Below are positions 1 to 64,000 of a DNA stretch of 64,000 nt, piece after piece. Every line of letters begins with the position of its first letter. Position 1 is the stretch's first letter. Position numbers and translations under genes: made by a program. The notes below the pieces were generated by a model. The model did no database searches. It saw only the letters and a list, made by a program, of their open reading frames with translations, and was not told where the DNA came from. Origin of the DNA: Candidatus Saccharimonadales bacterium (GTDB lineage: Bacteria; Patescibacteriota; Saccharimonadia; Saccharimonadales; 2-12-FULL-41-12); NCBI GenBank assembly GCA_025451045.1, contig JANWLD010000003.1:133690-197689 (forward strand). The letters are read 5' to 3'.

Positions 1-37
1 TTTCTTTTGGAATAGCGACATTAGTGCAAGTATACCT

Positions 38-1357
38 TTATTTGCGGTCGAAGAACCAGAACTTAACAGGAGTTCCTTCAAAGCCGAACTGCACGCGAAG
101 TTCTTTTTCCATGAAGCGCTTATAGCTCCAGTGCAGGAATTTGGTATCGCTGCCGTAGATCTTGAAAGTTGGGTCCGGGTTGTCTTCTTCCTGGACCATG
201 TAGTGCAGTTTTGGCGTGCGGTTTTTTAATCCCGCTGGCGGATGCTTGGCTGATATGGCCTGAAGCCATCTGTTCAGCTCAGTAGTCCGGATTTTAGTTT
301 GCCGCTTTTGGTCAATGTCCAGCAAAAGTTCGAATATCTTGGTCACGTTATGGCCACTGATACTGCTGGTAAAAATCAGCGGCGCCCAAGGCACAAAGGC
401 AAAGTCATGGGCAATACGAGGTGCCAGCACATCGCGGGTGAAAGCGTCTTTGCCTTCAGCAATGTCCCATTTGGAAACGACTAATACCAATCCCCGGCCG
501 GCTTCTTTGACCATGCCAGCGATTTTCTGGTCTAGCTGTACATTGAGTTCATTGACATCCATTAAAAGCAGGCAAACATCAGCCTCTTCGATAGCGGACA
601 AGCTTCTAATGACGCTGAATTGTTCCACGCCTTGCTTTATCTTGCCGCTGCGGCGGATACCGGCGGTATCGAGCAATTCAATCTCTCTATTTTCGTATTT
701 GACGACCACTCGGTTAACATCGCGGGTAGTACCAGCCCTGTCAGCGACTATTGCCTGCTGTTTTTTGGCCATGGCGTTAAATAGCGCCGATTTGCCGGCG
801 TTGGGCCGTCCCAGTATTGCCAACCTCAAGCGGTCTTTTGACACCTTGATACTGGCTTTAGGGATGGACTTAGCAACGTGGTCTAGGACTTCGCTCAAGC
901 CCCTGGACTGCGAAACGCTGGTCAGGAACACTTCTTTGATACCCAGTTTTTTGTATTGTTCCGGCTCAATCTTTTTTACCCGGTCAATCTTGTTGGCTAT
1001 CAAAGCGACTGGCTTTTTAGTCCTGAGCATTTGCTTTGCCAATCTTCGGTCTTCATCGTTGATGGCGGCTCCGGCATCAATCATCATTAAAATTACATCG
1101 GCGCTGTCGGCAGCCTGAGCTATTTGTTCCTGGATGGTAAATTCAAATTCGTCTTCGGCTTCTTTGACACCTGCAGTGTCCACCAACCAAAAATCCTTGC
1201 CGCCATAGCTGGCCTTGGCCATGATGCTGTCGCGGGTGGTGCCCGGCTCATTGGCGGTTACCGCTTCGCGTTTTTTTATCGCGGCATTAAAAAAACTGGA
1301 CTTACCAACATTAGCACGCCCGACTATCGCTACTATCCCGACTTTTGTTTTACTCAC
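38..1357 (-). CDS. der: GTPase Der/EngA (two tandem GTP-binding domains)
   Basis: 439-aa ORF with two P-loops (GRANVGKSS, GRPNAGKSA), two DTAG motifs, and NKID and SKWD G4 motifs. Confidence 0.93.
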   Translation of the reverse strand: MSKTKVGIVAIVGRANVGKSSFFNAAIKKREAVTANEPGTTRDSIMAKASYGGKDFWLVDTAGVKEAEDEFEFTIQEQIAQAADSADVILMMIDAGAAINDEDRRLAKQMLRTKKPVALIANKIDRVKKIEPEQYKKLGIKEVFLTSVSQSRGLSEVLDHVAKSIPKASIKVSKDRLRLAILGRPNAGKSALFNAMAKKQQAIVADRAGTTRDVNRVVVKYENREIELLDTAGIRRSGKIKQGVEQFSVIRSLSAIEEADVCLLLMDVNELNVQLDQKIAGMVKEAGRGLVLVVSKWDIAEGKDAFTRDVLAPRIAHDFAFVPWAPLIFTSSISGHNVTKIFELLLDIDQKRQTKIRTTELNRWLQAISAKHPPAGLKNRTPKLHYMVQEEDNPDPTFKIYGSDTKFLHWSYKRFMEKELRVQFGFEGTPVKFWFFDRK

Positions 1358-1377
1358 GCGGCTTATTATACCTGTTA

Positions 1378-2031
1378 TCAGGTTATTTCTTTATATTGGC
1401 CTTTATCGACATTTAAAATGTATTTGCCGAATTGGGTTCTATGCAGGCTTTCAACTTTGTAGCCGAGGGCATTGAGAGTACGGCGGATTTGGCGGTTTTT
1501 GCCCTCACTCAGCGTTACTTCATAAATATTGTTTGAACAATCAGATAATCGAATAAATTTACTCAAGCCGTCGCTTAAGACTACTCCTGTTAAAAGCTTG
1601 TTTTTGTCGGTAGCGCTTATGTTTTTGTTCAATCGGGCGCGGTAGACCTTTTCTTTTTGGTATCTGGGGTGTGTCAGCTCGTTGGCCAGCTCGCCATCAT
1701 CGCTAAGTAGGAGTAAGCCGGATGAATCCTTATCTAGTCTACCGACTGGCTTTAATTTGTGGTACTTTTTTGGCAGCAAGTCATATATTGTTTTACTGCC
1801 TTGGCCGTCTCTACTGACAACATAGCCGGCGGGTTTGTTGAGCATGATTGTCAGGGTCTTGACAGAAGGTGTAATAGCACCGTTGTCAAGGGTCAGGGTG
1901 TCGTTTTCTTTGACTTCATCGCCCAAGACCGCTATTTGGCCGTTGAGGTTTACCCGACCGGCTTTAATAGCGGCGTCAACCGAGCGTCGCGACATACCCG
2001 TAGCTCGGGCTAAATATTTGTTAATTCTCAC
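1378..2031 (-). CDS. 16S/23S rRNA pseudouridine synthase, RsuA/RluB family
   Basis: S4-like N-terminus (MRINKYLARATGMSRRSVD) and catalytic GRLDKDSSGLLLLS motif. Confidence 0.85.
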   Translation of the reverse strand: MRINKYLARATGMSRRSVDAAIKAGRVNLNGQIAVLGDEVKENDTLTLDNGAITPSVKTLTIMLNKPAGYVVSRDGQGSKTIYDLLPKKYHKLKPVGRLDKDSSGLLLLSDDGELANELTHPRYQKEKVYRARLNKNISATDKNKLLTGVVLSDGLSKFIRLSDCSNNIYEVTLSEGKNRQIRRTLNALGYKVESLHRTQFGKYILNVDKGQYKEIT

Positions 2032-2054
2032 CTAGAAATTATAACAGTTAAATC

Positions 2055-2090
2055 CCGCCAATTTTACGACGGCCGTCGAGATTTTGGCGG
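2055..2090 (-). terminator. Nested hairpin after the response-regulator gene (weak U-run)
   Basis: CCGCCAA (2055-2061) pairs with TTGGCGG (2084-2090); these enclose the perfect palindrome CGACGGCCGTCG (2067-2078); lies just downstream of the stop at 2108. Confidence 0.4.
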
Positions 2091-2107
2091 AAGATTCAAC
2101 AAGTTAT

Positions 2108-3172
2108 TTAAAGCGAGATTTTGCTGAAATCGTCCGGATGTTCAGGTGTTTGGTTCGGCTTTTCAACCCCGCCGGGCGGCGGCGGATTACCGCCTGTTTC
2201 TTTTGCTTCTTCCTTGGCAAGGAGTGCCTGAAGATCCGGGTCTTTGGTTGGATCATGAAGCGGTTGGATAACCTTTGTATTAGGATTTTCAGAATTTGAA
2301 ACCGGGGCTGACGGGGCGGGTGTTGGTGGAGCTGGCGCCGGGGTTTCTGTAGCAGGCGCCTCTTGTGGTTTTATTACGGTCGAAGGAAGCGTGCCGCTAG
2401 GTTCGCTGGCGGGCGGATGCTTGGCATCACCGGTTTGCACCAGTGTTTTCTCTTCTTCGGCTAAGGCTTCAGCCAGATTCGGACCGATTGAAGGTTCATC
2501 GGATTTGTCATCGGCTTTATCATCAGCCTTCGGCTTTTCTTCGCCCGCACTGTCAGGCAGGGTAACTTCTATTTTTTTAGCCTCCGATTTAGGCGGTTCA
2601 GGAACGGGAGTGCTGGGCGCAGGTGCTGGTGGTGTTGGAGACGCTGCAGCTGCCGGCGCAGATGGAGCGACTGGTGGCGAGTCAGGCGGTTGGGCTTCTT
2701 TAGTACCCTCTTCCTGAGCAGGCGCTGGACTAGGCGGGGTCGGTTCGGCCGGAGCCGGTGTTTCAACCGGTTTAGCTTCCTCAGCCGCCGGCGCGGCAGT
2801 CGTTTCATTGCCCATAATCTTTTTAACTGAAGCGACAACATCCTCCAGCGTAACCTGGCTTTTTACCAGATAAAGGTCGGCCCCAAGCTTGTCGGCGCGC
2901 TCTTTGTCTTCAGCTTGCGAAAGAGCGGTCATCATAATGACTTTAGTATCTTTGGTCTCAGGGGCGTTGCGTAGGATGTCGAGCATGTCAAAGCCGCTGA
3001 TTTTCGGCATCATGACATCGGTAATAATTAAAGCCGGCTTTTCTTTGACGGCGATAGCCAGCGCTTCTTCTCCGTCCGGCGCGGAGACTATTTCGTAGCC
3101 CTCCGCAGTCAGGCGCGCTTCATAGATTTCCCTTAAATTATTGTCGTCTTCTACAAGTAGAATTTTGGCCAT
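2108..3172 (-). CDS. Response regulator, receiver domain only, with a ~230-aa Pro/Ala/Glu/Lys-rich low-complexity tail
   Basis: N-terminal CheY-like REC (LLVEDD...DVMMPKISGF...KS); the remainder is PAPA/PTPP-type low complexity with no recognisable output domain. Confidence 0.8.
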   Translation of the reverse strand: MAKILLVEDDNNLREIYEARLTAEGYEIVSAPDGEEALAIAVKEKPALIITDVMMPKISGFDMLDILRNAPETKDTKVIMMTALSQAEDKERADKLGADLYLVKSQVTLEDVVASVKKIMGNETTAAPAAEEAKPVETPAPAEPTPPSPAPAQEEGTKEAQPPDSPPVAPSAPAAAASPTPPAPAPSTPVPEPPKSEAKKIEVTLPDSAGEEKPKADDKADDKSDEPSIGPNLAEALAEEEKTLVQTGDAKHPPASEPSGTLPSTVIKPQEAPATETPAPAPPTPAPSAPVSNSENPNTKVIQPLHDPTKDPDLQALLAKEEAKETGGNPPPPGGVEKPNQTPEHPDDFSKISL

Positions 3173-3194
3173 CAGAAGCTCCCTCCGGTCGCTT

Positions 3195-3270
3195 TAGGGG
3201 TTAGGTTATAGGGGCTAGGGGTTAGAAAGTTTATCTTGGCTATAACCTGTAACCTATAACCTGTAACCTG
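3195..3270. repeat. Two opposed blocks of tandem 7-nt units
   Basis: Left block 3195-3225: TAGGGGT TAGGTTA TAGGGGC TAGGGGT TAG. Right block 3240-3270: CTATAAC CTGTAAC CTATAAC CTGTAAC CTG. AGGTTATAGG (3203-3212) is complementary to CCTATAACCT (3253-3262). Confidence 0.6.
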
Positions 3271-3304
3271 ATGTGAAATAGAATGGAACATCAAAATAAT
3301 TGTA

Positions 3305-5059
3305 TCATGTTTGTGCTTGTGCCGGTTTAATTTGGGCTTGGCTTTTGAGCTGTTGGGCTCTTTGGGCGCTCAAGCGTGGAAAGTTGATATAAAAGGTACT
3401 GCCTTCGCCCAGTTTACTTTCAGCCCAGATGTTACCGTTATAAAGCTCGACGATCTTCTTGCAGATGAACAGGCCGAGGCCGGTACCTCCGATGGCGCGG
3501 GTAGAAGAATTATCAACCCGGTAGAATTTTTGAAACAGATGCGGCACATCTTCTTCCGGTATGCCCGGGCCAGTGTCGGAAATCTTTATCTGCACTACCT
3601 GATCGTTGCCGGTAATCCCGATTATCACCTGCCCTTCAGTCGTATATTTGACGGCGTTGTCAAAAACATTAGTAATCACTTCGCGGACGCGGTCCGGATC
3701 GATATTGGTGTAGTAAAGCGGTTGTATGGTCTTCATGCCGCCGCTGGTATCGATGACGCCGGAAGAATTGGCGTTGGAGTTGATGACCAGCTCCATTTTC
3801 AGGCCTTTCTTCTCGGCGCTGAAACGCAGATCCTCAGCCAGCTGGGTGACGAAACCGCCCATCTCTATGATGTCCGGATGGCTGGTTAACCGGCCATCTT
3901 CGGCCTTGGCGCTGGTCAGTAAGTCCTGAAATAGTTTGCCCAAATGTTGAGTGCTCAGATGGGCTTTGGCCAGAAATTCCCGCGCGTTGTTGTCAATCTT
4001 GCTGACCTTGTCATTTAAGGCCAAGGCCAGGTAGCCCTCAATGGCGGCAACCGGCGTGCGCATCTCGTGGCTGGCGGTACTGATGAAGTCGGCTCGCTGT
4101 TGTTCCTCGGCTTTCTCTTTACTGACATCGCGGAAAACGGCTACAGCGCCAACCAGCTGGTTGTTCTTGGGTAAAATAACCGGCGAAATTGCCAATGAAA
4201 TGAATATATTTTTGTTCTGGCGGTTTATAAGCTGTAATGTTTCTTTAACCTGTTGCTGGCGGGTAATGACTGAATTAAACGGATGTTCACTTTCGGGGAT
4301 AACCGCACCGGATTTGGTGTCTTGTACCAGCTTCAAAACCGGCCGGACATCAAGGCCTAGCGCTTCGGCCACCGGCCAGCCAGTCAGCTGGGAGGCGGCG
4401 TTGTTTATCAGGGTTATTTTGCCTTGAGTGTCCACGGCTATTATTCCATCGGTAATTGATTGGACCAGTATTTCAGACTGCTGCTCATTGCTTTTAAGCA
4501 TTCCGGAAAGTTTGTTGACCTGCCTGGATGATTCGGTGATAAATTTATTCCGCCAGAAGAAATAAGCAATAATTAAAACGACCACTGCGCTAATTAGCAG
4601 GATGGTGTAGTGGGAGGTCAGGTTGGCGATGTCGAACTGTATCTCCATCAGCAGATAAATAAAAGTCACTAAAAGCGTACCGATAAGAATCGGTATACCG
4701 TACATCCCCTCCAAAAAGCCCACGCCAAGCCATGTAACCAAGTAGATAAGCAAGCCGCTGTTGGTCTGGTCCATTACATCAAGCAGCGGCAACACAATCA
4801 TGAACGAAGCGGCAAAGGTGGCCAAGGTCAGGCTAACGCGGGCAACGAACCAATAAACTATCAGCAGGTAAAGCAAGTTGATACCAGCCAAAACCAGCAA
4901 CGCGTCATTAAGGCCATATTTGTCTGCCAACTGGGTGTTATCAGTAAAACGGGTGAACAAATACCCGCCCAAAAGCAACGCGTTTACGGCGGTAAGGACT
5001 ATATAATGCAACCGGTACCAAAACTTCGGAACGTGCTCTAGCAACTCATCGAGAATCAT
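3305..5059 (-). CDS. Membrane sensor histidine kinase (multi-TM N-terminus, PAS-like, HisKA, HATPase_c)
   Basis: H-box SHEMRTP, N-box DNAVKYT, G-boxes DTGPGIP and GGTGLGL; hydrophobic N-terminal ~170 aa. Confidence 0.88.
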   Translation of the reverse strand: MILDELLEHVPKFWYRLHYIVLTAVNALLLGGYLFTRFTDNTQLADKYGLNDALLVLAGINLLYLLIVYWFVARVSLTLATFAASFMIVLPLLDVMDQTNSGLLIYLVTWLGVGFLEGMYGIPILIGTLLVTFIYLLMEIQFDIANLTSHYTILLISAVVVLIIAYFFWRNKFITESSRQVNKLSGMLKSNEQQSEILVQSITDGIIAVDTQGKITLINNAASQLTGWPVAEALGLDVRPVLKLVQDTKSGAVIPESEHPFNSVITRQQQVKETLQLINRQNKNIFISLAISPVILPKNNQLVGAVAVFRDVSKEKAEEQQRADFISTASHEMRTPVAAIEGYLALALNDKVSKIDNNAREFLAKAHLSTQHLGKLFQDLLTSAKAEDGRLTSHPDIIEMGGFVTQLAEDLRFSAEKKGLKMELVINSNANSSGVIDTSGGMKTIQPLYYTNIDPDRVREVITNVFDNAVKYTTEGQVIIGITGNDQVVQIKISDTGPGIPEEDVPHLFQKFYRVDNSSTRAIGGTGLGLFICKKIVELYNGNIWAESKLGEGSTFYINFPRLSAQRAQQLKSQAQIKPAQAQT

Positions 5060-5132
5060 TAAGACAAATTATACTCCAAATGCTTATGCTTGAGCCAATC
5101 TGTTATACTAAAGTCCTAAAAATAGTAGTTGT

Positions 5133-5207
5133 GGTCGCATCGTCTAACGGCTAGGACACCAGGTTCTCATCCTGGCAATCGGGGTTCGATTCCCCGTGCG
5201 ATCACCA
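5133..5207 (+). tRNA. tRNA-Glu (anticodon CUC), CCA encoded
   Basis: Manual cloverleaf: acceptor GGTCGCA/TGCGATC, D-stem GTCT/GGAC, anticodon stem CCAGG/CCTGG with loop TTCTCAT, T-arm CGGGG-TTCGATT-CCCCG, discriminator A plus CCA. Confidence 0.9.
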
Positions 5208-5260
5208 CAAATCCAACGACGCTTCGCTCGTGACTACATAAATGTCCCCCGGACATTTAT

Positions 5261-5286
5261 GGGTTCGATTCCCCGTGCGATCACCA
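5261..5286 (+). repeat. 26-nt exact duplicate of the tRNA-Glu 3' end (T-arm half, acceptor, CCA)
   Basis: GGGTTCGATTCCCCGTGCGATCACCA occurs at 5182-5207 and again at 5261-5286; no matching 5' acceptor strand upstream of the second copy. Confidence 0.85.
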
Positions 5287-5294
5287 AGCTTGAC

Positions 5295-5828
5295 CTATAT
5301 TGGGTCTTTTTTGAGTTTGAGCCTGTAGCCTATGTAGCTTGATATTAAATGCATTAAGAACCAAACAATTATAATTAAAATGTATTGCTCAAGGCTTAAA
5401 ATTATAACGATAGAACTAAAAAGTAATCCGCCAACAATATAATCCAGCTGGTCAAACGGAAACCAGCTTTTACCCGAGTCCACATTAAGTTGCCTTTTGA
5501 CAAAGCTTTTGACCAAATCGCCGAATAACGCGCCAAAGCTTAGCAATACACCAAGCCAGATTGTCAGCTCGCTATAATCTAAGCCCCCTGCCGTTCCGCC
5601 GATTTGAGTCTGAAGATAAAATACCCAACTGCCCATCAATGTTCCTGCAACGATGCCGCGGATAGTTTTGTGCGGTCCGAGCAACGGCTTGCCCCGAAAT
5701 TTGCGGCCAAAGTCCAGCGGAGCGTTTAGCTCGCGTAAAACCGGTAGCTTAGCCGTGAAAATGGGCGTCATATTGGCGATACCGGCCGGTAAGAAAAACC
5801 ACAGACTGAACAAAAGGTCAGACATCAT
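5295..5828 (-). CDS. CarS-like (DUF46) CDP-archaeol synthase family membrane cytidylyltransferase
   Basis: 177-aa multi-TM protein; LPAGIANMTP...PLDFGRKF.GKPLLGPHKTIRG matches the family signature as I recall it; size fits; ATGA overlap with the upstream gene. Confidence 0.65.
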   Translation of the reverse strand: MMSDLLFSLWFFLPAGIANMTPIFTAKLPVLRELNAPLDFGRKFRGKPLLGPHKTIRGIVAGTLMGSWVFYLQTQIGGTAGGLDYSELTIWLGVLLSFGALFGDLVKSFVKRQLNVDSGKSWFPFDQLDYIVGGLLFSSIVIILSLEQYILIIIVWFLMHLISSYIGYRLKLKKDPI

Positions 5829-6448
5829 ACCCTATCCCCGATAAAACGGATGCGCTCGAAGATGGAAATGGTCCCAAGTATCGCTACTATGGCGGAGGCG
5901 AACAAGACTTGGCCTGCGAACATGCCGACGATGATTATTAGGATGCGGATTTCAAACGGCACCAGGCCCTCGTTGTACAAGCGGTTCACTTTATGGTGGT
6001 CGTCCGGCTTGTGGTTTATGGCGTAAGCTACCTCGCCCTTAGCTTTTATATAAGTGACGGTCAGGGTGCTGCCCAGTGCGAGCATCGGCACCCAGGCCCA
6101 GGAGTAATATGCGCCTTGGGATAGATAATACGCAACACCGCTGTAAATCAGAGTTTCCTTTACTCTGTCGGTCGAAGCGTCCAGCATCATGCCGCGCGGG
6201 CTGGCAATTTTTTTATACCGGGCCAGTTCCCCATCCAAGACGTCAAACAGTCCGAAAATTATCATAAGTATGCCAGCCAGCTCCAGTTTGCCATATGCTA
6301 TCAAAAGCGCTATCGGCAAATGAGCGGCTACGCTGACCCACGTCACCATATCCGGGGTAATGCGTCCACCGCTCGCTTTGTCCAGACTTTTGGCTAATTT
6401 CGCCATGTTACGCCGGATAATCCCCCGCAAGGCATCAAGCACTTTCAT
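5825..6448 (-). CDS. CDP-alcohol phosphatidyltransferase
   Basis: DVLDGELAR-x8-G-x3-D-x3-D motif (FDVLDGELARYKKIASPRGMMLDASTDRV); start moved to the internal Met (MKVLDAL); the track ORF extends to 6523. Confidence 0.85.
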   Translation of the reverse strand: MKVLDALRGIIRRNMAKLAKSLDKASGGRITPDMVTWVSVAAHLPIALLIAYGKLELAGILMIIFGLFDVLDGELARYKKIASPRGMMLDASTDRVKETLIYSGVAYYLSQGAYYSWAWVPMLALGSTLTVTYIKAKGEVAYAINHKPDDHHKVNRLYNEGLVPFEIRILIIIVGMFAGQVLFASAIVAILGTISIFERIRFIGDRV

Positions 6449-6656
6449 CTGACAATTGTAACACTGGCTTTTTAAAAGATGATACCCTTTGAGGCCTCTT
6501 TCAAAACATCCTCTACGCCCCAAAGCTGCCCTTCCTTGCTATAACTATCCAAAATTTTCTAACCATATCTAGAGATATGCTGATAAAATTGTTAAATGGT
6601 TACATCAAGAAATCATCAGCTTTGGAATCGAAGCAGAGTCTTGAAAGAGGCCTAGC

Positions 6657-7328
6657 ATGAAATATACCCTTCATACGGCCAAGATTGCCGATTGGGAGAA
6701 GTCCACGAAAGACCCGCATAATTTCTGGCAGAAAGTTGCCATCCGGTCGCATGGCGTTCTAACGCCCGCCAACATTGCCAGTGTAATAGGCGGCCTGCTG
6801 GCGCTTTACGGGCTTTGGATAATTTTAGACGGTGAAACAGTAAAAGGACTTGGTTTTATTGCTGCTGGCCGGATAGCTGATGTCGCCGACGGGATAATCG
6901 CCGAACGGACTAAGACCAAAAGTCCGCTTGGCGAAACAATTGATGCTACGGTGGATAAAATAGTCATAGGCGCAACGCTTTTGGTGCTGGGGGCGATGGA
7001 ATTGGTACCTTGGTTAATCATCGGTATAGTAGCGCTGCAAAACATTGCTAATGTGATTATCAGCGTTGTCGCTAAGCTCAGGGATAAGACCATTCATCCC
7101 TCGCGGCTCGGTAAAGTTTCGGCGGCTTTCAGCTGGGTGACGATTATCCTCTATCCGCTCGGCCAACATTTGCAGGAACAAGCCTATTACGGCATAGGTA
7201 GATTTCTGGTTGTGTTATCGCTGGCCAGCTTTGTCATTTATGTGGTTATGGGGCTTCAGGCCAGCTTGAGTTACGGATTGGTCATATACAAAGAGCCCGC
7301 CCGCCGGCTGTATAGATTATTTAGATAA
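6657..7328 (+). CDS. CDP-alcohol phosphatidyltransferase (second, divergent paralog)
   Basis: ADVADGIIAERTKTKSPLGETIDATVDK fits DxxDGxxAR...G...D...D; multi-TM. Confidence 0.8.
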   Translation: MKYTLHTAKIADWEKSTKDPHNFWQKVAIRSHGVLTPANIASVIGGLLALYGLWIILDGETVKGLGFIAAGRIADVADGIIAERTKTKSPLGETIDATVDKIVIGATLLVLGAMELVPWLIIGIVALQNIANVIISVVAKLRDKTIHPSRLGKVSAAFSWVTIILYPLGQHLQEQAYYGIGRFLVVLSLASFVIYVVMGLQASLSYGLVIYKEPARRLYRLFR

Positions 7329-7350
7329 AAACTCCTAGAATATAAGAATT

Positions 7351-8343
7351 ATGGCAGAGAGTTTGATTGCCGGGGATAACCTATTACTTAAGTTTGATAA
7401 ATTTGTCATTTTTTATAATCCGCTCAGTACTAATTCGCGCCGTTCACGCAAGCGGATTACCGAATTAAAAGAATTGTTCCCTTCCAAAGACGTCCAGATA
7501 ATTGAGACTTCGCCGGACGGATTGGCGGCCAACAAAAAATTAGTCGCCCGCGCAGCAAAAAAGTTTGATCAGCAAACGCTTGTCTGCATTGCCGCCGGCG
7601 ACGGGACGGTCAGCGCGGTACTGGACGCTCTTTTTGCGAATGATTCCACCGTATCAGACCAAGCCAAGAAGGTTCCTATCCTGCCGCTCTGGGGCGGTAA
7701 TGCCAATGACTTGGCCTATATGATAAACGGCCGGCCAAAAGGCCTTAGCCTGAAAAATATATTCGAAAAAGGCCAAATTGTGCCTATATATCCACTAACT
7801 ATAAAATTAAGCTCAAACGAAGGCACGGACAAAAGAATCGCCGCCTGTTATGTCAGCTTCGGCGCTTCGGCTTATGTCGCCAGCCAGCTGGACCTGCCTA
7901 GGCATCGGAGGATGACAACCCGTTTATTGCCCGGCGCCCGTTTAGTTGCCGAGTTTTTAATAACTACCCGCTCACTTATAAAAGCCCCGGCGTTTACTAT
8001 AAGCACCGGACATAGTCAGGAGCCGGTTTATGAGCGGATATTCATCAATGGGTCGCGTATTGCCAAGATTGACCGCTTGCCTTCGCGCCTTAACGAAAAA
8101 GCGTTTTATGAAGCTACGCTGGAACGCAAGCATCCGAAAAGCCTGATTTCCCTGCTTTCGGCGCTGAAAATATTGCGCAACCGGACTTACGGCGAAATTA
8201 CTGAAAAGGATCGTTCTTTCAGCCTGAACGATGACACTTGGGCCCAAGTAGACGGCGAAGTAATGAAACTGCCAAAAAATATGAAGGTAGAAATAAGCCT
8301 TAGCGAGACGCCTTTTTACGTTGTCAGCACAAAATTAGGATAA
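7351..8343 (+). CDS. Diacylglycerol kinase catalytic-domain lipid kinase (YegS/BmrU-like)
   Basis: AAGDGTVSAV nucleotide-binding motif and GGNANDLA motif. Confidence 0.75.
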   Translation: MAESLIAGDNLLLKFDKFVIFYNPLSTNSRRSRKRITELKELFPSKDVQIIETSPDGLAANKKLVARAAKKFDQQTLVCIAAGDGTVSAVLDALFANDSTVSDQAKKVPILPLWGGNANDLAYMINGRPKGLSLKNIFEKGQIVPIYPLTIKLSSNEGTDKRIAACYVSFGASAYVASQLDLPRHRRMTTRLLPGARLVAEFLITTRSLIKAPAFTISTGHSQEPVYERIFINGSRIAKIDRLPSRLNEKAFYEATLERKHPKSLISLLSALKILRNRTYGEITEKDRSFSLNDDTWAQVDGEVMKLPKNMKVEISLSETPFYVVSTKLG

Positions 8344-8403
8344 ATAGTTAGCGCCTTAAATATTTTGCTATACTGTTGCTATATGAAGGAGTTAAGAGGT
8401 GGT

Positions 8404-10410
8404 ATGAGCACGGACCAGCAAGCCGCCAATGTAATCCGAATCCTCTCGGCCGCTATGGTTGAGCGAGCAGGCAGCGGCCACCCCGGCGGCGCTATGGGCG
8501 CCGCCGATTTTATTCATGTCCTGTTTTCCGAATTCATGGTCGAAGACCCGGACAATCCGAAATGGCCTTGGCGTGATAGGTTTTTCCTCGATGCCGGGCA
8601 TATGTCGCCGATGATTTACAGTATCCTCACCCTGACTGGCCGGATGCCAATGGAGGAAATAAAAAACTTCCGGCAATGGGGCAGCAAAACTCCCGGTCAC
8701 CCGGAACGGGATTTGGACCTTGGGATAGAAAATACCAGCGGGCCACTCGGCCAAGGCCATGTCTTTGGTGTCGGTGCGGCCATCGCGGCCAAATTCCTAC
8801 AGGCTCGCTTTGGCGATTGGCAGGACCACACCATCTATTGCTTCATCAGCGACGGCGGTATCCAGGAAGAAATCAGCCAAGGCGCTGGGCGTATAGCGGG
8901 CAATCTGGGTTTGTCTAATTTGGTAATGTTCTATGACAGCAACCAAATTCAATTGTCGACCGAAACCAAAGCCGCGACTAGTGAAGATACTGCCAAAAAG
9001 TACGAAGCTTGGGGCTGGCGAACAATTACCATTGAGGGTAATAATCAGGACGAAATAAGAAAGGCGCTAAAAGCCGCCAAGGCTGAAAAATCCAAACCTA
9101 CATTGATTATTGGCAACACTGTCATGGGCAAATTCGCGCTGGACGAACATGGTAAGAAATTCGAACATCAAGTCAGCATGCACGGTATGCCGATTTCCGG
9201 CGCTGGCGGCTCGTATGAGAAAACTATTAAGAATCTTGGCGGCGACGTAGCTAATCCTTTTGTAATTCCCGATTCAGTTAAAGAGCTTTACGGGCAGTCG
9301 GCTGAGCGAAAAAAACAGGATGTTGCCGCTAGCAAAAAAGCGGAGTCGGAGTGGCGCAAAAATAATCTGGACAAAGCCAAGGATTTGGATTTTTACCTGT
9401 CCGGCCAACCGCCAAAGCTTGATTGGGGAAAAATTGCAAAAGAGCAAAAAGCAGATGCCGCAACCCGCGCAACCAGCAGCTATGTGTTGAGCCAGTTTGC
9501 TGAAAATATCGGAAATATGATTGTCATGAGCGCGGACCTAGCTAACAGCGATAAAACTGACGGCTTTTTAAAGAAATCTAAACCGTTTGTTCATGGTGAT
9601 TTTTCCGGCGCTTTTTTGCACTGCGGCGTCTCTGAGTTCACCATGGGCGCTCTGTCTATTGGTATGGCATTGCATGGCGGTGTGATTCCGGTTTGCGGTA
9701 CGTTCTTTGCCTTTTCTGATTATATGAAGCCAACGCTTCGTTTGGCGGCGCTGATGGAAGTTCCGGTCAAGTTTATGTGGACGCACGATGCTTTTCGCGT
9801 CGGCGAAGACGGCCCTACCCACCAGCCGGTTGAACAGGAAGCCCAATTGCGCCTGCTAGAGAAAGTTCATAACCATAGCGGCAAGCCCGGCTTCTTGGCG
9901 CTTCGTCCGGCAGATGGCGCTGAAACGACCGTTGCCTGGAAGATGGCTCTAGAAAATACTTCCACGCCAACGGGGCTTATCTTTACCCGCCAAAATATAG
10001 TTGATGTTACGGATTACAAACTGGCTCTAAACGCCGAGAAAGGCGCATACATTGCCCATGAGCCTAAAGGAAAGCCAGAGCTGGTAATTGTAGCTAACGG
10101 CAGCGAAGTCGGCTCGGCTTACGCCGCCATAAAGATGATTAAAGGAAAAAATATCCGTCTTGTGTCTGTTCCGAGCGAAGGCTTGTTCCGTGAACAACCC
10201 AAGGCTTACCAAGATTCAATCCTGCCAAGAGATGTCCCCCGATTCGGCGTGACAGCTGGCTTGGCTGTAAACCTGCTAGGACTTGTCGGTGATATAGATA
10301 GAATCCACAGTCTTGAGCATTTCGGCTTCAGCGCGCCTTATCAAAAGCTGGACGAAGAATTCGGCTTCACCCCAAAAGCCCTCGCTAAAGAAATCAAAGA
10401 GCTGGTTTAA
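8404..10410 (+). CDS. tkt: Transketolase
   Basis: GSGHPGGAMGAAD ThDP motif and full-length family features; start placed at MSTDQQ after SD AAGAGGTGG (track ORF starts at 8365). Confidence 0.93.
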   Translation: MSTDQQAANVIRILSAAMVERAGSGHPGGAMGAADFIHVLFSEFMVEDPDNPKWPWRDRFFLDAGHMSPMIYSILTLTGRMPMEEIKNFRQWGSKTPGHPERDLDLGIENTSGPLGQGHVFGVGAAIAAKFLQARFGDWQDHTIYCFISDGGIQEEISQGAGRIAGNLGLSNLVMFYDSNQIQLSTETKAATSEDTAKKYEAWGWRTITIEGNNQDEIRKALKAAKAEKSKPTLIIGNTVMGKFALDEHGKKFEHQVSMHGMPISGAGGSYEKTIKNLGGDVANPFVIPDSVKELYGQSAERKKQDVAASKKAESEWRKNNLDKAKDLDFYLSGQPPKLDWGKIAKEQKADAATRATSSYVLSQFAENIGNMIVMSADLANSDKTDGFLKKSKPFVHGDFSGAFLHCGVSEFTMGALSIGMALHGGVIPVCGTFFAFSDYMKPTLRLAALMEVPVKFMWTHDAFRVGEDGPTHQPVEQEAQLRLLEKVHNHSGKPGFLALRPADGAETTVAWKMALENTSTPTGLIFTRQNIVDVTDYKLALNAEKGAYIAHEPKGKPELVIVANGSEVGSAYAAIKMIKGKNIRLVSVPSEGLFREQPKAYQDSILPRDVPRFGVTAGLAVNLLGLVGDIDRIHSLEHFGFSAPYQKLDEEFGFTPKALAKEIKELV

Positions 10411-11054
10411 GCTCGGCCTAATCTCAGTTGTAGTTCATGGCGCTGTGTAGAAAGAGCGCTTGCTCCAAGTTCTACCATGCTGGATTCTACAGCTTCGGCT
10501 TGAGCTTCGCTGAATTCTTTATACGCTCCGACAAACTTTTCCAAGAAAGCTATGGATTTATCCCCTATACCTTCTACGCCCATAGTTCCATCTTTTAGCT
10601 TTTCTACCAACTCTGCTATTTTCTCAGCCTTAAAACCCGAAGTGTAAAAATGGATATATCCATTTTGAGGATAAGAATCTTTCTGTACATAGCTTTCATC
10701 TGTGTCATCCGGTAGATTCCGAGCTAGTGTATTAAACGTATAAGTAGCCATTTTTACCTGCATAGACTGGTTACTATCTGCAGCGTAAGCTTCGTATAGC
10801 GCAAAACTCTTTAAACAATCTTTCGTTACAAGCTCTACAATTCCATCTTCGGCTTCAAAAGCTTCAGTAAAAGTAGGCTCTGCTGGCGGTTTAGGTGTGT
10901 CATCTTCTAGGGGAACTACCGATATATTTGCCCGAGCTGCAAGATCCATATCCGCTATTTCAGCCACCAATGTCGAAGCGTCCTTTTCAGGCAATGCAAC
11001 GCGCACTTCGGTCATATTGAGGTCCGCTTCTGTCATAAGTTTAAATAATAACAC
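10407..11054 (-). CDS. Hypothetical acidic protein, last gene of the Y-family polymerase cassette
   Basis: 215-aa ORF co-oriented 33 nt downstream of the polymerase; no motif recognised. Confidence 0.5.
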   Translation of the reverse strand: MLLFKLMTEADLNMTEVRVALPEKDASTLVAEIADMDLAARANISVVPLEDDTPKPPAEPTFTEAFEAEDGIVELVTKDCLKSFALYEAYAADSNQSMQVKMATYTFNTLARNLPDDTDESYVQKDSYPQNGYIHFYTSGFKAEKIAELVEKLKDGTMGVEGIGDKSIAFLEKFVGAYKEFSEAQAEAVESSMVELGASALSTQRHELQLRLGRA

Positions 11055-11087
11055 AAAATAACCACATTGTCTAATTTATAGGCTTAT

Positions 11088-12377
11088 CTAACTGTCTTTG
11101 AAGAGGAGGTCGAGGTATTTGGTGCCGGTGAATGGTATCTTCTGTTTGACGATATGTTTGCCTTTGAGTGTGTTGAGCGAGTGGATGACGAAGTTGCCAT
11201 AGCGTTGGTTGAGTTCGTCTACCGCTTCGGTTAGCCATTCCTGCTTATTTACCTCTTCAAACAGGCTGGGTTGATTTCTGGTAGTCGGCGTCAGGTTGTA
11301 ACATGTTATCCCCATGATGGTCAGGTTGGTATGCCGCGGACGAGCTTGGAAAAGCTTTAGCGCCCGAGCGTAAATTTCTTTGTCGGTATAAAAACTTTCT
11401 TTGTAGGTACGCTTGGCGTGCCAGCGCTCGCCGGTTGCTAATCCGGCCCAGACTACTATGCTGCGGGCATCAGCGCCGTTGTATCGTAGTTTCTTGCCGG
11501 TAGTTTCGCATAGATAGTGAAAGCGTGGCAGAAGCTCCTCGTCCTTGTTGGTTCGCTTATCCAGCGCGAATTGTCGGCCCACCTGCCCTAACCGTGTCGG
11601 TTCATCATCTACTTCATAACCGCGCAGGCGCTGATACCATTCATCACCAACGATTCCATGAAAGACTAATCTGCGCAGAGTATCGGCGCTAGCGTTTAAA
11701 AAATCCAGGGGCGTGAAGATATCGACAGAATTCAACCGGGCTTTGTAATGTCTGGCTATTCCCGGCAAGTCGGTCAGCTCCAGCGAATCATAAATTTCCA
11801 TAAGATTTGTGTGGTCGATGGTGTCCAGCCCGTCCGGTTTGTGAAGGCTGGCTGCCGTTTTGGCCAAAAAGCGATTCTGGCCGATACCGATATTGACCTT
11901 TATCCAATGCCCCAGCTCGCTTTTAAGCCGGGCTTTTATCCCCAGGGCAATTTCATGAAGCGGACGCGGATTAACTATGTTTCGAGTGCCATGAAAATCA
12001 ATTAACCCCTCATCTATACTGCGCATTTTTACGTTCGGCGAATAGCTTTTCATAATATTTGCCAGCTTTTGGTGAACATAAAGATATTTGGGCGGGTCGG
12101 TTTCAAGCAGTACCAGCTCTGGTACGAGTTGTCTGGCTTCAATAAGTCCCATGCCGACTTTCACCCCGCGGTTCTTGGCTTCGTAGCTGGCGGCGATAAT
12201 GCAGCAATTTTTGGAAATGCGGTTGGTCATGCCAAGCGGTTTTCCCCGCAAGCTCGGCCTTGCCTGCTGTTCGGTCATAGCGAACGCGCTGTTGAGATCG
12301 ATATGCATGATTTGTGCCGGCTCTCTACTAATCGGCAGATGCCCCCATTTCAAGTCTTGCGAGCGCTGGGTTTTCAT
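11088..12377 (-). CDS. Y-family (DinB/ImpB-type) translesion DNA polymerase
   Basis: IMHIDLNSAFAMTEQ and SIDEGLIDF catalytic motifs; start set at MKTQRS, which restores an ATGA overlap with the upstream ORF once the inserted element is removed (track ORF extends to 12407). Confidence 0.85.
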   Translation of the reverse strand: MKTQRSQDLKWGHLPISREPAQIMHIDLNSAFAMTEQQARPSLRGKPLGMTNRISKNCCIIAASYEAKNRGVKVGMGLIEARQLVPELVLLETDPPKYLYVHQKLANIMKSYSPNVKMRSIDEGLIDFHGTRNIVNPRPLHEIALGIKARLKSELGHWIKVNIGIGQNRFLAKTAASLHKPDGLDTIDHTNLMEIYDSLELTDLPGIARHYKARLNSVDIFTPLDFLNASADTLRRLVFHGIVGDEWYQRLRGYEVDDEPTRLGQVGRQFALDKRTNKDEELLPRFHYLCETTGKKLRYNGADARSIVVWAGLATGERWHAKRTYKESFYTDKEIYARALKLFQARPRHTNLTIMGITCYNLTPTTRNQPSLFEEVNKQEWLTEAVDELNQRYGNFVIHSLNTLKGKHIVKQKIPFTGTKYLDLLFKDS

Positions 12378-12443
12378 CCCGTAGTGAGCCTCCAAGTTGC
12401 TACGCAAAAGTCCAACGAAAGTTCTTGGAGATCTACTACGGGA
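12378..12443 (-). mobile_element. Palindromic insertion element, copy C (MITE/PATE-like)
   Basis: Minus strand reads TCCCGTAGTAGATC...GGCTCACTACGGG, flanked by 5-bp direct repeat TTCAT (12373-12377, 12444-12448). Stem is 10 bp, then an AGAU/GCUC internal loop, then 7 bp (CTCCAAG/CTTGGAG). Confidence 0.55.
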
Positions 12444-12444
12444 T

Positions 12445-12720
12445 TCATGACTCGCCCTCGATTATTGTTACCAGCTTCCAAGTAAGCATCTCGGCGTCGA
12501 ATTCCAGCCGGTAATCATTTGCCCCGTCGCTCATGTCAAAAACATGTACCATTCGCTGTCCCTTAGTCGTCGGGTGGCGCAGACCAAGCTCGGTAAAGGC
12601 TATTTCCTTTTTGCCCCACCGCATCTTAACAGGCATTATCATATAAGCCGGATCCCCGTGGGATGCGAACCGGGTTATGACTTCTACCCTGTCGTTTATC
12701 TCTATAAAATTCATATACAA
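12445..12720 (-). CDS. Hypothetical 91-aa protein, first gene of the polymerase cassette
   Basis: ORF directly upstream of and co-oriented with the polymerase; originally overlapped its start (ATGA); no motif recognised. Confidence 0.55.
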   Translation of the reverse strand: MYMNFIEINDRVEVITRFASHGDPAYMIMPVKMRWGKKEIAFTELGLRHPTTKGQRMVHVFDMSDGANDYRLEFDAEMLTWKLVTIIEGES

Positions 12721-12884
12721 ACCTTCCGGATAAGTTACTTACAAGAACGGGTTTTAGAGTGTGGGTATCAAGGTTAGAGTAAGCTTACCGTTCAAAACTT
12801 TCTCGTTACCAAGAAACCGGTTTGTATATGAGGATTCGCAGGGACCGTAGTATGCGTTCCTGTTGTCTATTATAACAAAAAGCT

Positions 12885-13271
12885 TTAGGTGGTTTTGAGG
12901 CTGTTTAGGAACTGGACGAGTTGTTTTGGCGTGATTTCGGCTTTGATGAAATAGGCGTCGGCCTGCCGTTCTATGTCTTCGCGGGCTTCGTCGCTTTCCT
13001 GCAGGTTGGTGGTTATGACGATTTTGGCTTTGAGGTCTGGCATTTCGTGCCGCAGGGTTTTGAGTACGTCAACGCCAAGAATGTCAGGAATCATCAGGTC
13101 GAGCAGGATAATGTCATAGGTGTTGGTTTTAGCCTGGGCCAATCCCTCCACCCCGCTTTTAGCGATGCGTACCTCGTAGCCTTCTTTTTCCAGCGCGCGG
13201 GAATAAAGCTCGCTGATGAAGTCTTCATCTTCGATGCATAGAACTTTGATTGGTGTATCAGATATTTGCAT
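12885..13271 (-). CDS. Single-domain (CheY-like) response regulator
   Basis: 128 aa, receiver domain only (EDEDF...LLDLMIPD...TT...K). Confidence 0.88.
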   Translation of the reverse strand: MQISDTPIKVLCIEDEDFISELYSRALEKEGYEVRIAKSGVEGLAQAKTNTYDIILLDLMIPDILGVDVLKTLRHEMPDLKAKIVITTNLQESDEAREDIERQADAYFIKAEITPKQLVQFLNSLKTT

Positions 13272-13283
13272 ATTGTTATCTTG

Positions 13284-14819
13284 TTACTGCCTCGAAAGCG
13301 AATGGTTCTTTATCCAGCCATGAGCGCTCCTGGTTATGTCACTATTATCGCCTGACTTGTCTTTGTCCGCAAGGTTGGTATAAGGCAGAATGGTAAAGCC
13401 GAAGATGGTACCCTCGTTCTCTTTAGAGCGGACCCAGATATTACCGCCGTGCGCGGCAACCAGCGCCTTGCTCAGATATAAGCCCAACCCGGTACCTGCA
13501 ATATAGGAGCGGTTGCGGTGGTTGCGCGAATATTTTTCAAACAGATGCGGCATAACGGTTTCCGGTATGCCGACGCCGAAGTCCTCTATGGTAGTCTCAA
13601 CAAGATTATCCTTGGTCATGGCTACGTTGACCTTGATTAGGGTCTTGTCGTGCGGGCTGTATTTGATGGCGTTATCCAGCAAGTTGATTACTACTTCGGC
13701 GATGCTGACTTTATCAATACCGACTGGCGGCAGGCCTTCGGGTATGGTTAGCTGAATCACTTTGCCGTGGACCTTGGCGCGCATCTGCATGGTATTAACC
13801 ACGTTGGTTAGCGTATCTTTCCAGTTTTCTTCAGTTAGCTTCAGGCTAAGCTGGTTTTGTTCAATACGCGCCACGTTTAAGATATTACCGACAAAAGCCG
13901 TCAGGTTCTCGGCCGCGGCTTGCATTTTCTGCATGAAACTTTGCATTTCCGGATTCAGGCCGGGCCCGAGCTCTTCCTCAAAAACTTCGACATAACCCTT
14001 TAAAATCGTAAGCGGCGTACGTAGTTCATGGACGGCCAGCGCGATAAAGCTCAGTTCTTGCTCTTCGCCGCTATAAGCTTCGGTTTCGTCAAACGCTACC
14101 AAGACCACTTCGGCATTATTCTGCCCGACCTGCTTGGTGTAACTGGCCGCCAAATCACAATAGCGGGCCTCTTCGCCGTAAGATGTCATGCGGACACCGT
14201 GCCAAACCTTCTGCGCGGTGACGGCACTAGCGCGGCACTGCTTTATCCAATCTTCCAGAGTTATGTCGTGTTTGAACATGATGTCAAACTGGCTATAAAG
14301 GCTTTTCCCGGCTAAGGCTTCTTTCGTCTTGGCATACTCCTGGGCTTTAGGATTGGCAAAGACAATATTCGCGTCACTGCCGATGCCAATTACGCAGACC
14401 GGTAACTGTTGAATGCTCGTAGCGGCCGGTGTGGACTGGGTCTGCAAAGTAGGATCGGCTGAATGTGAAGCATACTCATAGACTTGATGCGTAAGGTTGG
14501 TAACCAGCTCTTTGGCAAGCCCGAGTTTTTCTACCTCAGGCGCTGGAATTGGCAGCGGCGACGGCGAAACGTGCATGATGGCCTGAGCCAGCGCGGTCAA
14601 CGGCTTGGTAACCTGTTTTGCTATGAAAGTACCAACAATAAGCGACACAAGTATCCATGTACCTGCCAAAAAGCCTAGGGTTACCAAAGGTTTTTCGTCC
14701 AGCCAAGTGATACTTGCCCACCATAAACCGAGCAAAATTACGCCGCTCAGCAGCAGCCAGCCTATCAGATATAACCTGATTGCTTTTTGAGCTTTCTCTA
14801 AATATCCCGGTCCACCCAT
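13284..14819 (-). CDS. Membrane sensor histidine kinase
   Basis: Two N-terminal TM segments, H-box VHELRTP, DNAIKYS, DFGVGIP, GTGLGLYLSK. Confidence 0.88.
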   Translation of the reverse strand: MGGPGYLEKAQKAIRLYLIGWLLLSGVILLGLWWASITWLDEKPLVTLGFLAGTWILVSLIVGTFIAKQVTKPLTALAQAIMHVSPSPLPIPAPEVEKLGLAKELVTNLTHQVYEYASHSADPTLQTQSTPAATSIQQLPVCVIGIGSDANIVFANPKAQEYAKTKEALAGKSLYSQFDIMFKHDITLEDWIKQCRASAVTAQKVWHGVRMTSYGEEARYCDLAASYTKQVGQNNAEVVLVAFDETEAYSGEEQELSFIALAVHELRTPLTILKGYVEVFEEELGPGLNPEMQSFMQKMQAAAENLTAFVGNILNVARIEQNQLSLKLTEENWKDTLTNVVNTMQMRAKVHGKVIQLTIPEGLPPVGIDKVSIAEVVINLLDNAIKYSPHDKTLIKVNVAMTKDNLVETTIEDFGVGIPETVMPHLFEKYSRNHRNRSYIAGTGLGLYLSKALVAAHGGNIWVRSKENEGTIFGFTILPYTNLADKDKSGDNSDITRSAHGWIKNHSLSRQ

Positions 14820-14826
14820 ATTTTGT

Positions 14827-16038
14827 TTAGCGGCCGTACTTTACATCACTCGGACTTTTTACTAGAGTTACCCAAGTCTGGCCGGGGTCAAGCGCAAGTT
14901 TGTTGCCGTCGGCATCATAGAAAGTAAACTGTTCGTTGCTTTTACCTTTTTTCCAAGTGCCTTTTTGAACCTGTCCGTCCTGGAATACAAACATTTTGCC
15001 CGGTCCCCTGGTTCCATATACTGAGTATATGCCGTTCTGCGAATATGGCATTACCAGCGCGATTACCACTTTGGGCGTTAGCTGTTTGTGGGATTTGTAG
15101 TCGTTATGCGGCCTGCCGCCTTCGCTTCGTTTATAAACATTTGACTTCGGCGCGTAATCATAATGGACGTTATAAAGCGGCCCGGAGAGAATGAAATCTA
15201 TTTTGGTTGCTTTAGGGGTTTTTCCGGATTCTTCCGGTTTTCTCAGCCAGCTGGTGAAATTGCTGGAAGTAAAGCCTCGTTTTTTGCTGGCCGCATCAAG
15301 CCCGTTCATTGAGGTGTAGAGATTATGCGGAGCAAAACGATTGCTCACTCTGTGGTAAGCGCTAAAATTCTTGAAATAATCAAGATCTTTTACATGCAGC
15401 CTGCCTAGTTTGGCTAAGCCTGCCCCGCTGCCGCCGGCGTGGGCGATTGCGGCATCAAATGGCAGGAATAAATCGATGTAATATGGCCTGACGGATCGGA
15501 CAGGGCCGATATAATCCGGACGGGATTCTAAAAATAGCGCGTTAAATCGGGTAATTCCCCCCTCTGCTATGGCTTCGAAGACTATTCCGGCGTCTTTTAG
15601 GCCCGATTGCGGCCGGGCGTCCGGACTGTTTTCTATCATTATTGCCGTTACCGCCCGTTTATTCAGTTTTTTGGATATTTCAACACCGGTCAGTCTTGAA
15701 GGTTCGGTATCTTTTTCTTCAAATTTACCGACAATTGCCGAATTGGGGTCGGAGCTTCTGCTCAAGGCCTTGGCAAGGGCATATATTCCAGTGCCGCCGG
15801 CTATGAGCAAAACTGCCATTATCAGGCCGCCGCCAAGTTTTTGGTTCTTACTGCTGGGCCAAAGGGCCATCCCTACGCTTAAGAACTTATGGGCATGGCG
15901 TTTGATTATGCCTTTTTGGCCGGACGGTCTTATGCTGCCCGAATCGTTGGCTACTAATGAGTCAACCTGATTTTGGGTGTTTTGGTTTAAAGCGTTTTTG
16001 TTTTTGTTCTCCCAAGGAGAACCCTCGTTTTCATTCAT
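14827..16038 (-). CDS. DUF3048 (YerB-like) membrane-anchored protein
   Basis: MIENSPDARPQSGL...GGITRFNALF core resembles DUF3048; single TM after a disordered N-terminus. Confidence 0.72.
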   Translation of the reverse strand: MNENEGSPWENKNKNALNQNTQNQVDSLVANDSGSIRPSGQKGIIKRHAHKFLSVGMALWPSSKNQKLGGGLIMAVLLIAGGTGIYALAKALSRSSDPNSAIVGKFEEKDTEPSRLTGVEISKKLNKRAVTAIMIENSPDARPQSGLKDAGIVFEAIAEGGITRFNALFLESRPDYIGPVRSVRPYYIDLFLPFDAAIAHAGGSGAGLAKLGRLHVKDLDYFKNFSAYHRVSNRFAPHNLYTSMNGLDAASKKRGFTSSNFTSWLRKPEESGKTPKATKIDFILSGPLYNVHYDYAPKSNVYKRSEGGRPHNDYKSHKQLTPKVVIALVMPYSQNGIYSVYGTRGPGKMFVFQDGQVQKGTWKKGKSNEQFTFYDADGNKLALDPGQTWVTLVKSPSDVKYGR

Positions 16039-16080
16039 AAGAAGAATATACCATATTTAACAGGTCTTTAACAGATGATT

Positions 16081-17490
16081 TTACAAGTCCTGCAACTGTT
16101 TTCCAAGCCGATTCAGGCAGGTCTTTTGGCCCAGTACTTCCATTGTCTCAGCCAACCCCGGGCTTGAGGCGGCTTGCGTAGTGGCGATGCGTATCAGGCT
16201 GAAGAGCACCGCCGGCTTTTCACCGGTGGTTTGAAGCAGCCCATTCAATGTTTCCTGAAGTTTATCGGCTTTAAACCCAGCTAGCTTTTCCAGCTCGGTT
16301 TTAGTAATTTCCAGCAGTTCTTTGAGCTGGCTTTTGTCGTATTTTTTTAGTTGCTTGTGTTCGCTTATCAGCTTTGGATTTACTGGCAAATCCTCAAAGA
16401 AAAAGCCCGTCAACTCTGGCAATTCGGCAAAAAATTTAAGCCGCTGCTGGACCAATGAAAGCACTTTATTTTTATATTCTTCATCATAATTTTCGGCAGT
16501 TTTGGGCCAAAAACCACTCACCTTTTTATAAAGTTCATCAAGTTTCATGTGCCGGATATGCGCGCCATTGAGCCAGCTCAATCGCCGTTCGTCGAAATGC
16601 GCGCCGCTTTTTTGAATTCGGTTCAGGCTGAATTTTTTAATCAGTTCGTCAATGGTAAATACTTCCTGCTCTGTGCCGTCGTTCCAGCCCAGTGCGGCTA
16701 AAAAGTTTATCATCGCTTCGGGCAGATAACCTTGCTCGCGATATTCTAAAATATCCTTGGCGCCGTCGCGCTTGGACAGCTTTTTGTTGCCCTGTTCGTT
16801 TAATATATGCGGCACAGTTACAAAAGTTGGAGGGTTTTCGCCTAGGGCCTCGTGCAGGTTGCGGTAATTCGGCAAGCTAGCTAAAAACTCCTGCCCGCGG
16901 ATAACGTGGCTTATCTTCATCTCCAGATCGTCGACCACATGGGCAAAATTATAGGTTGGAAAGCCATCGGATTTTATCAGGATAAAGTCATCAATTACTT
17001 CGGGACCGGTCTTAAGCTCCCCCATTACTTCGTCATGTGTGGTGTAATCTTTGGGCTCGGATTTGAACCTTAACGGCGTCTTGCCGTCCCAAGCGGGTGG
17101 GTTTTCCGGCCGGTGGTTCCGGTACAAAAACGGCTTTTTCTCGGCTTGGGCTTGCTCGCGGAATTTTTGAACTTCCTGTGGACTGTATGGGTCGCTGTAA
17201 GCTCTGCCGGCTTCAATCAGCCTGCCGGCGTATTGTCTGTACAGTTCCAGCCTCTCACTTTGAAAGAAAGGCCCTTCGTCAGGGTTTAGATTAAGCCACT
17301 CCAGGCAATCTCTGATGTGTTGCTCTGCTCCGTCGACTTTGCGCTTCTGGTCGGTATCTTCTATCCGCAAGATAAACTGGCCGCCGGCTTGTTTTGCGAC
17401 CAGCCACGCGAACAGAGCGGTGCGCATGCCGCCGGCGTGTAAAAAGCCCGTTGGGCTCGGCGCAAACCTCGTATGAACATTTTTTGACAT
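16081..17490 (-). CDS. gltX: Glutamate--tRNA ligase
   Basis: RFAPSPTGFLHAGG (HIGH-type) and KLSKRDG (KMSKS-type) motifs; start set at MSKNVHTRF (track ORF extends to 17520). Confidence 0.93.
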   Translation of the reverse strand: MSKNVHTRFAPSPTGFLHAGGMRTALFAWLVAKQAGGQFILRIEDTDQKRKVDGAEQHIRDCLEWLNLNPDEGPFFQSERLELYRQYAGRLIEAGRAYSDPYSPQEVQKFREQAQAEKKPFLYRNHRPENPPAWDGKTPLRFKSEPKDYTTHDEVMGELKTGPEVIDDFILIKSDGFPTYNFAHVVDDLEMKISHVIRGQEFLASLPNYRNLHEALGENPPTFVTVPHILNEQGNKKLSKRDGAKDILEYREQGYLPEAMINFLAALGWNDGTEQEVFTIDELIKKFSLNRIQKSGAHFDERRLSWLNGAHIRHMKLDELYKKVSGFWPKTAENYDEEYKNKVLSLVQQRLKFFAELPELTGFFFEDLPVNPKLISEHKQLKKYDKSQLKELLEITKTELEKLAGFKADKLQETLNGLLQTTGEKPAVLFSLIRIATTQAASSPGLAETMEVLGQKTCLNRLGKQLQDL

Positions 17491-17553
17491 TAAATGTATT
17501 TTAACAGTGTTCTTTATCAAAAGAACATAAGTTTGATGATATTCTAAAGAATT

Positions 17554-18645
17554 TTATAAACTGTTGGCTAGTTTGACGAGTTGGTCGTCGCTAAGACGGG
17601 CGTTGCCTTCGACTTTGTACCATTTGCCGCTGTCCACCCAAGTCGCATCGGCGTTATTGTATGTGTAGATAGTGTGCCCGGCGCCTTCGACGGTCTGGTA
17701 ATCTTTGTTTAATGAATCCAGGAAGTTAGCGACGAGCGCTTGGCTGTTCCAGCCGCTGGGCGATTGGATTAGTTCAAAACCTTTATCGTCAGTCCGGGAT
17801 TTGTAAGACAAAGTAACTTTGCCATAATCGGCCACAATCGGGTCGGCAAGGCCGAAACCTGCCGGACTGTAGGCTGGCAGATCAGCCGAGAAACCGGCTT
17901 TGTTGCTAGCCATCTTGACTTTGGCAACCGGCAAAAAATGGTAGACTCCATAACTTGCCAAAAGTAGGATTGATAAGCAGGCCACCGAGTAAGCCAGTTT
18001 GCGGCTTTTTTTGGATTTGGCGGTCTTTTCGACAAAAGTTTCGAGATGCGAAGAGGCTTCATGCATGGCCTTTTCAAACTGGTCGATAACCGGCCAATTA
18101 TTGACTGGCGGAACAGCCTTCGGCCGATGAATCTTAGCGGATTGTTCTTTGACCTCCAGTTTGGTAAGTTTCGGCGTAATGCCTGCTTGTTTCGCGGAAT
18201 GAACCGGATGAAACTTTTTGACCTTACTGCTTTTTGGCGTATGCTTTGCCCGCCACAACCGGTTTTTGTTGACCGGTTTGACTTGTGCCGCCGACGCTAT
18301 GTGTTTTTCGGCTTGGTTATTTTGGGCAGGCTTTTTAACCGCCGGGCGCATCAATGTGGCCGACTTTTCGGGCTTGCGGGCTATATCGGCGTGGGGTTCA
18401 GCGTGTATATGTTCTTTTTTAGTTTCCGGTTCATCCGTTTTGACTTCCACCCTAACCTTAATCGGTTTAGCTTTAGGCTCAGCTGGCCGAGGCCGGCCAA
18501 TCGGTAAATTATCAAGGGCCAATATATCATTTACCAACTGGGCCGGATCCATGCTGATGGCTCCTGCTTCGTCAGATAACAGATTGCCGGTGGCCGCGTT
18601 ATACTGGCGTCCGTTTATTTCGATTACTTTTTTTGCTGGGCTCAA
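17554..18645 (-). CDS. Hypothetical single-pass membrane protein (Lys/Pro-rich cytoplasmic part, folded extracytoplasmic C-terminus)
   Basis: 363-aa ORF with one TM (LAYSVACLSILLLASYGVYHFL); no catalytic motif. Confidence 0.6.
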   Translation of the reverse strand: MSPAKKVIEINGRQYNAATGNLLSDEAGAISMDPAQLVNDILALDNLPIGRPRPAEPKAKPIKVRVEVKTDEPETKKEHIHAEPHADIARKPEKSATLMRPAVKKPAQNNQAEKHIASAAQVKPVNKNRLWRAKHTPKSSKVKKFHPVHSAKQAGITPKLTKLEVKEQSAKIHRPKAVPPVNNWPVIDQFEKAMHEASSHLETFVEKTAKSKKSRKLAYSVACLSILLLASYGVYHFLPVAKVKMASNKAGFSADLPAYSPAGFGLADPIVADYGKVTLSYKSRTDDKGFELIQSPSGWNSQALVANFLDSLNKDYQTVEGAGHTIYTYNNADATWVDSGKWYKVEGNARLSDDQLVKLANSL

Positions 18646-18745
18646 AGTTCCGCCTTTTAAAGTATTTTTGCTTTCTTTGGGATAATCCTTATGTAATTAG
18701 TGTAAAACGATGCCCTCATGCGCGTCAATAAGATAAAATAGTGAC

Positions 18746-20236
18746 ATGGATTTTCTAGATCCGAGGAAAAAGCGCTCCCGTAATATAAGATTGACCATCG
18801 GCCACAGCCTGATGGTGGTTTTAGTGCTCATAGCTACTTATATATTAGTTTTCCGGGCTTATGGCTATGATTATGACCCGAAGACCGGCCAAGTCGTCCA
18901 AGACGGGCTGGTCTATATAGATAGTGCGCCGGACGGAGCGGCTATAAAGCTCAATGGCCAGGACTACAAATCCCAGACCAATACCCGGCTAGCCCTGCCG
19001 GAAGGCAGGTACGAGATGGAAATCAGCAAAAATGGTTATCAGACCTGGAAGCGAAGCTTCGATTTGGACGGCGGCGAAGTATTGCGTTTTGCCTATCCGC
19101 TACTATTTCCGGATAAGCTGGATACTGCCCATTTGCAGGATTTTAAAACCCCTGTTAGCTTTGCCAGCCAGAGTCCAGACCGGCGGTGGATTATTCTGGA
19201 GGAAAAAGACAAGCTTAACGCGATGACGCTGCTTGATCTGGAGAAACGCAGTAATGACAAACCGACCAAAAAGACACTCAATTTTCCAACCGGCCTGTTC
19301 CACGCTGCCTCTGGAAGGCACATTATAAAATTGGTGGAGTGGTCAACCGACAACCGCCATTTACTAGTGAAACATCAGTATAAAGGCGGCTTTGAGTTTT
19401 TGGTGATGGATATCCAGCAACCGACGCTGTCTTATAATGTTGAAAACACATTCAGCCGCGAAGCAGACAGAGTTACCCTGTTTGACAAAAAATTCGACAA
19501 GCTGTTTTTATACAATGCCAAGTCAAAGTCGCTGTTAAGGGCAGATGTCAAAGGCAAGGCGGTTCAGTCGTTTGCCAACGGTGTTATTAGCTATAAATCA
19601 CACGGTGATGACACTTTGCTTTATTCGCGGCCGAATACAACCGATAAGACCAAAGCCGACGTGGTGATGCGCCAAAACAATAAGGATTACGTGATTAAGA
19701 AAATACCGCGCTCTGACGACATACCGCTGGATATCGCCAGATATAGCGGGAGTTGGTATATCGTTGTCGGCGTGCAGAGCGAGCATCGCTCATATGTATA
19801 CCGCGACCCGGTGGATTTAGTACTTAACCGGGGCGAAAGTATTGAGTCGGTTCGGGCCATAGTGCTTAGAAACATCGGTAATATAGACGAAGTTTCCTTT
19901 TCCCAGAATGCGCGATTTATTCTTAGCCATAGCGGCCAGAACTTCAGTATCTATGATGCTGAACTGCAGCAACATTTCAGCTATACGCTTAGTCAGGAGC
20001 TGGACCTTTCCCAGGAGCCATTTTGGATGGACGGCCATCGGCTTATATCAAACAGCGGCGGCAAGATGTTAATATTCGATTATGATGGTATCAATCGGCG
20101 CAGTCTGATAAAAGCCGACGCGGCCTTGCCGGTAATGTTTGACCGCGATTATAAGGAAATGTACAGCCTGAATTCTTCAAAAAAGGGTAAATCCAGCTTG
20201 CTGCTCACCCAGCTTAGATTGCCTGCTGATAGATAA
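18746..20236 (+). CDS. PEGA domain-containing membrane-anchored protein
   Basis: N-terminal TM, then a PEGA-like segment (VYIDSAPDGAAIKLNGQ...LPEGRYEMEISKNGYQ). Confidence 0.7.
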   Translation: MDFLDPRKKRSRNIRLTIGHSLMVVLVLIATYILVFRAYGYDYDPKTGQVVQDGLVYIDSAPDGAAIKLNGQDYKSQTNTRLALPEGRYEMEISKNGYQTWKRSFDLDGGEVLRFAYPLLFPDKLDTAHLQDFKTPVSFASQSPDRRWIILEEKDKLNAMTLLDLEKRSNDKPTKKTLNFPTGLFHAASGRHIIKLVEWSTDNRHLLVKHQYKGGFEFLVMDIQQPTLSYNVENTFSREADRVTLFDKKFDKLFLYNAKSKSLLRADVKGKAVQSFANGVISYKSHGDDTLLYSRPNTTDKTKADVVMRQNNKDYVIKKIPRSDDIPLDIARYSGSWYIVVGVQSEHRSYVYRDPVDLVLNRGESIESVRAIVLRNIGNIDEVSFSQNARFILSHSGQNFSIYDAELQQHFSYTLSQELDLSQEPFWMDGHRLISNSGGKMLIFDYDGINRRSLIKADAALPVMFDRDYKEMYSLNSSKKGKSSLLLTQLRLPADR

Positions 20237-20331
20237 ATAGAGGGGGTTCTTTTTCAAAGAACCAATATGTTCTTGTGGCCAAGAACCAAACCATTCCATT
20301 TTTGAGTCAGCAAAAACGGAATCCAAAAACT

Positions 20332-20471
20332 GACAGCAGGTTGCGAAACGCTGTTGTCTCCAAGTACCAGACCGGCTTGTGAAGCAAAGGACTCCCTTTG
20401 GTCGCCCAGCCCCAGTTATCTAAAGGAGGGGGGCTGGGTTTAGTTTTGCTTCAATGATTCAAACCGGTCTG
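20332..20471. ncRNA. Candidate structured RNA in a 314-bp gap between convergent genes
   Basis: Nested helices: CAGACCGG 20368-20375 with CCGGTCTG 20464-20471; GAAGCAAA 20381-20388 with TTTGCTTC 20445-20452; CCCAGCCCC 20405-20413 with GGGGCTGGG 20430-20438. Also a hairpin at 20332-20358. Confidence 0.3.
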
Positions 20472-20550
20472 ACTGCACCCAACCGGTTTCACAAATGCTG
20501 AAAACCAGAACATTTCACAATGTCCGGACGAAATAATGATAAAAGTATTT

Positions 20551-21741
20551 TTATCTAAGCCAGTCGGTGAGGCGTTGCCAGAGGCTTGGTGAATTGCCGC
20601 CCAATTCAGCCGGTTTGGTTTGGTCATAAACGTCTACGCTGCTGGCTTTGTCTTTGGCCGGGTCCGGGTATATCTGCTCTCCCTGGATTATCATGCGGTT
20701 GACTGACAATCCCGGCGGATCACAGGTAATCAATGTGACGGTAGCTGTCCGGTCAGTCGGATTGAGTACGGATAAGTCCGTCGGGCTGGTGACGTATTTG
20801 TTGAAAACTTTATAAACGTAGCGTTTGCCATTTTTTTGGACGTAGAAAAGATCGCCATTATCCAAACTTTTCAGCAGTAAAAAGGCGAATTTATAACTGC
20901 CGCTGTTGAAAATATTACTGCTGGAATGACCGACAATTACCGCGTTGCCCTTCTCGCCCGGATTTGGCGTTATCGAGTAGTGCACTACGCCTCGTTCCAA
21001 ACCCTTTTGCACCGATTCTTCGCTTAGGGCATTCGCGTCATAAACCACCGGCGCTTCGACATTAATCTTCGGTATGATGATTTTTGACTGCTTGCCGACA
21101 TTGCCGGTGCTGGTCGGGTCGGTGATTATCGAAGTGGCGCTGACATTCTGGTTGGGCCGGATAAAGGGCGTGATGAACCGTTCGTTGAAAAAACTGAACA
21201 AGATGATGAAAAGAAATAACGTGCCCACGCCAAGGCCAAACAGCAACGCGTGGGCGTGGGATTTTTTCTGGTTTTTACGGGCTTGCTCGGCTACATGTTG
21301 CAAAAGCTCCTGCTTTTTCGAAGAGACAGACCTGCCGGCTTTGTTCTCTTCTTCGCGGGCTTTTCTTTCTTTTTCTACTTTCTCAGTCTGGGCGCTTATA
21401 TCATGTTGGTGCGTGGGGCGGCGCTTCTTCGCGTTCTTTTCGTAAAACTCTTGCCAGACGGCATGCTTTTCGCCGTCAGGCAGTTTCTGGTAATAATCGT
21501 GCCAGGCGGTCTGGATTTCGGCCAAACTGCGTCCGGACTTTTCCAGCTCTTCCATGTACTGCTGGTGTTTGGACAGAGCAGACTGATTATTTTTGAGTTT
21601 TTTAATCTCGGATAGTTCTTCGGACGCGTTCGGTTCGCTTTTGTAAAGCGACTGAAGCTTGGCACGCGCTATATTAGCGGCAGCTTCTTTTTGCTGCTTG
21701 ATTTTATCTGAGTCTGATTTCCTTTTTTCGGCTGGATCCAT
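20551..21741 (-). CDS. Sortase-family transpeptidase with a long Lys/Glu-rich N-terminal region
   Basis: TM segment, then VGHSSSN (His), TLITCDPPG (TLxTC Cys) and a downstream Arg (NRMII). Confidence 0.8.
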   Translation of the reverse strand: MDPAEKRKSDSDKIKQQKEAAANIARAKLQSLYKSEPNASEELSEIKKLKNNQSALSKHQQYMEELEKSGRSLAEIQTAWHDYYQKLPDGEKHAVWQEFYEKNAKKRRPTHQHDISAQTEKVEKERKAREEENKAGRSVSSKKQELLQHVAEQARKNQKKSHAHALLFGLGVGTLFLFIILFSFFNERFITPFIRPNQNVSATSIITDPTSTGNVGKQSKIIIPKINVEAPVVYDANALSEESVQKGLERGVVHYSITPNPGEKGNAVIVGHSSSNIFNSGSYKFAFLLLKSLDNGDLFYVQKNGKRYVYKVFNKYVTSPTDLSVLNPTDRTATVTLITCDPPGLSVNRMIIQGEQIYPDPAKDKASSVDVYDQTKPAELGGNSPSLWQRLTDWLR

Positions 21742-21824
21742 AAAGCTACATGCTTAAGTATACACCTTAAGAACACGAATTTTCTCCTTTAGCTATGTTA
21801 CAATTATCTGGTTAATGTTCCTTT

Positions 21825-21911
21825 GGGCGAGTGGCGGAACTGGCAGACGCGCCGGACTCAAAATCCTGTGTCCTTTTGGACGTGTGGGTTCGACTCCCAC
21901 CTCGCCCACCA
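21825..21911 (+). tRNA. tRNA-Leu (anticodon CAA), long variable arm, CCA encoded
   Basis: Acceptor GGGCGAG/CTCGCCC, anticodon loop CTCAAAA, variable arm TGTCCTTTTGGACGT, T-arm GTGGG-TTCGACT-CCCAC. Confidence 0.9.
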
Positions 21912-21975
21912 CGTCAGACCTAATATCAACCCTGCTAGATTTTGCGGGGACCCCGATTTGTTATTATTTAAGTAA

Positions 21976-22227
21976 GTGATTGTAGATATTATTGGTTGGG
22001 TTGGGACTTTGTTGGTAGTTTTGGCTTATTTCTTAGTAAGTACGGAGAAGTTAAAGCCTGTTGAAGCGGCTTATAATTTAATGAATTTTTTCGGTGCAAT
22101 ATTTATTGGAATAAACGTATACCATAATCATGCGTGGCCGGCATTTGGGCTCCAAATTGTATGGGGAGGGGTCGCGATTATAAGCTTGCTTAAGGCAAGG
22201 AAGTTGAAAACTCAAAGCAGGCGGTAG
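21976..22227 (+). CDS. Small 3-TM membrane protein (GTG start)
   Basis: 83 aa with three hydrophobic helices; no function assigned. Confidence 0.55.
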   Translation: MIVDIIGWVGTLLVVLAYFLVSTEKLKPVEAAYNLMNFFGAIFIGINVYHNHAWPAFGLQIVWGGVAIISLLKARKLKTQSRR

Positions 22228-23005
22228 CGAGGGCCTCGAGGGGCTTGGACGAGTTCTGCATCAGCCAGACGGCAGAGGCTGCGGATAATTTAGTATTATC
22301 GATAGTTTTTGCGCGAGTGCTTACCACATTGCCCGCCACTGCTACCCAAATTTGCCCCTCATCTTGGATAACCAAATTTGCCTTGTTCCCTACTGATATT
22401 TGATGGATTATTTCTGCTAGACGAGCCGATGGCGTGGTGGATTTTATCGGTACGCTAAGCCCCAGCGCGATGCCTATTTTTTGCAGCAAAGCACGGTCGA
22501 TTACCAGAGTTAAAGGCATTTTTACCAGTTGCTCGAGATTGATACCAACGCTTAAGATAGCTTCGAGGTTGAGCGTAACTGGCCGCACGGCGCGCAACAA
22601 AAAACCATCGATAATAGTCGTGGTTTCACTGTTTTTGCCAAAATCTCCGGCCAAAAGCACATGTTCTGCCCATTCGCTGCCATTGAACCACTCAGCTAAC
22701 GCTGTGCGGGCAAAACTGCCGCTTTTGTTGCTTGGCGCAAATTCTACCTCTGGGATTATCTGGGCAAGTTTACGCAGGCTTTCCGGCAAAAGTACCCGAA
22801 TATGTCCGGCACCGGCCTTATCTGCCGCCTCGAAAGCACTGGCAACATGGGCGAACTCGCCGCTTTGCCCGCCGATTATCAGTAGCTTGCCGGCATATTT
22901 TTTATTCTCCGGCTTGCTCCAAATCAAATCCTCAAATAACGGTTTTTCACTTTGTTTCTGCCAAAATTCCATAACTGCCCTATAAGCATAGGCGATTATA
23001 GACAA
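22190..23005 (-). CDS. YjeF C-terminal-type carbohydrate kinase fold protein (NAD(P)HX dehydratase-like)
   Basis: LLIIGGQSGEFAHVASAFEAADKAGAGHIRVL resembles the YjeF_C signature; true start may be the internal Met (MEFWQ). Confidence 0.65.
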   Translation of the reverse strand: MSIIAYAYRAVMEFWQKQSEKPLFEDLIWSKPENKKYAGKLLIIGGQSGEFAHVASAFEAADKAGAGHIRVLLPESLRKLAQIIPEVEFAPSNKSGSFARTALAEWFNGSEWAEHVLLAGDFGKNSETTTIIDGFLLRAVRPVTLNLEAILSVGINLEQLVKMPLTLVIDRALLQKIGIALGLSVPIKSTTPSARLAEIIHQISVGNKANLVIQDEGQIWVAVAGNVVSTRAKTIDNTKLSAASAVWLMQNSSKPLEALATACFEFSTSLP

Positions 23006-23036
23006 AAATAGAAATTCATGCTATAATATACCCTTT

Positions 23037-24200
23037 ATGGCCTCAGAACCTAATTCACCGGAGCTTATGCACCCAGGCGAGGACTTTTCTCGTTTTGGGC
23101 ATGCTGTTATTGGCGATCATAAAAATGCTTCAGAGCCTTCCTATAGCTTTCCTCAAGAAGGGCCGGACGACGGTATATTCCCCTGGCCTGAAGGGGGCTC
23201 TGGTACTACTGCAATTCGCTACATCTTTTGGAGACATATAGAGGAAAACGGGGAGGAGCTTGCCAAAGCCATTCAAGGAGCGGATGTGGTGGCTCTTGAA
23301 GCGGTAGCAACAGCCGACCCGAATGACCCGGATTTATCTAACAAAAAAGTCGAAATTCGTACAGATAGAATAATTACAAACCATTTATTGGGAGCGGAAT
23401 TAACTCCTGATGAGGAGCATGTAATAAAAAGAGCGACTAAAAGCGGCCAAGTGCCACCAGAGGAAGAGCGCAAAGCATGGTTTGAAGATTTTGGCCACAT
23501 TGGCCCAGCATATATTAGCTTAATCGGCTCGGGGGTAAGGTGTGAATGGCTGAATGTCGAATATAGGCATTCTTCTAAGATTAGCCGGTTAGAGCAGGAG
23601 GAAGAATCTACACGGCACAAATTCTCGGATCATGTTGTTAACAGCGGTGCAAGTTTTAATAGGTTGATGAATATATCATTTGACGGTATACGGGCACAGT
23701 TTGCTCCACTGGCTTTTCGTGAAAAAATAACAGAAAAACAACTTGAAAAAATAACCCAAAGGTACGCGGGAGCTAATATCGCTGTGGTTTACGGAGCCGC
23801 TCATACTCTTATGAGCCGCATGATAACTATGCCCAATGTGCATATGCAAAGATTATTCCTGCCTGATCATGAAAAACCCAGCCCATATGAATCAATATAT
23901 AAAAATACCCATGCAATTCGTGACATAGTACGTGTTACCGATGTGGCTCCCGAAATCCCGCTTCGCTATCACGTACTCGATAGAATCGTCCTTTATGAGT
24001 TCTCTGGGCGCAGGAAACGTGCAAAAAAGGAAAAATATATCGAGCGTTATAATCGGCTAACCCCTGAAGATAAAGAGAATCTTTTAGAACAAGTCATGCA
24101 GTTATGGCAGGATGAGATTCCTGAAAATAAGCCGGGGTATTATCTAAAAATTCTCAAAAGACACAAGGCTACCAAGAAAATAATAAAAGCTACAATTTGA
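23037..24200 (+). CDS. Hypothetical protein
   Basis: 387-aa ORF; weak resemblance of ADVVALEAV and VVYGAAHTL to TraB/GumN-type motifs, which is not enough for a call. Confidence 0.55.
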   Translation: MASEPNSPELMHPGEDFSRFGHAVIGDHKNASEPSYSFPQEGPDDGIFPWPEGGSGTTAIRYIFWRHIEENGEELAKAIQGADVVALEAVATADPNDPDLSNKKVEIRTDRIITNHLLGAELTPDEEHVIKRATKSGQVPPEEERKAWFEDFGHIGPAYISLIGSGVRCEWLNVEYRHSSKISRLEQEEESTRHKFSDHVVNSGASFNRLMNISFDGIRAQFAPLAFREKITEKQLEKITQRYAGANIAVVYGAAHTLMSRMITMPNVHMQRLFLPDHEKPSPYESIYKNTHAIRDIVRVTDVAPEIPLRYHVLDRIVLYEFSGRRKRAKKEKYIERYNRLTPEDKENLLEQVMQLWQDEIPENKPGYYLKILKRHKATKKIIKATI

Positions 24201-24204
24201 TTTC

Positions 24205-25074
24205 TTAAATAAGCTGGGAAAGTAGGGCGCGGAGGGTGTCGTAGTTACCGCGGTCAGAGGTGGAATGGCCGGCGACGGTCCAGAATATCTCGCTATCCGG
24301 AAGCTTCTGGTGCAAGTCGTAAGCGGCTTTCGGCGGAGTGACAAAATCATAACGTCCTTGAACAATTTTGACTGGAACATTAATCTTGGAAGCGTTATCT
24401 AAGATGTAATTTTCCGGCAAAAACACGTCGTGCTTGAAATATTCGAATTCAATCTTAAGCGGCGTGTCATCGTATTTTTCGCGGTCTAGCGGATAATATC
24501 TGTCGTCCAGCCGATAAAACTGGATAAAAGCCGAGCTGTAAGCAAAGAAATCAATCTTGTCTTTTTTCTGTTTAAGCTGGTTGTATCTTTCCCACGCATC
24601 CGGGTAGAACATACGGTACTTTCCTTCGGTCAGCCATTCAATCTCTTCTTTACTGCACAGCCAAATACCGCCAATGACCATCGATTTGATTTGTGCAGAG
24701 TGCTTAATAGCGTAGCACAGCGCCAAAGTTGAACCCCACGAAGTACCGTGCACATGCCACTTGTCGATTTTGAGCTTGCCGCGGACAAGCTCGATATCTT
24801 CAACCAGCTTCGGCGTAGTATTTTCTTTAAGCGAGCCATATGGCGTGCTGTTGCCCGACCCGCGTTGGTCTAAGAATATTACACGGTGCTTTTTTGGGTT
24901 AAAAAAGCTTTTGAACTTATCCCTGCAGCCAACGCCCGGACCGCCGTGCAGGAATAATATGGGTATTCCATCCGGGCTGCCCCACTCCTGGACATATAGC
25001 TTGTGCAAGCCATCAGCGGTCTTTATATGATGCTCGGCAATAGTAAATTCGTCTTTACTCAGGACCTCGGCCAT
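24205..25074 (-). CDS. pip: Proline iminopeptidase (alpha/beta hydrolase)
   Basis: FLHGGPGVG, DQRGSGNS and nucleophile elbow GTSWGS; start moved to MAEVLSK, which removes the overlap with the upstream gene. Confidence 0.85.
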   Translation of the reverse strand: MAEVLSKDEFTIAEHHIKTADGLHKLYVQEWGSPDGIPILFLHGGPGVGCRDKFKSFFNPKKHRVIFLDQRGSGNSTPYGSLKENTTPKLVEDIELVRGKLKIDKWHVHGTSWGSTLALCYAIKHSAQIKSMVIGGIWLCSKEEIEWLTEGKYRMFYPDAWERYNQLKQKKDKIDFFAYSSAFIQFYRLDDRYYPLDREKYDDTPLKIEFEYFKHDVFLPENYILDNASKINVPVKIVQGRYDFVTPPKAAYDLHQKLPDSEIFWTVAGHSTSDRGNYDTLRALLSQLI

Positions 25075-25081
25075 ATGTTTA

Positions 25082-26260
25082 TTATAAAGCAATACGGGTC
25101 TTGGCGGCTTGCGCCAAAGTTTCCAGCATCCGCGCGGTGGTATCCAGCCCGACACATCCGTCGGTGACGGATTGGCCATAGACTAGTTTCTTGCCGGGTT
25201 CAAGTTTTTGAGCTCCTTCTACAAGATTGCTCTCTATCATTACGCCGCAGATATCAGGACTACCTTCGCTTACCTGACGGGCGACATTTTCAAGGACGGC
25301 TTCCTGATTACGGTAATCTTTGTTGCTGTTAGCATGCGAACAATCAATCATTATCGAAGTATTAAGGCCATTAGCGCGAAGTTTGTCCGTGGTCTCTTTG
25401 ACATGGCTTTTGTCATAATTCGCTCCTTTGCTGCTGCCACGCAGGACAATATGGCAATACGGGTTGCCTTTGGTCTTGATAGAGGCTGATTTACCCTTGA
25501 GATCTATACCTGGGAAAACATGCGATTCTTTGGAGGCGGCAATAGCATCAATGGCTATCTGTACACTGCCGCCGGTGCCGTTTTTGTATCCGACAGGGAA
25601 TGATACCCCGGAAACAAGTTCGCGGTGCAACTGGCTCTCAGTGGTACGGGCACCGATTGCGCCCCATGATACCAAATCGGAGACGTATTGCGGCGTACGG
25701 GTGCTTAACAGTTCGTAAGATACCGGCAAGCCAAGTTCGGTTATGTCGGCCAGAAGTTTTCGCGAAACCCTAAACCCCTTGTTGACATGGTAACTGCCGT
25801 CAAGGTCAGGGTCGTTAATAATTCCTTTCCAGCCGACCGTAGTACGTGGTTTTTCCAGGTATGTACGCATGACGATTTCTAACGTATCAGCGTATTTATC
25901 GCGCTGGCCTTTTAAGAAACGGGCGTATTCCATAGCCGCATCAGCGTCATGGATAGAACATGGGCCAACCACTACCAATAGCCTGCTATCTTTCCGTTCC
26001 GGTCCGACTATTTTTTCTATCGCCCGGCGGCTATTTATCACTGTTTCAGCTGATTTTTCGGATTGCGGGAATTCGCCGATGACTTGCTCAGGGCTGTCCA
26101 GCGGCAATATTTGTTCAATCCTACTATCTGTAAGTATCTGCTCTCTCATACTTTTTCTCTTAATAGATTGTACCTCATCCTCACGGATATCGTAGGGGCG
26201 ATCGGCAACCAATTCCGTTTTTGGTGCTTCTCGCGGCTTGTCTTCGGTTAAAGTTTCCAT
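25082..26260 (-). CDS. aroG: 3-deoxy-7-phosphoheptulonate (DAHP) synthase, class I
   Basis: VVVGPCSIHD, KPRTTVGWKG and IDCSHANS motifs; cannot distinguish the F/G/H isozyme type. Confidence 0.9.
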   Translation of the reverse strand: METLTEDKPREAPKTELVADRPYDIREDEVQSIKRKSMREQILTDSRIEQILPLDSPEQVIGEFPQSEKSAETVINSRRAIEKIVGPERKDSRLLVVVGPCSIHDADAAMEYARFLKGQRDKYADTLEIVMRTYLEKPRTTVGWKGIINDPDLDGSYHVNKGFRVSRKLLADITELGLPVSYELLSTRTPQYVSDLVSWGAIGARTTESQLHRELVSGVSFPVGYKNGTGGSVQIAIDAIAASKESHVFPGIDLKGKSASIKTKGNPYCHIVLRGSSKGANYDKSHVKETTDKLRANGLNTSIMIDCSHANSNKDYRNQEAVLENVARQVSEGSPDICGVMIESNLVEGAQKLEPGKKLVYGQSVTDGCVGLDTTARMLETLAQAAKTRIAL

Positions 26261-26273
26261 AAATTTCTCCTTA

Positions 26274-26306
26274 TAAAATAAAAATCGCCCGCTCTTCAGC
26301 GGACGA
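26274..26306 (-). terminator. Attenuator terminator upstream of DAHP synthase
   Basis: Minus strand: UCGUCCGCU-GAAG-AGCGGGCGA (9 bp, one G.U), then AUUUUUAUUUU; SD AAGGAG and ATG follow within ~25 nt. Confidence 0.7.
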
Positions 26307-26329
26307 GGTGCTTTTTCTTAGTAGTTTAT

Positions 26330-26410
26330 TTAAAACGCAAATTGAGCACTGTCCGCGCTAAGCGGCATAAAGTAAGTGCTAAACCAATACTGTTTTAAAT
26401 ATGTTTTCAC
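26330..26410 (-). CDS. Aromatic-rich leader peptide (V/M)KTYLKQYWFSTYFMPLSADSAQFAF
   Basis: 27-codon ORF from GTG; 8 of 26 residues are Tyr/Trp/Phe; sits between a promoter-like element and the terminator in front of DAHP synthase. Confidence 0.55.
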   Translation of the reverse strand: MKTYLKQYWFSTYFMPLSADSAQFAF

Positions 26411-26417
26411 GATTACT

Positions 26418-26447
26418 ACTATACTACATTTATTTTGCTAATGCAAA
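26418..26447 (-). promoter_or_regulatory. Putative promoter of the aromatic leader
   Basis: TTTGCA (26442-26447), 18-nt spacer, TATAGT (26418-26423), 7 nt, GTG. Confidence 0.4.
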
Positions 26448-26448
26448 C

Positions 26449-26700
26449 CTATCTTTTGAATTTGCGCTTGCCCGACCCGCGAAGTCTTCTCGCGGCTCTA
26501 GTGATCATATCCAGCTCAGGACCCTGTCTTGCCGGCGGCGTTTTCTTATCTTCTTTACGCCGTCCTTTTGGTTCTTCTGAGGCTTCCGAGGCGTCAGGTT
26601 CGGTCGAATCCTTGGCAACTATATCTTCGGCTTCGCCCGTGCTGCCTCTGACTTCAATATCATCATTCCCCAGCATTTCCATATCTATATTATAGCGCAC
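26449..26700 (-). CDS. Hypothetical disordered 83-aa protein (acidic N-terminal half, basic C-terminus)
   Basis: ORF co-oriented with the M20 peptidase gene and overlapping its end by 16 nt; low complexity, so uncertain. Confidence 0.35.
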   Translation of the reverse strand: MRYNIDMEMLGNDDIEVRGSTGEAEDIVAKDSTEPDASEASEEPKGRRKEDKKTPPARQGPELDMITRAARRLRGSGKRKFKR

Positions 26701-27767
26701 TGCTCGAGATATTTACGGAGTATAGTGGTTAGCTGAATAACTCCTTCGGCGTCCACCCACTCGCTGTCAGCATGCCGCCCGCCGCCGTTAGGCTGGATAA
26801 CGACACAAGGTATATTATGGGCACAAAAATACCGCGCGTCGGTTGAGCCGACAGAATGGCTCTTGGGGATTTTCCGGCCCAGCACTGTTTCGGCAGTCCG
26901 GATAAAGTCGATTATTTCCGGTTTTTCGGTATCTACGTTTATGCACGAGAAAAGTTCGATGTTTTTACTGTCCACGCCATGTTTTAGGCATATCTTCTCC
27001 ACTTGAGCCTTGAGACTTTCATATATTTCACTGGTTTTGAACCGGATGTCTAAAACAGCTTCGGCGTGGTCGGGAATCTGGTTCATGGCTTTGCCGGAGC
27101 TGATTTTCGTAAGCGACAGTGTCAATTCTTCGTCAGAGTAGTCTTCGCGGAGTTTGTGAAGTTCGTGTATCGTTCGGGTCAAGATTTCCGCGGCGTTTAT
27201 TCCTTTGTGAGGGACAGAGCCATGGGCGTTCTTGCCGGTTTTTGAAAGTTTGACGAACCAGGCGCCGTTGCCGGTCGACTCCAAGTGCCAGTCTTTGCCG
27301 GAATCCGGCAGAATACAAACATTGGCGCCGTAGCCTTGGTTGAGCAAGGCTTCAACGCCGTTGTGGCCGCCGATTTCTTCGTCAAAACTGAGCATAATAC
27401 CAAAATCGTATTTGGAGGTGTCTTTTCCAAGGTCATTAATTAGCTTCATATAGCTAGCGCAAGCGAATTTCATATCGAAAGTACCCCGGCCTTTCAGCTT
27501 ACCGTCTTCTCTTTTCATTTTAAAAAGCTTGTCACCCGCTGGTACGACATCCATATGGCATTGAAGCATTACTTTCGGTTTTTTGGTCTTTTGAGCGGTA
27601 GCAACGACATTAGGATAACCGTCGGACTCTATTAGCTTGGTATGCAGGCCGTGAGATTTGAAAAATTCAGCGCAATGCTCAGCGCAGGCTTTTGAGGCCT
27701 TTTTATCGGCTGTAACCGAAGCAAAGGCCACCAGTTCTTCCAGATAGTCAGCTTCACTCTTCATGCC
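26685..27767 (-). CDS. M20-family metallopeptidase/deacylase (ArgE/DapE-like)
   Basis: LQCHMDVVPAGD, GRGTFDMK and SFDEEIGG metal-ligand motifs; start placed at the internal MGMKSE (track ORF extends to 27833). Confidence 0.8.
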   Translation of the reverse strand, partial: GMKSEADYLEELVAFASVTADKKASKACAEHCAEFFKSHGLHTKLIESDGYPNVVATAQKTKKPKVMLQCHMDVVPAGDKLFKMKREDGKLKGRGTFDMKFACASYMKLINDLGKDTSKYDFGIMLSFDEEIGGHNGVEALLNQGYGANVCILPDSGKDWHLESTGNGAWFVKLSKTGKNAHGSVPHKGINAAEILTRTIHELHKLREDYSDEELTLSLTKISSGKAMNQIPDHAEAVLDIRFKTSEIYESLKAQVEKICLKHGVDSKNIELFSCINVDTEKPEIIDFIRTAETVLGRKIPKSHSVGSTDARYFCAHNIPCVVIQPNGGGRHADSEWVDAEGVIQLTTILRKYLEQCAII

Positions 27768-27801
27768 CATATTATAGGCTAAATCCGGGTAAATCGCTTC
27801 C

Positions 27802-28215
27802 TTAGGCCGCTTGCTGTATTTCGACCGGCTCAACTGTTTGAGCGGTTGATGCTCTGCCCAAGTCCTTCTCTACGTCAAGTTCGGACAGCCGATCATGCAG
27901 ATTGTGCGGAAGCTCATGGACAAGCTGGACATAATTAGTAATGGGCATGCGGATAATTGGTTTGCCTTCGGCTACCTTTATCCATGCCGCGGGCTTGCCG
28001 CGTTCCTGTTTTGCTTTGGCAAAAGTGTCGTTACGCTTGGTAAGTACCGTGCTATTCGGGTCGAAAGTGCCATCTTCGTATACATAGCGTTCAACGCCGT
28101 TTTGCATGGTCGTAACCCTCATCCTTGGCCCTTCGTATGATTCCGGATAACCCAGTAATTTCTTGCCGTCAGGATAAATTTTTCTTTGCGGCGGTTTGTA
28201 CATCTTTTTGTTCAT
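27802..28215 (-). CDS. Hypothetical 137-aa protein, first gene after the Leu/Ile/Val leader
   Basis: ORF with SD AGGAG; no recognisable motif. Confidence 0.55.
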   Translation of the reverse strand: MNKKMYKPPQRKIYPDGKKLLGYPESYEGPRMRVTTMQNGVERYVYEDGTFDPNSTVLTKRNDTFAKAKQERGKPAAWIKVAEGKPIIRMPITNYVQLVHELPHNLHDRLSELDVEKDLGRASTAQTVEPVEIQQAA

Positions 28216-28235
28216 TTCTCACTCCTCTCTAAATT

Positions 28236-28264
28236 AAAAACTCCCGCTTGGTTAGCGGGAGCTC
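28236..28264 (-). terminator. Attenuator terminator (Leu/Ile/Val leader)
   Basis: Minus strand: AGCUCCCGCU-AACCA-AGCGGGAGUU, then UUUAAUUU; the structural-gene SD lies ~15 nt downstream. Confidence 0.75.
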
Positions 28265-28287
28265 ATTTTCTTAGGTTAATTACAAGC

Positions 28288-28347
28288 TTACCCGCTGGTC
28301 TCCGGGGCCACTACTACTGCGATTGCGAGTATTAATGATTTGCTCAT
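28288..28347 (-). CDS. Leader peptide MSKSLILAIAVVVAPETSG
   Basis: 20-codon ORF; 7 of 19 residues are Leu/Ile/Val, plus 4 Ala; AGCGGG-UA-AGCU around the stop codon is complementary to the terminator 5' arm. Confidence 0.65.
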   Translation of the reverse strand: MSKSLILAIAVVVAPETSG

Positions 28348-28353
28348 AATTCC

Positions 28354-28382
28354 ACCTTACGCCTCTCTGTTAATGTTGTCAA
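28354..28382 (-). promoter_or_regulatory. Putative promoter of the Leu/Ile/Val leader, with its -35 overlapping the upstream stop codon
   Basis: TTGACA (28377-28382, contains the TGA stop of the 528-aa gene), 17-nt spacer, TAAGGT (28354-28359), 6 nt, ATG. Confidence 0.4.
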
Positions 28383-29965
28383 GCAGCTTTCTTAGCTTCA
28401 GCTTTTTGGACTCGTTCTTCGGCACGGTCAATTACATTGACAGCATGCATCAAAGCCTCAACTCCAGCTCTTTCTGAAACTTTTGATTTGGCGTGGGTGT
28501 CTATTTCGTATCCGTTATGTTTGACGGTCGCGAATATTCTGACCGCAGCATCTGAACCTTCTTCCAGATCATCAACGTGCCAGCCGCCAATATCAAACTC
28601 AAAACCTACGATAAACTGCATCACCTGCTTTGCGGCATCTACTACGCCGCCTTCTGATTTGACAGTCTTTTTCTGTCCGTTGATGGTGAGGGTTGCCTCG
28701 CAAATCCCCTCTGTGTCTCCGCTGAAAGAGAAAGTCTCAAGATTGAACTTGTCTTCCATCTTCTCCCCGGTCACTCCGCTAGCAAGTTTTTCGAGGTCAT
28801 TGTGGCCGAGATTTCTGTCTTCATTTGTTGAGAGGTCTTTAACAGCTTCCGTTACCCTCAATAGTTCATCGTCACCCACATTTACATTTAGTCTGGAAAG
28901 TTCGTATCGGACCCCGGCTTTGCCGCTTTGGTCATTTATCTTGAACTCAAAAGGCTTATCAAAACCGAATGTCGAAGAAGGAAAGTTCTTAAAGGTTCCC
29001 TCGTCTTTGATTACGCCGTCCTGATGCATGCCGGAACCGTGCACATAGCTTTTGCGGCCAATGAACGGTTGAGTTTCTGCAACACGTACGCCAAGTGCCC
29101 GCGGCGCTACGCTATGGGTCAGATTACGCAATTTCAACGGGTCGACATTTGTCCTAAGACCCAGTTCTGGCTGGACGGCTATATTACCGACCACCAGTTC
29201 TAAAGGAGTGTTGCCATTGCGCTCACCGACTCCGCCGATTGTTACCTCAACCTGTTCGGCACCGCCGAAACGCAAGGCATCCACGCTATTCATTACCGAT
29301 TGCCCCAAGTCATTGTGGCAATGGGCTGCGATGACTACATCTTTAAAGCCCTGGCTGTCCAGTTCTTCACGTACTGCCAATAGTCTTTCGGAGTATTCTC
29401 TTGGCAACATAGCCCCTACGGTATCAGGAAGCATCATAGTTGTTGCACCAGTGTTGGCTACGGCAAGAACCGTTTTTTTCAAAAACTCCAAGTCAGCCCT
29501 TGTTGAATCTTCAAACGAGAATTCTACGTCATGCGTATGTTCCTTCGCCTGTTTGGTTGATTTAACTGCGAGTTCAAGCAGGCTTTTTCTGCCCATGCCG
29601 AGACGTTCTTTTATGTGCAAATCACTGACCGGCGCGCAAACGTTAATCCGAGCCCTATCACCGGCCGGTTCCAACGCCCGGCCGGCTTGTTCTATATCTT
29701 CAGGCAGTGTTCGAGCAAAAGCGGCTATGATAGGACCGTTTACTTTATCTGCGATATTTCGAACGGTTGCAAAATTGCCGCGGCTGGATCCGGGAAAACC
29801 GGCTTCAATCACATCCGTACCGGCTTCCGCCAAGCTTTCGGCAATGTATAAGGCGTTTTCCTTATTGGCGCTTGCATCGGGTGATTGGACTCCGTCGCGA
29901 AGCGTGGTATCAAAAATTATCACATTGGTTGGTTCTTTAAGTTGTTCTCCGCCTTGCTCTCTCAT
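28379..29965 (-). CDS. LeuA/CimA-family 2-alkylmalate synthase, 528 aa (citramalate synthase inferred from its Ile leader)
   Basis: FDTTLRDGVQS, HCHNDLG, and a C-terminal LeuA-dimer-type regulatory domain. Confidence 0.88.
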   Translation of the reverse strand: MREQGGEQLKEPTNVIIFDTTLRDGVQSPDASANKENALYIAESLAEAGTDVIEAGFPGSSRGNFATVRNIADKVNGPIIAAFARTLPEDIEQAGRALEPAGDRARINVCAPVSDLHIKERLGMGRKSLLELAVKSTKQAKEHTHDVEFSFEDSTRADLEFLKKTVLAVANTGATTMMLPDTVGAMLPREYSERLLAVREELDSQGFKDVVIAAHCHNDLGQSVMNSVDALRFGGAEQVEVTIGGVGERNGNTPLELVVGNIAVQPELGLRTNVDPLKLRNLTHSVAPRALGVRVAETQPFIGRKSYVHGSGMHQDGVIKDEGTFKNFPSSTFGFDKPFEFKINDQSGKAGVRYELSRLNVNVGDDELLRVTEAVKDLSTNEDRNLGHNDLEKLASGVTGEKMEDKFNLETFSFSGDTEGICEATLTINGQKKTVKSEGGVVDAAKQVMQFIVGFEFDIGGWHVDDLEEGSDAAVRIFATVKHNGYEIDTHAKSKVSERAGVEALMHAVNVIDRAEERVQKAEAKKAA

Positions 29966-29982
29966 TCTTCTCCTTATAAATT

Positions 29983-30007
29983 AAAAACTCCCGCTTTCGC
30001 GGGAGCT
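29983..30007 (-). terminator. Attenuator terminator (Ile leader)
   Basis: Minus strand: AAGCUCCCGC-GAAA-GCGGGAGUUU, then UUAAUUU; SD AAGGAGA and ATG follow directly. Confidence 0.78.
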
Positions 30008-30032
30008 TAGCTTTCAAAAACAAAAAGTAAAC

Positions 30033-30086
30033 TTACCCGCGTGCCTCCGGGATAATAATTATTGTGTCAATAATCTGTTTACTCAT
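30033..30086 (-). CDS. Ile-rich leader peptide MSKQIIDTIIIIPEARG
   Basis: 18-codon ORF; 6 of 17 residues are Ile, including a run of four; CGCGGG-UA-AGUU around the stop codon is complementary to the terminator 5' arm. Confidence 0.7.
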   Translation of the reverse strand: MSKQIIDTIIIIPEARG

Positions 30087-30094
30087 CGTCTGAG

Positions 30095-30123
30095 ATTGTA
30101 TAACCTTGAGAATTAGTTGTCAA
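30095..30123 (-). promoter_or_regulatory. Putative promoter of the Ile leader
   Basis: TTGACA (30118-30123), 17-nt spacer, TACAAT (30095-30100), 8 nt, ATG. Confidence 0.55.
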
Positions 30124-30130
30124 CTTTTGG

Positions 30131-31981
30131 TTATTTATAATATGAACTTTGGAACATCTTTGTCATGGATCTTTTATGTATTTCTCTTTGGTGGCGCCAT
30201 TCAGCCCTTTTTATAAGGTTAACTGCTTTGATATAGGCGTGGATGGTGGCGTTGTTCAGGCTGGTGCCTTCGCTGTATGCAGTTACGGTCACGCCTTTAT
30301 AAGCCACCTTGACTATAGCTCCTGCTTCAGAATCGGAGCCGCTATGAAGGGCAAAAGGTTTCGCATCTTCAATATCCCCGCTAAAGTCAAGTATCTTACC
30401 GATGGCGATTCTGGCGGCATCTACTTCCCCCTTGTTGCTCGTGGCTTTTTCTGTTCGTCTCTTGCCGTCTATATTTAAAGTTATTTTGGCATAGTCATCA
30501 TTTTCCTTCCCGTGGGATTTTGCGTGCAGTTCACTATCTGTCATTTTTATAGCGTCGTCCTGCCCGTGGAATAACTGTTCAAGCGCGAAGGCCTCGATTT
30601 CTAGATCGGTTATGGGCTGTTTCCTTGTTTTTGAAACGGTGTTGGAGTTGATAACTATTTGTTCTATATCAAGCTTAGCTACATCAAAGGCTAGATCGGT
30701 TAATCTTTTCACGGTTTCTTCCGAATTAATTACCAATTCTGACTTGTAGATGTCCGTACCGCCAAGATTGGCCCGACCAGCTTTACCTTGGTACTTCCCA
30801 TCTTCCAATATAGCCGCGACGGGATGTCCGAAGCCTCGGTTGTCTACAGCGGCGTAGGTCGCGGCCCCTCCTTTATTAATAGCATCCGAATGAACGCCCG
30901 AGCGGTGAACTATAGTATGGAAACCGGTGACGGGGGTATCGGGGTCAAGCTCCAATCCGGCGGCGTCTAATAGGCCTTCTGCTACGGCTTTCAACTTGGT
31001 TGTATCCACCGTAATTACTACGGGCGCGGCAAACTCATCCCGATCGGTCAGAACGTTGCGTACATAAGGCGCTAAATACATATTGCCGTTGCGTTCGCCT
31101 TTGCCGGGAGCGCTGACTGACTCCACTTGAAAGTCCGGTATAGCTGAACTTCTTGCTAACGCGGCGTTTATTACCGCATGCATTGAAGATATGGTGTTTT
31201 GAACGGCTCTCTGGCCATCATCGTGGTTGTGGCTCGATATCGTAATCTCTTCCACCCTGCCTTCGTCAATCATCCAGTTTGTCGCGGCGTCGAATATTTT
31301 GGCCATGCGGATAGGACTGGCAGCTCCTAGAGTGTCGGGCAGGTTAATTACATTTATATCTTCCTGCAGTGCGGTTCTGACTGCTCTTTCTAAGAAGACC
31401 ATATCAGTTGTAGAAGCTGCTTCGCAGGAAAACTCTACCGTACCATCAGGTCCTATTGCATCTCGGGCTCTGCGTATACTGTCCACGCCCATTTCAAGTA
31501 CTTCTTCCCTGGTCATGGCAGGGTGTTTTGCGCGCATGTGTTCTTCGGCGGTGGCGATAAATACATGTATTCCGGGTCTGTCAGCTTCTTCTACGGCTCT
31601 GGCTGCTTGCTCAATTCCTGCCGGATTAGCCAGAGTAAGTCCGGTAATGACAGGCGTCCAGATTTTTGGCGGCAAGTCTACCCAGTTACCATTTTCAATA
31701 GACTTCGGTAATATCTGGTACTGGGTTTGCCCGACTGTTCTGGCTACTTCAGCTATTTCTTCTTCATCGCCCATACTGGCTGGAAAGCCAGCTTCGATTA
31801 CGTCTACTCCCTGGCTTACTATCAACTCCGCCAGCTCGACTTTTGAGCCTTCAGGGAATTGATTCTCCTGAGGCAAAGACTGCGCCCCGTCGCGTAGCGT
31901 AGTGTCGAATATCTCTATTTTCATTGCCGCCGGATCAAATTCCGGTTTAGAAGGCAGTGTTTCTACTTGGCTTTGTATCAT
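30131..31981 (-). CDS. LeuA-family 2-isopropylmalate synthase-like enzyme, 616 aa
   Basis: FDTTLRDGAQS, SSHNHDDG (HxH) and a C-terminal LeuA-dimer-type domain; preceded by a Leu-rich leader. Confidence 0.85.
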   Translation of the reverse strand: MIQSQVETLPSKPEFDPAAMKIEIFDTTLRDGAQSLPQENQFPEGSKVELAELIVSQGVDVIEAGFPASMGDEEEIAEVARTVGQTQYQILPKSIENGNWVDLPPKIWTPVITGLTLANPAGIEQAARAVEEADRPGIHVFIATAEEHMRAKHPAMTREEVLEMGVDSIRRARDAIGPDGTVEFSCEAASTTDMVFLERAVRTALQEDINVINLPDTLGAASPIRMAKIFDAATNWMIDEGRVEEITISSHNHDDGQRAVQNTISSMHAVINAALARSSAIPDFQVESVSAPGKGERNGNMYLAPYVRNVLTDRDEFAAPVVITVDTTKLKAVAEGLLDAAGLELDPDTPVTGFHTIVHRSGVHSDAINKGGAATYAAVDNRGFGHPVAAILEDGKYQGKAGRANLGGTDIYKSELVINSEETVKRLTDLAFDVAKLDIEQIVINSNTVSKTRKQPITDLEIEAFALEQLFHGQDDAIKMTDSELHAKSHGKENDDYAKITLNIDGKRRTEKATSNKGEVDAARIAIGKILDFSGDIEDAKPFALHSGSDSEAGAIVKVAYKGVTVTAYSEGTSLNNATIHAYIKAVNLIKRAEWRHQREIHKRSMTKMFQSSYYK

Positions 31982-31993
31982 TTTTTCTCCATT

Positions 31994-32024
31994 AAATTAA
32001 AAATAGGCTTCTTGGTTGAAGCCT
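31994..32024 (-). terminator. Attenuator terminator (Leu leader)
   Basis: Minus strand: AGGCUUC-AACCAA-GAAGCCU, then AUUUUUAAUUU; SD GGAGA lies ~15 nt downstream. Confidence 0.7.
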
Positions 32025-32063
32025 GATGCTTTGGGCTGTACTGTGGCTCCGATACCCTCGGAA

Positions 32064-32141
32064 CTAGGCTTCAACCATGCTGAAGCACAGCCCTTTAAGG
32101 CTGAGTAGGAGGTCCAAGTGCTTCGCTATGTATGAAACCAT
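32064..32141 (-). CDS. Leu-rich leader peptide MVSYIAKHLDLLLSLKGLCFSMVEA
   Basis: 26-codon ORF; 6 Leu, clustered as LDLLLSLKGL; its last codons GGUUGAAGCCU(AG) are an 11-nt perfect complement of the terminator 5' arm plus loop. Confidence 0.72.
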   Translation of the reverse strand: MVSYIAKHLDLLLSLKGLCFSMVEA

Positions 32142-32150
32142 ATCAAAATA

Positions 32151-32179
32151 ACGATAACCCGCTTTAGGTCTTTTGTCAA
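32151..32179 (-). promoter_or_regulatory. Putative promoter of the Leu leader
   Basis: TTGACA (32174-32179), 17-nt spacer, TATCGT (32151-32156), 9 nt, ATG. Confidence 0.5.
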
Positions 32180-32180
32180 A

Positions 32181-32273
32181 CCCCGTAGTGAGCTTTCGTG
32201 ACTCTCTCGGCCAAGTGGCCGGGAAACTTTAGCCGCCCCTTTGGGCGGCTAAACTCGAAAGTCTACTACAGGG
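32181..32273 (-). mobile_element. Palindromic insertion element, copy A
   Basis: Minus strand reads CCCTGTAGTAGAC...GCTCACTACGGGG, flanked by 5-bp direct repeat TCAAA (32176-32180, 32274-32278). Inner stem TTTCG/CGAAA; the interior carries the hairpin TTTAGCCGCCC-AAAG-GGGCGGCTAAA (32228-32253). Confidence 0.55.
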
Positions 32274-32987
32274 TCAAACCAGTTTGTATTCACCGTCTGA
32301 TTCTTCAAGATGATAAACTTGGCTTTTGCGCTCAATGATTATCGGCCACTTTTTGGCTTTTGCATGTTCAAGCAGGGTTTTGTTAGGGTTGAAGGCTATG
32401 GGTTTCTCAACCAGTTCCAACATTGGTATATCACCCTCGGTATCGCCGACTCCTATGCTTCCTTCCAGCGACAAACCTTTCGCGTCAATAATTTTTTGCA
32501 AGGTCTTGCCCTTCGCCCCTGCCGGGAAGCTGGCATAGCCGCCGAATTTATCGCCAGACTTTTTGTATTTGGTACCGGTCCATTCGTCAAAACCGTAATA
32601 TTTGGAAACTTTTTCAACTATTTCGTACTGCGAGCCGGAAATCGCTATCAGATAGTATCCTTTGTCTTTCAGCTCAGCTACCAAGTCGCGCGTGTAGGTA
32701 TAGACTTGGTCTTTATATTTTGCGAATACTTTGTCGACTGCTTTAGAAAATACGGATATATTCAGCTGGCTTACGTGCTTGTCGAATATCTCAATCGATT
32801 TATTCGCGTAGTTCTCGTAGGCTTTTTCCGAGCTGCGGGCTTTCCAGGAATCAAACAGGTTATGTACTTCCCGGTAATCTTCATTATCTATCAGTCCTTC
32901 GATTGCCAGTTCATAGAAAACGGCCATGAAAAGCTGCCAGCGGATAAGCGTTCCGTCAAAATCAAACACCGCAAACCTTTTGCTCAT
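32274..32987 (-). CDS. HAD-IB family hydrolase (phosphoserine phosphatase-like)
   Basis: FDFDGTL motif I, S/T motif II region, and GVGDTEGDIPML motif IV. Confidence 0.78.
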   Translation of the reverse strand: MSKRFAVFDFDGTLIRWQLFMAVFYELAIEGLIDNEDYREVHNLFDSWKARSSEKAYENYANKSIEIFDKHVSQLNISVFSKAVDKVFAKYKDQVYTYTRDLVAELKDKGYYLIAISGSQYEIVEKVSKYYGFDEWTGTKYKKSGDKFGGYASFPAGAKGKTLQKIIDAKGLSLEGSIGVGDTEGDIPMLELVEKPIAFNPNKTLLEHAKAKKWPIIIERKSQVYHLEESDGEYKLV

Positions 32988-33781
32988 AGGACTAACTCTA
33001 TGCTTACCGGGCAGTGGTCGGAGCCCATGACGTCGGCGTGGATTTCAGCCAATTTGACCTTGTCTTTTAACGAGTCGGAAACCAGGAAATAATCAATCCG
33101 CCAGCCGACGTTGCGTGCTCGGGCATTAGCCCAATGCGTCCACCAGGTGTAATGGCCGTTGCCACTAGTAAACATTCTAAAAGTATCAACAAAACCGGCG
33201 TCTAAAAAGTTCTGGAAGCCTTCGCGCTCCTCGTCGGTAAAGCCCTTTTTGCCGATGTTCGGTTTTGGCCGTGCCAGGTCTTCCTCTGTATGTGCAACAT
33301 TTAGATCCCCACAAAAAATAACCGGTTTTTTCTGTTCCAACTCTTTGCAATAGGCCAAAAAGGCCGGATCCCACTGCTTGTGGCGCAGAGGTACGCGGGA
33401 TAAATCATCCTTGGCGTTCGGAGTATAGACAGTAACGACATAGAATTTATCGAATTCGGCGGCGATTACCCTGCCTTCTTTGCTCGGGTCGCCGTAATTG
33501 TCGGCTACCAAGCCGTATTTATTGGCGATATGTACGGGTAATCCGTTGATAACGGCTTTGGGCTTTATCTTAGTAAAAATCGCAGTGCCGGAGTAGCCCT
33601 TTTTTTCGGCAGAGTTCCAGTATTCTTCATAGTCTGGCAAATCTACTTCCGATTGTCCCTGTTGGGCCTTGGTTTCCTGCAGACACAGAATATCCGGTTT
33701 ATGTTTTTCGGCAAACGGCATAAATAACTTCTTATTATGGACGGCTCTTATACCATTCACATTCCAGCTATATATTTTCAT
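32984..33781 (-). CDS. xth: Exodeoxyribonuclease III
   Basis: MKIYSWNVNGIRA, LQETK, and SDHCPV at the C-terminus. Confidence 0.92.
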   Translation of the reverse strand: MKIYSWNVNGIRAVHNKKLFMPFAEKHKPDILCLQETKAQQGQSEVDLPDYEEYWNSAEKKGYSGTAIFTKIKPKAVINGLPVHIANKYGLVADNYGDPSKEGRVIAAEFDKFYVVTVYTPNAKDDLSRVPLRHKQWDPAFLAYCKELEQKKPVIFCGDLNVAHTEEDLARPKPNIGKKGFTDEEREGFQNFLDAGFVDTFRMFTSGNGHYTWWTHWANARARNVGWRIDYFLVSDSLKDKVKLAEIHADVMGSDHCPVSIELVL

Positions 33782-33789
33782 AAACTCAC

Positions 33790-34050
33790 TTAGGCGGGTT
33801 TAGCTTCGAGCCGGTTGATTCGTTTTTCGTGATTTTGAACTTGATGATTTGTATCGGTAACTGCTGCTTTGACAGTTTTCATATCCGTTTTAAGTTCCGA
33901 TATATCATCAGCCACTGGAGCCAGTTTTTTATCAATCAACACACCATTGTTTTCTAAAAAGATTGCAAACTTGCGGTCTAGTTCTTCTAATATTAACGCA
34001 GTTTTGTCCTCAAAAGCCCGCAATATTGCCTGTTTATCGTCTTCACTCAT
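33790..34050 (-). CDS. Hypothetical coiled-coil protein
   Basis: 86-aa ORF co-oriented immediately upstream of xth. Confidence 0.45.
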   Translation of the reverse strand: MSEDDKQAILRAFEDKTALILEELDRKFAIFLENNGVLIDKKLAPVADDISELKTDMKTVKAAVTDTNHQVQNHEKRINRLEAKPA

Positions 34051-34087
34051 AGCTTTTAGTTTAGCATTTTTGATATACTAGGCGTCA

Positions 34088-34795
34088 ATGGCTTACAAAA
34101 GAGTATTACTCAAAATCTCAGGTGAACAGCTGGCCGGCAAATATGACAGTGGTTTTGATACCGAACATGCCGAATGGCTGGCTCGTGAAGTCAAAAAAGT
34201 AGTAGAAAAAGGACAGCAAGTCGCCATTATGGTGGGCGGCGGCAATATTGTCCGCGGCGCGCAGATTGCCGGACACGGTATACACCGAGTCACGGCTGAC
34301 CATATGGGGATGCTCGCGACCATGATAAACGCTCTTGCTCTGACAGATGTTTTTGAGAACGAGGGACTCAAAACCCGCTGTCTGAGCAATATCTTTTCCG
34401 ACCAGGTAGCTGAAAAATTCATCCACCGGCTGGCTAACAAGCACTTCCAAAAAGACCGTGTAGTTATCTTGGCCGGCGGTACTGGGCGGCCATATGTGAC
34501 GACAGATACTGCCGCAGTCAATCTGGCGTTGGAGCTGGACTGCGATATTGTGCTCAAAGCAACCAAGGTAGACGGTGTTTATGATGCCGACCCGGCTAAA
34601 AATTCCGGCGCAAAGAAATTCGAAAGCCTTACCTTCCAGCAAGCTGTTGAGAATCCATCAATAAAAGTTATGGACAAGGCCGCGTTGGCTCTGGCAATGG
34701 AGCATGGCATACCGATACTTATCTTTGATGCATTAAAGCAAGGCAATATCGAAGCCGCCATCAAAGGCGAGTCTGTTGGTACGAAAATAAGTTAA
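34088..34795 (+). CDS. pyrH: UMP kinase
   Basis: YKRVLLKISGEQL, GGGNIVRG and TKVDGVYDADP motifs. Confidence 0.93.
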   Translation: MAYKRVLLKISGEQLAGKYDSGFDTEHAEWLAREVKKVVEKGQQVAIMVGGGNIVRGAQIAGHGIHRVTADHMGMLATMINALALTDVFENEGLKTRCLSNIFSDQVAEKFIHRLANKHFQKDRVVILAGGTGRPYVTTDTAAVNLALELDCDIVLKATKVDGVYDADPAKNSGAKKFESLTFQQAVENPSIKVMDKAALALAMEHGIPILIFDALKQGNIEAAIKGESVGTKIS

Positions 34796-34805
34796 GGAGC
34801 TACTT

Positions 34806-35531
34806 ATGGCCAAAGAATATGACTTTACGGGGCTCAAAGCCCTTTTTATAAACTGCACGCTTAAAAAATCGCCGGAAAAAAGCCATACCCAACTTCTTGT
34901 AGATATCAGCCAAAAAATTATGGAAAAGCACGGGGTTAAAACTGATGTTATCAGGGCGCTTGACCACGATATTGCCATTGGTGTCTATCCTGATATGCGC
35001 GAGCACGGCTGGAAAAAAGATGAATGGCCGGTTTTGTTTAAAAAAGTCGCAGAGGCTGACATCCTGGTTATTGCGGGCCCGATTTGGCTGGGCGATAACA
35101 GCTCGGTAACCAAAATGATTATCGAACGATTATATGCTCATTCCGGCGATTTTAACGACAAAGGCCAATATGTTTATTACGGCAAAGCCGGCGGCGCGCT
35201 GATAACCGGCAATGAGGACGGCATTAAACACTGCGCGATGAATATTCTCTATTCTCTCCAGCACATTGGTTATTCTATCCCGCCAGCAGCCGATGCTGGA
35301 TGGATTGGCGAAGCCGGTCCCGGACCGAGCTATGGCGACAAGCTCGATGATGGCACCATTGTTGGCAAAGACAATGATTTTACCAATCGAAACACAACCT
35401 TTATGACCTGGAACTTGATGCACTTGGCTAAGATGCTAAAAGATAACGGCGGCTTTCCAGCTTATGGGAATTTACGCAAAGAATGGGACGCCGGTACGCA
35501 CTTCGACTTCGAAAACCCGGAATACAGGTAG
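34806..35531 (+). CDS. Flavodoxin-like fold NAD(P)H-dependent FMN reductase family protein
   Basis: Family-typical LFINCTLKKSPEKSHT and ADILVIAGPIWLG segments. Confidence 0.7.
   Translation: MAKEYDFTGLKALFINCTLKKSPEKSHTQLLVDISQKIMEKHGVKTDVIRALDHDIAIGVYPDMREHGWKKDEWPVLFKKVAEADILVIAGPIWLGDNSSVTKMIIERLYAHSGDFNDKGQYVYYGKAGGALITGNEDGIKHCAMNILYSLQHIGYSIPPAADAGWIGEAGPGPSYGDKLDDGTIVGKDNDFTNRNTTFMTWNLMHLAKMLKDNGGFPAYGNLRKEWDAGTHFDFENPEYR
35512..35531 (+). repeat. Left copy of a 20-bp direct repeat (3' end of the reductase gene)
   Basis: AAAACCCGGAATACAGGTAG; the second copy at 36632-36651 differs at one position (C/T). Confidence 0.85.
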
Positions 35532-35545
35532 GATAATAAATTACT

Positions 35546-36517
35546 ATGACATTGATTATTTCAAAAGACGGGAAAGATGCTCGACGCCTAAATCCAACCC
35601 AGATAGACAAAGAAGATTATCTTCAACAATATATTTATGACAACCCTGATGCGGTGCCAGTCTATGAAATTGATGAGGACATCCGTTTACTTATTCTGGC
35701 CCGGGAATTTGGCACGGCCAGCGGGCCGATTGATGCACTTGGTATAGACCAGCATGGCGATATTTACTTGATTGAAACAAAGCTATACAAGAATCCTGAT
35801 AAACGCACTGTCGTTGCTCAAGTACTTGATTACGGAGCCTCGCTTTGGCGGAGTTCTATAGATTTTAATGACTTCACGTTGCAACTGGATAAGCATGTTG
35901 CAAAACAGTTTAACGCAAGCCTGATTGAAAAACTTCAAGAATTTTTCGACCTTGATGATAATGCTACTGATTCACTGCTGGACAATATGAAATCAAATCT
36001 TGCTGGTGGCACCTTCAAGTTTGTGGTGTTGATGGATAACCTGGAGCGTCGGCTCAAAGACCTGATCCTGTTTGTTAATCGCAATAGCCAGTTTGATGTC
36101 TACGCGGTTGAACTTGAATATTATAAACATCAGGATTTTGAAATTATTATTCCGAAGCTGTACGGAGCTGAGATTAAAAAAGAGGTGACCGGGACTAGGA
36201 TTTCTCAGCGGACGCTAACTGTGGAAGAATTCTGGGGTGGGCTGGCTGGTAATGTTCCTGCAGAGCAATTCGATGCATTAAAATCGCTGATAGAAAATCT
36301 CATCTCAAAAGCAGATGAGGTAAGGACGGGCACTAAAAGCATTGGATTGGTTTTTAATAAGTTTACTGATAACAAACCTCTGTTCGGTTTTTACACTGCC
36401 GGAAGTGTATCGCTAAATTTTGGACATATAATCCAACAGGAAAAGAAAGAGTTGCTTCAATCACTGCTTAAAAAGTACCTGCCTGAGGTCTGGAAAATAC
36501 CGAAGTTTCAAAGATAA
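35546..36517 (+). CDS. PD-(D/E)xK (NucS/DUF91-like) nuclease-fold protein with an uncharacterised C-terminal domain
   Basis: N-terminal pattern E..L...I.....REF....GPIDALGID..GDIYLIETK gives D...E.K catalytic-type spacing; no match recognised for the C-terminal 220 aa. Confidence 0.55.
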   Translation: MTLIISKDGKDARRLNPTQIDKEDYLQQYIYDNPDAVPVYEIDEDIRLLILAREFGTASGPIDALGIDQHGDIYLIETKLYKNPDKRTVVAQVLDYGASLWRSSIDFNDFTLQLDKHVAKQFNASLIEKLQEFFDLDDNATDSLLDNMKSNLAGGTFKFVVLMDNLERRLKDLILFVNRNSQFDVYAVELEYYKHQDFEIIIPKLYGAEIKKEVTGTRISQRTLTVEEFWGGLAGNVPAEQFDALKSLIENLISKADEVRTGTKSIGLVFNKFTDNKPLFGFYTAGSVSLNFGHIIQQEKKELLQSLLKKYLPEVWKIPKFQR

Positions 36518-36631
36518 GACTTATTTAAAACGTTTCCAGGGCTTTCAGCAAACGAAAATGTTGAAGGATTACAAAAAGTATTCGATGAATTATTAAAATG
36601 AGCCAATCTCAAATAATAAATATTAACCACA

Positions 36632-36651
36632 AAAACCCGGAATATAGGTAG
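36632..36651 (+). repeat. Right copy of the 20-bp direct repeat, abutting the TauE start codon
   Basis: AAAACCCGGAATATAGGTAG followed directly by ATG at 36652. Confidence 0.85.
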
Positions 36652-37389
36652 ATGCTCGAAGTTATCGGTGCGGTTATTGCCGGATTTTGCGGAGGCTTGA
36701 TCGGTACGATAAGCGGCGGAGGCGGTCTGATAACCATACCCTATTTACTCTTTACTGGTCTGCCTATTGATGTTGCGATAGCTACTTCGCGATTATCGGC
36801 GTTTGGAATTGGCGCCGGCTCATTCCGAAATTTTTATGTTAATAAAAAGATAAAATGGAAATTTGTACCCTATTTTGTAGTTGTTGCTATCATTGGAGCA
36901 ATCATAGGCGCGCTACTGGTGGTACATCTTGACAATGAGATTTTAGAGAAAATTGCCGGCGCGGTATTACTGCTGCTGTTACCGACACTGTTTGTAAATA
37001 AAGACTTCGGGCTAAAAGAGCTAAAAACCGGCAGGATTAAAAAAGTCTCGGGAATGTTCGTTTATCTCGCAGCGATGATTTATGGCGGGTTTTTTGGTCC
37101 CGGTGCCGGAGTATTTTTAGTGTATATTTTGGCTTATTTTTTTGGATTAACTTTTATCCGTGCAATGGCAACTAATTTAGTAGCTTGGATGGCTTTGACC
37201 GTCGTAGCTTTTACCATCTTTGCTGTCCATGGCCTAATAGATTACCGTTTGGGACTAGCTATGTTAGTAGGGGTTACATTGGGTGGCTATGTAGGCTCAA
37301 AATTGGCCATTGAAAAAGGCGAAGGGTTTGTAAAGTTGGTACTTACCATAGTTATTTTAGCTACCAGTGCCAAACTGCTCTTGTTTTAA
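36652..37389 (+). CDS. TauE/SafE family sulfite/anion exporter-like membrane protein
   Basis: 245 aa, ~8 TM, Gly-rich N-terminal helix (GFCGGLIGTISGGGGLITIP) typical of the family. Confidence 0.82.
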   Translation: MLEVIGAVIAGFCGGLIGTISGGGGLITIPYLLFTGLPIDVAIATSRLSAFGIGAGSFRNFYVNKKIKWKFVPYFVVVAIIGAIIGALLVVHLDNEILEKIAGAVLLLLLPTLFVNKDFGLKELKTGRIKKVSGMFVYLAAMIYGGFFGPGAGVFLVYILAYFFGLTFIRAMATNLVAWMALTVVAFTIFAVHGLIDYRLGLAMLVGVTLGGYVGSKLAIEKGEGFVKLVLTIVILATSAKLLLF

Positions 37390-37748
37390 TTACCAGGCAA
37401 ACGTTCGACTGGTATATCAAAACCCGCAGTGTCGCACTGTACTACGACTAAGTCGCTGCTTATGTAGGGGATGCTCTTGGTCGGCACAAGGTCTTCGCCA
37501 AGCTTGATTACCACCTTCCCGCAAGATACAGCATTGACATCTTCCGGTGGCACTTGAAAGGCCTTTAAGCTGGCGGCTTTGTCGCTGGCTTCACGGGCGG
37601 TGGCCGGGATTTTGATAGGCTCTACCTCGTCTACAGCGCCTATCTGAGCATTTATGCCAACGAGAGCACCGCCTCCAAGCAGAACAAGTAGTGCTGCCGC
37701 TGCCTTTCCTTTAAGGCCTATTTTTTCACCAAAGGTTTCATTACCCAT
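37386..37748 (-). CDS. Hypothetical secreted/anchored protein
   Basis: 120 aa with an N-terminal signal-anchor (AAAALLVLLGGGALVG). Confidence 0.5.
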   Translation of the reverse strand: MGNETFGEKIGLKGKAAAALLVLLGGGALVGINAQIGAVDEVEPIKIPATAREASDKAASLKAFQVPPEDVNAVSCGKVVIKLGEDLVPTKSIPYISSDLVVVQCDTAGFDIPVERLPGN

Positions 37749-37793
37749 TCAACAGATGATAACAGAGATAATCTGACTAACCACGAGCATTTA

Positions 37794-38255
37794 TTAAAAA
37801 TCCTGGCTTTTGCGGCCACCCTTTAGGTAGTCCTGCCGGAATTTTTTGACCATTTCTATGTAGTCGGTTAAATAATTTTCCCCGAAACCGTCACGGTCCC
37901 ATTCCTCAGTCGTCGTAAATTTTAGGTTTTCTTCGGGAACAATGTAAACAAGAGCCTGTATTTTGTTGCCATTTTCTAACTTGATTTCAGTTTTAAATTT
38001 TTTATAAAAATCATCTTCAAAAGTGTCCAAAAGTTCTAATTCTTCAGGTGTAATATCTGTGTGGACCATGCCGGATACGGACGATTCGCTGTTAGTAACG
38101 ACAAGACCCGGGTAGCGTTTATCTTTAATTCTTATTCTTTTGAAGCCGGTTATCGTACCTGAAATACCCTCAAGAGGTCGGCCAAGTAATGCAGATACTA
38201 TCTCGCCAAAACTAAGTGTGCCATAAACAAAAATTGTGCTGAGTGATGTATTCAT
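37794..38255 (-). CDS. Gamma-glutamylcyclotransferase-like (AIG2/GGACT fold) protein
   Basis: IFVYGTLSFGEIV N-terminal signature; start moved to MNTSL because the longer track ORF runs into the tRNA-Ser gene. Confidence 0.68.
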   Translation of the reverse strand: MNTSLSTIFVYGTLSFGEIVSALLGRPLEGISGTITGFKRIRIKDKRYPGLVVTNSESSVSGMVHTDITPEELELLDTFEDDFYKKFKTEIKLENGNKIQALVYIVPEENLKFTTTEEWDRDGFGENYLTDYIEMVKKFRQDYLKGGRKSQDF

Positions 38256-38266
38256 AATTCTGAATC

Positions 38267-38356
38267 TGGCGGAGAGAACAGGATTTGAACCTGCGAGAGA
38301 CTTGCGCCTCAACACGCTTTCCAAGCGTGCGCCTTAAACCACTCGGCCACCTCTCC
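38267..38356 (-). tRNA. tRNA-Ser (anticodon GGA), long variable arm, CCA encoded
   Basis: Reverse complement: GGAGAGG...CACGC-TTGGAAA-GCGTG...GCAGG-TTCAAAT-CCTGT-TCTCTCC-G-CCA. Confidence 0.9.
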
Positions 38357-38414
38357 TTAGTGTGAATGTCAGATAAATAAATTATAGCGAAAAAAGGTGT
38401 AAAAAACACCTTGC

Positions 38415-38486
38415 CCCGTAGTAGACTTTTCATTGGTCAAACCGGTAATTTTGAGGCCAAAATTATATGAAAAGCTCACTACGGGG
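38415..38486 (+). mobile_element. Palindromic insertion element, copy B
   Basis: Plus strand reads CCCGTAGTAGAC...GCTCACTACGGGG, flanked by 5-bp direct repeat CTTGC (38410-38414, 38487-38491). Inner stem TTTTCAT/ATGAAAA. Confidence 0.55.
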
Positions 38487-38603
38487 CTTGCAAGCAGTAG
38501 ACAGAACAACGTAAAATATTATTTAACTGGCCTCACCCTCTCGCGCTTTAACGCTTGCGTTTGCCGTCGGGCTGGTTTTAGACAACCTTAATAAACAAAA
38601 CCC

Positions 38604-39476
38604 ATGTCACTAATAAAGCTCAAAGACGTTAGCAAACTCTATGGCCTTGGAGAAGCTACTACGGTAGCCCTCGAAGACGTTGAGTTAGTTATCGAAAAGG
38701 GCGAATTCGTCGCTATTATGGGCCCGAGCGGTTCGGGGAAAACGACACTGCTCAATGTTATCGGGTTACTTGACCGCCCCAGCCATGGCCTATATCAACT
38801 CGATACTCGCTCTGTCGAACGGCTTAAGCCTAATGCCCGAGCCAAAGTCCGCAGGGATAAAATCGGTTTCGTCTTCCAATCATCCAACCTATTGCCGCGT
38901 ATGACGGTGCTGGATAACGTTGCCCTGCCCTTGGTTTACAAAGGCCGGTTGGCCACCCGGCGGGTTAAGATAGCCGAGAAAATGCTGGATCGGGTCGGTT
39001 TGACCGACCGGCAGTACTTTTATCCGCATCAACTTAGCGGCGGCCAGATCCAGCGGGTGGCAATTGCCCGCGCCCTTATAAATGACCCGGCCATTATCAT
39101 CGCGGATGAGCCGACGGGCAACCTTGACAGCATAGCTTCACGGGTAGTTATGGAGCTGCTAAGGGATATTAACAAGCTGGGCAATACCGTACTGATGGTT
39201 ACCCATAATCCGGAGCTGACCAGATACGCCAGCCGGGTGCTTTATATGCATGACGGGGCTATTCGCCATGACGTGCAAAAAGAGGTCGGTGTGGCCGCGA
39301 CTACCCGGGAAACCAAACTATTCGCGCCGGAAGGCTCGGTTGAGGATGATCTTCAGAGCGTGTCTGCCAAGATGGCGCTGGAAGAAGAAAAGGAGTCCAA
39401 GAAACCAGCCAAGAAGCAAAAGAGCCGCAAACCGAAACTAAAAACCAAGCCGAGGAAGAAAAATGCTAAGCGATAA
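38604..39476 (+). CDS. ABC transporter ATP-binding protein (MacB/LolD type) with a Lys-rich C-terminal tail
   Basis: Walker A GPSGSGKTT, signature LSGGQIQR, Walker B IIIADEPT; tail KKPAKKQKSRKPKLKTKPRKKNAKR. Confidence 0.9.
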   Translation: MSLIKLKDVSKLYGLGEATTVALEDVELVIEKGEFVAIMGPSGSGKTTLLNVIGLLDRPSHGLYQLDTRSVERLKPNARAKVRRDKIGFVFQSSNLLPRMTVLDNVALPLVYKGRLATRRVKIAEKMLDRVGLTDRQYFYPHQLSGGQIQRVAIARALINDPAIIIADEPTGNLDSIASRVVMELLRDINKLGNTVLMVTHNPELTRYASRVLYMHDGAIRHDVQKEVGVAATTRETKLFAPEGSVEDDLQSVSAKMALEEEKESKKPAKKQKSRKPKLKTKPRKKNAKR

Positions 39477-40695
39477 CTTGCGCATGGCCATCACCTCGAT
39501 ACGCTCCAATCGCCTAAGGAGCTTCCTGACTTCGCTGGGCATCATTATCGGTGTATTTTGCGTAGTGACCAGCATAAGTCTGGCCGACGGCGTGAAAAAC
39601 CAAGTCATCAGTGAGACTAGCAAGCTGGGCAACGATGTTCTGACTATCCGACCGGGGAAGCCTCTTCATAGCGGTGAAAAAGGAATTATTTCTGAAGTTA
39701 ATATCTTAGGTACGGCCTCTACCGGCGCGGTGTTAAGCGAAAAAGATTTGGTAATCGTACGTGATAATAGTGAGCTCAGGGAGATTGCGCCGCTTAACCT
39801 TGTCTCAGCCGAACCGGTATTTAGTAACAAAACCTTAAAAGAAGCAGTCATTATCGGTACTACTCCGGAACTGCCGGACATATTTAGTCAGGAAATAGAG
39901 TTTGGCTCGTTCTTCGGGGCCGCTGATAAAGACAGGAATGTAGCTGTTGTAGGAGCCGGCGTAGCCGAAAAACTGTTTGGTGAAAATGTACCGATAGGCC
40001 AGCACTTCACTATCCGCGGCCAGACTTTCGCCGTACAAGGTGTTTTTGAACGGTATAAGACCGCTTCTGTTTCCCAGGGGATTGATTTCAATAACGCAAT
40101 TTTCGTCCCTTATCATCCGGCAAAAGCAGTAAACGGCGACTCAGCCAATTCTTATGAAATACTGGCTAAAGTTAATGACGTAAACCGGATTGATGAGGCC
40201 GAAACCTCAATCAAAAACGACCTATTGCAGGCTCACGGCGGCTTGGAAGATTTTACAATATTTCAGTCCGGCGATACCCAGTCGGTTACCGGCAGTGTGC
40301 TCGATCTTATTACTACCATGGTACTGGGCATAGCAATTATCGCGATACTGGTTGGCGGTATAGGCATCATGGATATTATGCTGGTTTCGGTGTCTGAGCG
40401 GACCCGCGAAATCGGCATCCGAAAAGCCGTCGGCGCGACTAATCACCAGATAAGAAAACAGTTCCTCCTGGAAGCGATAGTCTTGAGCGCTTGGGGTGCT
40501 ATAATCGGCGTAATAATATCAATAATCTTTAACGTCGTTATTCGAGTTACAACCAATCTGCAGCCGTCTATCCCGTGGCCGGTAGTACTTTTTTCGGTAG
40601 TAGCTTCAATCATCTTTGGGGTAATATTCGGTACCGCGCCAGCTGTCAAGGCATCACAAAAAGACCCGATAGACGCTCTGCGCAGCGGCTTTTAG
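39463..40695 (+). CDS. ABC transporter permease (MacB/FtsX family)
   Basis: N-terminal TM, large periplasmic domain, C-terminal FtsX-type 3-TM bundle; overlaps the ATPase gene by 14 nt. Confidence 0.88.
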   Translation: MLSDNLRMAITSIRSNRLRSFLTSLGIIIGVFCVVTSISLADGVKNQVISETSKLGNDVLTIRPGKPLHSGEKGIISEVNILGTASTGAVLSEKDLVIVRDNSELREIAPLNLVSAEPVFSNKTLKEAVIIGTTPELPDIFSQEIEFGSFFGAADKDRNVAVVGAGVAEKLFGENVPIGQHFTIRGQTFAVQGVFERYKTASVSQGIDFNNAIFVPYHPAKAVNGDSANSYEILAKVNDVNRIDEAETSIKNDLLQAHGGLEDFTIFQSGDTQSVTGSVLDLITTMVLGIAIIAILVGGIGIMDIMLVSVSERTREIGIRKAVGATNHQIRKQFLLEAIVLSAWGAIIGVIISIIFNVVIRVTTNLQPSIPWPVVLFSVVASIIFGVIFGTAPAVKASQKDPIDALRSGF

Positions 40696-40696
40696 C

Positions 40697-41464
40697 CTAA
40701 AGTTCTTGTCCTATAGCGCTTACCAACTGGTCCATTGTCGGTCGGTTCTGTGGATGGGGGTTAAGGGCTGACTGGATGACAATCCGCATACCTGTTGGCG
40801 TAAAACTGGGAAAATCTCCTGTTAGCTCGGGCGGTGCCGCGGGGTCTAGTCGACCCATAAATTCCTCGTATTCAACTGTTGGTCCCAAGTCCGTTCCGCG
40901 CAGCGCATACAGCAAAGTACGGGCAGCCTCGTAAACGTCGCTTTTGCTGTTGGGACTGGAGCCATTTATTACTTCCGGCGCAGTGAAAGCCGGTTCAACG
41001 TGAGGTCTATGGGCCTCTCCAGCCTGCGCTCCGATTAAAACAGCTTTCAGGCTTGGTATGGCAAGGGCTTTTTCGTCAATTACCGTGTTATAAAAACCGG
41101 AAACCGCGCCGGTTTCATGAGTTCTGTCGATAAATATCGTTTTCGGGTTAATATCGCCATGGGCCTCTATTTCCTTGTCCTCATGCATTTCGCTGACCAG
41201 TCTCAATGCGTCCAGAGTTACTTGGGTAGCCTCTATCCAATCTATTGCTCCGGCTTCTATAGCCTTTTCAAGCGAGCCGTCGGTTAGCTCTGTATTTACC
41301 CTATAAATAGCCAGTCCGGATTGGGTTATAGTGATTTCGTCTACCGGTACTATGCCGTGGCGCTCCAGTCCGGCGTCTATTATTTCCAACCCATTATCGA
41401 ACTCCCCAGTGGCTTCGGGGCTTTCGGATACTTTTAATTGTGGTTGTGTGAGGTCAGTTTTCAT
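40697..41464 (-). CDS. Degenerate Ser/Thr protein kinase-like protein (C-lobe motifs only)
   Basis: HGDINPKTIF (HRD-type loop variant), FTAPEV (APE), SDVYEAARTLLYAL and RPT near the end; no glycine-rich loop, VAIK Lys or DFG recognisable. Confidence 0.5.
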   Translation of the reverse strand: MKTDLTQPQLKVSESPEATGEFDNGLEIIDAGLERHGIVPVDEITITQSGLAIYRVNTELTDGSLEKAIEAGAIDWIEATQVTLDALRLVSEMHEDKEIEAHGDINPKTIFIDRTHETGAVSGFYNTVIDEKALAIPSLKAVLIGAQAGEAHRPHVEPAFTAPEVINGSSPNSKSDVYEAARTLLYALRGTDLGPTVEYEEFMGRLDPAAPPELTGDFPSFTPTGMRIVIQSALNPHPQNRPTMDQLVSAIGQEL

Positions 41465-41616
41465 CGTTAAATTGTTAAATACTTACATCTACACCGTAAC
41501 ACCTTAAATTTGTGTTTTTTGCTAATTTACAGTTTTAGTCATATGAATTTTTGAAAATATGTCAAATATATCATATGTGATAACTTTATGCTTATGTTTA
41601 GCTGAAAATCGTTGTA

Positions 41617-44316
41617 CTATTTACGCCTGATTTTTCGGTAAACTTTGCGGCTGGTCAAACGCAGGTACTCTCCGCCGAGGTAATAGTATGGAAAGACGGT
41701 AACTACAAGGAAGGTGCTGGACAGCAGGCCAAAGATAAGTACCACGGTCAAGCCTTCCCAGAACGGGCTGGTTATGGCTAGCGGAATCAGCGAGACTACG
41801 GCAGTCAGGCTGGTGGCTATCAGCGGGCGGAACCGTTCGGCTAACGCCTCATGGATAGCATCTACCGGCCGGCTACCCCGCCGCCGCGCTTGGTTGGCAT
41901 AATCCGTCAGTAGAATCGTATTTTTCAGGCTCAGGCCGATTAACGCGAAGAAGCCGAGCATCGCGAAGAAGCTAAAGGCGTTATCGGTGATGTAAAGTCC
42001 AAGAGTGATGCCAAAAAGACTGAATGGTATCGCCATAAAGATGAGAAGCGGCTGAAGCAGGCTTTTGAACTGCACGGCCAACAATATGTAGATTGCCAGC
42101 AGCACTAGCGGAAATGCGATGGCCAGGGTTTTGAAGCTGTCCTGGTTTTCGTCTTCTTGGCCAAAGTTAAAGCTCAGGCTGTTGCTAGCCAGGCCATAGG
42201 AAGCGACTTTCGACGGCGGGAATTCTTTTTCGACGGCATCTTTAGCCAGCGTAACCAGCGTAGTAGTGTCGTTGTCGACAAAATCGGCTGAGACCTCGAC
42301 GTATTGTTTGTTATCCTCACGGTTATAAATGTCGCTGTTACTGCCAAGTACTGACTTTATCTTGGCCGTGCTACCGTCTATTCGTTTGAGCTCGGCGTGT
42401 TCTAGGTAAGTTTTGATGTCATCGCGCAGTTTCAGCGCGGCTTCGCGGTTCTTGCTGGAATCAACCCGGGCCGCAAAGGCCGAAGCCGGCGGTCCAGCAT
42501 CAACCTGGGCTACATTCACTTGGGCGTCATTAAAACCGACAAACTTTTGATTCAGCTGATCTACCAGTTCAGGCGCTTTTACTTCCCTGTTTTTATAGTC
42601 GGTTATGTCTAAGCTAAGCATGGCTGTTTTTATGTCAGCCGCTCCATAGTAAGACGCTTTTTCAAAATTTTGGCCAATCGTGCCGCCGATAATTTTGTCG
42701 GCATTATCGGCTACGGCTTCCGCTTTTGTAATGTTGGTTCCCGGAGGGAAATTGAGCGTTACGCCCAGCTGGTTGGAATCTTTGCTAGGCGGGAAGATGT
42801 TAAAGGTTACCTTTTGGAAAAGAAAGCCGCTAGCACCGATAAAAAGAAAGCCGATGAGCACCGCTATCAACCCTACGCCGAAGAGCTTCTTTTTAGAATT
42901 TTTAGCAAGCAACATCGGTTTGGCCACAAGTTCGGCCAGTTTGTGCTCAAAGTTAAAGGCTCCGGATGCCGATTTTTTACCAAGCTGGTTTTTGCCTAGT
43001 AGCAGGAACCGGGCAAAAAGCGGAATAAAAACGAAAGCGATAATCAGGCTTACCATCAGCGCCGAGATGATGGTTATAGGAATTGCGCGAATAAACTTAC
43101 CGAGAATTCCGCCGACAAAAATAAGCGGCGAGAAGCTTAATGCCGCCGTCAGCGTCGCGGCTACCATTGCCCGGCTGACTTTGCCAACGGCCACTTCCAC
43201 GGCTTTGGACGCGGATTTCACCCGCCGGCGCTGGGCATCAAGCGCTTCGACCATGATTATCGTATCGTCAATAATCAATGACAAAGCAAGAATCAAAGAA
43301 AACAGAGTGATGGTATTGAGCGTGTAGCCTATCAAATACAGCAGCCCGTTGACGATTGCCAGCACCGTAATCATTGAAATAACGGTTAAAAGTGAAGCCC
43401 GGATGGCAATAACAATCGAGCCGATAACCAGTACTGCCAACAGCCCTTCCAGAAGTACATGCTGCAATTCGTTTATCTGGGCTTTTATCTGCGGGGCATA
43501 ACTGCCGCTGATTTTGGCCTGATAACCAGAGAACTCTGCGTTGTGGTTCAGGTCGTTGACCGCCGATTGTATCTGCGCGTCCAGTTCAAGGCTGTCCACG
43601 TCTTTATTGGCCTTAAACCCTATAATTACGGAGTTATAAAAATTATTCTCGCTATCTTCGCGCTGGCCAAAGCGGTCAAAAAGTTGTTGGGTCGGCTCAG
43701 ACTTGCCGGTTTGGGTGTTGGTGGCGGCTTTGTAAGGGTCAATTATTGAAACGCTGTTTACCAGCGAAAGGTTTTTCGACTTAAAGTACTCGGCCGCGCC
43801 TTTGGCTTTGGCGGTCAGCTCGGCAGTCGGAACTGCTTTGGCCGAATAAAAAGATACTACGAGGTCATCACCGCGGGAAGTAAAACCAAATTTATAAGGG
43901 TCAAATTGCAGCGATGCTTGGCTAGGCAGCAGTTTTTTCGAATCGATATCGGTTTTTAATTTGGCAGATTCGCTGTCGGCATTAACGCCGTCATTGTAGG
44001 AAACTATAACTGAATAAAAATTATCCTGGGACTGGGATTGGATGGTTTTGACTTCCGGTTGCTTGAGGAGGTATTCGCTTAGCGGCGCGGCTATTTGCTT
44101 ATCAACTTTAGCCGGGTTGTTTACCAGGTATGTTCCCTGCGCTACGGCAAACGGCGTTTCAATCGCCGGGAAACCTTCGCGGTTGAGTAAAGTGGTGTAG
44201 CAGGTAGCGCCGAACAGCGTTAGAACCAGCCAAAGCAACGCTGTTTTTCGCGGATGGCTAAAGAACAGCATTGTCAATTTCTGCAACGGTTTAAGCGAAT
44301 TTGTTTTCTTTTTCAA
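41617..44316 (-). CDS. RND-superfamily efflux transporter permease (short AcrB-like)
   Basis: 899 aa, two 6-TM bundles and two large loops, LSLIIDDTIIMVEA motif. Confidence 0.85.
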   Translation of the reverse strand: MKKKTNSLKPLQKLTMLFFSHPRKTALLWLVLTLFGATCYTTLLNREGFPAIETPFAVAQGTYLVNNPAKVDKQIAAPLSEYLLKQPEVKTIQSQSQDNFYSVIVSYNDGVNADSESAKLKTDIDSKKLLPSQASLQFDPYKFGFTSRGDDLVVSFYSAKAVPTAELTAKAKGAAEYFKSKNLSLVNSVSIIDPYKAATNTQTGKSEPTQQLFDRFGQREDSENNFYNSVIIGFKANKDVDSLELDAQIQSAVNDLNHNAEFSGYQAKISGSYAPQIKAQINELQHVLLEGLLAVLVIGSIVIAIRASLLTVISMITVLAIVNGLLYLIGYTLNTITLFSLILALSLIIDDTIIMVEALDAQRRRVKSASKAVEVAVGKVSRAMVAATLTAALSFSPLIFVGGILGKFIRAIPITIISALMVSLIIAFVFIPLFARFLLLGKNQLGKKSASGAFNFEHKLAELVAKPMLLAKNSKKKLFGVGLIAVLIGFLFIGASGFLFQKVTFNIFPPSKDSNQLGVTLNFPPGTNITKAEAVADNADKIIGGTIGQNFEKASYYGAADIKTAMLSLDITDYKNREVKAPELVDQLNQKFVGFNDAQVNVAQVDAGPPASAFAARVDSSKNREAALKLRDDIKTYLEHAELKRIDGSTAKIKSVLGSNSDIYNREDNKQYVEVSADFVDNDTTTLVTLAKDAVEKEFPPSKVASYGLASNSLSFNFGQEDENQDSFKTLAIAFPLVLLAIYILLAVQFKSLLQPLLIFMAIPFSLFGITLGLYITDNAFSFFAMLGFFALIGLSLKNTILLTDYANQARRRGSRPVDAIHEALAERFRPLIATSLTAVVSLIPLAITSPFWEGLTVVLIFGLLSSTFLVVTVFPYYYLGGEYLRLTSRKVYRKIRRK

Positions 44317-44439
44317 CTGTATTTTCCCCCTAGTTTGTTTTTATTAGTTTAACGGCATTTTTGTCGCGGGTAAAATAAAAACCCTTAACAACCGATAGGA
44401 ATTTAACCGCTTAAGAGGTATAATACTCTTTTAATAAAG

Positions 44440-45468
44440 ATGACTGACAAGACTTCCGACTACAAAATTGCGACTCTTGGGAGCCATTCCGCGCTTCAGA
44501 TACTAAAAGGCGCGCGCGACGAAGGCTTTAAAACAATGATAATCGCCCTCAAGGGACGGACTCAGCCGTATGAGTCTTTCAAAGTTGCCGATGAGATAAT
44601 TGAGCTGGAATCATTCAAGGACCTCCCCGGTTTGGAACAGCGGCTGATTGATGAGAATGTGATTTTAGTACCGCACGGCTCATTTTTTAGCGCCTATACC
44701 GATTTGGAGGCATTAAACCAATCCGACGCGCTTTACTTCGGTAATAAAAAGATTTTGCCATGGGAACAAAGCCGGACTAAACAGCGTGAATGGCTGAAAA
44801 AAGCCGGACTGACCCTGCCGAAGATTTATGATAAGCCCGAAGATATCGACGGCCCTTGCATCATCAAGTTTTATGGTGCTGGCGGCGGCAAAGGATACTT
44901 TTTGGCCAAGACCGCCGAAGAGTTTTATGAAAAAATCAAACCTCATAAAGACAAGAGATACATAATCCAGCAATACATCGTCGGAGCGCCGCTGTATGTA
45001 CATTACTTCTACTCGCCGCTAACAGGCGAGCTCGAAGTGATGAGCATGGACAAGCGTTACGAGACCAACGTCGATTCCATCGGGCGTATAAGCGCCAAAG
45101 ACCAACTGGATTTGAATATCGAAAGCTCTTACAACATCATGGGCAACCTGCCGGTGGTAGTACGCGAATCGATGTTGCCGCAGATATTTTCTATGGGTGA
45201 AGAGGTCGTTAAGGTTTCCAAGAAACTGGAGCCGGGCGGACTCACCGGACCGTTTTGCCTGGAAACAATAGTCACGCCGGAACTGGAATTTTATGTATTT
45301 GAAATTTCCGCCCGCATCGTCGCGGGGACTAATCCGTACATCAACGGCTCGCCCTATACTGATCTTCGTTACAAAGAACCAATGAGTACCGGTCGCCGCG
45401 TAGCACGAGAGATAAAGCTAGCATTAGAAAGTGATGAAATAGAAAAGGTTTTGATAAATGGCAATTGA
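44440..45468 (+). CDS. purP: Archaeal-type 5-formaminoimidazole-4-carboxamide ribonucleotide (FAICAR) synthetase, PurP family
   Basis: IATLGSHSALQILKGARDEGFKT N-terminal signature, then an ATP-grasp region. Confidence 0.78.
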   Translation: MTDKTSDYKIATLGSHSALQILKGARDEGFKTMIIALKGRTQPYESFKVADEIIELESFKDLPGLEQRLIDENVILVPHGSFFSAYTDLEALNQSDALYFGNKKILPWEQSRTKQREWLKKAGLTLPKIYDKPEDIDGPCIIKFYGAGGGKGYFLAKTAEEFYEKIKPHKDKRYIIQQYIVGAPLYVHYFYSPLTGELEVMSMDKRYETNVDSIGRISAKDQLDLNIESSYNIMGNLPVVVRESMLPQIFSMGEEVVKVSKKLEPGGLTGPFCLETIVTPELEFYVFEISARIVAGTNPYINGSPYTDLRYKEPMSTGRRVAREIKLALESDEIEKVLINGN

Positions 45469-46579
45469 CAGCAGCAAACTACTAGACGGTTATGACTTGA
45501 ATAACATTCGCATTGCTACGCTCGGCGGACATAGCGCGCTGGACGTATGCCGCGGCGCGAAGAGCGAAGGGTTCGAAACGGTCGTTGTAGCCCAAAAAGA
45601 CCGCGCCAAGACTTTTACCGATTATTACAAAACCCGCGGTAACAAAGGCTGTGTCGACCATGTCATCTTGGTAGATGATTTCGCGGACGTAGCCAAGCCG
45701 GAAATCCAGAAACAACTACGCGAATTAAACGCGGTATTCGTACATAGCCGTTACTTTTGGGTTTACTGCGATATCAACCAGATTGAAAATGATTTTAACG
45801 TGCCGATTATCGGCAACCGGGTGCTGGTGCGCAAAGAAGAGCGCGACGAAGAAAAAAACCAGTACTTCCTACTCAAAGAAGCCGGTATAAATATCCCGAA
45901 ACAGTTTGCTGATCCAAAAGACATTGACCGTCAGGTTATCGTCAAGGCTGCCGAAGCGAACCGTAAGTATGAGCGGGCCTTTTTCTTGGTGCATAGCTAT
46001 GAAGACTATCTGGCCGAGTCCAAGAAACGTTTGGACAGCGGCGCTATAGATAAGCAGTCTTTAGACAATGCGATTATCGAAGAATTTGTTCTTGGTCCGC
46101 AATTGAACTTGAATTTCTTTTATTCGCCAGTTACGGATGAGCTGGAGCTACTGGGAACTGACACTCGCCGCCAGACTAATATAGATGGTCTCTTGCGCCT
46201 GACCGCAACTGAGCAGACTGAAGTATTGAAGCACGTCCGGCCGCAATATATCGAGAACGGACATATAGCCGTCACTATAAAAGAATCTTTGCTGGAAAAG
46301 GCATATGAAGCCGGCGAGAAGTTTGTTGAGTCGGTTGCCAAGCATTATCCGCCCGGTATGATTGGCCCGTTTGCCCTCCAAGGCGCGATTACCCCCGGCC
46401 CGCCAAAAGAAAAATTGTTTGTTTTTGACGTGAGCATGCGCATTCCCGGCAGTCCCGGTACAATGTTTACGCCCTACTCCGGCTATATGTACGGTGAAAA
46501 TATGAGCGTTGGCAAGCGCCTGGCCATGGAAGTCAAACAAGCCATAGCCGAAAATAAATTAGATCTATTAATTACTTAA
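45458..46579 (+). CDS. PurP-family paralog (second ATP-grasp formate-dependent ligase-like gene)
   Basis: IATLGGHSALDVCRGAKSEGFET; overlaps the first purP by 11 nt. Confidence 0.72.
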   Translation: MAIDSSKLLDGYDLNNIRIATLGGHSALDVCRGAKSEGFETVVVAQKDRAKTFTDYYKTRGNKGCVDHVILVDDFADVAKPEIQKQLRELNAVFVHSRYFWVYCDINQIENDFNVPIIGNRVLVRKEERDEEKNQYFLLKEAGINIPKQFADPKDIDRQVIVKAAEANRKYERAFFLVHSYEDYLAESKKRLDSGAIDKQSLDNAIIEEFVLGPQLNLNFFYSPVTDELELLGTDTRRQTNIDGLLRLTATEQTEVLKHVRPQYIENGHIAVTIKESLLEKAYEAGEKFVESVAKHYPPGMIGPFALQGAITPGPPKEKLFVFDVSMRIPGSPGTMFTPYSGYMYGENMSVGKRLAMEVKQAIAENKLDLLIT

Positions 46580-47028
46580 CTAATAAATGTAGCAGCTTCA
46601 CCGGGCTCCAGGCTCTGTATGGTGTCAGCTAGTTTACTGGCCTGCTCGCTTCTTTCCCCGCGATGATACTCCCTTGCAAATAGATCATGATCCAATGGCT
46701 GTGTTCTAAGCTGTTCGCAAACATCTTCAAGTTCGTCTTCTCTTATTACTAGCAGTGGTATGCGGTGAGCGCCTCTTACAAAGCGTCCAATTCTTTCTTC
46801 TAGAGACAAGGCTTTAATTGCCGACAAATCTTCTGCGTTTGGCAGTGCTCCGGCATCTATCATTGCCTTGGCTTGTTTGTTAGCATCGGGCTGTCTCTTC
46901 CCAGCGTTAGGGGGATCTATAAAGCTGCCTGAAGCTTTATCAAGAGCGGAATTAATTAAATACACACTCCCAGGGTCACCTAGAGTCTTATTGTCAAAAA
47001 TTAAGTTCCCAAACCTGTCTTTTTCCAT
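46576..47028 (-). CDS. Hypothetical protein, paralog of the adjacent 175-aa ORF
   Basis: Shares DAGALPNAEDLSAIKALSLEERI and PLLVIREDELEDVCEQL blocks with the neighbour. Confidence 0.55.
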   Translation of the reverse strand: MEKDRFGNLIFDNKTLGDPGSVYLINSALDKASGSFIDPPNAGKRQPDANKQAKAMIDAGALPNAEDLSAIKALSLEERIGRFVRGAHRIPLLVIREDELEDVCEQLRTQPLDHDLFAREYHRGERSEQASKLADTIQSLEPGEAATFIS

Positions 47029-47030
47029 AA

Positions 47031-47558
47031 TTATTCTACCGGTACTACTTCTGCCTGAAGAGCGTTTATTTCGCCTAAAAGTTCTGTGAATCGCGTAGGA
47101 CGAGCTTCAGGTACAAATCTTTCATCGCTTTTTTCAAGCGCCTTTTTAACTTCTTCCAGTTCGTCAGGCCTTATTGCGACAACAGGATCTAATTCTCCTG
47201 AGGAAGGTACCATATAAGCGCGGTTAAACTCTGAGTAATGACCTTCTTTATCATGGTACAGATTCATTGATTTTAGTCTATTTGTATAGTCATGAAGCCT
47301 ATCACGAAGAGGGATAGCTCTTATTTCACCTATATCGATTTGACGGATGTCAGCACCAGCAACACCAGCTTCTAATAATGCGGCGGCGGCAAGCAAGGCT
47401 TGGCGATTATCCCTCGTATCCTCTGCGGTATGTTCAAAAGCACCTGGCTCAACTTCAAAAAGTTGAGGTGAATCCTCATATTCTATGGACAAATCTATAA
47501 CCTCGACTTTTTCATGGTCGCTTTGATCCAAAATTAAATACTCGCCTTGTAAATGCAT
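47031..47558 (-). CDS. Hypothetical protein, paralog of the adjacent 150-aa ORF
   Basis: Shares EAGVAGADIRQIDIGEIRAIPLRDRL and PVVAIRPDELEEVKKAL blocks with the neighbour; 2-nt gap to it. Confidence 0.55.
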   Translation of the reverse strand: MHLQGEYLILDQSDHEKVEVIDLSIEYEDSPQLFEVEPGAFEHTAEDTRDNRQALLAAAALLEAGVAGADIRQIDIGEIRAIPLRDRLHDYTNRLKSMNLYHDKEGHYSEFNRAYMVPSSGELDPVVAIRPDELEEVKKALEKSDERFVPEARPTRFTELLGEINALQAEVVPVE

Positions 47559-47603
47559 AACTACCTATAATACCATACTTTGTATTTTATTGCAAAGATT
47601 TTA

Positions 47604-48371
47604 TTAACGGTATTGGTTGATTTGGGTTTTTAGGTCTTCAGCGGCTTGAGCCGGATTTTCGGCGTAAATTATGCCGCGGGAAGAATTAATAATCAGGCCT
47701 TTGCTCTCAGAAGTTAGTCCGGCTTTAAGCATTGGCTCAAGTTCGCCGCCCTGAGCGCCGATGCCAGGCACTAGTATGGGTGTATCATCCCCGGCTATTT
47801 CCCGGATTCTTTTCAACTCTTCAGGGTATGTAGCCCCGACAATAAACATTACGTTCCCTATTTTAAGCGCGGTTTCAGCGACAATCTCATAAAGCGGCTT
47901 TCCATCTACTTTCAGGTTTTGAAATTCCTCGGAGCCTTTGTTTGAGCCTTTTACCCAAATAAAAATACCTTTGTCTTTATATTCAAAATATGGCTCAAGC
48001 TCTTGGATGCCTTGATAAGGCTGAAGCGTAACTGCATCAGCACCTAAATATTCAAAGGCGAACTCGGCGTATTTATTGTTCGTATTGCCTATGTCGCCCC
48101 GCTTGAAGTCCAAGATTATTGGAATATCCGGGCAGGTTGATTTGATATAATCACAAGTCTCTTTAAGCTGAGCGATGCCATCCGCGCCCAACGCTTCATA
48201 AAAAGCCGAATTGGGCTTGTAAGCACAAACCAGATTATGTGTTGAATCAATTATCGATTTATTAAACTCAAACAATGTCTTGCTGGATTTATCCGTATCC
48301 GGATCCAGCCCAACGCAGACAAGCGAATTATTTTTGGCTGCTGCTATGTTTAATTTCTCGGTAAAACTCAT
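47604..48371 (-). CDS. pyrF: Orotidine 5'-phosphate decarboxylase
   Basis: LVCVGLDPD and ILDFKRGDIGNT motifs. Confidence 0.88.
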   Translation of the reverse strand: MSFTEKLNIAAAKNNSLVCVGLDPDTDKSSKTLFEFNKSIIDSTHNLVCAYKPNSAFYEALGADGIAQLKETCDYIKSTCPDIPIILDFKRGDIGNTNNKYAEFAFEYLGADAVTLQPYQGIQELEPYFEYKDKGIFIWVKGSNKGSEEFQNLKVDGKPLYEIVAETALKIGNVMFIVGATYPEELKRIREIAGDDTPILVPGIGAQGGELEPMLKAGLTSESKGLIINSSRGIIYAENPAQAAEDLKTQINQYR

Positions 48372-49564
48372 TTTATTATCAAATCCTCACGATTAGGGCC
48401 AATACCAATCATTGTAACGGGTATGTTTAAATAGTTTTCGATGAATTTCAGATAATTTTCGGCTTCAGCTGAGCTGTCGTCCTGCCAAGTGGGTAATTCT
48501 TTATATACCGGTTCGCATTGTACTAGCTCCTCGGCAGAACTGGGCGGACTGGATATTTCTTGCCCGCTTAATTTATAAGCCACAGCTAGTTTAGTAGTTT
48601 CGCCGTGGCGGTTGATACAGTCAAATTTAGTTAAAGCTATTTCATCTATGCCATTGACTTCGACCGCGCGTTTTAAAGCGACCAAATCCAGATAGCCGAC
48701 TTCACGTTCACGCCCGGTAGTCGCTCCGAATTCGCTGTCGACCTTGCCTTTTTCGCCGCGCGTTTGGGCGGCGATTTGCTCATCTGTAATTTTGCTTACA
48801 AATGGTCCGCCGCCGACTTTTGACGGTGTAGCCTTGGCAACTCCTATTACTCTGCCGACTTGTTTGTAGTTGATGCCGCTGCCGCTCATTAGGCCGGCAA
48901 CAGTGGTGTCGGAAGATGTTACAAACGGATATTTGCCATGGTTGATATCCAGCCCAAAAGCTTGAGCGCCTTCAACCAATACGTTTTTACCCGAACTTAT
49001 AGACTCTTGGATTAATGCGACGCTATCGCACAGATAGTCCTTTAGCTGGGCAGAGGCTTCAGTAAACTGTTTATCGCCGATTTTGGCAAGCTCATCTTGG
49101 TTTTCGATTATTTCCGCCCTTACCCCCTCGCGCAAAGCTTTATCGGCGGCGGTAAAAGCAATGCCTGCTTTGGTGCTGCCCTGCCCTTTATTACCGCTCT
49201 CGCGCTGTTCGTCTTTTTGTTTATGAATCGGCAATACTAGATGGACTGTTTTACTGATAAATAAATTCTTTGGAGATATTTCTACGCCTTTGGACTTGGC
49301 ATTTTCAATTTCTTCAACTAGTTTCACCGGGTCCAGAAAACAGCCGTTGCCGATTATGTTCACAATATTTTTATAAGTTATGCCGGAGGGTATCTGGTGC
49401 AGGGCTAAAGTTTCACCGTTTTGGAGTACTATCGTATGTCCGGCATTGGCGCCGCCGTTACCGCGGATGACAACATCGGACTTTTCGGCAAGATAATCGA
49501 CAATCTTTCCCTTGCCTTCGTCGCCGTATTGCAGGCCGACCACGAAAGTAGCTTTAGTTTGCAT
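48368..49564 (-). CDS. purA: Adenylosuccinate synthase
   Basis: GLQYGDEGKGKIVDYL, GNGGANAGHT and GTTGREREVG motifs. Confidence 0.93.
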   Translation of the reverse strand: MQTKATFVVGLQYGDEGKGKIVDYLAEKSDVVIRGNGGANAGHTIVLQNGETLALHQIPSGITYKNIVNIIGNGCFLDPVKLVEEIENAKSKGVEISPKNLFISKTVHLVLPIHKQKDEQRESGNKGQGSTKAGIAFTAADKALREGVRAEIIENQDELAKIGDKQFTEASAQLKDYLCDSVALIQESISSGKNVLVEGAQAFGLDINHGKYPFVTSSDTTVAGLMSGSGINYKQVGRVIGVAKATPSKVGGGPFVSKITDEQIAAQTRGEKGKVDSEFGATTGREREVGYLDLVALKRAVEVNGIDEIALTKFDCINRHGETTKLAVAYKLSGQEISSPPSSAEELVQCEPVYKELPTWQDDSSAEAENYLKFIENYLNIPVTMIGIGPNREDLIIK

Positions 49565-49614
49565 TTCTACCTTAAGCTTACGCTAACAGGGGCAAAATCG
49601 CAAACTTAAACCTT

Positions 49615-49962
49615 TTAAACGACGAATTCTATTTCGACAACACGTACTTGCTCGAGAAATTCAGGGAATGCATCCGGAGGTCCAGCTACACGGAACGGGG
49701 TTTTGCCATCCACGCGAGCTTTCAAGGCGTCACTATATAGCTTTTTTCTGTATCCTCGAGCCGCATGGCTATTAGAGGATAATCCTATACTTTCGGCTTT
49801 CGTCCCTCCGGCGCCCATGCTCCATTGGCTATCTTCTCTTTTCCCAAATACCTTAAGGTTTAATCTAGCCGAAGCCGCCGGTTCTTCCAGTTGCCCGGCT
49901 TGCTCTTGGTCAACAAAACCGTAACGTATTAAAGTTTTTATTTCTGGTGAATCTGGCATCAT
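49615..49962 (-). CDS. Hypothetical protein
   Basis: 115-aa ORF between guaA and purA, co-oriented. Confidence 0.45.
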   Translation of the reverse strand: MMPDSPEIKTLIRYGFVDQEQAGQLEEPAASARLNLKVFGKREDSQWSMGAGGTKAESIGLSSNSHAARGYRKKLYSDALKARVDGKTPFRVAGPPDAFPEFLEQVRVVEIEFVV

Positions 49963-49971
49963 AATTTTCCT

Positions 49972-50274
49972 TTAAAGCTCTATACGGCTGAAACGCATAA
50001 GATTAGCGAAGTCATGCATCTCGTCTATAAGTTTTCCTGTTTCCGAAAAAGTCGATGCTGCGAGTGCTATTGCTGGCAATACAACAATTTTTTTATCAGG
50101 ATTTTCAAATAATTTCTTAGACGCTAACGCTGTTCCAGCAGCCAGTCCGCCTATTAGCGCGGCTTTACCGGTTAGTTCGGCTAGGGTTGGCTGAGATGGG
50201 TCGGAGCTTCGATTATAGCCCCAGACAACAGCTCTGTGGACTTCGCGCAAATCACTTCTTAATCCATTTAACAT
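49972..50274 (-). CDS. Hypothetical protein with two short hydrophobic segments
   Basis: 100-aa ORF between guaA and purA, co-oriented. Confidence 0.45.
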   Translation of the reverse strand: MLNGLRSDLREVHRAVVWGYNRSSDPSQPTLAELTGKAALIGGLAAGTALASKKLFENPDKKIVVLPAIALAASTFSETGKLIDEMHDFANLMRFSRIEL

Positions 50275-50313
50275 AGCTAAAAATATTAACCTAAATTGTA
50301 TATTTTGTCAAAA

Positions 50314-51840
50314 TCATTCCCATTCGATGGTGCCGGGCGGTTTGGACGTAATGTCATAAACCACTCGGTTGACGCCGCGGACTTCGCTGACTATCCGGCT
50401 GCTGATCTTGTCCAGTAGCTCATAGGGCAGTTTTGCCCAATCGGCAGTCATACCGTCGGTAGACTCAACGGCACGAATAGCTATGACTTGTTCGTGTGTC
50501 CGGCCATCGCCCATTACTCCGACGGTCTTTACGGGCAGTAGCACCGCAAAATACTGCCACAGAGGATTATTGGCCTTAGCATTTATGACTTCTTCACGGA
50601 CTATGGCGTCGGCTTCCTGCAAGACACCGATTGCTTCAGGGGTAATTTTGTCTATTATCCGCACGGCCAGTCCCGGTCCGGGGAACGGCTGCCTTTGGGT
50701 AACTTTATCTGGCAGACCCAACTTGGCGCCTATTTCGCGGACTTCATCCTTGAACAGTTCCCTTAAAGGTTCTATCAGCTTGAGGTTCATTTTCTCCGGC
50801 AGGCCGCCAACGTTATGGTGTGATTTGATGGTTACTGAAGGGCCGTTGACCGAAACGGATTCAATTACATCGGGGTAAAGCGTACCTTGCACCAGATACT
50901 CGACATTTGCTATCTTTGAAGCTTCTTCCTCGAATATTGCAATAAATTCATTGCCGATTATCTTGCGTTTTTCTTCAGGGTCGCTGATGTCTTTCAGCTT
51001 TGAAAAGAATCTTTCGCCTGCCTGAATAGGAACTATGTTTAGCCCTTGGCCTTTGTATATATCCAGCACTTCCTCATATTCATCTTTTCGAAGCAGGCCG
51101 GTGTCTACGAATATACAAGTCTGCTTGTCGCCGACGGCTTTGTTCACTAGCGTTGCCGCTACGGATGAATCCACTCCGCCAGACAGCGCGCAGATGACGT
51201 TAGTATCACCAACTGCCTCTTTGATTTTTTGGACTTGTTCGTCGATTATCGAGCTGGCCGACCAATCTTTTGAAAAATCGCAAATGCTCACAAATGCTTC
51301 CAGTATTTCGCGGCCGTGCTCGCTATGCGCGACTTCCGGGTGGAACTGCAAGCCGTATATTTTCTTTTCTGAATTCTCAATTTCGGCTATGGTATCGCCG
51401 CTCGTCGCAGTGACGCTAAAGCCCTTCGGCGGTTTGCTGACATGGGTGCCGTGGCTCATCCAGACCGTACTTTTATCAAATGTTTTGTCAATTAGTTCGC
51501 TGTTAGATTTGAGCGTAATAGTAGCTTTACCATATTCGCGGGTTTTGGATTCTTCCACTTCACCGCCGAATTTCTGGGCTATCAACTGCATACCGTAGCA
51601 AACACCTAGAACTGGTATGTCTTGCTCCAAAATACCTTCTGTCAATGCCGGCGCGCCTTTGTCGAATACAGAATTTGGGCCGCCGGAAAGGACTATGCCT
51701 TTTGGATTGTATTTTTTTATATCATCTAAACTAGCGCTAAACGGCAGGATAATACTGTAAACGCCCAGTTCGCGTCCTCTGCGGGCAATTAACTGAGTAT
51801 ATTGAGAACCATAGTCCAAAATCACAAGAGCTTCATGCAT
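50314..51840 (-). CDS. guaA: GMP synthase (glutamine-hydrolysing)
   Basis: GATase CYGMQL, PP-loop SGGVDSSV, C-terminal GTIEWE. Confidence 0.95.
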   Translation of the reverse strand: MHEALVILDYGSQYTQLIARRGRELGVYSIILPFSASLDDIKKYNPKGIVLSGGPNSVFDKGAPALTEGILEQDIPVLGVCYGMQLIAQKFGGEVEESKTREYGKATITLKSNSELIDKTFDKSTVWMSHGTHVSKPPKGFSVTATSGDTIAEIENSEKKIYGLQFHPEVAHSEHGREILEAFVSICDFSKDWSASSIIDEQVQKIKEAVGDTNVICALSGGVDSSVAATLVNKAVGDKQTCIFVDTGLLRKDEYEEVLDIYKGQGLNIVPIQAGERFFSKLKDISDPEEKRKIIGNEFIAIFEEEASKIANVEYLVQGTLYPDVIESVSVNGPSVTIKSHHNVGGLPEKMNLKLIEPLRELFKDEVREIGAKLGLPDKVTQRQPFPGPGLAVRIIDKITPEAIGVLQEADAIVREEVINAKANNPLWQYFAVLLPVKTVGVMGDGRTHEQVIAIRAVESTDGMTADWAKLPYELLDKISSRIVSEVRGVNRVVYDITSKPPGTIEWE

Positions 51841-51873
51841 TTACATATATTTTAACAGAGCGGTAGGAGGTTT

Positions 51874-52347
51874 ATGAAATATAGGAGTACTATGTTCTTG
51901 ACATTGAGTAAATTTAAAAGTAAATTAATCAAACATATGTTTTACGGATTAGCCGAAAAAAGTATAGAGCTACGCGAAGGAGAAAAACTTTTTAGCACTA
52001 GGATGCAAAAAGCTTTTTTTGATAATCTCGGCCATCGCCCGTTCAGAGGAAGTCAGCACATAAATGGCGCCGGGTATCTGCTTGAGCCGGATACTGGTTG
52101 CGTTCGTATTGTCGTTGATGTGGCTACGACATACGGAAGCGGCAAAACCATCAATAAATCTATTGGAACAGCTCGTGCGGCCGACATTAATGATGCCGAA
52201 AAACTTGTCGAGGCGATGAATGAGCCGCCGACACTTCAAAGGGCCAATCGTGCCATAGAGGCTGTCCATCCGGTGGCGGCTAATGCTGGCAATATTGCCG
52301 TCTATGCCACTGCGGCGGGATGTGCCCTGGCTGCAGTGATAATGTAG
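51874..52347 (+). CDS. Hypothetical protein with a hydrophobic C-terminus
   Basis: 157-aa ORF; no motif recognised. Confidence 0.4.
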   Translation: MKYRSTMFLTLSKFKSKLIKHMFYGLAEKSIELREGEKLFSTRMQKAFFDNLGHRPFRGSQHINGAGYLLEPDTGCVRIVVDVATTYGSGKTINKSIGTARAADINDAEKLVEAMNEPPTLQRANRAIEAVHPVAANAGNIAVYATAAGCALAAVIM

Positions 52348-53706
52348 TTATTTAGCGGTGAAAGCGAAGCGTTCGGTAAAGATGTGTTCTTTCGGTACGC
52401 CGAGCTCTATCAGCGCCTGCTCGACAGCGCTCATCATTCCCGGCGGGCCGCAGAGCGCAACTTTGCGTTTTTTTACGTCCTTGACTAATTTCGCCACTAA
52501 CTGCTTGTCAATAATACCTTTATAGCCGCTTTTAGGCGCGTTTTCGCTGAAGATATAGTGTATTTTGGCGCCTGTCCGCTTCGATATTTCCTCCAGTTCG
52601 CTTGATAATGCCAAATCCCCAGGGCTTCTGACGCTATATAAGACAATGGCGTCTTTTGCTTTATCTCCCAGCCCTTCCAGCATGGCCCGGATAGGCGTGA
52701 TGCCGATGCCGCCGGCTATAAATAACGGCTTGGCGCCTTCCAGCCGCTCAGTCGTAAAAACACCGTGCGGCCCGTCAAAGAACAGTTTCGTCCCCGGTTT
52801 TATCTTTTGCAGATCCGTCGTGTAATCCCCCACCGCTTTTGGCGTAAGCCTCAAACCATTCTTCGGACTGCCGGTCGAAATGGTGAAAGGATGCGTCTGC
52901 CACCAGAGTTTCTTGGCAAAAAACCGCCAAATGCCAAACTGCCCCGGTATGAAAAAATCATCCGGCAATGGTTTTTTGGACGAGATATAGATAGAAACTA
53001 CGCCTCCGGCGGCTTTTTCGACCTTTGATACAGTGAAATCATAGATGAAATAGCGCATGACCAACCGTCCGAACCGGTACCAACCGATAGTTCCCAAAAC
53101 TACTATATAAAGCGCGTACCAGTAGGCTCTGAACACATCATTGCTAAGCAGGTCCAAGCCGTTATTTATCTGGTGCCAGAACGCTGAAAGAACTGCGATA
53201 TAAACCGACAAATGGATAAGATACCAATATTCATAGCGCAGTTTAGAACGAACCATGGTTATCGACATCGCTATCACACCGATAAGTATTACTGCGGCAA
53301 TGTAGGCCAGCCAGACCCATGGGTAATGCTCGAACTGGCTAACGGTCTGGTCGATGAAGTTGAGATTGTGCAGATGCTGGTGCCCGAAAGTCACGAAAAA
53401 GATATGCGCCAGCAGTAGATAAAAGATTAAATATCCATTAAGTCGATGCAATCTTTGTTGTAATACCGTACCAACATAACGCTCCATGACTGGCAGGCGG
53501 CTTTGCAGGACGAACTGGTGCAGTACGGACAAGGCTAGAAACAGACCAAGCAAATCGCCGATAGAAACCAGCCTTAAGTCCGCTGGCGCATTCTGCCAAT
53601 TGTTAGTGAGCCAGAACAAGAATATCCCAAAGGCGTTAAGAAAAATGACAGAGAAAAATAATGTCCGAATAGTTTCCTGTTTTTTATCCGCCCATGTTTT
53701 AGCCAT
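52348..53706 (-). CDS. Ferric reductase/NOX-family membrane flavocytochrome (6-TM domain plus FNR-like FAD/NAD(P)H domain)
   Basis: N-terminal TM domain with paired His residues, HPFTIS FAD-binding motif, GGIGITP NAD(P)H motif, C-terminal CGPPGM. Confidence 0.8.
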   Translation of the reverse strand: MAKTWADKKQETIRTLFFSVIFLNAFGIFLFWLTNNWQNAPADLRLVSIGDLLGLFLALSVLHQFVLQSRLPVMERYVGTVLQQRLHRLNGYLIFYLLLAHIFFVTFGHQHLHNLNFIDQTVSQFEHYPWVWLAYIAAVILIGVIAMSITMVRSKLRYEYWYLIHLSVYIAVLSAFWHQINNGLDLLSNDVFRAYWYALYIVVLGTIGWYRFGRLVMRYFIYDFTVSKVEKAAGGVVSIYISSKKPLPDDFFIPGQFGIWRFFAKKLWWQTHPFTISTGSPKNGLRLTPKAVGDYTTDLQKIKPGTKLFFDGPHGVFTTERLEGAKPLFIAGGIGITPIRAMLEGLGDKAKDAIVLYSVRSPGDLALSSELEEISKRTGAKIHYIFSENAPKSGYKGIIDKQLVAKLVKDVKKRKVALCGPPGMMSAVEQALIELGVPKEHIFTERFAFTAK

Positions 53707-53765
53707 TAAGAAAATTATATCTTAATAAACGAATAGTATAATCCGATAAATTAATTAAAAACGCA

Positions 53766-54482
53766 TTGAAAGAAAAAAGACGCCGAACCATAGCAGTGAT
53801 TCTCTTAGCTGTTTTATCAGCGGTGTTTATTTTTAATATTAATTCTGCGCAAGCGCCCCCGGTAGCATACAAGCAAACCGTAGAACAACCCCAATCAGGC
53901 GCGATAAACGTACTTGCGGCGCTGGAGCGCGTTGAAGTCAAAGGCCGGGCGCCCAAGACTGGATATACCCGCGCCCAGTTTTTGAGCGATTGGGGCGAGG
54001 CCGGCGGCTGTGACCTGCGAAACCTGATTTTGCAGAGGGATTTGTCGGATACTTTTGTTGACCCTGTCGGCAAATGCGTGGTTATCAGAGGCAGGTTGGA
54101 TGATCCGTACACCGGCAAAGTCATTGAATTCAAACGAGGCCAAGGCACGTCAGATGCTGTTCAGATAGACCATGTGGTCGCGTTGTCCGATGCTTGGCAA
54201 AAAGGCGCGCAACAGCTTGGTTTTGACGTGCGAAACCGGTTCGGCAACGATCCGCTTAATCTGCTGGCAGTCGACGGGCCGGCTAACCAAAACAAAAGCG
54301 ACGCTGACGCGGCTACCTGGTTGCCAGCGAACAAAGGCTATCGCTGCCGTTACGTTGCACGGCAAACCGCTGTTAAGCTTAAATATCATCTCTGGATGAC
54401 AGCCGCGGAAAAAGACGCGATCAAACTTCAGTTGCGCCGCTGCCCTGACCAAGTACTGCCAATAGAAGGCGGCAAACCGTGA
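53766..54482 (+). CDS. Secreted DUF1524/His-Me-finger (HNH-like) nuclease, TTG start
   Basis: Signal-anchor (TIAVILLAVLSAVFIF); QIDHVVALSDAW...NLLAVDGPANQNKSDADAATWLP motif block. Confidence 0.7.
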   Translation: MKEKRRRTIAVILLAVLSAVFIFNINSAQAPPVAYKQTVEQPQSGAINVLAALERVEVKGRAPKTGYTRAQFLSDWGEAGGCDLRNLILQRDLSDTFVDPVGKCVVIRGRLDDPYTGKVIEFKRGQGTSDAVQIDHVVALSDAWQKGAQQLGFDVRNRFGNDPLNLLAVDGPANQNKSDADAATWLPANKGYRCRYVARQTAVKLKYHLWMTAAEKDAIKLQLRRCPDQVLPIEGGKP

Positions 54483-55918
54483 AGAAAAAATTCCACGTTT
54501 CATGGCTGGTGGCTTGGGCCAGTCTGGGGGTTTTGTGCGGTGTGCTGCTGTCTTTCTCCACCAAGGACTATTTCATCGGCTCGACATGGCTGCTTACAGG
54601 CTTGAGCCTGCTTTTCATTTCATTGCTGAATCGCAAGCCGGCTATGATACTTCTGGCCGTTTGCGCTGGTCTTTTGGTAGGGCTATGGCGCGGCAGCCAG
54701 ATTTATCCTTCGCAAGTTGTTTACTCTCAATTCATAAGCAAACAAGTCGCTATATCCGGAACGGTCAGCGAGGATATAGCTTATGCTCAAGACGGCGCTA
54801 TGCAAATCAAACTCAAAAACATAAGACTTTATGACCAGCCTATAGCCGGACAAATCTGGCTGAGTTCACAGCAAAACCTGCCGATAAAACGTAGCGACAG
54901 GCTTGCGATAAGTGGTAAATTGAGCAAGGGTTTCGGTAACTTTTCAGCCGCTATTTATCGGGCAGGAATTGTCAAGGCCGGTCGTATCAAGCATGGCGAC
55001 GTAGCGCTGGAAGCGCGAGATTGGTTTTCTGATTCGATCCGACGGGCCATTAAAGAGCCGGAGGCCAGTTTGGGCATCGGCTTTTTGACCGGACAGCATT
55101 CTACTTTGCCAGAGAGCTTGGTTAATAACCTGCGGCTGTTGGGACTGACTCATATCATTGTTGCCAGCGGCTATAATTTGACCATACTTGTCCGATTTGC
55201 CCGGCGCGGGCTGGCCGGTATATCGAAATACTCTGCCATGCTCGGCTCGTCGCTGCTGATAATCGGTTTTATTATGGTGACTGGTGCCAGTCCGTCGATG
55301 GTCCGGGCTGGTTTGATAACCGGGCTTAGTTTGGCGGCTTGGTACTGGGGCCGGAAAATCCATCCATTGGTGTTGATTTTATTTTCGGCGGCAGTGACAG
55401 TGCTTTTTAACCCGTCATATCTGCATGGTGATTTGGGCTGGTATCTATCGTTCGCGGCTTTTTGCGGAGTTATCATCCTTTCGCCATTGCTACTTAATTA
55501 TTTTTGGGGTAAGAATGAACCGAATGCCTTGCTTCGAGTAGTGGTTGAGACTTTGTCCGCCCAGATTCTGACCGCACCGATAATCGCTTTTTCTTTTGGC
55601 CAGTATGCACCGTTGGCGCTTATTGCCAACGTATTGATACTGCCGTTGATACCTCTGGCGATGGTGTTTACTTTCACTGCCGGTATCGGTGGATTTTTAT
55701 CCGCCATCCTTGTCGGCATACTTGCTTTTCCGGGCCAGCTAATTTTAAGCTATATGACATTTACCGTAACAAGGCTTGCCGGTTTGCCGATGGCTCACGG
55801 CGAGATCAAATTCCCTGCTGCTTACCTGGCAATTTCTTATATGCTTATCCTAGTTTTGTGCCTGTGGTTGTGGCGGCGGACCGGACATGATTTTGCCGAA
55901 GATTCGATAATTGAATAG
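54479..55918 (+). CDS. comEC: ComEC/Rec2-family DNA internalisation channel (no metallo-beta-lactamase domain)
   Basis: Multi-TM; competence-domain motif LLGLTHIIVASGYNLTIL; GTGA overlap with the nuclease gene. Confidence 0.85.
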   Translation: MKKKFHVSWLVAWASLGVLCGVLLSFSTKDYFIGSTWLLTGLSLLFISLLNRKPAMILLAVCAGLLVGLWRGSQIYPSQVVYSQFISKQVAISGTVSEDIAYAQDGAMQIKLKNIRLYDQPIAGQIWLSSQQNLPIKRSDRLAISGKLSKGFGNFSAAIYRAGIVKAGRIKHGDVALEARDWFSDSIRRAIKEPEASLGIGFLTGQHSTLPESLVNNLRLLGLTHIIVASGYNLTILVRFARRGLAGISKYSAMLGSSLLIIGFIMVTGASPSMVRAGLITGLSLAAWYWGRKIHPLVLILFSAAVTVLFNPSYLHGDLGWYLSFAAFCGVIILSPLLLNYFWGKNEPNALLRVVVETLSAQILTAPIIAFSFGQYAPLALIANVLILPLIPLAMVFTFTAGIGGFLSAILVGILAFPGQLILSYMTFTVTRLAGLPMAHGEIKFPAAYLAISYMLILVLCLWLWRRTGHDFAEDSIIE

Positions 55919-55951
55919 TGCGTTATACTGGTCTTATAAAACGAGGTTATT

Positions 55952-56905
55952 TTGAAAACTTTACCCCATTATTTATTAGCGCATCTGGAGGGCAATGAGC
56001 GCCAGATTGAGCTGAACTTGATAATCGCCGATATTGCTGACGCTGGAAAGAAGATAGCGCATGAAGTCCAGCGCTCAGGATTGCTTGATTTACACGGTGC
56101 GGCCGGCGGCCAAAATGTCCATGACGATGAAGTGCAAAAACTGGATGAACACAGCAATAGCATTATGAAGGACATCTTATCGGCGAATGAACATATAATT
56201 GGCTTAGCAAGTGAAGAGGAAGAAGACGTCGTGGATGTTTCAAACGGCAAAGACCACGGCTATCTGGTAGCTTTTGACCCGCTGGATGGTTCCAGCAATA
56301 TAGATATCAACATGCCCGTAGGAACTATTTTTTCTGTCTTGCCTTCCGCGGGCGATATTAAAGAGGATTTTCTCCAGCCAGCCGGTAAGCAAGTGGCGGC
56401 CGGGTATGTTCTCTATGGTTCAAGCACGGTAATGGTGTTTAGTCTCGGCAACGGTGTCCATGAGTTTACTCTTGACCCGGATAACGGCGAATTCGTCCTG
56501 ACCACCGAGAATATAAAAATGCTGGAAAACACCGGCTACATTGCCTATAACCCCTATGTCTTGCCAAATATGGATCCGAAAAAAGCCGAGGCTTATCGAC
56601 AACTATGCGACCAGACAGCTCGCTCGATGCGTTGGATAGGCGCGATGGTCGCCGATGTGCACCGCACATTGTTTAAGGGCGGCTTTTTTGCCTACCCGTC
56701 AGTCGGAAAAGGTGGAAATTATAAAGGCAAGCTACGGATGCAGTACGAGGCCAAGCCGCTTGGATGGCTGGTTGAACAAGCTGGCGGCAAAGCAATCTTA
56801 GATGACAAGCCCATCAATGATTTGACATCAAGTGACCTACACCAAAAAGTATCAGTCGAGCTCGGCGACGCCGGCACAATGAGGTTGTTTGAAAGCTTCC
56901 TATGA
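55952..56905 (+). CDS. fbp: Fructose-1,6-bisphosphatase class I (TTG start)
   Basis: FDPLDGSSNID metal-binding motif and GKLRMQYEAKPL region. Confidence 0.9.
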   Translation: MKTLPHYLLAHLEGNERQIELNLIIADIADAGKKIAHEVQRSGLLDLHGAAGGQNVHDDEVQKLDEHSNSIMKDILSANEHIIGLASEEEEDVVDVSNGKDHGYLVAFDPLDGSSNIDINMPVGTIFSVLPSAGDIKEDFLQPAGKQVAAGYVLYGSSTVMVFSLGNGVHEFTLDPDNGEFVLTTENIKMLENTGYIAYNPYVLPNMDPKKAEAYRQLCDQTARSMRWIGAMVADVHRTLFKGGFFAYPSVGKGGNYKGKLRMQYEAKPLGWLVEQAGGKAILDDKPINDLTSSDLHQKVSVELGDAGTMRLFESFL

Positions 56906-56920
56906 GATTAACTTTGATAC

Positions 56921-57116
56921 GGCTTTAGTTTTTTGTCTCGGGAAGAGCTCTCTACAGGTTTCGCTCTGCTCAAGCCTGTGGCGTTTGCGACTCTCCCGAT
57001 ACAAGCTAAAGCCAGACAGGTTGTCTTGCCAGGTGAGTCTGTGAAGGCCAAGTGCAGCACGTGATATGATTTTTTATCACGTGCGAAACGCTCACCTGGA
57101 AGATAATTTGTCTGGC
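56921..57116. ncRNA. Candidate structured RNA between convergent fbp and fda
   Basis: Helices: GGCTTTAG 56921-56928 with CTAAAGCC 57006-57013; GCCAGACA 57011-57018 with TGTCTGGC 57109-57116; CCAGGTGAG 57029-57037 with CTCACCTGG 57091-57099; GCACGTGATA 57057-57066 with TATCACGTGC 57075-57084. Confidence 0.3.
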
Positions 57117-57118
57117 TC

Positions 57119-58006
57119 TTACTTAACGGAGGCGTCGCAGATACTTTGGATTGAAGTATCTAAAGTTTGGTTGAACTGCTCATCGCTTTGCTGTGCGCTT
57201 AAACCTTCAGTCAGAGCGCGCGAGAAACTGGCGATAACCCCGGGGTTCTTGGCCAGCTCGGCATTTGCCTTTTCTCGGCTATAACCTCCGGAAAGCGCGA
57301 CTACTCGGACTACTTTTGGATTATCAACGAATTCCTGATAAAAACCGGGTACGTCCGGCAAAGTCAGCTTCAGCATTATCAGCTGGTCGTCGCTTAAGCT
57401 ATTTATTTGAGATAACATTTCGGCCTTAACCAATTCTTCGGCTTGGGCTTTCTCGGGACTGTTAATATCGACTTCCGGCTCGATAATCGGTACTAGGCCT
57501 TTGGCTATAATCTGCTTGGAAGTTTCAAACTGCTGGGCTACAACTGCTTTTATACCTTCGGGGTTAGCCAACTTGATGACGCTGCGCATCTTGGTGCCGA
57601 AGATACCGGCGGCTTTGGCTTTATCCAGAAACTCGTCCAAGCCCGGATTTGGCTTCATAACTTGCACGCCGTTTTCTTCGTCTGCTAGCCCTTTGTCTAT
57701 TTTAAGAAATGGCACTATTTGTTTCTTTTCCCAGAGATACTGAGCAGTCGGCATATCTTCTACCTGCCGGTCCATGGTCATCTCAAATAAGATTGCCCCC
57801 AAAATCCGTTCGCCGGTAAAAACCGGACTGGCGATAATCCTACTGCGCATGGTGTGGACTAAGTCAAACATCTCAGCTTCACTGCTATAAACGTTTTCTT
57901 CAATGCCATACAGTTTCAAAGCTTTCGGCGTAGAGCCGCCGCTTTGGTCCAGGGCCGCTACGAAACCGTTGCCACTTTTCATTTTTGCTAACTGATCTGT
58001 GTCCAT
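57119..58006 (-). CDS. fda: Fructose-bisphosphate aldolase class I
   Basis: Near full-length similarity, as I recall it, to staphylococcal Fda ([46 protein letters not shown]). Confidence 0.92.
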
Positions 58007-58150
58007 AAACCCTCCAAATTATGGGTAGAATTGTAGACAAAATCGAATAATGTCGCAAGCTTTGATTAACAGATTATTAAAAACTGAACTAGATTGATTT
58101 GACCAAGAGTCGTTGCTTGGGCTAATTTGGAGTAGTTACCCAAAATATAA

Positions 58151-59716
58151 ATGCTAAAACTACAAAGAATACTGCTGCTAATACTCAGCGCGACTTTATT
58201 TTTACCTATTTTTCAGCTTAGCGTTGGTGCTGTTGCGCCATCGGCCAAAGTAATAATTACTGAGGTTAAGCTGGGCGGCGGCGATGACGTGATTTTTGCT
58301 GACAGTAGCAAGGCCAAGGATTTCGTTACGCTTTATAATCAAAGCTCCGAACCCGTTTCTCTTGATGGCTGGTCGCTTCAATACGCAAAAGCCGGCGCAG
58401 GTTTCGCGGATTGTAATGCCCAGTTTGCCGCTGGCAATATCACTCAGCTGAGCGGTACGTTGCTACCGGGCACTATTAGTCTGCCGATTAAACGTTCTAT
58501 GAACGACGCGACTGATGGCGCTCTTCGGCTGATTGACACTGGCGGCGTGATTAACGACTTAATTGGCTGGGGCGTAACGACAAAATGCTATGATGGTTCG
58601 CCCAGCTCTACTCCTGCCAATGGTAAAAGCTTGCAAAGATATCTAGATTGCGATACGAACCTACCGGTGGATACTGACAATAATTCAGCCGATTTTGCCC
58701 TTAGCGATATACCAAGCCCGGGAGTTTTGGCTGGCCCGCTGACGGCTGATTGCGCGCCTCCACCACCTCCAGAAGATCCGGGCGATGATGATAATCCTGG
58801 CTCAGAAGATACTACCAGCGGGCAAGGAACGGGTCCAGCCTCAAGCTGCGGAGGAGTAATAATCAGCGAACTTTTGCCAAATCCGGCCGGATCTGACGCA
58901 GGACATGAGCTTATTGAACTTTTCAATCCGACTGGTCATGACATTTCCCTTGCCGGTTGCAAACTGCAAACCACGGCCAATTCCAAGCTATTTGCCTTTA
59001 CGGATGAAGAAATGGCGGCCGGCCAATACAAAGCTTTTTATAATGATACAACTGGATTGACACTGGCAAATTCCGGCGGCGGCTCGGTCTTTTTGATAGA
59101 TACGGACAATAGTGAAATTGACCAGGCGGATTACGCGGCAGATTTGGATGACGATGTGTCGTGGTCACTGATTAACGGCGATTGGCGGCAAACTTTCACT
59201 ATTACCCCGGAGACAGCCAATGAACTGTTAGAGCTAAAGCCTTGTCCTGCGGGGCAAATGCGCAACCCTGACACTAACAGGTGTATAAATATTGTTACCG
59301 CGGCTGTTGGATTGGGTCCATGCGCCCCGGGTAAAGAACGCAATCCTGATACTCATCGCTGTCGTAACATCGCTTCGCTGGCCTCAGTACTTAAAGCCTG
59401 CGCTGCTGACCAGTTCCGCAATCCGGCAACAAACCGCTGTAAAAAAGTTTCAAGCAGCTCTTTAGCACCCTGCAAGGCGGGTCAGGAGAGGAATCCGGCT
59501 ACCAACCGCTGCAAGAAAACTCTTGCAGGTTCATCTTATGCTGACGGTAATATAAATGACGTTAAAGATGTATTGTCATCTTCATCGCCGGTCGATAGAT
59601 CCAGCTGGGCTATGGCCGGTATCAGCGTGTTGGGCGCTATGCTATATGCCGCTTGGGAGTGGCGCAGTGAAATAACCCAGCAACTGGGTATTTTAAGGAG
59701 TAAATTTTCTGTCTGA
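58151..59716 (+). CDS. Surface protein with two lamin-tail (LTD) domains, four Cys-pair repeats and a C-terminal TM anchor
   Basis: Signal peptide; VIITEVKLGG... and VIISELLPNPAGSDAGHELIELFNP LTD signatures; PPPPPEDPGDDD linker; C-terminal hydrophobic WAMAGISVLGAMLYAAW. Confidence 0.75.
   Translation: MLKLQRILLLILSATLFLPIFQLSVGAVAPSAKVIITEVKLGGGDDVIFADSSKAKDFVTLYNQSSEPVSLDGWSLQYAKAGAGFADCNAQFAAGNITQLSGTLLPGTISLPIKRSMNDATDGALRLIDTGGVINDLIGWGVTTKCYDGSPSSTPANGKSLQRYLDCDTNLPVDTDNNSADFALSDIPSPGVLAGPLTADCAPPPPPEDPGDDDNPGSEDTTSGQGTGPASSCGGVIISELLPNPAGSDAGHELIELFNPTGHDISLAGCKLQTTANSKLFAFTDEEMAAGQYKAFYNDTTGLTLANSGGGSVFLIDTDNSEIDQADYAADLDDDVSWSLINGDWRQTFTITPETANELLELKPCPAGQMRNPDTNRCINIVTAAVGLGPCAPGKERNPDTHRCRNIASLASVLKACAADQFRNPATNRCKKVSSSSLAPCKAGQERNPATNRCKKTLAGSSYADGNINDVKDVLSSSSPVDRSSWAMAGISVLGAMLYAAWEWRSEITQQLGILRSKFSV
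59243..59512 (+). repeat. Four tandem coding repeats C-x2-[GD]-[QK]-x-RNP-[DA]-T-[NH]-RC
   Basis: CPAGQMRNPDTNRC, CAPGKERNPDTHRC, CAADQFRNPATNRC, CKAGQERNPATNRC, spaced ~23-25 aa apart. Confidence 0.85.
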
Positions 59717-59721
59717 AAAGC

Positions 59722-59747
59722 GAAAACAGGTCCGCAGACCTGTTTTC
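59722..59747. terminator. Bidirectional intrinsic terminator
   Basis: GAAAACAGGTC-CGCA-GACCTGTTTTC, with A-run/T-run arms, 6 nt after the LTD gene stop. Confidence 0.7.
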
Positions 59748-59898
59748 TGAGAAAAGCATTTTGGATTGACCTCACACTTTTCCTGTACATAAATTTACTC
59801 TCATACAATGAGCGTGTCAACAATAATTTTCTTTTGTGTGGACAACATGTTCACAAACCTGTGGATATAAGAGGAGTATGTAGTCAGAGCAAGTAAAT

Positions 59899-60591
59899 TT
59901 ACCTGCTTGAAGTAGCGTTGTTTTGTGGCGATCTAAGATCTGTCACTAACTCCCCTGCTTCTTCTATCATAAGTCCGGCTCGGGCAAGAAGGTATCTAGC
60001 CTGCTTGACTCTAACATCCGGAAAGTCAAATACCCTTGTTTCGTATGCCCGGCGCACCAAATGAGGACGATTGTTGGCCTCAAGCTTATCTTTAGCAGTC
60101 TCTACATGGTTGGTTACAGTGTTCTTATGAACTTTGAGTCTCTTTGATATCTTTTGGTTTGTTATCCCCTGCGCAATTAAGGATAGGATTTTAAAAGTTC
60201 TTGGCTTTATATGGGGGACCGGTTCTTCCTGGCCTATTAACTTTATCGGCAGAATGCCCTCGACTATGACTATGTTGACAGCATGCGACATGGATTTAGC
60301 ACCTAATTTATCAAGTATGTCCGAACGATGCCTTACAACTGTCATGTGATGGCGGTTAGTATCGGCGGCTTGTACTTTTGCCAGCTTGCCAAGAGAAGCC
60401 TTTTCCAGCTCCTGGAACTGTACAGGTGTTAAATCTGGAATTTCTAATCTTGGCCGGTCTAAGACAGCTTCCACATCGCTGGCTGCTTTTTCCATATCTT
60501 TATGGGCATCATAAATCTCCTGACCAGCTTGCACAGATAGAATTTCTGCACCGGACTCAATTGATGTGGTTGGCGGGGTTGTTTTATCCAT
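59899..60591 (-). CDS. LuxR/GerE-type HTH transcription regulator with an uncharacterised N-terminal domain
   Basis: C-terminal ILSLIAQGITNQKISKRLKVHKNTVTNHV helix-turn-helix. Confidence 0.75.
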   Translation of the reverse strand: MDKTTPPTTSIESGAEILSVQAGQEIYDAHKDMEKAASDVEAVLDRPRLEIPDLTPVQFQELEKASLGKLAKVQAADTNRHHMTVVRHRSDILDKLGAKSMSHAVNIVIVEGILPIKLIGQEEPVPHIKPRTFKILSLIAQGITNQKISKRLKVHKNTVTNHVETAKDKLEANNRPHLVRRAYETRVFDFPDVRVKQARYLLARAGLMIEEAGELVTDLRSPQNNATSSR

Positions 60592-60701
60592 TTATTTACC
60601 TATAATACTATAAAAATGCAAATATGTCTAGTTTTTGAGACCTGACCGATTTAATCTATAATCTAACTAACCTTATAAAAATAAGAGGAAATAACCGGTA
60701 A

Positions 60702-61925
60702 ATGGCCAGGATTAATGAGAATTATAAGAAGCTTCAGGAAGGGTACCTTTTTCCCGAGATATATAAGCGTACGGTCGCGTTCCAAAAGAATAACCCCGGC
60801 GTTGAGCTGATTAAACTTGGTATTGGCGATACGACCCGGCCGCTAACGATGGCAGTGGTCAAGCATTTGCACGAAGTAGCTGATGAAATGGCCGACGAAA
60901 GTACTTATCGGGGGTATGATGCCGAACAAGGCATTATGGAACTGAGAGAAGCCCTGGCAAAACATTACAAAAAATACGGTGTAAATCTAAAAGCAGACGA
61001 AGTGTTTATAAATGACGGGGCGAAGCCTGATCTTGCCAACCTGCAGTCAATCTTCGCAGGCAATAGCGTAGTAGCAGTACAGGACCCGGTCTATCCGGCA
61101 TATGTAGACAGTACGGTTATCAGCGGTAAGACCACCGGCTATAAGGATGGAAAATATGAGGGCATAGTTTATATGGATTGCACCGAGGAGAACGGCTTTT
61201 TCCCTGACTTGCCTAAACAAAACGTAGACTTGATATATCTTTGCAGCCCGAACAACCCGACCGGCGCGGTGGCAACACACGAGCAGTTGAAAAAATTCGT
61301 CGACTACGCCCAAGAAAAAAAGGCGGTTATTATCTTTGACGCGGCTTATAGCGCATTTATATCCGACGTGGGCCTGCCTCGTTCGATTTATGAAGTCGAT
61401 GGCGCGAAAACCTGCGCGATTGAGGTAAACAGTTTCTCCAAGCTCGCCGGCTTTACCGGTGTGCGTCTGGGGTGGACAGTTGTACCGCATGAACTCTGCG
61501 CAGAAGGTACAAAGCCCGGTGAAGTCCAAGCGCTCTGGGACCGGCGCCAAACAACGATGTTTAACGGCGCGTCCAATATAGCCCAGCTGGCCGGAATTGC
61601 CGTGCTTTCAGAAGAGGGCCAGGAGGAAGTCCGCGAAGTAATTGATTACTATATGCACAACGCCAAGATTATCCGTGACGGATTAGCTGAAGTTGGCCTT
61701 GAAGTTTCGGGCGGCACGAACGCGCCGTATATCTGGGCGAAGACGCCAAATGGCCTTGATTCTTGGGAATTTTTTGACAAAGCTTTGAATGAAGCCCATG
61801 TGGTGGTAACGCCCGGCGCCGGTTTTGGACAGCGCGGCGAAGGCCATTTCCGTCTCAGTGCTTTCGGCAAACGGGAAAATATTGAAAAAGCGGTAGATAA
61901 TATAAAAAAGAATTTGAAGATATGA
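60702..61925 (+). CDS. dapL: LL-diaminopimelate aminotransferase
   Basis: INENYKKLQEGYLFPEI N-terminal signature; SFSKLAGFTGVRLG PLP-lysine region. Confidence 0.86.
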   Translation: MARINENYKKLQEGYLFPEIYKRTVAFQKNNPGVELIKLGIGDTTRPLTMAVVKHLHEVADEMADESTYRGYDAEQGIMELREALAKHYKKYGVNLKADEVFINDGAKPDLANLQSIFAGNSVVAVQDPVYPAYVDSTVISGKTTGYKDGKYEGIVYMDCTEENGFFPDLPKQNVDLIYLCSPNNPTGAVATHEQLKKFVDYAQEKKAVIIFDAAYSAFISDVGLPRSIYEVDGAKTCAIEVNSFSKLAGFTGVRLGWTVVPHELCAEGTKPGEVQALWDRRQTTMFNGASNIAQLAGIAVLSEEGQEEVREVIDYYMHNAKIIRDGLAEVGLEVSGGTNAPYIWAKTPNGLDSWEFFDKALNEAHVVVTPGAGFGQRGEGHFRLSAFGKRENIEKAVDNIKKNLKI

Positions 61926-63193
61926 GCAAAAACCTGCCCTTTGACGAGAAAAAACTACGGGAAATCGCCGGTAAATACCCTACACCGTTCCATATTTATG
62001 ACGAGGCCGGTATCAGGAAGACCGCGAAAGCCCTGAATGCCTGTTTTGATTGGTCGGAAAACTATATTAATTATTTCGCGGTCAAGGCTACGCCGAACCC
62101 ATATATTATGTCTATTCTTAAAGAAGAAGGTATGGGTGCCGACGCCAGCTCCCTGCCCGAACTGCTTTTATCCGAAGCCGCGGGCCTTTCCGGCGAGCAG
62201 ATTATGTTCACTTCCAATAACACCCCGCCTGAGGAGTACAAGAAGGCTTATGAACTCGGCGCGGTCATCAATCTGGATGATATCAGCCAGATAGAAGTGC
62301 TTCACCAAACTCTCGGTGGTAAATTCCCTGAGCTCATTAGTTTTCGCTACAATCCCGGGCCGGATAGGGTGACGGATAAAGGCAATGTCATAGGTAATCC
62401 GCAGGATGCCAAATACGGGGTGACGACCGAACAGCTGCCGGAAGCTTATGCCAAAGCGCGCAGTCTTGGCGCTAAACGCTTTGGTTTGCACACAATGGTA
62501 ATTTCCAATGAGCGCAAAGAAGAGGGCCATATCCAAACCGCTGAGATGTTATTTGAAATGGCTGTGAAATTAAAGCAGGAAAAAGATATACGGATAGAAA
62601 CGGTAAATTTTGGCGGAGGACTAGGTATTCCCTACAAGCCGGATGAACAGCCGATTGACCTTGATAAGCTCAAAGAAGGCATAAAAAACAAATACGAAGA
62701 AATCGTAGTAAAAAACGGCCTAGAGCCTATACGGATAGTTACTGAAAATGGCCGGTTCGTGACCGGACCGAACGGCTATCTGGTAACGACCGTCAGAAGC
62801 TTGAAGCATACCTACCATGATTTCGCGGGGGTTGATGCGACGATGGCCGATCTTATGCGGCCGGGTATGTACAGCGCCTACCATCATCTAACGGTTCCCG
62901 GAAAAGAAGGTACCCCTACCAAGCCGCAGCGGGTTACCGGCAGTTTGTGTGAAAATAACGATATCTTTACCGGTCCGAGCGACCGGCTGCTACCGGAGCT
63001 TGCCGTCGGTGATTTGGTTGTGATTCACGACACCGGAGCGCACGGCCATGCCATGGGTTTTAACTACAATGGCAAACTAAGGCACTCGGAACTTCTGCTC
63101 AAAGAAGACGGTTCTATCCAGCAGATCCGCCGTAGCGAGACTGTCGCTGATTACTTCAAAACGTTAGATTTTCCCGGCTTGAATTCCGCTTAA
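61922..63193 (+). CDS. lysA: Diaminopimelate decarboxylase (group IV PLP decarboxylase)
   Basis: Alanine-racemase-fold decarboxylase features (YFAVKATPNP, GGGLGIPY, GSLCENNDIF); ATGA overlap with dapL supports the lysA assignment. Confidence 0.82.
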   Translation: MSKNLPFDEKKLREIAGKYPTPFHIYDEAGIRKTAKALNACFDWSENYINYFAVKATPNPYIMSILKEEGMGADASSLPELLLSEAAGLSGEQIMFTSNNTPPEEYKKAYELGAVINLDDISQIEVLHQTLGGKFPELISFRYNPGPDRVTDKGNVIGNPQDAKYGVTTEQLPEAYAKARSLGAKRFGLHTMVISNERKEEGHIQTAEMLFEMAVKLKQEKDIRIETVNFGGGLGIPYKPDEQPIDLDKLKEGIKNKYEEIVVKNGLEPIRIVTENGRFVTGPNGYLVTTVRSLKHTYHDFAGVDATMADLMRPGMYSAYHHLTVPGKEGTPTKPQRVTGSLCENNDIFTGPSDRLLPELAVGDLVVIHDTGAHGHAMGFNYNGKLRHSELLLKEDGSIQQIRRSETVADYFKTLDFPGLNSA

Positions 63194-63262
63194 ATTTAAC
63201 AACAGATTCGCGCAAAGTTAGTTGTTATACTGCAATTGTAACGTTGGGAAAACAAGACAAAT

Positions 63263-64000
63263 ATGAGGGTATATAACTTCAGCGCCGGTCCGGCAATGCT
63301 TGCGGAAGAGGTACTCCAGCAAGCGGCCGATGAGATATTGGACTTTGAAGGCCATGGCATGAGCGTAATGGAGATGAGCCATCGCAGCACTGAATTTATC
63401 CGTATTGCTGAGGAAACCGAAGCGGACCTGCGCGAGCTGATGAAGATACCAAAAAATTATAAAGTGCTGTTTTTACAGGGCGGCGCGACCGGACAATTCG
63501 CGGCGATTCCGATGAACCTATCAAAAAAGACTGACACGGCAGATTACATCCTTACCGGACTTTGGGGCAAAAAGGCCATCAAGGAAGCCGAGAAATACTT
63601 AAGCGTCAACATAGCGGCTAAAACTGAACCGTTCACGACTATACCGGAATTAACGGCATGGAATCTCTCAAAAAATGCGGCTTATGTGCATATAACCCAG
63701 AACGAGACGATAAACGGCGTGGCTTTTAACTACACGCCAAAAACCGATGCGCCGCTGGTGGCCGACATTAGCTCAATGATTTTGTCCGAACCTATTGATG
63801 TATCTAAATACGGCGTGCTTTATGCCGGCGCGCAGAAGAATATCGGGCCGGCTGGCCTGACAATTGTTATTGTTCGCGATGATCTTATGGGCAAAGCCCG
63901 GTCGTACACGCCGATGGTCTGGAACTGGTCGGAAAAATCAGTTTCCGGCTCAATGCTTAACACCCCGCCAACCTACAGCTGGTACCTGGCCGGGTTGGTC
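63263..64000 (+). CDS. serC: Phosphoserine aminotransferase (5' part; runs off the window)
   Basis: Manual translation MRVYNFSAGPAMLAEEVL...MEMSHRSTEF...FLQGGAT; open to the window end; absent from the ORF track because it has no stop in the window. Confidence 0.9.
   Translation, partial: MRVYNFSAGPAMLAEEVLQQAADEILDFEGHGMSVMEMSHRSTEFIRIAEETEADLRELMKIPKNYKVLFLQGGATGQFAAIPMNLSKKTDTADYILTGLWGKKAIKEAEKYLSVNIAAKTEPFTTIPELTAWNLSKNAAYVHITQNETINGVAFNYTPKTDAPLVADISSMILSEPIDVSKYGVLYAGAQKNIGPAGLTIVIVRDDLMGKARSYTPMVWNWSEKSVSGSMLNTPPTYSWYLAGLV

Follow-up and report, generated by a model that had tools for sequence, protein, structure and literature searches.

A recently inserted palindromic, MITE-like element in Saccharibacteria with larger relatives that encode a GIY-YIG nuclease

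A 93-nt palindromic element located between a HAD gene and the promoter of a Leu leader (copy A) is a recent insertion, because four relatives have the intact site without the element. Copy A is likely to be a non-autonomous, MITE-like member of a family of short elements, and a GIY-YIG nuclease encoded by larger relatives of this family is its probable mobiliser in trans. All positions without a locus identifier refer to the window, the whole stretch of 64 kb that was analysed.

Copy A (CCCTGTAGTAGAC...GCTCACTACGGGG) runs from 32273 to 32181 on the minus strand and is flanked by TTTGA on either side; the reading of the minus-strand sequence and of the TTTGA duplication in the preliminary description matches the sequence exactly. 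With its flanks it consists, in order, of ctggTTTGA, CCCTGTAGTAGAC, TTTCGAG, TTTAGCCGCCC-AAAG-GGGCGGCTAAA, GTT, TCCCGGCC-ACTT-GGCCGAGAGA, GT, CACGAAA, GCTCACTACGGGG and TTTGAcaaaag. The palindrome (32181..32273, minus strand) is non-coding, with an 'AG arm' (CCCTGTAGTAGACTTTCGAG) first and a 'GA arm' last. Family alignment and pair counts delimit the AG-arm terminal repeat CCCT GTAGT AGAC TTTCGAG (32254..32273, minus strand), which comprises P1, an asymmetric core and P2, and the GA-arm terminal repeat CACGAAA GCTC ACTAC GGGG (32181..32200, minus strand), which reads CCCCGTAGTGAGCTTTCGTG in the inward direction. These terminal inverted repeats, CCCTGTAGTAGACTTTCGAG versus CCCCGTAGTGAGCTTTCGTG, are conserved in about 170 copies. 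Two interior hairpins lie between them on the minus strand. P3 (TTTAGCCGCCC-AAAG-GGGCGGCTAAA; 32228..32253) is a variable module that differs between copies and is not followed by a T-run; the module of P4 (TTCCCGGCC-ACTT-GGCCGAGAGA; 32203..32226) was also found in elements of the genomes L004, L087, L045, L199, L228 and L260. Copy A has a folding energy of -53 to -57 kcal/mol, which on either strand corresponds to z = -8 relative to dinucleotide shuffles.

The left target duplication (32274..32278, minus strand) includes the stop codon TGA (32276-32274) of the upstream gene, whose HAD domain was confirmed. In the right target duplication (32176..32180, minus strand) TTGA forms the first four bases of the -35 hexamer. 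Directly after copy A the Leu-leader promoter TTGACA-17-TATCGT is intact (32151..32179, minus strand), with the -35 box at 32179-32174 and the -10 box at 32156-32151, spaced by 17 nt. It is followed by the Leu leader peptide ORF (MVSYIAKHLDLLLSLKGLCFSMVEA; 32064..32141, minus strand), which is conserved in L118, L119, L120 and L142, and by the Leu attenuator terminator (32005-32024) 3' of this ORF. The duplication of copy A comprises 5 nt, which was found in 4 of 47 copies, compared with the family norm of 4 nt; it could equally be read as TTGA plus one extra T.

Removal of the element together with one TTTGA restores a TTGACA that overlaps the HAD stop codon, as had been predicted from the window sequence alone. 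The intact site, GGTTTGACAAA, is present without the element at the HAD junction of L142, L118, L119 and L120, whose HAD proteins share 88%, 77%, 77% and 74% identity, respectively. These junctions, at which the preliminary description had proposed to look for empty sites, lack the element precisely and retain a single TTTGA. Downstream of the empty site all four contain the same Leu-leader ORF and then a leuA-like gene, and no structure is found between the HAD stop and the downstream promoter. The close HAD orthologues P0002, P0004 and P0005 have another downstream gene and are uninformative for this comparison. Copy A inserted into GGTTTGACAAA after divergence from the relatives with an 88%-identical HAD protein. 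At GGTTTGACAAA the -35 box of the Leu-leader promoter overlaps the HAD stop codon; the left copy of the duplicated TTTGA keeps the stop and the right copy keeps the -35 box, and both genes therefore retain their signals. The same arrangement had been noted for a second promoter (28382-28377), where the stop TGA of the upstream ORF indeed lies inside TTGACA as well. Transcripts reading through from HAD/xth would now bear a very stable 93-nt hairpin.

Both 13-nt ends of copy A co-occur at only two other places in the 64-kb window. Copy B (73 nt; 38414..38486, plus strand) is flanked by CTTG at 38410-38413 and 38487-38490. It lies within the -35 box (TTGCAA-18-TAAAAT) of an ABC-transporter operon and adjoins tRNA-Ser(GGA); two relatives with ATPases of 88-90% identity, L146 and L147, have the empty site AACACCTTGCAAC. 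Copy C (67 nt, TCCCGTAGTAGAT...GCTCACTACGGGA; 12377..12443, minus strand) is flanked by TGAA at 12444-12447 and 12373-12376. Its left TGAA includes the stop TGA of the ORF at 12445-12720, and a dinB-like gene is located downstream.

Genome and metagenome scans together revealed about 170 distinct family members, mainly in Saccharibacteria but also in other Patescibacteria. The genome scan yielded 47 non-redundant members, nearly all in Saccharibacteria or Patescibacteria MAGs, and an independent metagenome scan, in which four core positions were left free, added 109 further members. Members of the genome-scan set are 67-94 nt long; the 64-kb window has three copies, and more than one copy was also found in several MAGs. 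The occurrence of P0338 on 24 contigs reflects a single locus recurring across samples, not multiple genomic copies. The ends of the family (CCNNGTAGT + AG/GA) are inverted repeats of ~20 nt with the pattern CCNN-GTAGT-(AG or GA)-NN followed by a 7-bp extension. Without exception, one end of an element has AG where the other has GA, an asymmetry maintained in all subfamilies (AGAC/GCTC, AGAA/TTTC, AGAT/ATTC). Exact 4-nt flanking repeats were found in 31 of 47 non-redundant genome copies and 72 of 107 non-redundant metagenome copies, compared with a chance expectation of 1 in 256 and with 5 of 105 pattern matches without CC..GG termini. The elements of L036 (repeat CCAA) and L188 (repeat CAAA) are near-identical (94%) and reside at unrelated loci; since such near-identical elements can carry different repeats, each insertion generates the flanking repeat anew from its target. 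A 'cohesive-end' model of the restriction-ligation type, with a flanking 4-mer that moves together with the element, was rejected because elements with 88-94% identity at unrelated loci differ in their repeats. In the viral sequences of IMG/VR the family pattern gave 21 matches, all of which lack CC..GG ends or the P2 stem and are attributed to chance; nothing in them points to a phage vector. No description of the family was retrieved from the literature, whether searched by sequence, by taxon or by keyword, and the family is apparently undescribed.

The interior of the short forms consists of one or two hairpins that are unrelated between copies; the short element is therefore a near-perfect stem or a three-way junction. 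Two interior hairpins are predicted in 39 of 48 members. Pairing was found in 94% of cells (48 members), compared with 83% in shuffles and 30-45% in slid controls. Double changes occur in 11 of 20 pairs, and the covariation score of 0.331, versus 0.118, was exceeded in none of 500 shuffles. Compensatory pairing might partly arise without selection, by template-switch 'perfecting' of quasi-palindromes. Strand-specific folding was used to try to tell RNA from DNA. In 40 of 48 copies the better fold is that of the bottom strand, wholly due to the conserved core (G.U/A.C/G.U); with the core removed the strand bias of the interior is absent (34 vs 43 GU pairs, p = 0.06), and this test was discarded.

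The target preference depends on the subfamily, with TTGA of the -35 hexamer in the subfamily of the window and TATG of the start codon in another. The -35 hexamer of a full promoter-like motif is overlapped, in register 0 or +1, by 11 of 34 insertion sites, compared with 3.0% of non-ORF positions. Among repeats of the form NATG or CATN, 18 of 24 have an ATG that begins a frame of >= 80 codons, versus 20% in the background. Unrelated flanks were found for 10 of 12 TATG copies, which therefore represent independent events. Nearly all elements (45/48) are intergenic, in 12 divergent, 19 co-directional and 4 convergent contexts. For short elements at start codons the idea of in-frame read-through was dropped, as their length + 4 is not consistently a multiple of 3. 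Element-encoded target guides (cf. IS608) may account for the target differences between subfamilies, but no element position matching the target was found, and a lineage-specific preference of the nuclease is the simpler account.

Larger elements of ~290-320 nt combine the family ends and a 4-nt duplication (3 nt in L233) with a single ORF, whose product is a GIY-YIG nuclease of 88-104 aa from the UPF0213/SLX1 branch. Such elements were found in L196 (8564-8876), L271 (about 1204-1515) and L281 (about 309-617), each with homologous ends and TATG on both sides, and in L233 (about 4700-4985), with homologous ends and ATG on both sides. In these four independent elements with different end subtypes the GIY-YIG ORF is the sole ORF between the family ends. 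The nuclease ORF begins at the duplicated host ATG and continues in frame across the terminal repeat. Its GIY-YIG domain was identified by Pfam (PF01541, E = 7.5e-17), and profile searches matched UPF0213 (E = 2.6e-13), SLX1 (E = 3e-7) and, far behind, I-TevI (E = 0.002). Invariant residues are the catalytic Tyr, Arg, His and Glu as well as a Gly. The translated terminal repeat lies near the N-terminus in 105 of the 120 closest database homologues and at the very start in 75 of the 120; such homologues begin with MPGSENS, corresponding to ATG CCA GGT AGT GAA AAT TC. In L196 a short element and the ORF-bearing element stand in tandem and have one TATG in common, and L232 has a truncated GIY-YIG ORF, with the same CCAAG before it, directly next to a short AGAC/GCTC element. 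A GIY-YIG gene was absent from the 64-kb window and from about 0.37 Mb of Saccharibacteria loci with the AGAC/GCTC subfamily, and clean ORF-bearing elements were found with ends of sister subtypes only, none with AGAC/GCTC ends. The putative link of the nuclease to the subfamily of the window rests on the homology of the ends (15/20 positions) and on the decayed case in L232.

The 4-nt duplication points to a 4-nt staggered cut of the target, followed by fill-in. The nuclease, probably the mobilising enzyme, would act in trans on the short hairpin forms and recognise their folded or cruciform ends with the fixed mismatch; the nuclease gene could also be cargo and not encode the mobilising enzyme. 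More tentatively, and somewhat short of what we would call probable, the family may represent a new class of prokaryotic DNA transposon whose sole protein, an SLX1/YhbQ-like GIY-YIG nuclease of ~95 residues, recognises its own folded or cruciform ends. In such a class the conserved AG/GA mismatch would mark the strand or the end, and the nuclease would cut with a 4-nt stagger at start codons or -35 boxes. The autonomous form would borrow the ATG of the host gene, thereby using the promoter and ribosome-loading signals of the host, and would hand translation back at the duplicated ATG. The non-coding derivatives would stay near-perfect hairpins because a flush stem rejoins the two flanks, which would make the insertion nearly invisible to transcription and translation signals. 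If the nuclease indeed mobilises the family, this transposon class would stand outside the DDE, HUH, serine and tyrosine enzymes, its elements would be among the smallest autonomous DNA elements known, and part of the UPF0213-like family (7,635 clusters at 50% identity) would gain a possible function.

The closest solved relatives of the element-borne nuclease are UPF0213 (YhbQ-like) proteins and SLX1, with conserved catalytic residues. SLX1 cuts branched and stem-loop DNA, and by analogy such cutting would fit an element with hairpin or cruciform ends. In contrast to the element-borne nuclease, YhbQ and SLX1 are host repair proteins, and we know of no mobile element that includes them. GIY-YIG homing endonuclease genes (I-TevI, T4 Seg) resemble the family as small selfish elements whose sole protein is a GIY-YIG nuclease and whose expression is grafted onto host signals. 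However, homing endonucleases have a long specific site and recombine into the cognate empty allele, with neither inverted repeats nor duplication, whereas the family uses many unrelated 4-nt targets and has de novo duplications, terminal inverted repeats and abundant non-coding derivatives. A GIY-YIG catalytic domain is present in the ORF-bearing relatives only, and a single long cognate target was not found. The element-borne nuclease also lacks a DNA-binding extension and is closer by profile to UPF0213/SLX1 than to I-TevI. GIY-YIG proteins have been described in insertions of CPR rRNA genes (PMC11270868). These insertions may be the same kind of element; unlike for the family, neither ends nor duplications nor non-coding derivatives were described for them.

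With its inverted repeats, its target duplication with empty sites and its small, non-coding, dispersed copies, copy A shows several features of a MITE. It could be a deletion derivative of a conventional DDE insertion sequence (e.g. IS1380, IS701 or IS5) that is mobilised in trans, with the GIY-YIG ORF as a passenger or secondary capture. Small, numerous and intergenic copies with inverted repeats and a fixed short duplication are characteristic of MITEs, and the duplication fits DDE chemistry, for which 4-5 nt is typical; IS1380, IS701 and IS5 are examples of families with CC termini and 4-5-bp duplications. In addition, GIY-YIG enzymes are hydrolytic nucleases, and to our knowledge neither strand joining nor strand transfer is known for them. 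We nevertheless consider a DDE origin unlikely. Among the about 60 ORFs of the 64-kb window no Pfam match to a transposase, DDE or other, an integrase or a reverse transcriptase was found, and a DDE transposase bounded by family ends was found neither there nor in the family-bearing loci that were searched. About 1.6 Mb of these loci, with ~170 short copies, contained no end pair at IS-like spacing and, besides the short copies, isolated lone-end motifs only. The genome-scan loci contained neither long IS-like elements nor lone ends, and the search of metagenome loci led to the GIY-YIG carriers. The only ORF between family ends, in the four independent elements, is the GIY-YIG nuclease, and the inclusion of the terminal repeat in the reading frame of 105/120 close homologues argues for long co-evolution rather than capture. 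Compared with established bacterial MITEs (Correia/NEMIS, RUP, ERIC, Bacillus cereus bcr1, Rickettsia RPE), the family is similarly small and non-coding, with inverted repeats, a short duplication, many mostly intergenic copies and stable stems. Conservation of structure is known for bcr1 and ERIC, and some bacterial MITEs alter the expression of neighbouring genes. The family differs from them in that conservation is confined to the 20-nt ends and the pairing and does not extend to the interior; in its fixed AG/GA end asymmetry; in its precise register in -35 hexamers or start codons; and in ORF-bearing relatives that encode a GIY-YIG nuclease instead of a DDE transposase.

Copy A might also have acquired a function in the host, either as a transcriptional insulator or terminator that separates the HAD/xth operon from the Leu attenuator, which is the role the preliminary description had suggested for the inner hairpin, or as a stabiliser of the mRNA 3' end. 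The very stable hairpin, its location right at the junction of the upstream stop codon with the downstream promoter, which is structureless in the empty-site relatives, and the base pairing kept across the family are compatible with such a role. However, a T-run is absent after the inner hairpins and the closing stem, with AAAGTTTCCC next to P3 and TTTGACAAAAG next after the closing stem, and the element was not scored as an intrinsic terminator. A terminator scan of 31900-32400 detected the Leu attenuator at 32024-32005 only; the two attenuators of the same genome are canonical hairpin and T-run terminators. Moreover, the insertion is recent and close relatives manage without it, and interiors are unrelated between copies. 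The family is rarer between convergent genes (4/35) and enriched at promoters and start codons, and this promoter-proximal preference is the opposite of a terminator-like distribution. The suggested role is hence not borne out, and we regard co-option of any of these kinds as improbable.

It is very improbable that copy A is a REP/BIME-like or an IS200/IS605-type (PATE) single-strand hairpin element, with its mobility conferred by a Y1 HUH transposase, or that it is an integron attC site. The similarity to REP and attC sites lies in the GTAG near the stem foot, the conserved unpaired hairpin bases and the variable loop region. IS200/IS605 with PATE and REP/RAYT also share with the family short, non-autonomous palindromic derivatives and hairpin ends in which unpaired bases matter for function. 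Unlike the family, in which 4-nt duplications are the rule, they make no target duplication, integrate beside a fixed tetra- or pentanucleotide and depend on a Y1 HUH transposase. In the family GTAG lies inside the stem and is not a 5' tag, target duplications are present, and the 64-kb window contains no Y1 transposase and no RAYT, TnpA or IntI gene. As regards attC, the R''/R' boxes (RYYYAAC/GTTRRRY) and a cassette array are absent, the copies are solitary and intergenic with target duplications, and no integrase was found in the window.

An ancestral origin of copy A, as a structured regulatory region or a small RNA gene belonging to the leuA leader, might be suggested by the strong fold and covariation, but is refuted beyond reasonable doubt by the four orthologous junctions that precisely lack it and have one TTTGA, by copies at unrelated loci in both orientations, and by Rfam searches, which at the gathering threshold returned three tRNAs only in the 64-kb window and at E <= 10 around copy A chance-level matches only.

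The genomes of CPR bacteria are tiny and gene-dense, and mobile elements are regarded as scarce in them. Elements of the present family, 70-320 nt in length, recur across CPR MAGs and metagenome contigs and have been recently mobile. The chosen sites are the few harmless positions at which a -35 box or a start codon is regenerated by the duplication. Masking of family elements is advisable when promoters, leaders and small RNAs of CPR bacteria are annotated. The elements may break assemblies, and they yield spurious short ORFs; gene callers begin the nuclease ORF inside the terminal repeat.

On the minus strand, copy A (93 nt, 32273 to 32181), the palindromic element at the HAD/Leu-leader junction, reads ctggTTTGA, then CCCTGTAGTAGACTTTCGAG...CACGAAAGCTCACTACGGGG, then TTTGAcaaaag. 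The left TTTGA (32278-32274) holds the stop codon of the HAD-family gene (32274-32987, minus strand, Pfam HAD match), and the right TTTGA (32180-32176) supplies the first bases of the -35 box of a promoter-like motif (TTGACA-17-TATCGT, 32179 to 32151). Downstream on the same strand follows a Leu-rich leader ORF of 25 codons (32141-32064), and between it and a leuA-like gene (30131-31981) stands an attenuator terminator of canonical form (32024-32005). HAD orthologues were searched and their contigs retrieved to read the HAD-leuA junction. Four relatives, L142 (HAD 88% identity), L118 (77%), L119 (77%) and L120 (74%), carry the HAD stop directly in ...GGTTTGACAAA... and no element, with the same leader ORF about 35 nt after the stop site and then a leuA-like gene; three more close HAD orthologues were left out as uninformative for the empty site, having a different downstream gene. 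The window therefore corresponds to the empty site plus 93 nt and a second TTTGA, which bears out the preliminary description, where a TTTGA-flanked insertion had been proposed and empty orthologous junctions named as the check. On this comparison of sequences, copy A is an insertion.

A search of the window for each 13-nt end of copy A, with mismatches allowed, revealed both ends together at two other places only. Copy B (38414-38486, plus strand, CTTG flanks) lies between a tRNA-Ser and an ABC-transporter operon, in the -35 of a promoter-like TTGCAA-18-TAAAAT. Its site is empty in two relatives whose ATPase is 88-90% identical, L146 and L147: both have AACACCTTGCAAC, the window reading AACACCTTG, element, CTTGCAAG. 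Copy C (12377-12443, minus strand, TGAA flanks) is situated directly 3' of a stop codon, upstream of a dinB-like gene. The three copies are alike in their ends only; their interiors are unrelated and the stem is extended by differing sequences (TTTCG/CGAAA, TTTTCAT/ATGAAAA and CTCCAAG/CTTGGAG).

The pattern GTAGTAGAY-N40-70-GCTCACTAC, run against a set with a single genome for each species, matched at least 116 loci. About half of the matches listed were Candidatus Saccharibacteria or other Patescibacteria (CPR) MAGs with the complete architecture, in which two copies of a 4-nt repeat enclose, in this order, CCNN GTAGTAGAC TTTCGNG, a single hairpin or a pair of them, and CNCGAAA GCTCACTAC NNGG. 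The other matches (Psychrobacter, Vibrio and others), with none of this architecture, served as negative controls. Among 47 non-redundant members listed, the flanking repeat was an exact 4 nt in 31, 3 nt in one and 5 nt, as at copy A, in a minority of four; matches without the CC..GG termini had an exact 4-nt repeat in 5/105. An independent search of metagenome contigs, with the four core positions unconstrained, added 109 non-redundant elements (exact 4-nt repeats in 72/107) and the core subfamilies AGAC/GCTC (the type of the window), AGAA/TTTC and AGAT/ATTC. Read inward, one end is GTAGTAG and the other GTAGTGA in every subfamily. A scan of a viral collection gave zero members. We classify the family as MITE-like.

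Copy A folds as a three-way junction on either strand (-53 to -57 kcal/mol, z about -8). Alignment of both ends of 48 members and counting of base pairs showed 94% pairing cells, versus 83% in column shuffles and 30-45% with a slid partner; 11/20 pairs had changes on both sides, and the covariation score (0.331 vs 0.118) was reached by 0/500 shuffles. Information comes from the NN pairs of CCNN/NNGG (AU 14, GC 12, CG 8) and from P2, a stem of 7 bp; the search pattern itself dictated the GTAGTAGAC/GCTCACTAC positions in the centre, and these are uninformative in this set. Two interior hairpins were found in the folds of 39/48 members. An apparent strand bias of the folding stems came solely from the conserved core, and with the core set aside the interiors showed none (p = 0.06); the selected form could therefore be single-stranded DNA, cruciform or RNA, which these folds do not tell apart. 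Template-switch mutation in quasi-palindromes can produce compensatory changes and could account for part of the pairing; this notwithstanding, the strictly kept AG/GA mismatch of the two arms shows that the ends are under sequence-specific constraint.

The reconstructed insertion sites of the Saccharibacteria set are mostly TTGA/TCAA, CTTG/CAAG and TTTA/TAAA. A complete promoter-like motif has its -35 hexamer overlapped by the repeat at 11/34 sites, without exception in register 0 or +1 (background 3.0% of non-ORF positions in the same loci), and both element orientations relative to the promoter occur. A second strong target in the metagenome set is TATG/CATA (16/72 repeats). In the combined set, 18/24 NATG/CATN repeats have an ATG from which a frame of 80 codons or more runs, versus 20% for background NATG. 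Unrelated flanks surround 10/12 copies of one TATG subfamily. Near-identical elements can have different flanking repeats, so the repeat is copied from the target at each insertion. The exact register argues that the insertion machinery prefers certain sequences; in genomes this dense, selection against insertions elsewhere would act as a subsequent filter. At several start-codon targets (L281 285-320, e.g. TATACT-8 nt-TATG; upstream flanks of L208 and L179) a -10-like box lies only 5-8 nt 5' of the ATG, which suggests that the targeted genes in these CPR lineages are leaderless or nearly so.

Neither a GIY-YIG gene nor a transposase-like gene was found in the window. Looking for unpaired or distant ends in metagenome loci led to a 313-nt element in L196 (8564-8876) with family ends CCAGGTAGTGAAAATTCGAT...ATCGAATTTCTACTACCTGG and TATG at both flanks, directly 3' of a short element with which it has one TATG in common. 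Its single ORF encodes a GIY-YIG catalytic domain (Pfam E = 7.5e-17). Three more independent cases with other end subtypes have the same design (L233, L281 and L271-L280, one locus present in many samples and counted once), and the ends of such elements align with those of short elements, including copies A-C. In all cases the nuclease reading frame extends back through the terminal repeat to the flanking ATG at the GA arm, and the other flanking ATG is the start of a host gene: an AMMECR1-family protein in L271 (ATG 21 nt past the nuclease stop) and an alaS-like gene in L281 (ATG overlapped by the nuclease TGA). The translated terminal repeat is found near the N-terminus in 105 of the 120 closest database homologues, 75 of which begin with MPGSENS; in their sources they are named as GIY-YIG nucleases from Patescibacteria, Parcubacteria or Nealsonbacteria. 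The residues Tyr, Gly, Arg, His and Glu do not vary among 43 members, whose profile matched UPF0213 proteins (E = 2.6e-13 and 3e-11) and SLX1 (E = 3e-7 to 4e-6) better than I-TevI (E = 0.002); the wider protein family comprises 7,635 clusters at 50% identity. Because it is the only gene ever found between family ends, we infer that the nuclease mobilises the short elements. GIY-YIG enzymes are hydrolases and are not known for joining DNA. Among the loci examined, no clean ORF-bearing element had AGAC/GCTC ends; in L232 a truncated GIY-YIG ORF abuts an AGAC/GCTC short element. L175, which also bears an AGAC/GCTC short element, has a GIY-YIG ORF bounded by ends of a related yet distinct kind (CCCTGTGGAATG...ATTCCACAAGG, 3969-4280), preceded by TTGA and with its own TGATAATAT extended -10; this unit may belong to a sister family.

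A terminator-like, insulating hairpin, as first suggested for copy A, fits poorly: its hairpins lack T-runs and were not scored as terminators, and the family, intergenic in 45/48 elements (contexts 12 divergent, 19 co-directional, 4 convergent), is distributed promoter-proximally. As both the stop codon of HAD and the promoter of the Leu leader are preserved as well, copy A is most likely a tolerated selfish insertion. It may have an effect on read-through, on mRNA 3' ends or on the sequence 5' of the -35. Neither the element family nor any TIR- and TSD-bounded prokaryotic GIY-YIG element was found described in full-text literature searches by sequence, taxon and keyword. The chance that the whole family represents a new transposon class is substantial. 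PMC11270868 describes unexplained GIY-YIG-encoding insertions in CPR rRNA genes, which are not introns and are unlike homing; they may be related to the family.

Tandem elements share one 4-nt repeat copy in L196 (8487-8876; a short, then the GIY-YIG element, TATG) and L237 (2542-2848; two longer elements of 171 and 132 nt, TATA), and it seems that the duplicated target is re-used, building arrays. Three copies lie within 8 kb of L050, a Nomurabacteria MAG (2782-2851, 3424-3493 and 6591-6660); two have near-identical flanks (GGGTTTG, element, TTTGACAAAG) just 5' of a -35-like TTGACA, which suggests a segmental duplication that took in an element. A member in L053 (4625-4717), a MAG labelled Spirochaetia, has a second, smaller end-motif copy inside it (CCAGTAGTAGAGCGCTACGCTCTCACTACCGG); either this is a nested insertion or the contig is mis-binned CPR.

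The window has two peptide-leader attenuators in tandem operons, one Ile/Val/Ala-rich (28286-28382; MSKSLILAIAVVVAPETSG) and one Leu-rich (32005-32179), each preceding an HMGL-like (leuA/cimA-type) synthase gene. In both promoters the -35 TTGACA overlaps the TGA stop of the upstream gene; the preliminary description had drawn this comparison for 28382-28377, and the arrangement is indeed seen there. A tRNA-Glu (5133-5207) is followed after 53 nt by an exact 26-nt repeat of its 3' end (5182-5207 = 5261-5286), with a small hairpin (ATAAATGTCCCCCGGACATTTAT) in between; 5133-5286 resembles an attL/attR remnant, the scar left by an element once integrated in the tRNA gene. Two adjacent DUF1246/DUF1297 genes (44440-46579; PurP-like, archaeal-type purine synthesis) and a CarS-like gene (5295-5828; CDP-archaeol synthase family) sit in a genome that is otherwise Saccharibacteria-like.
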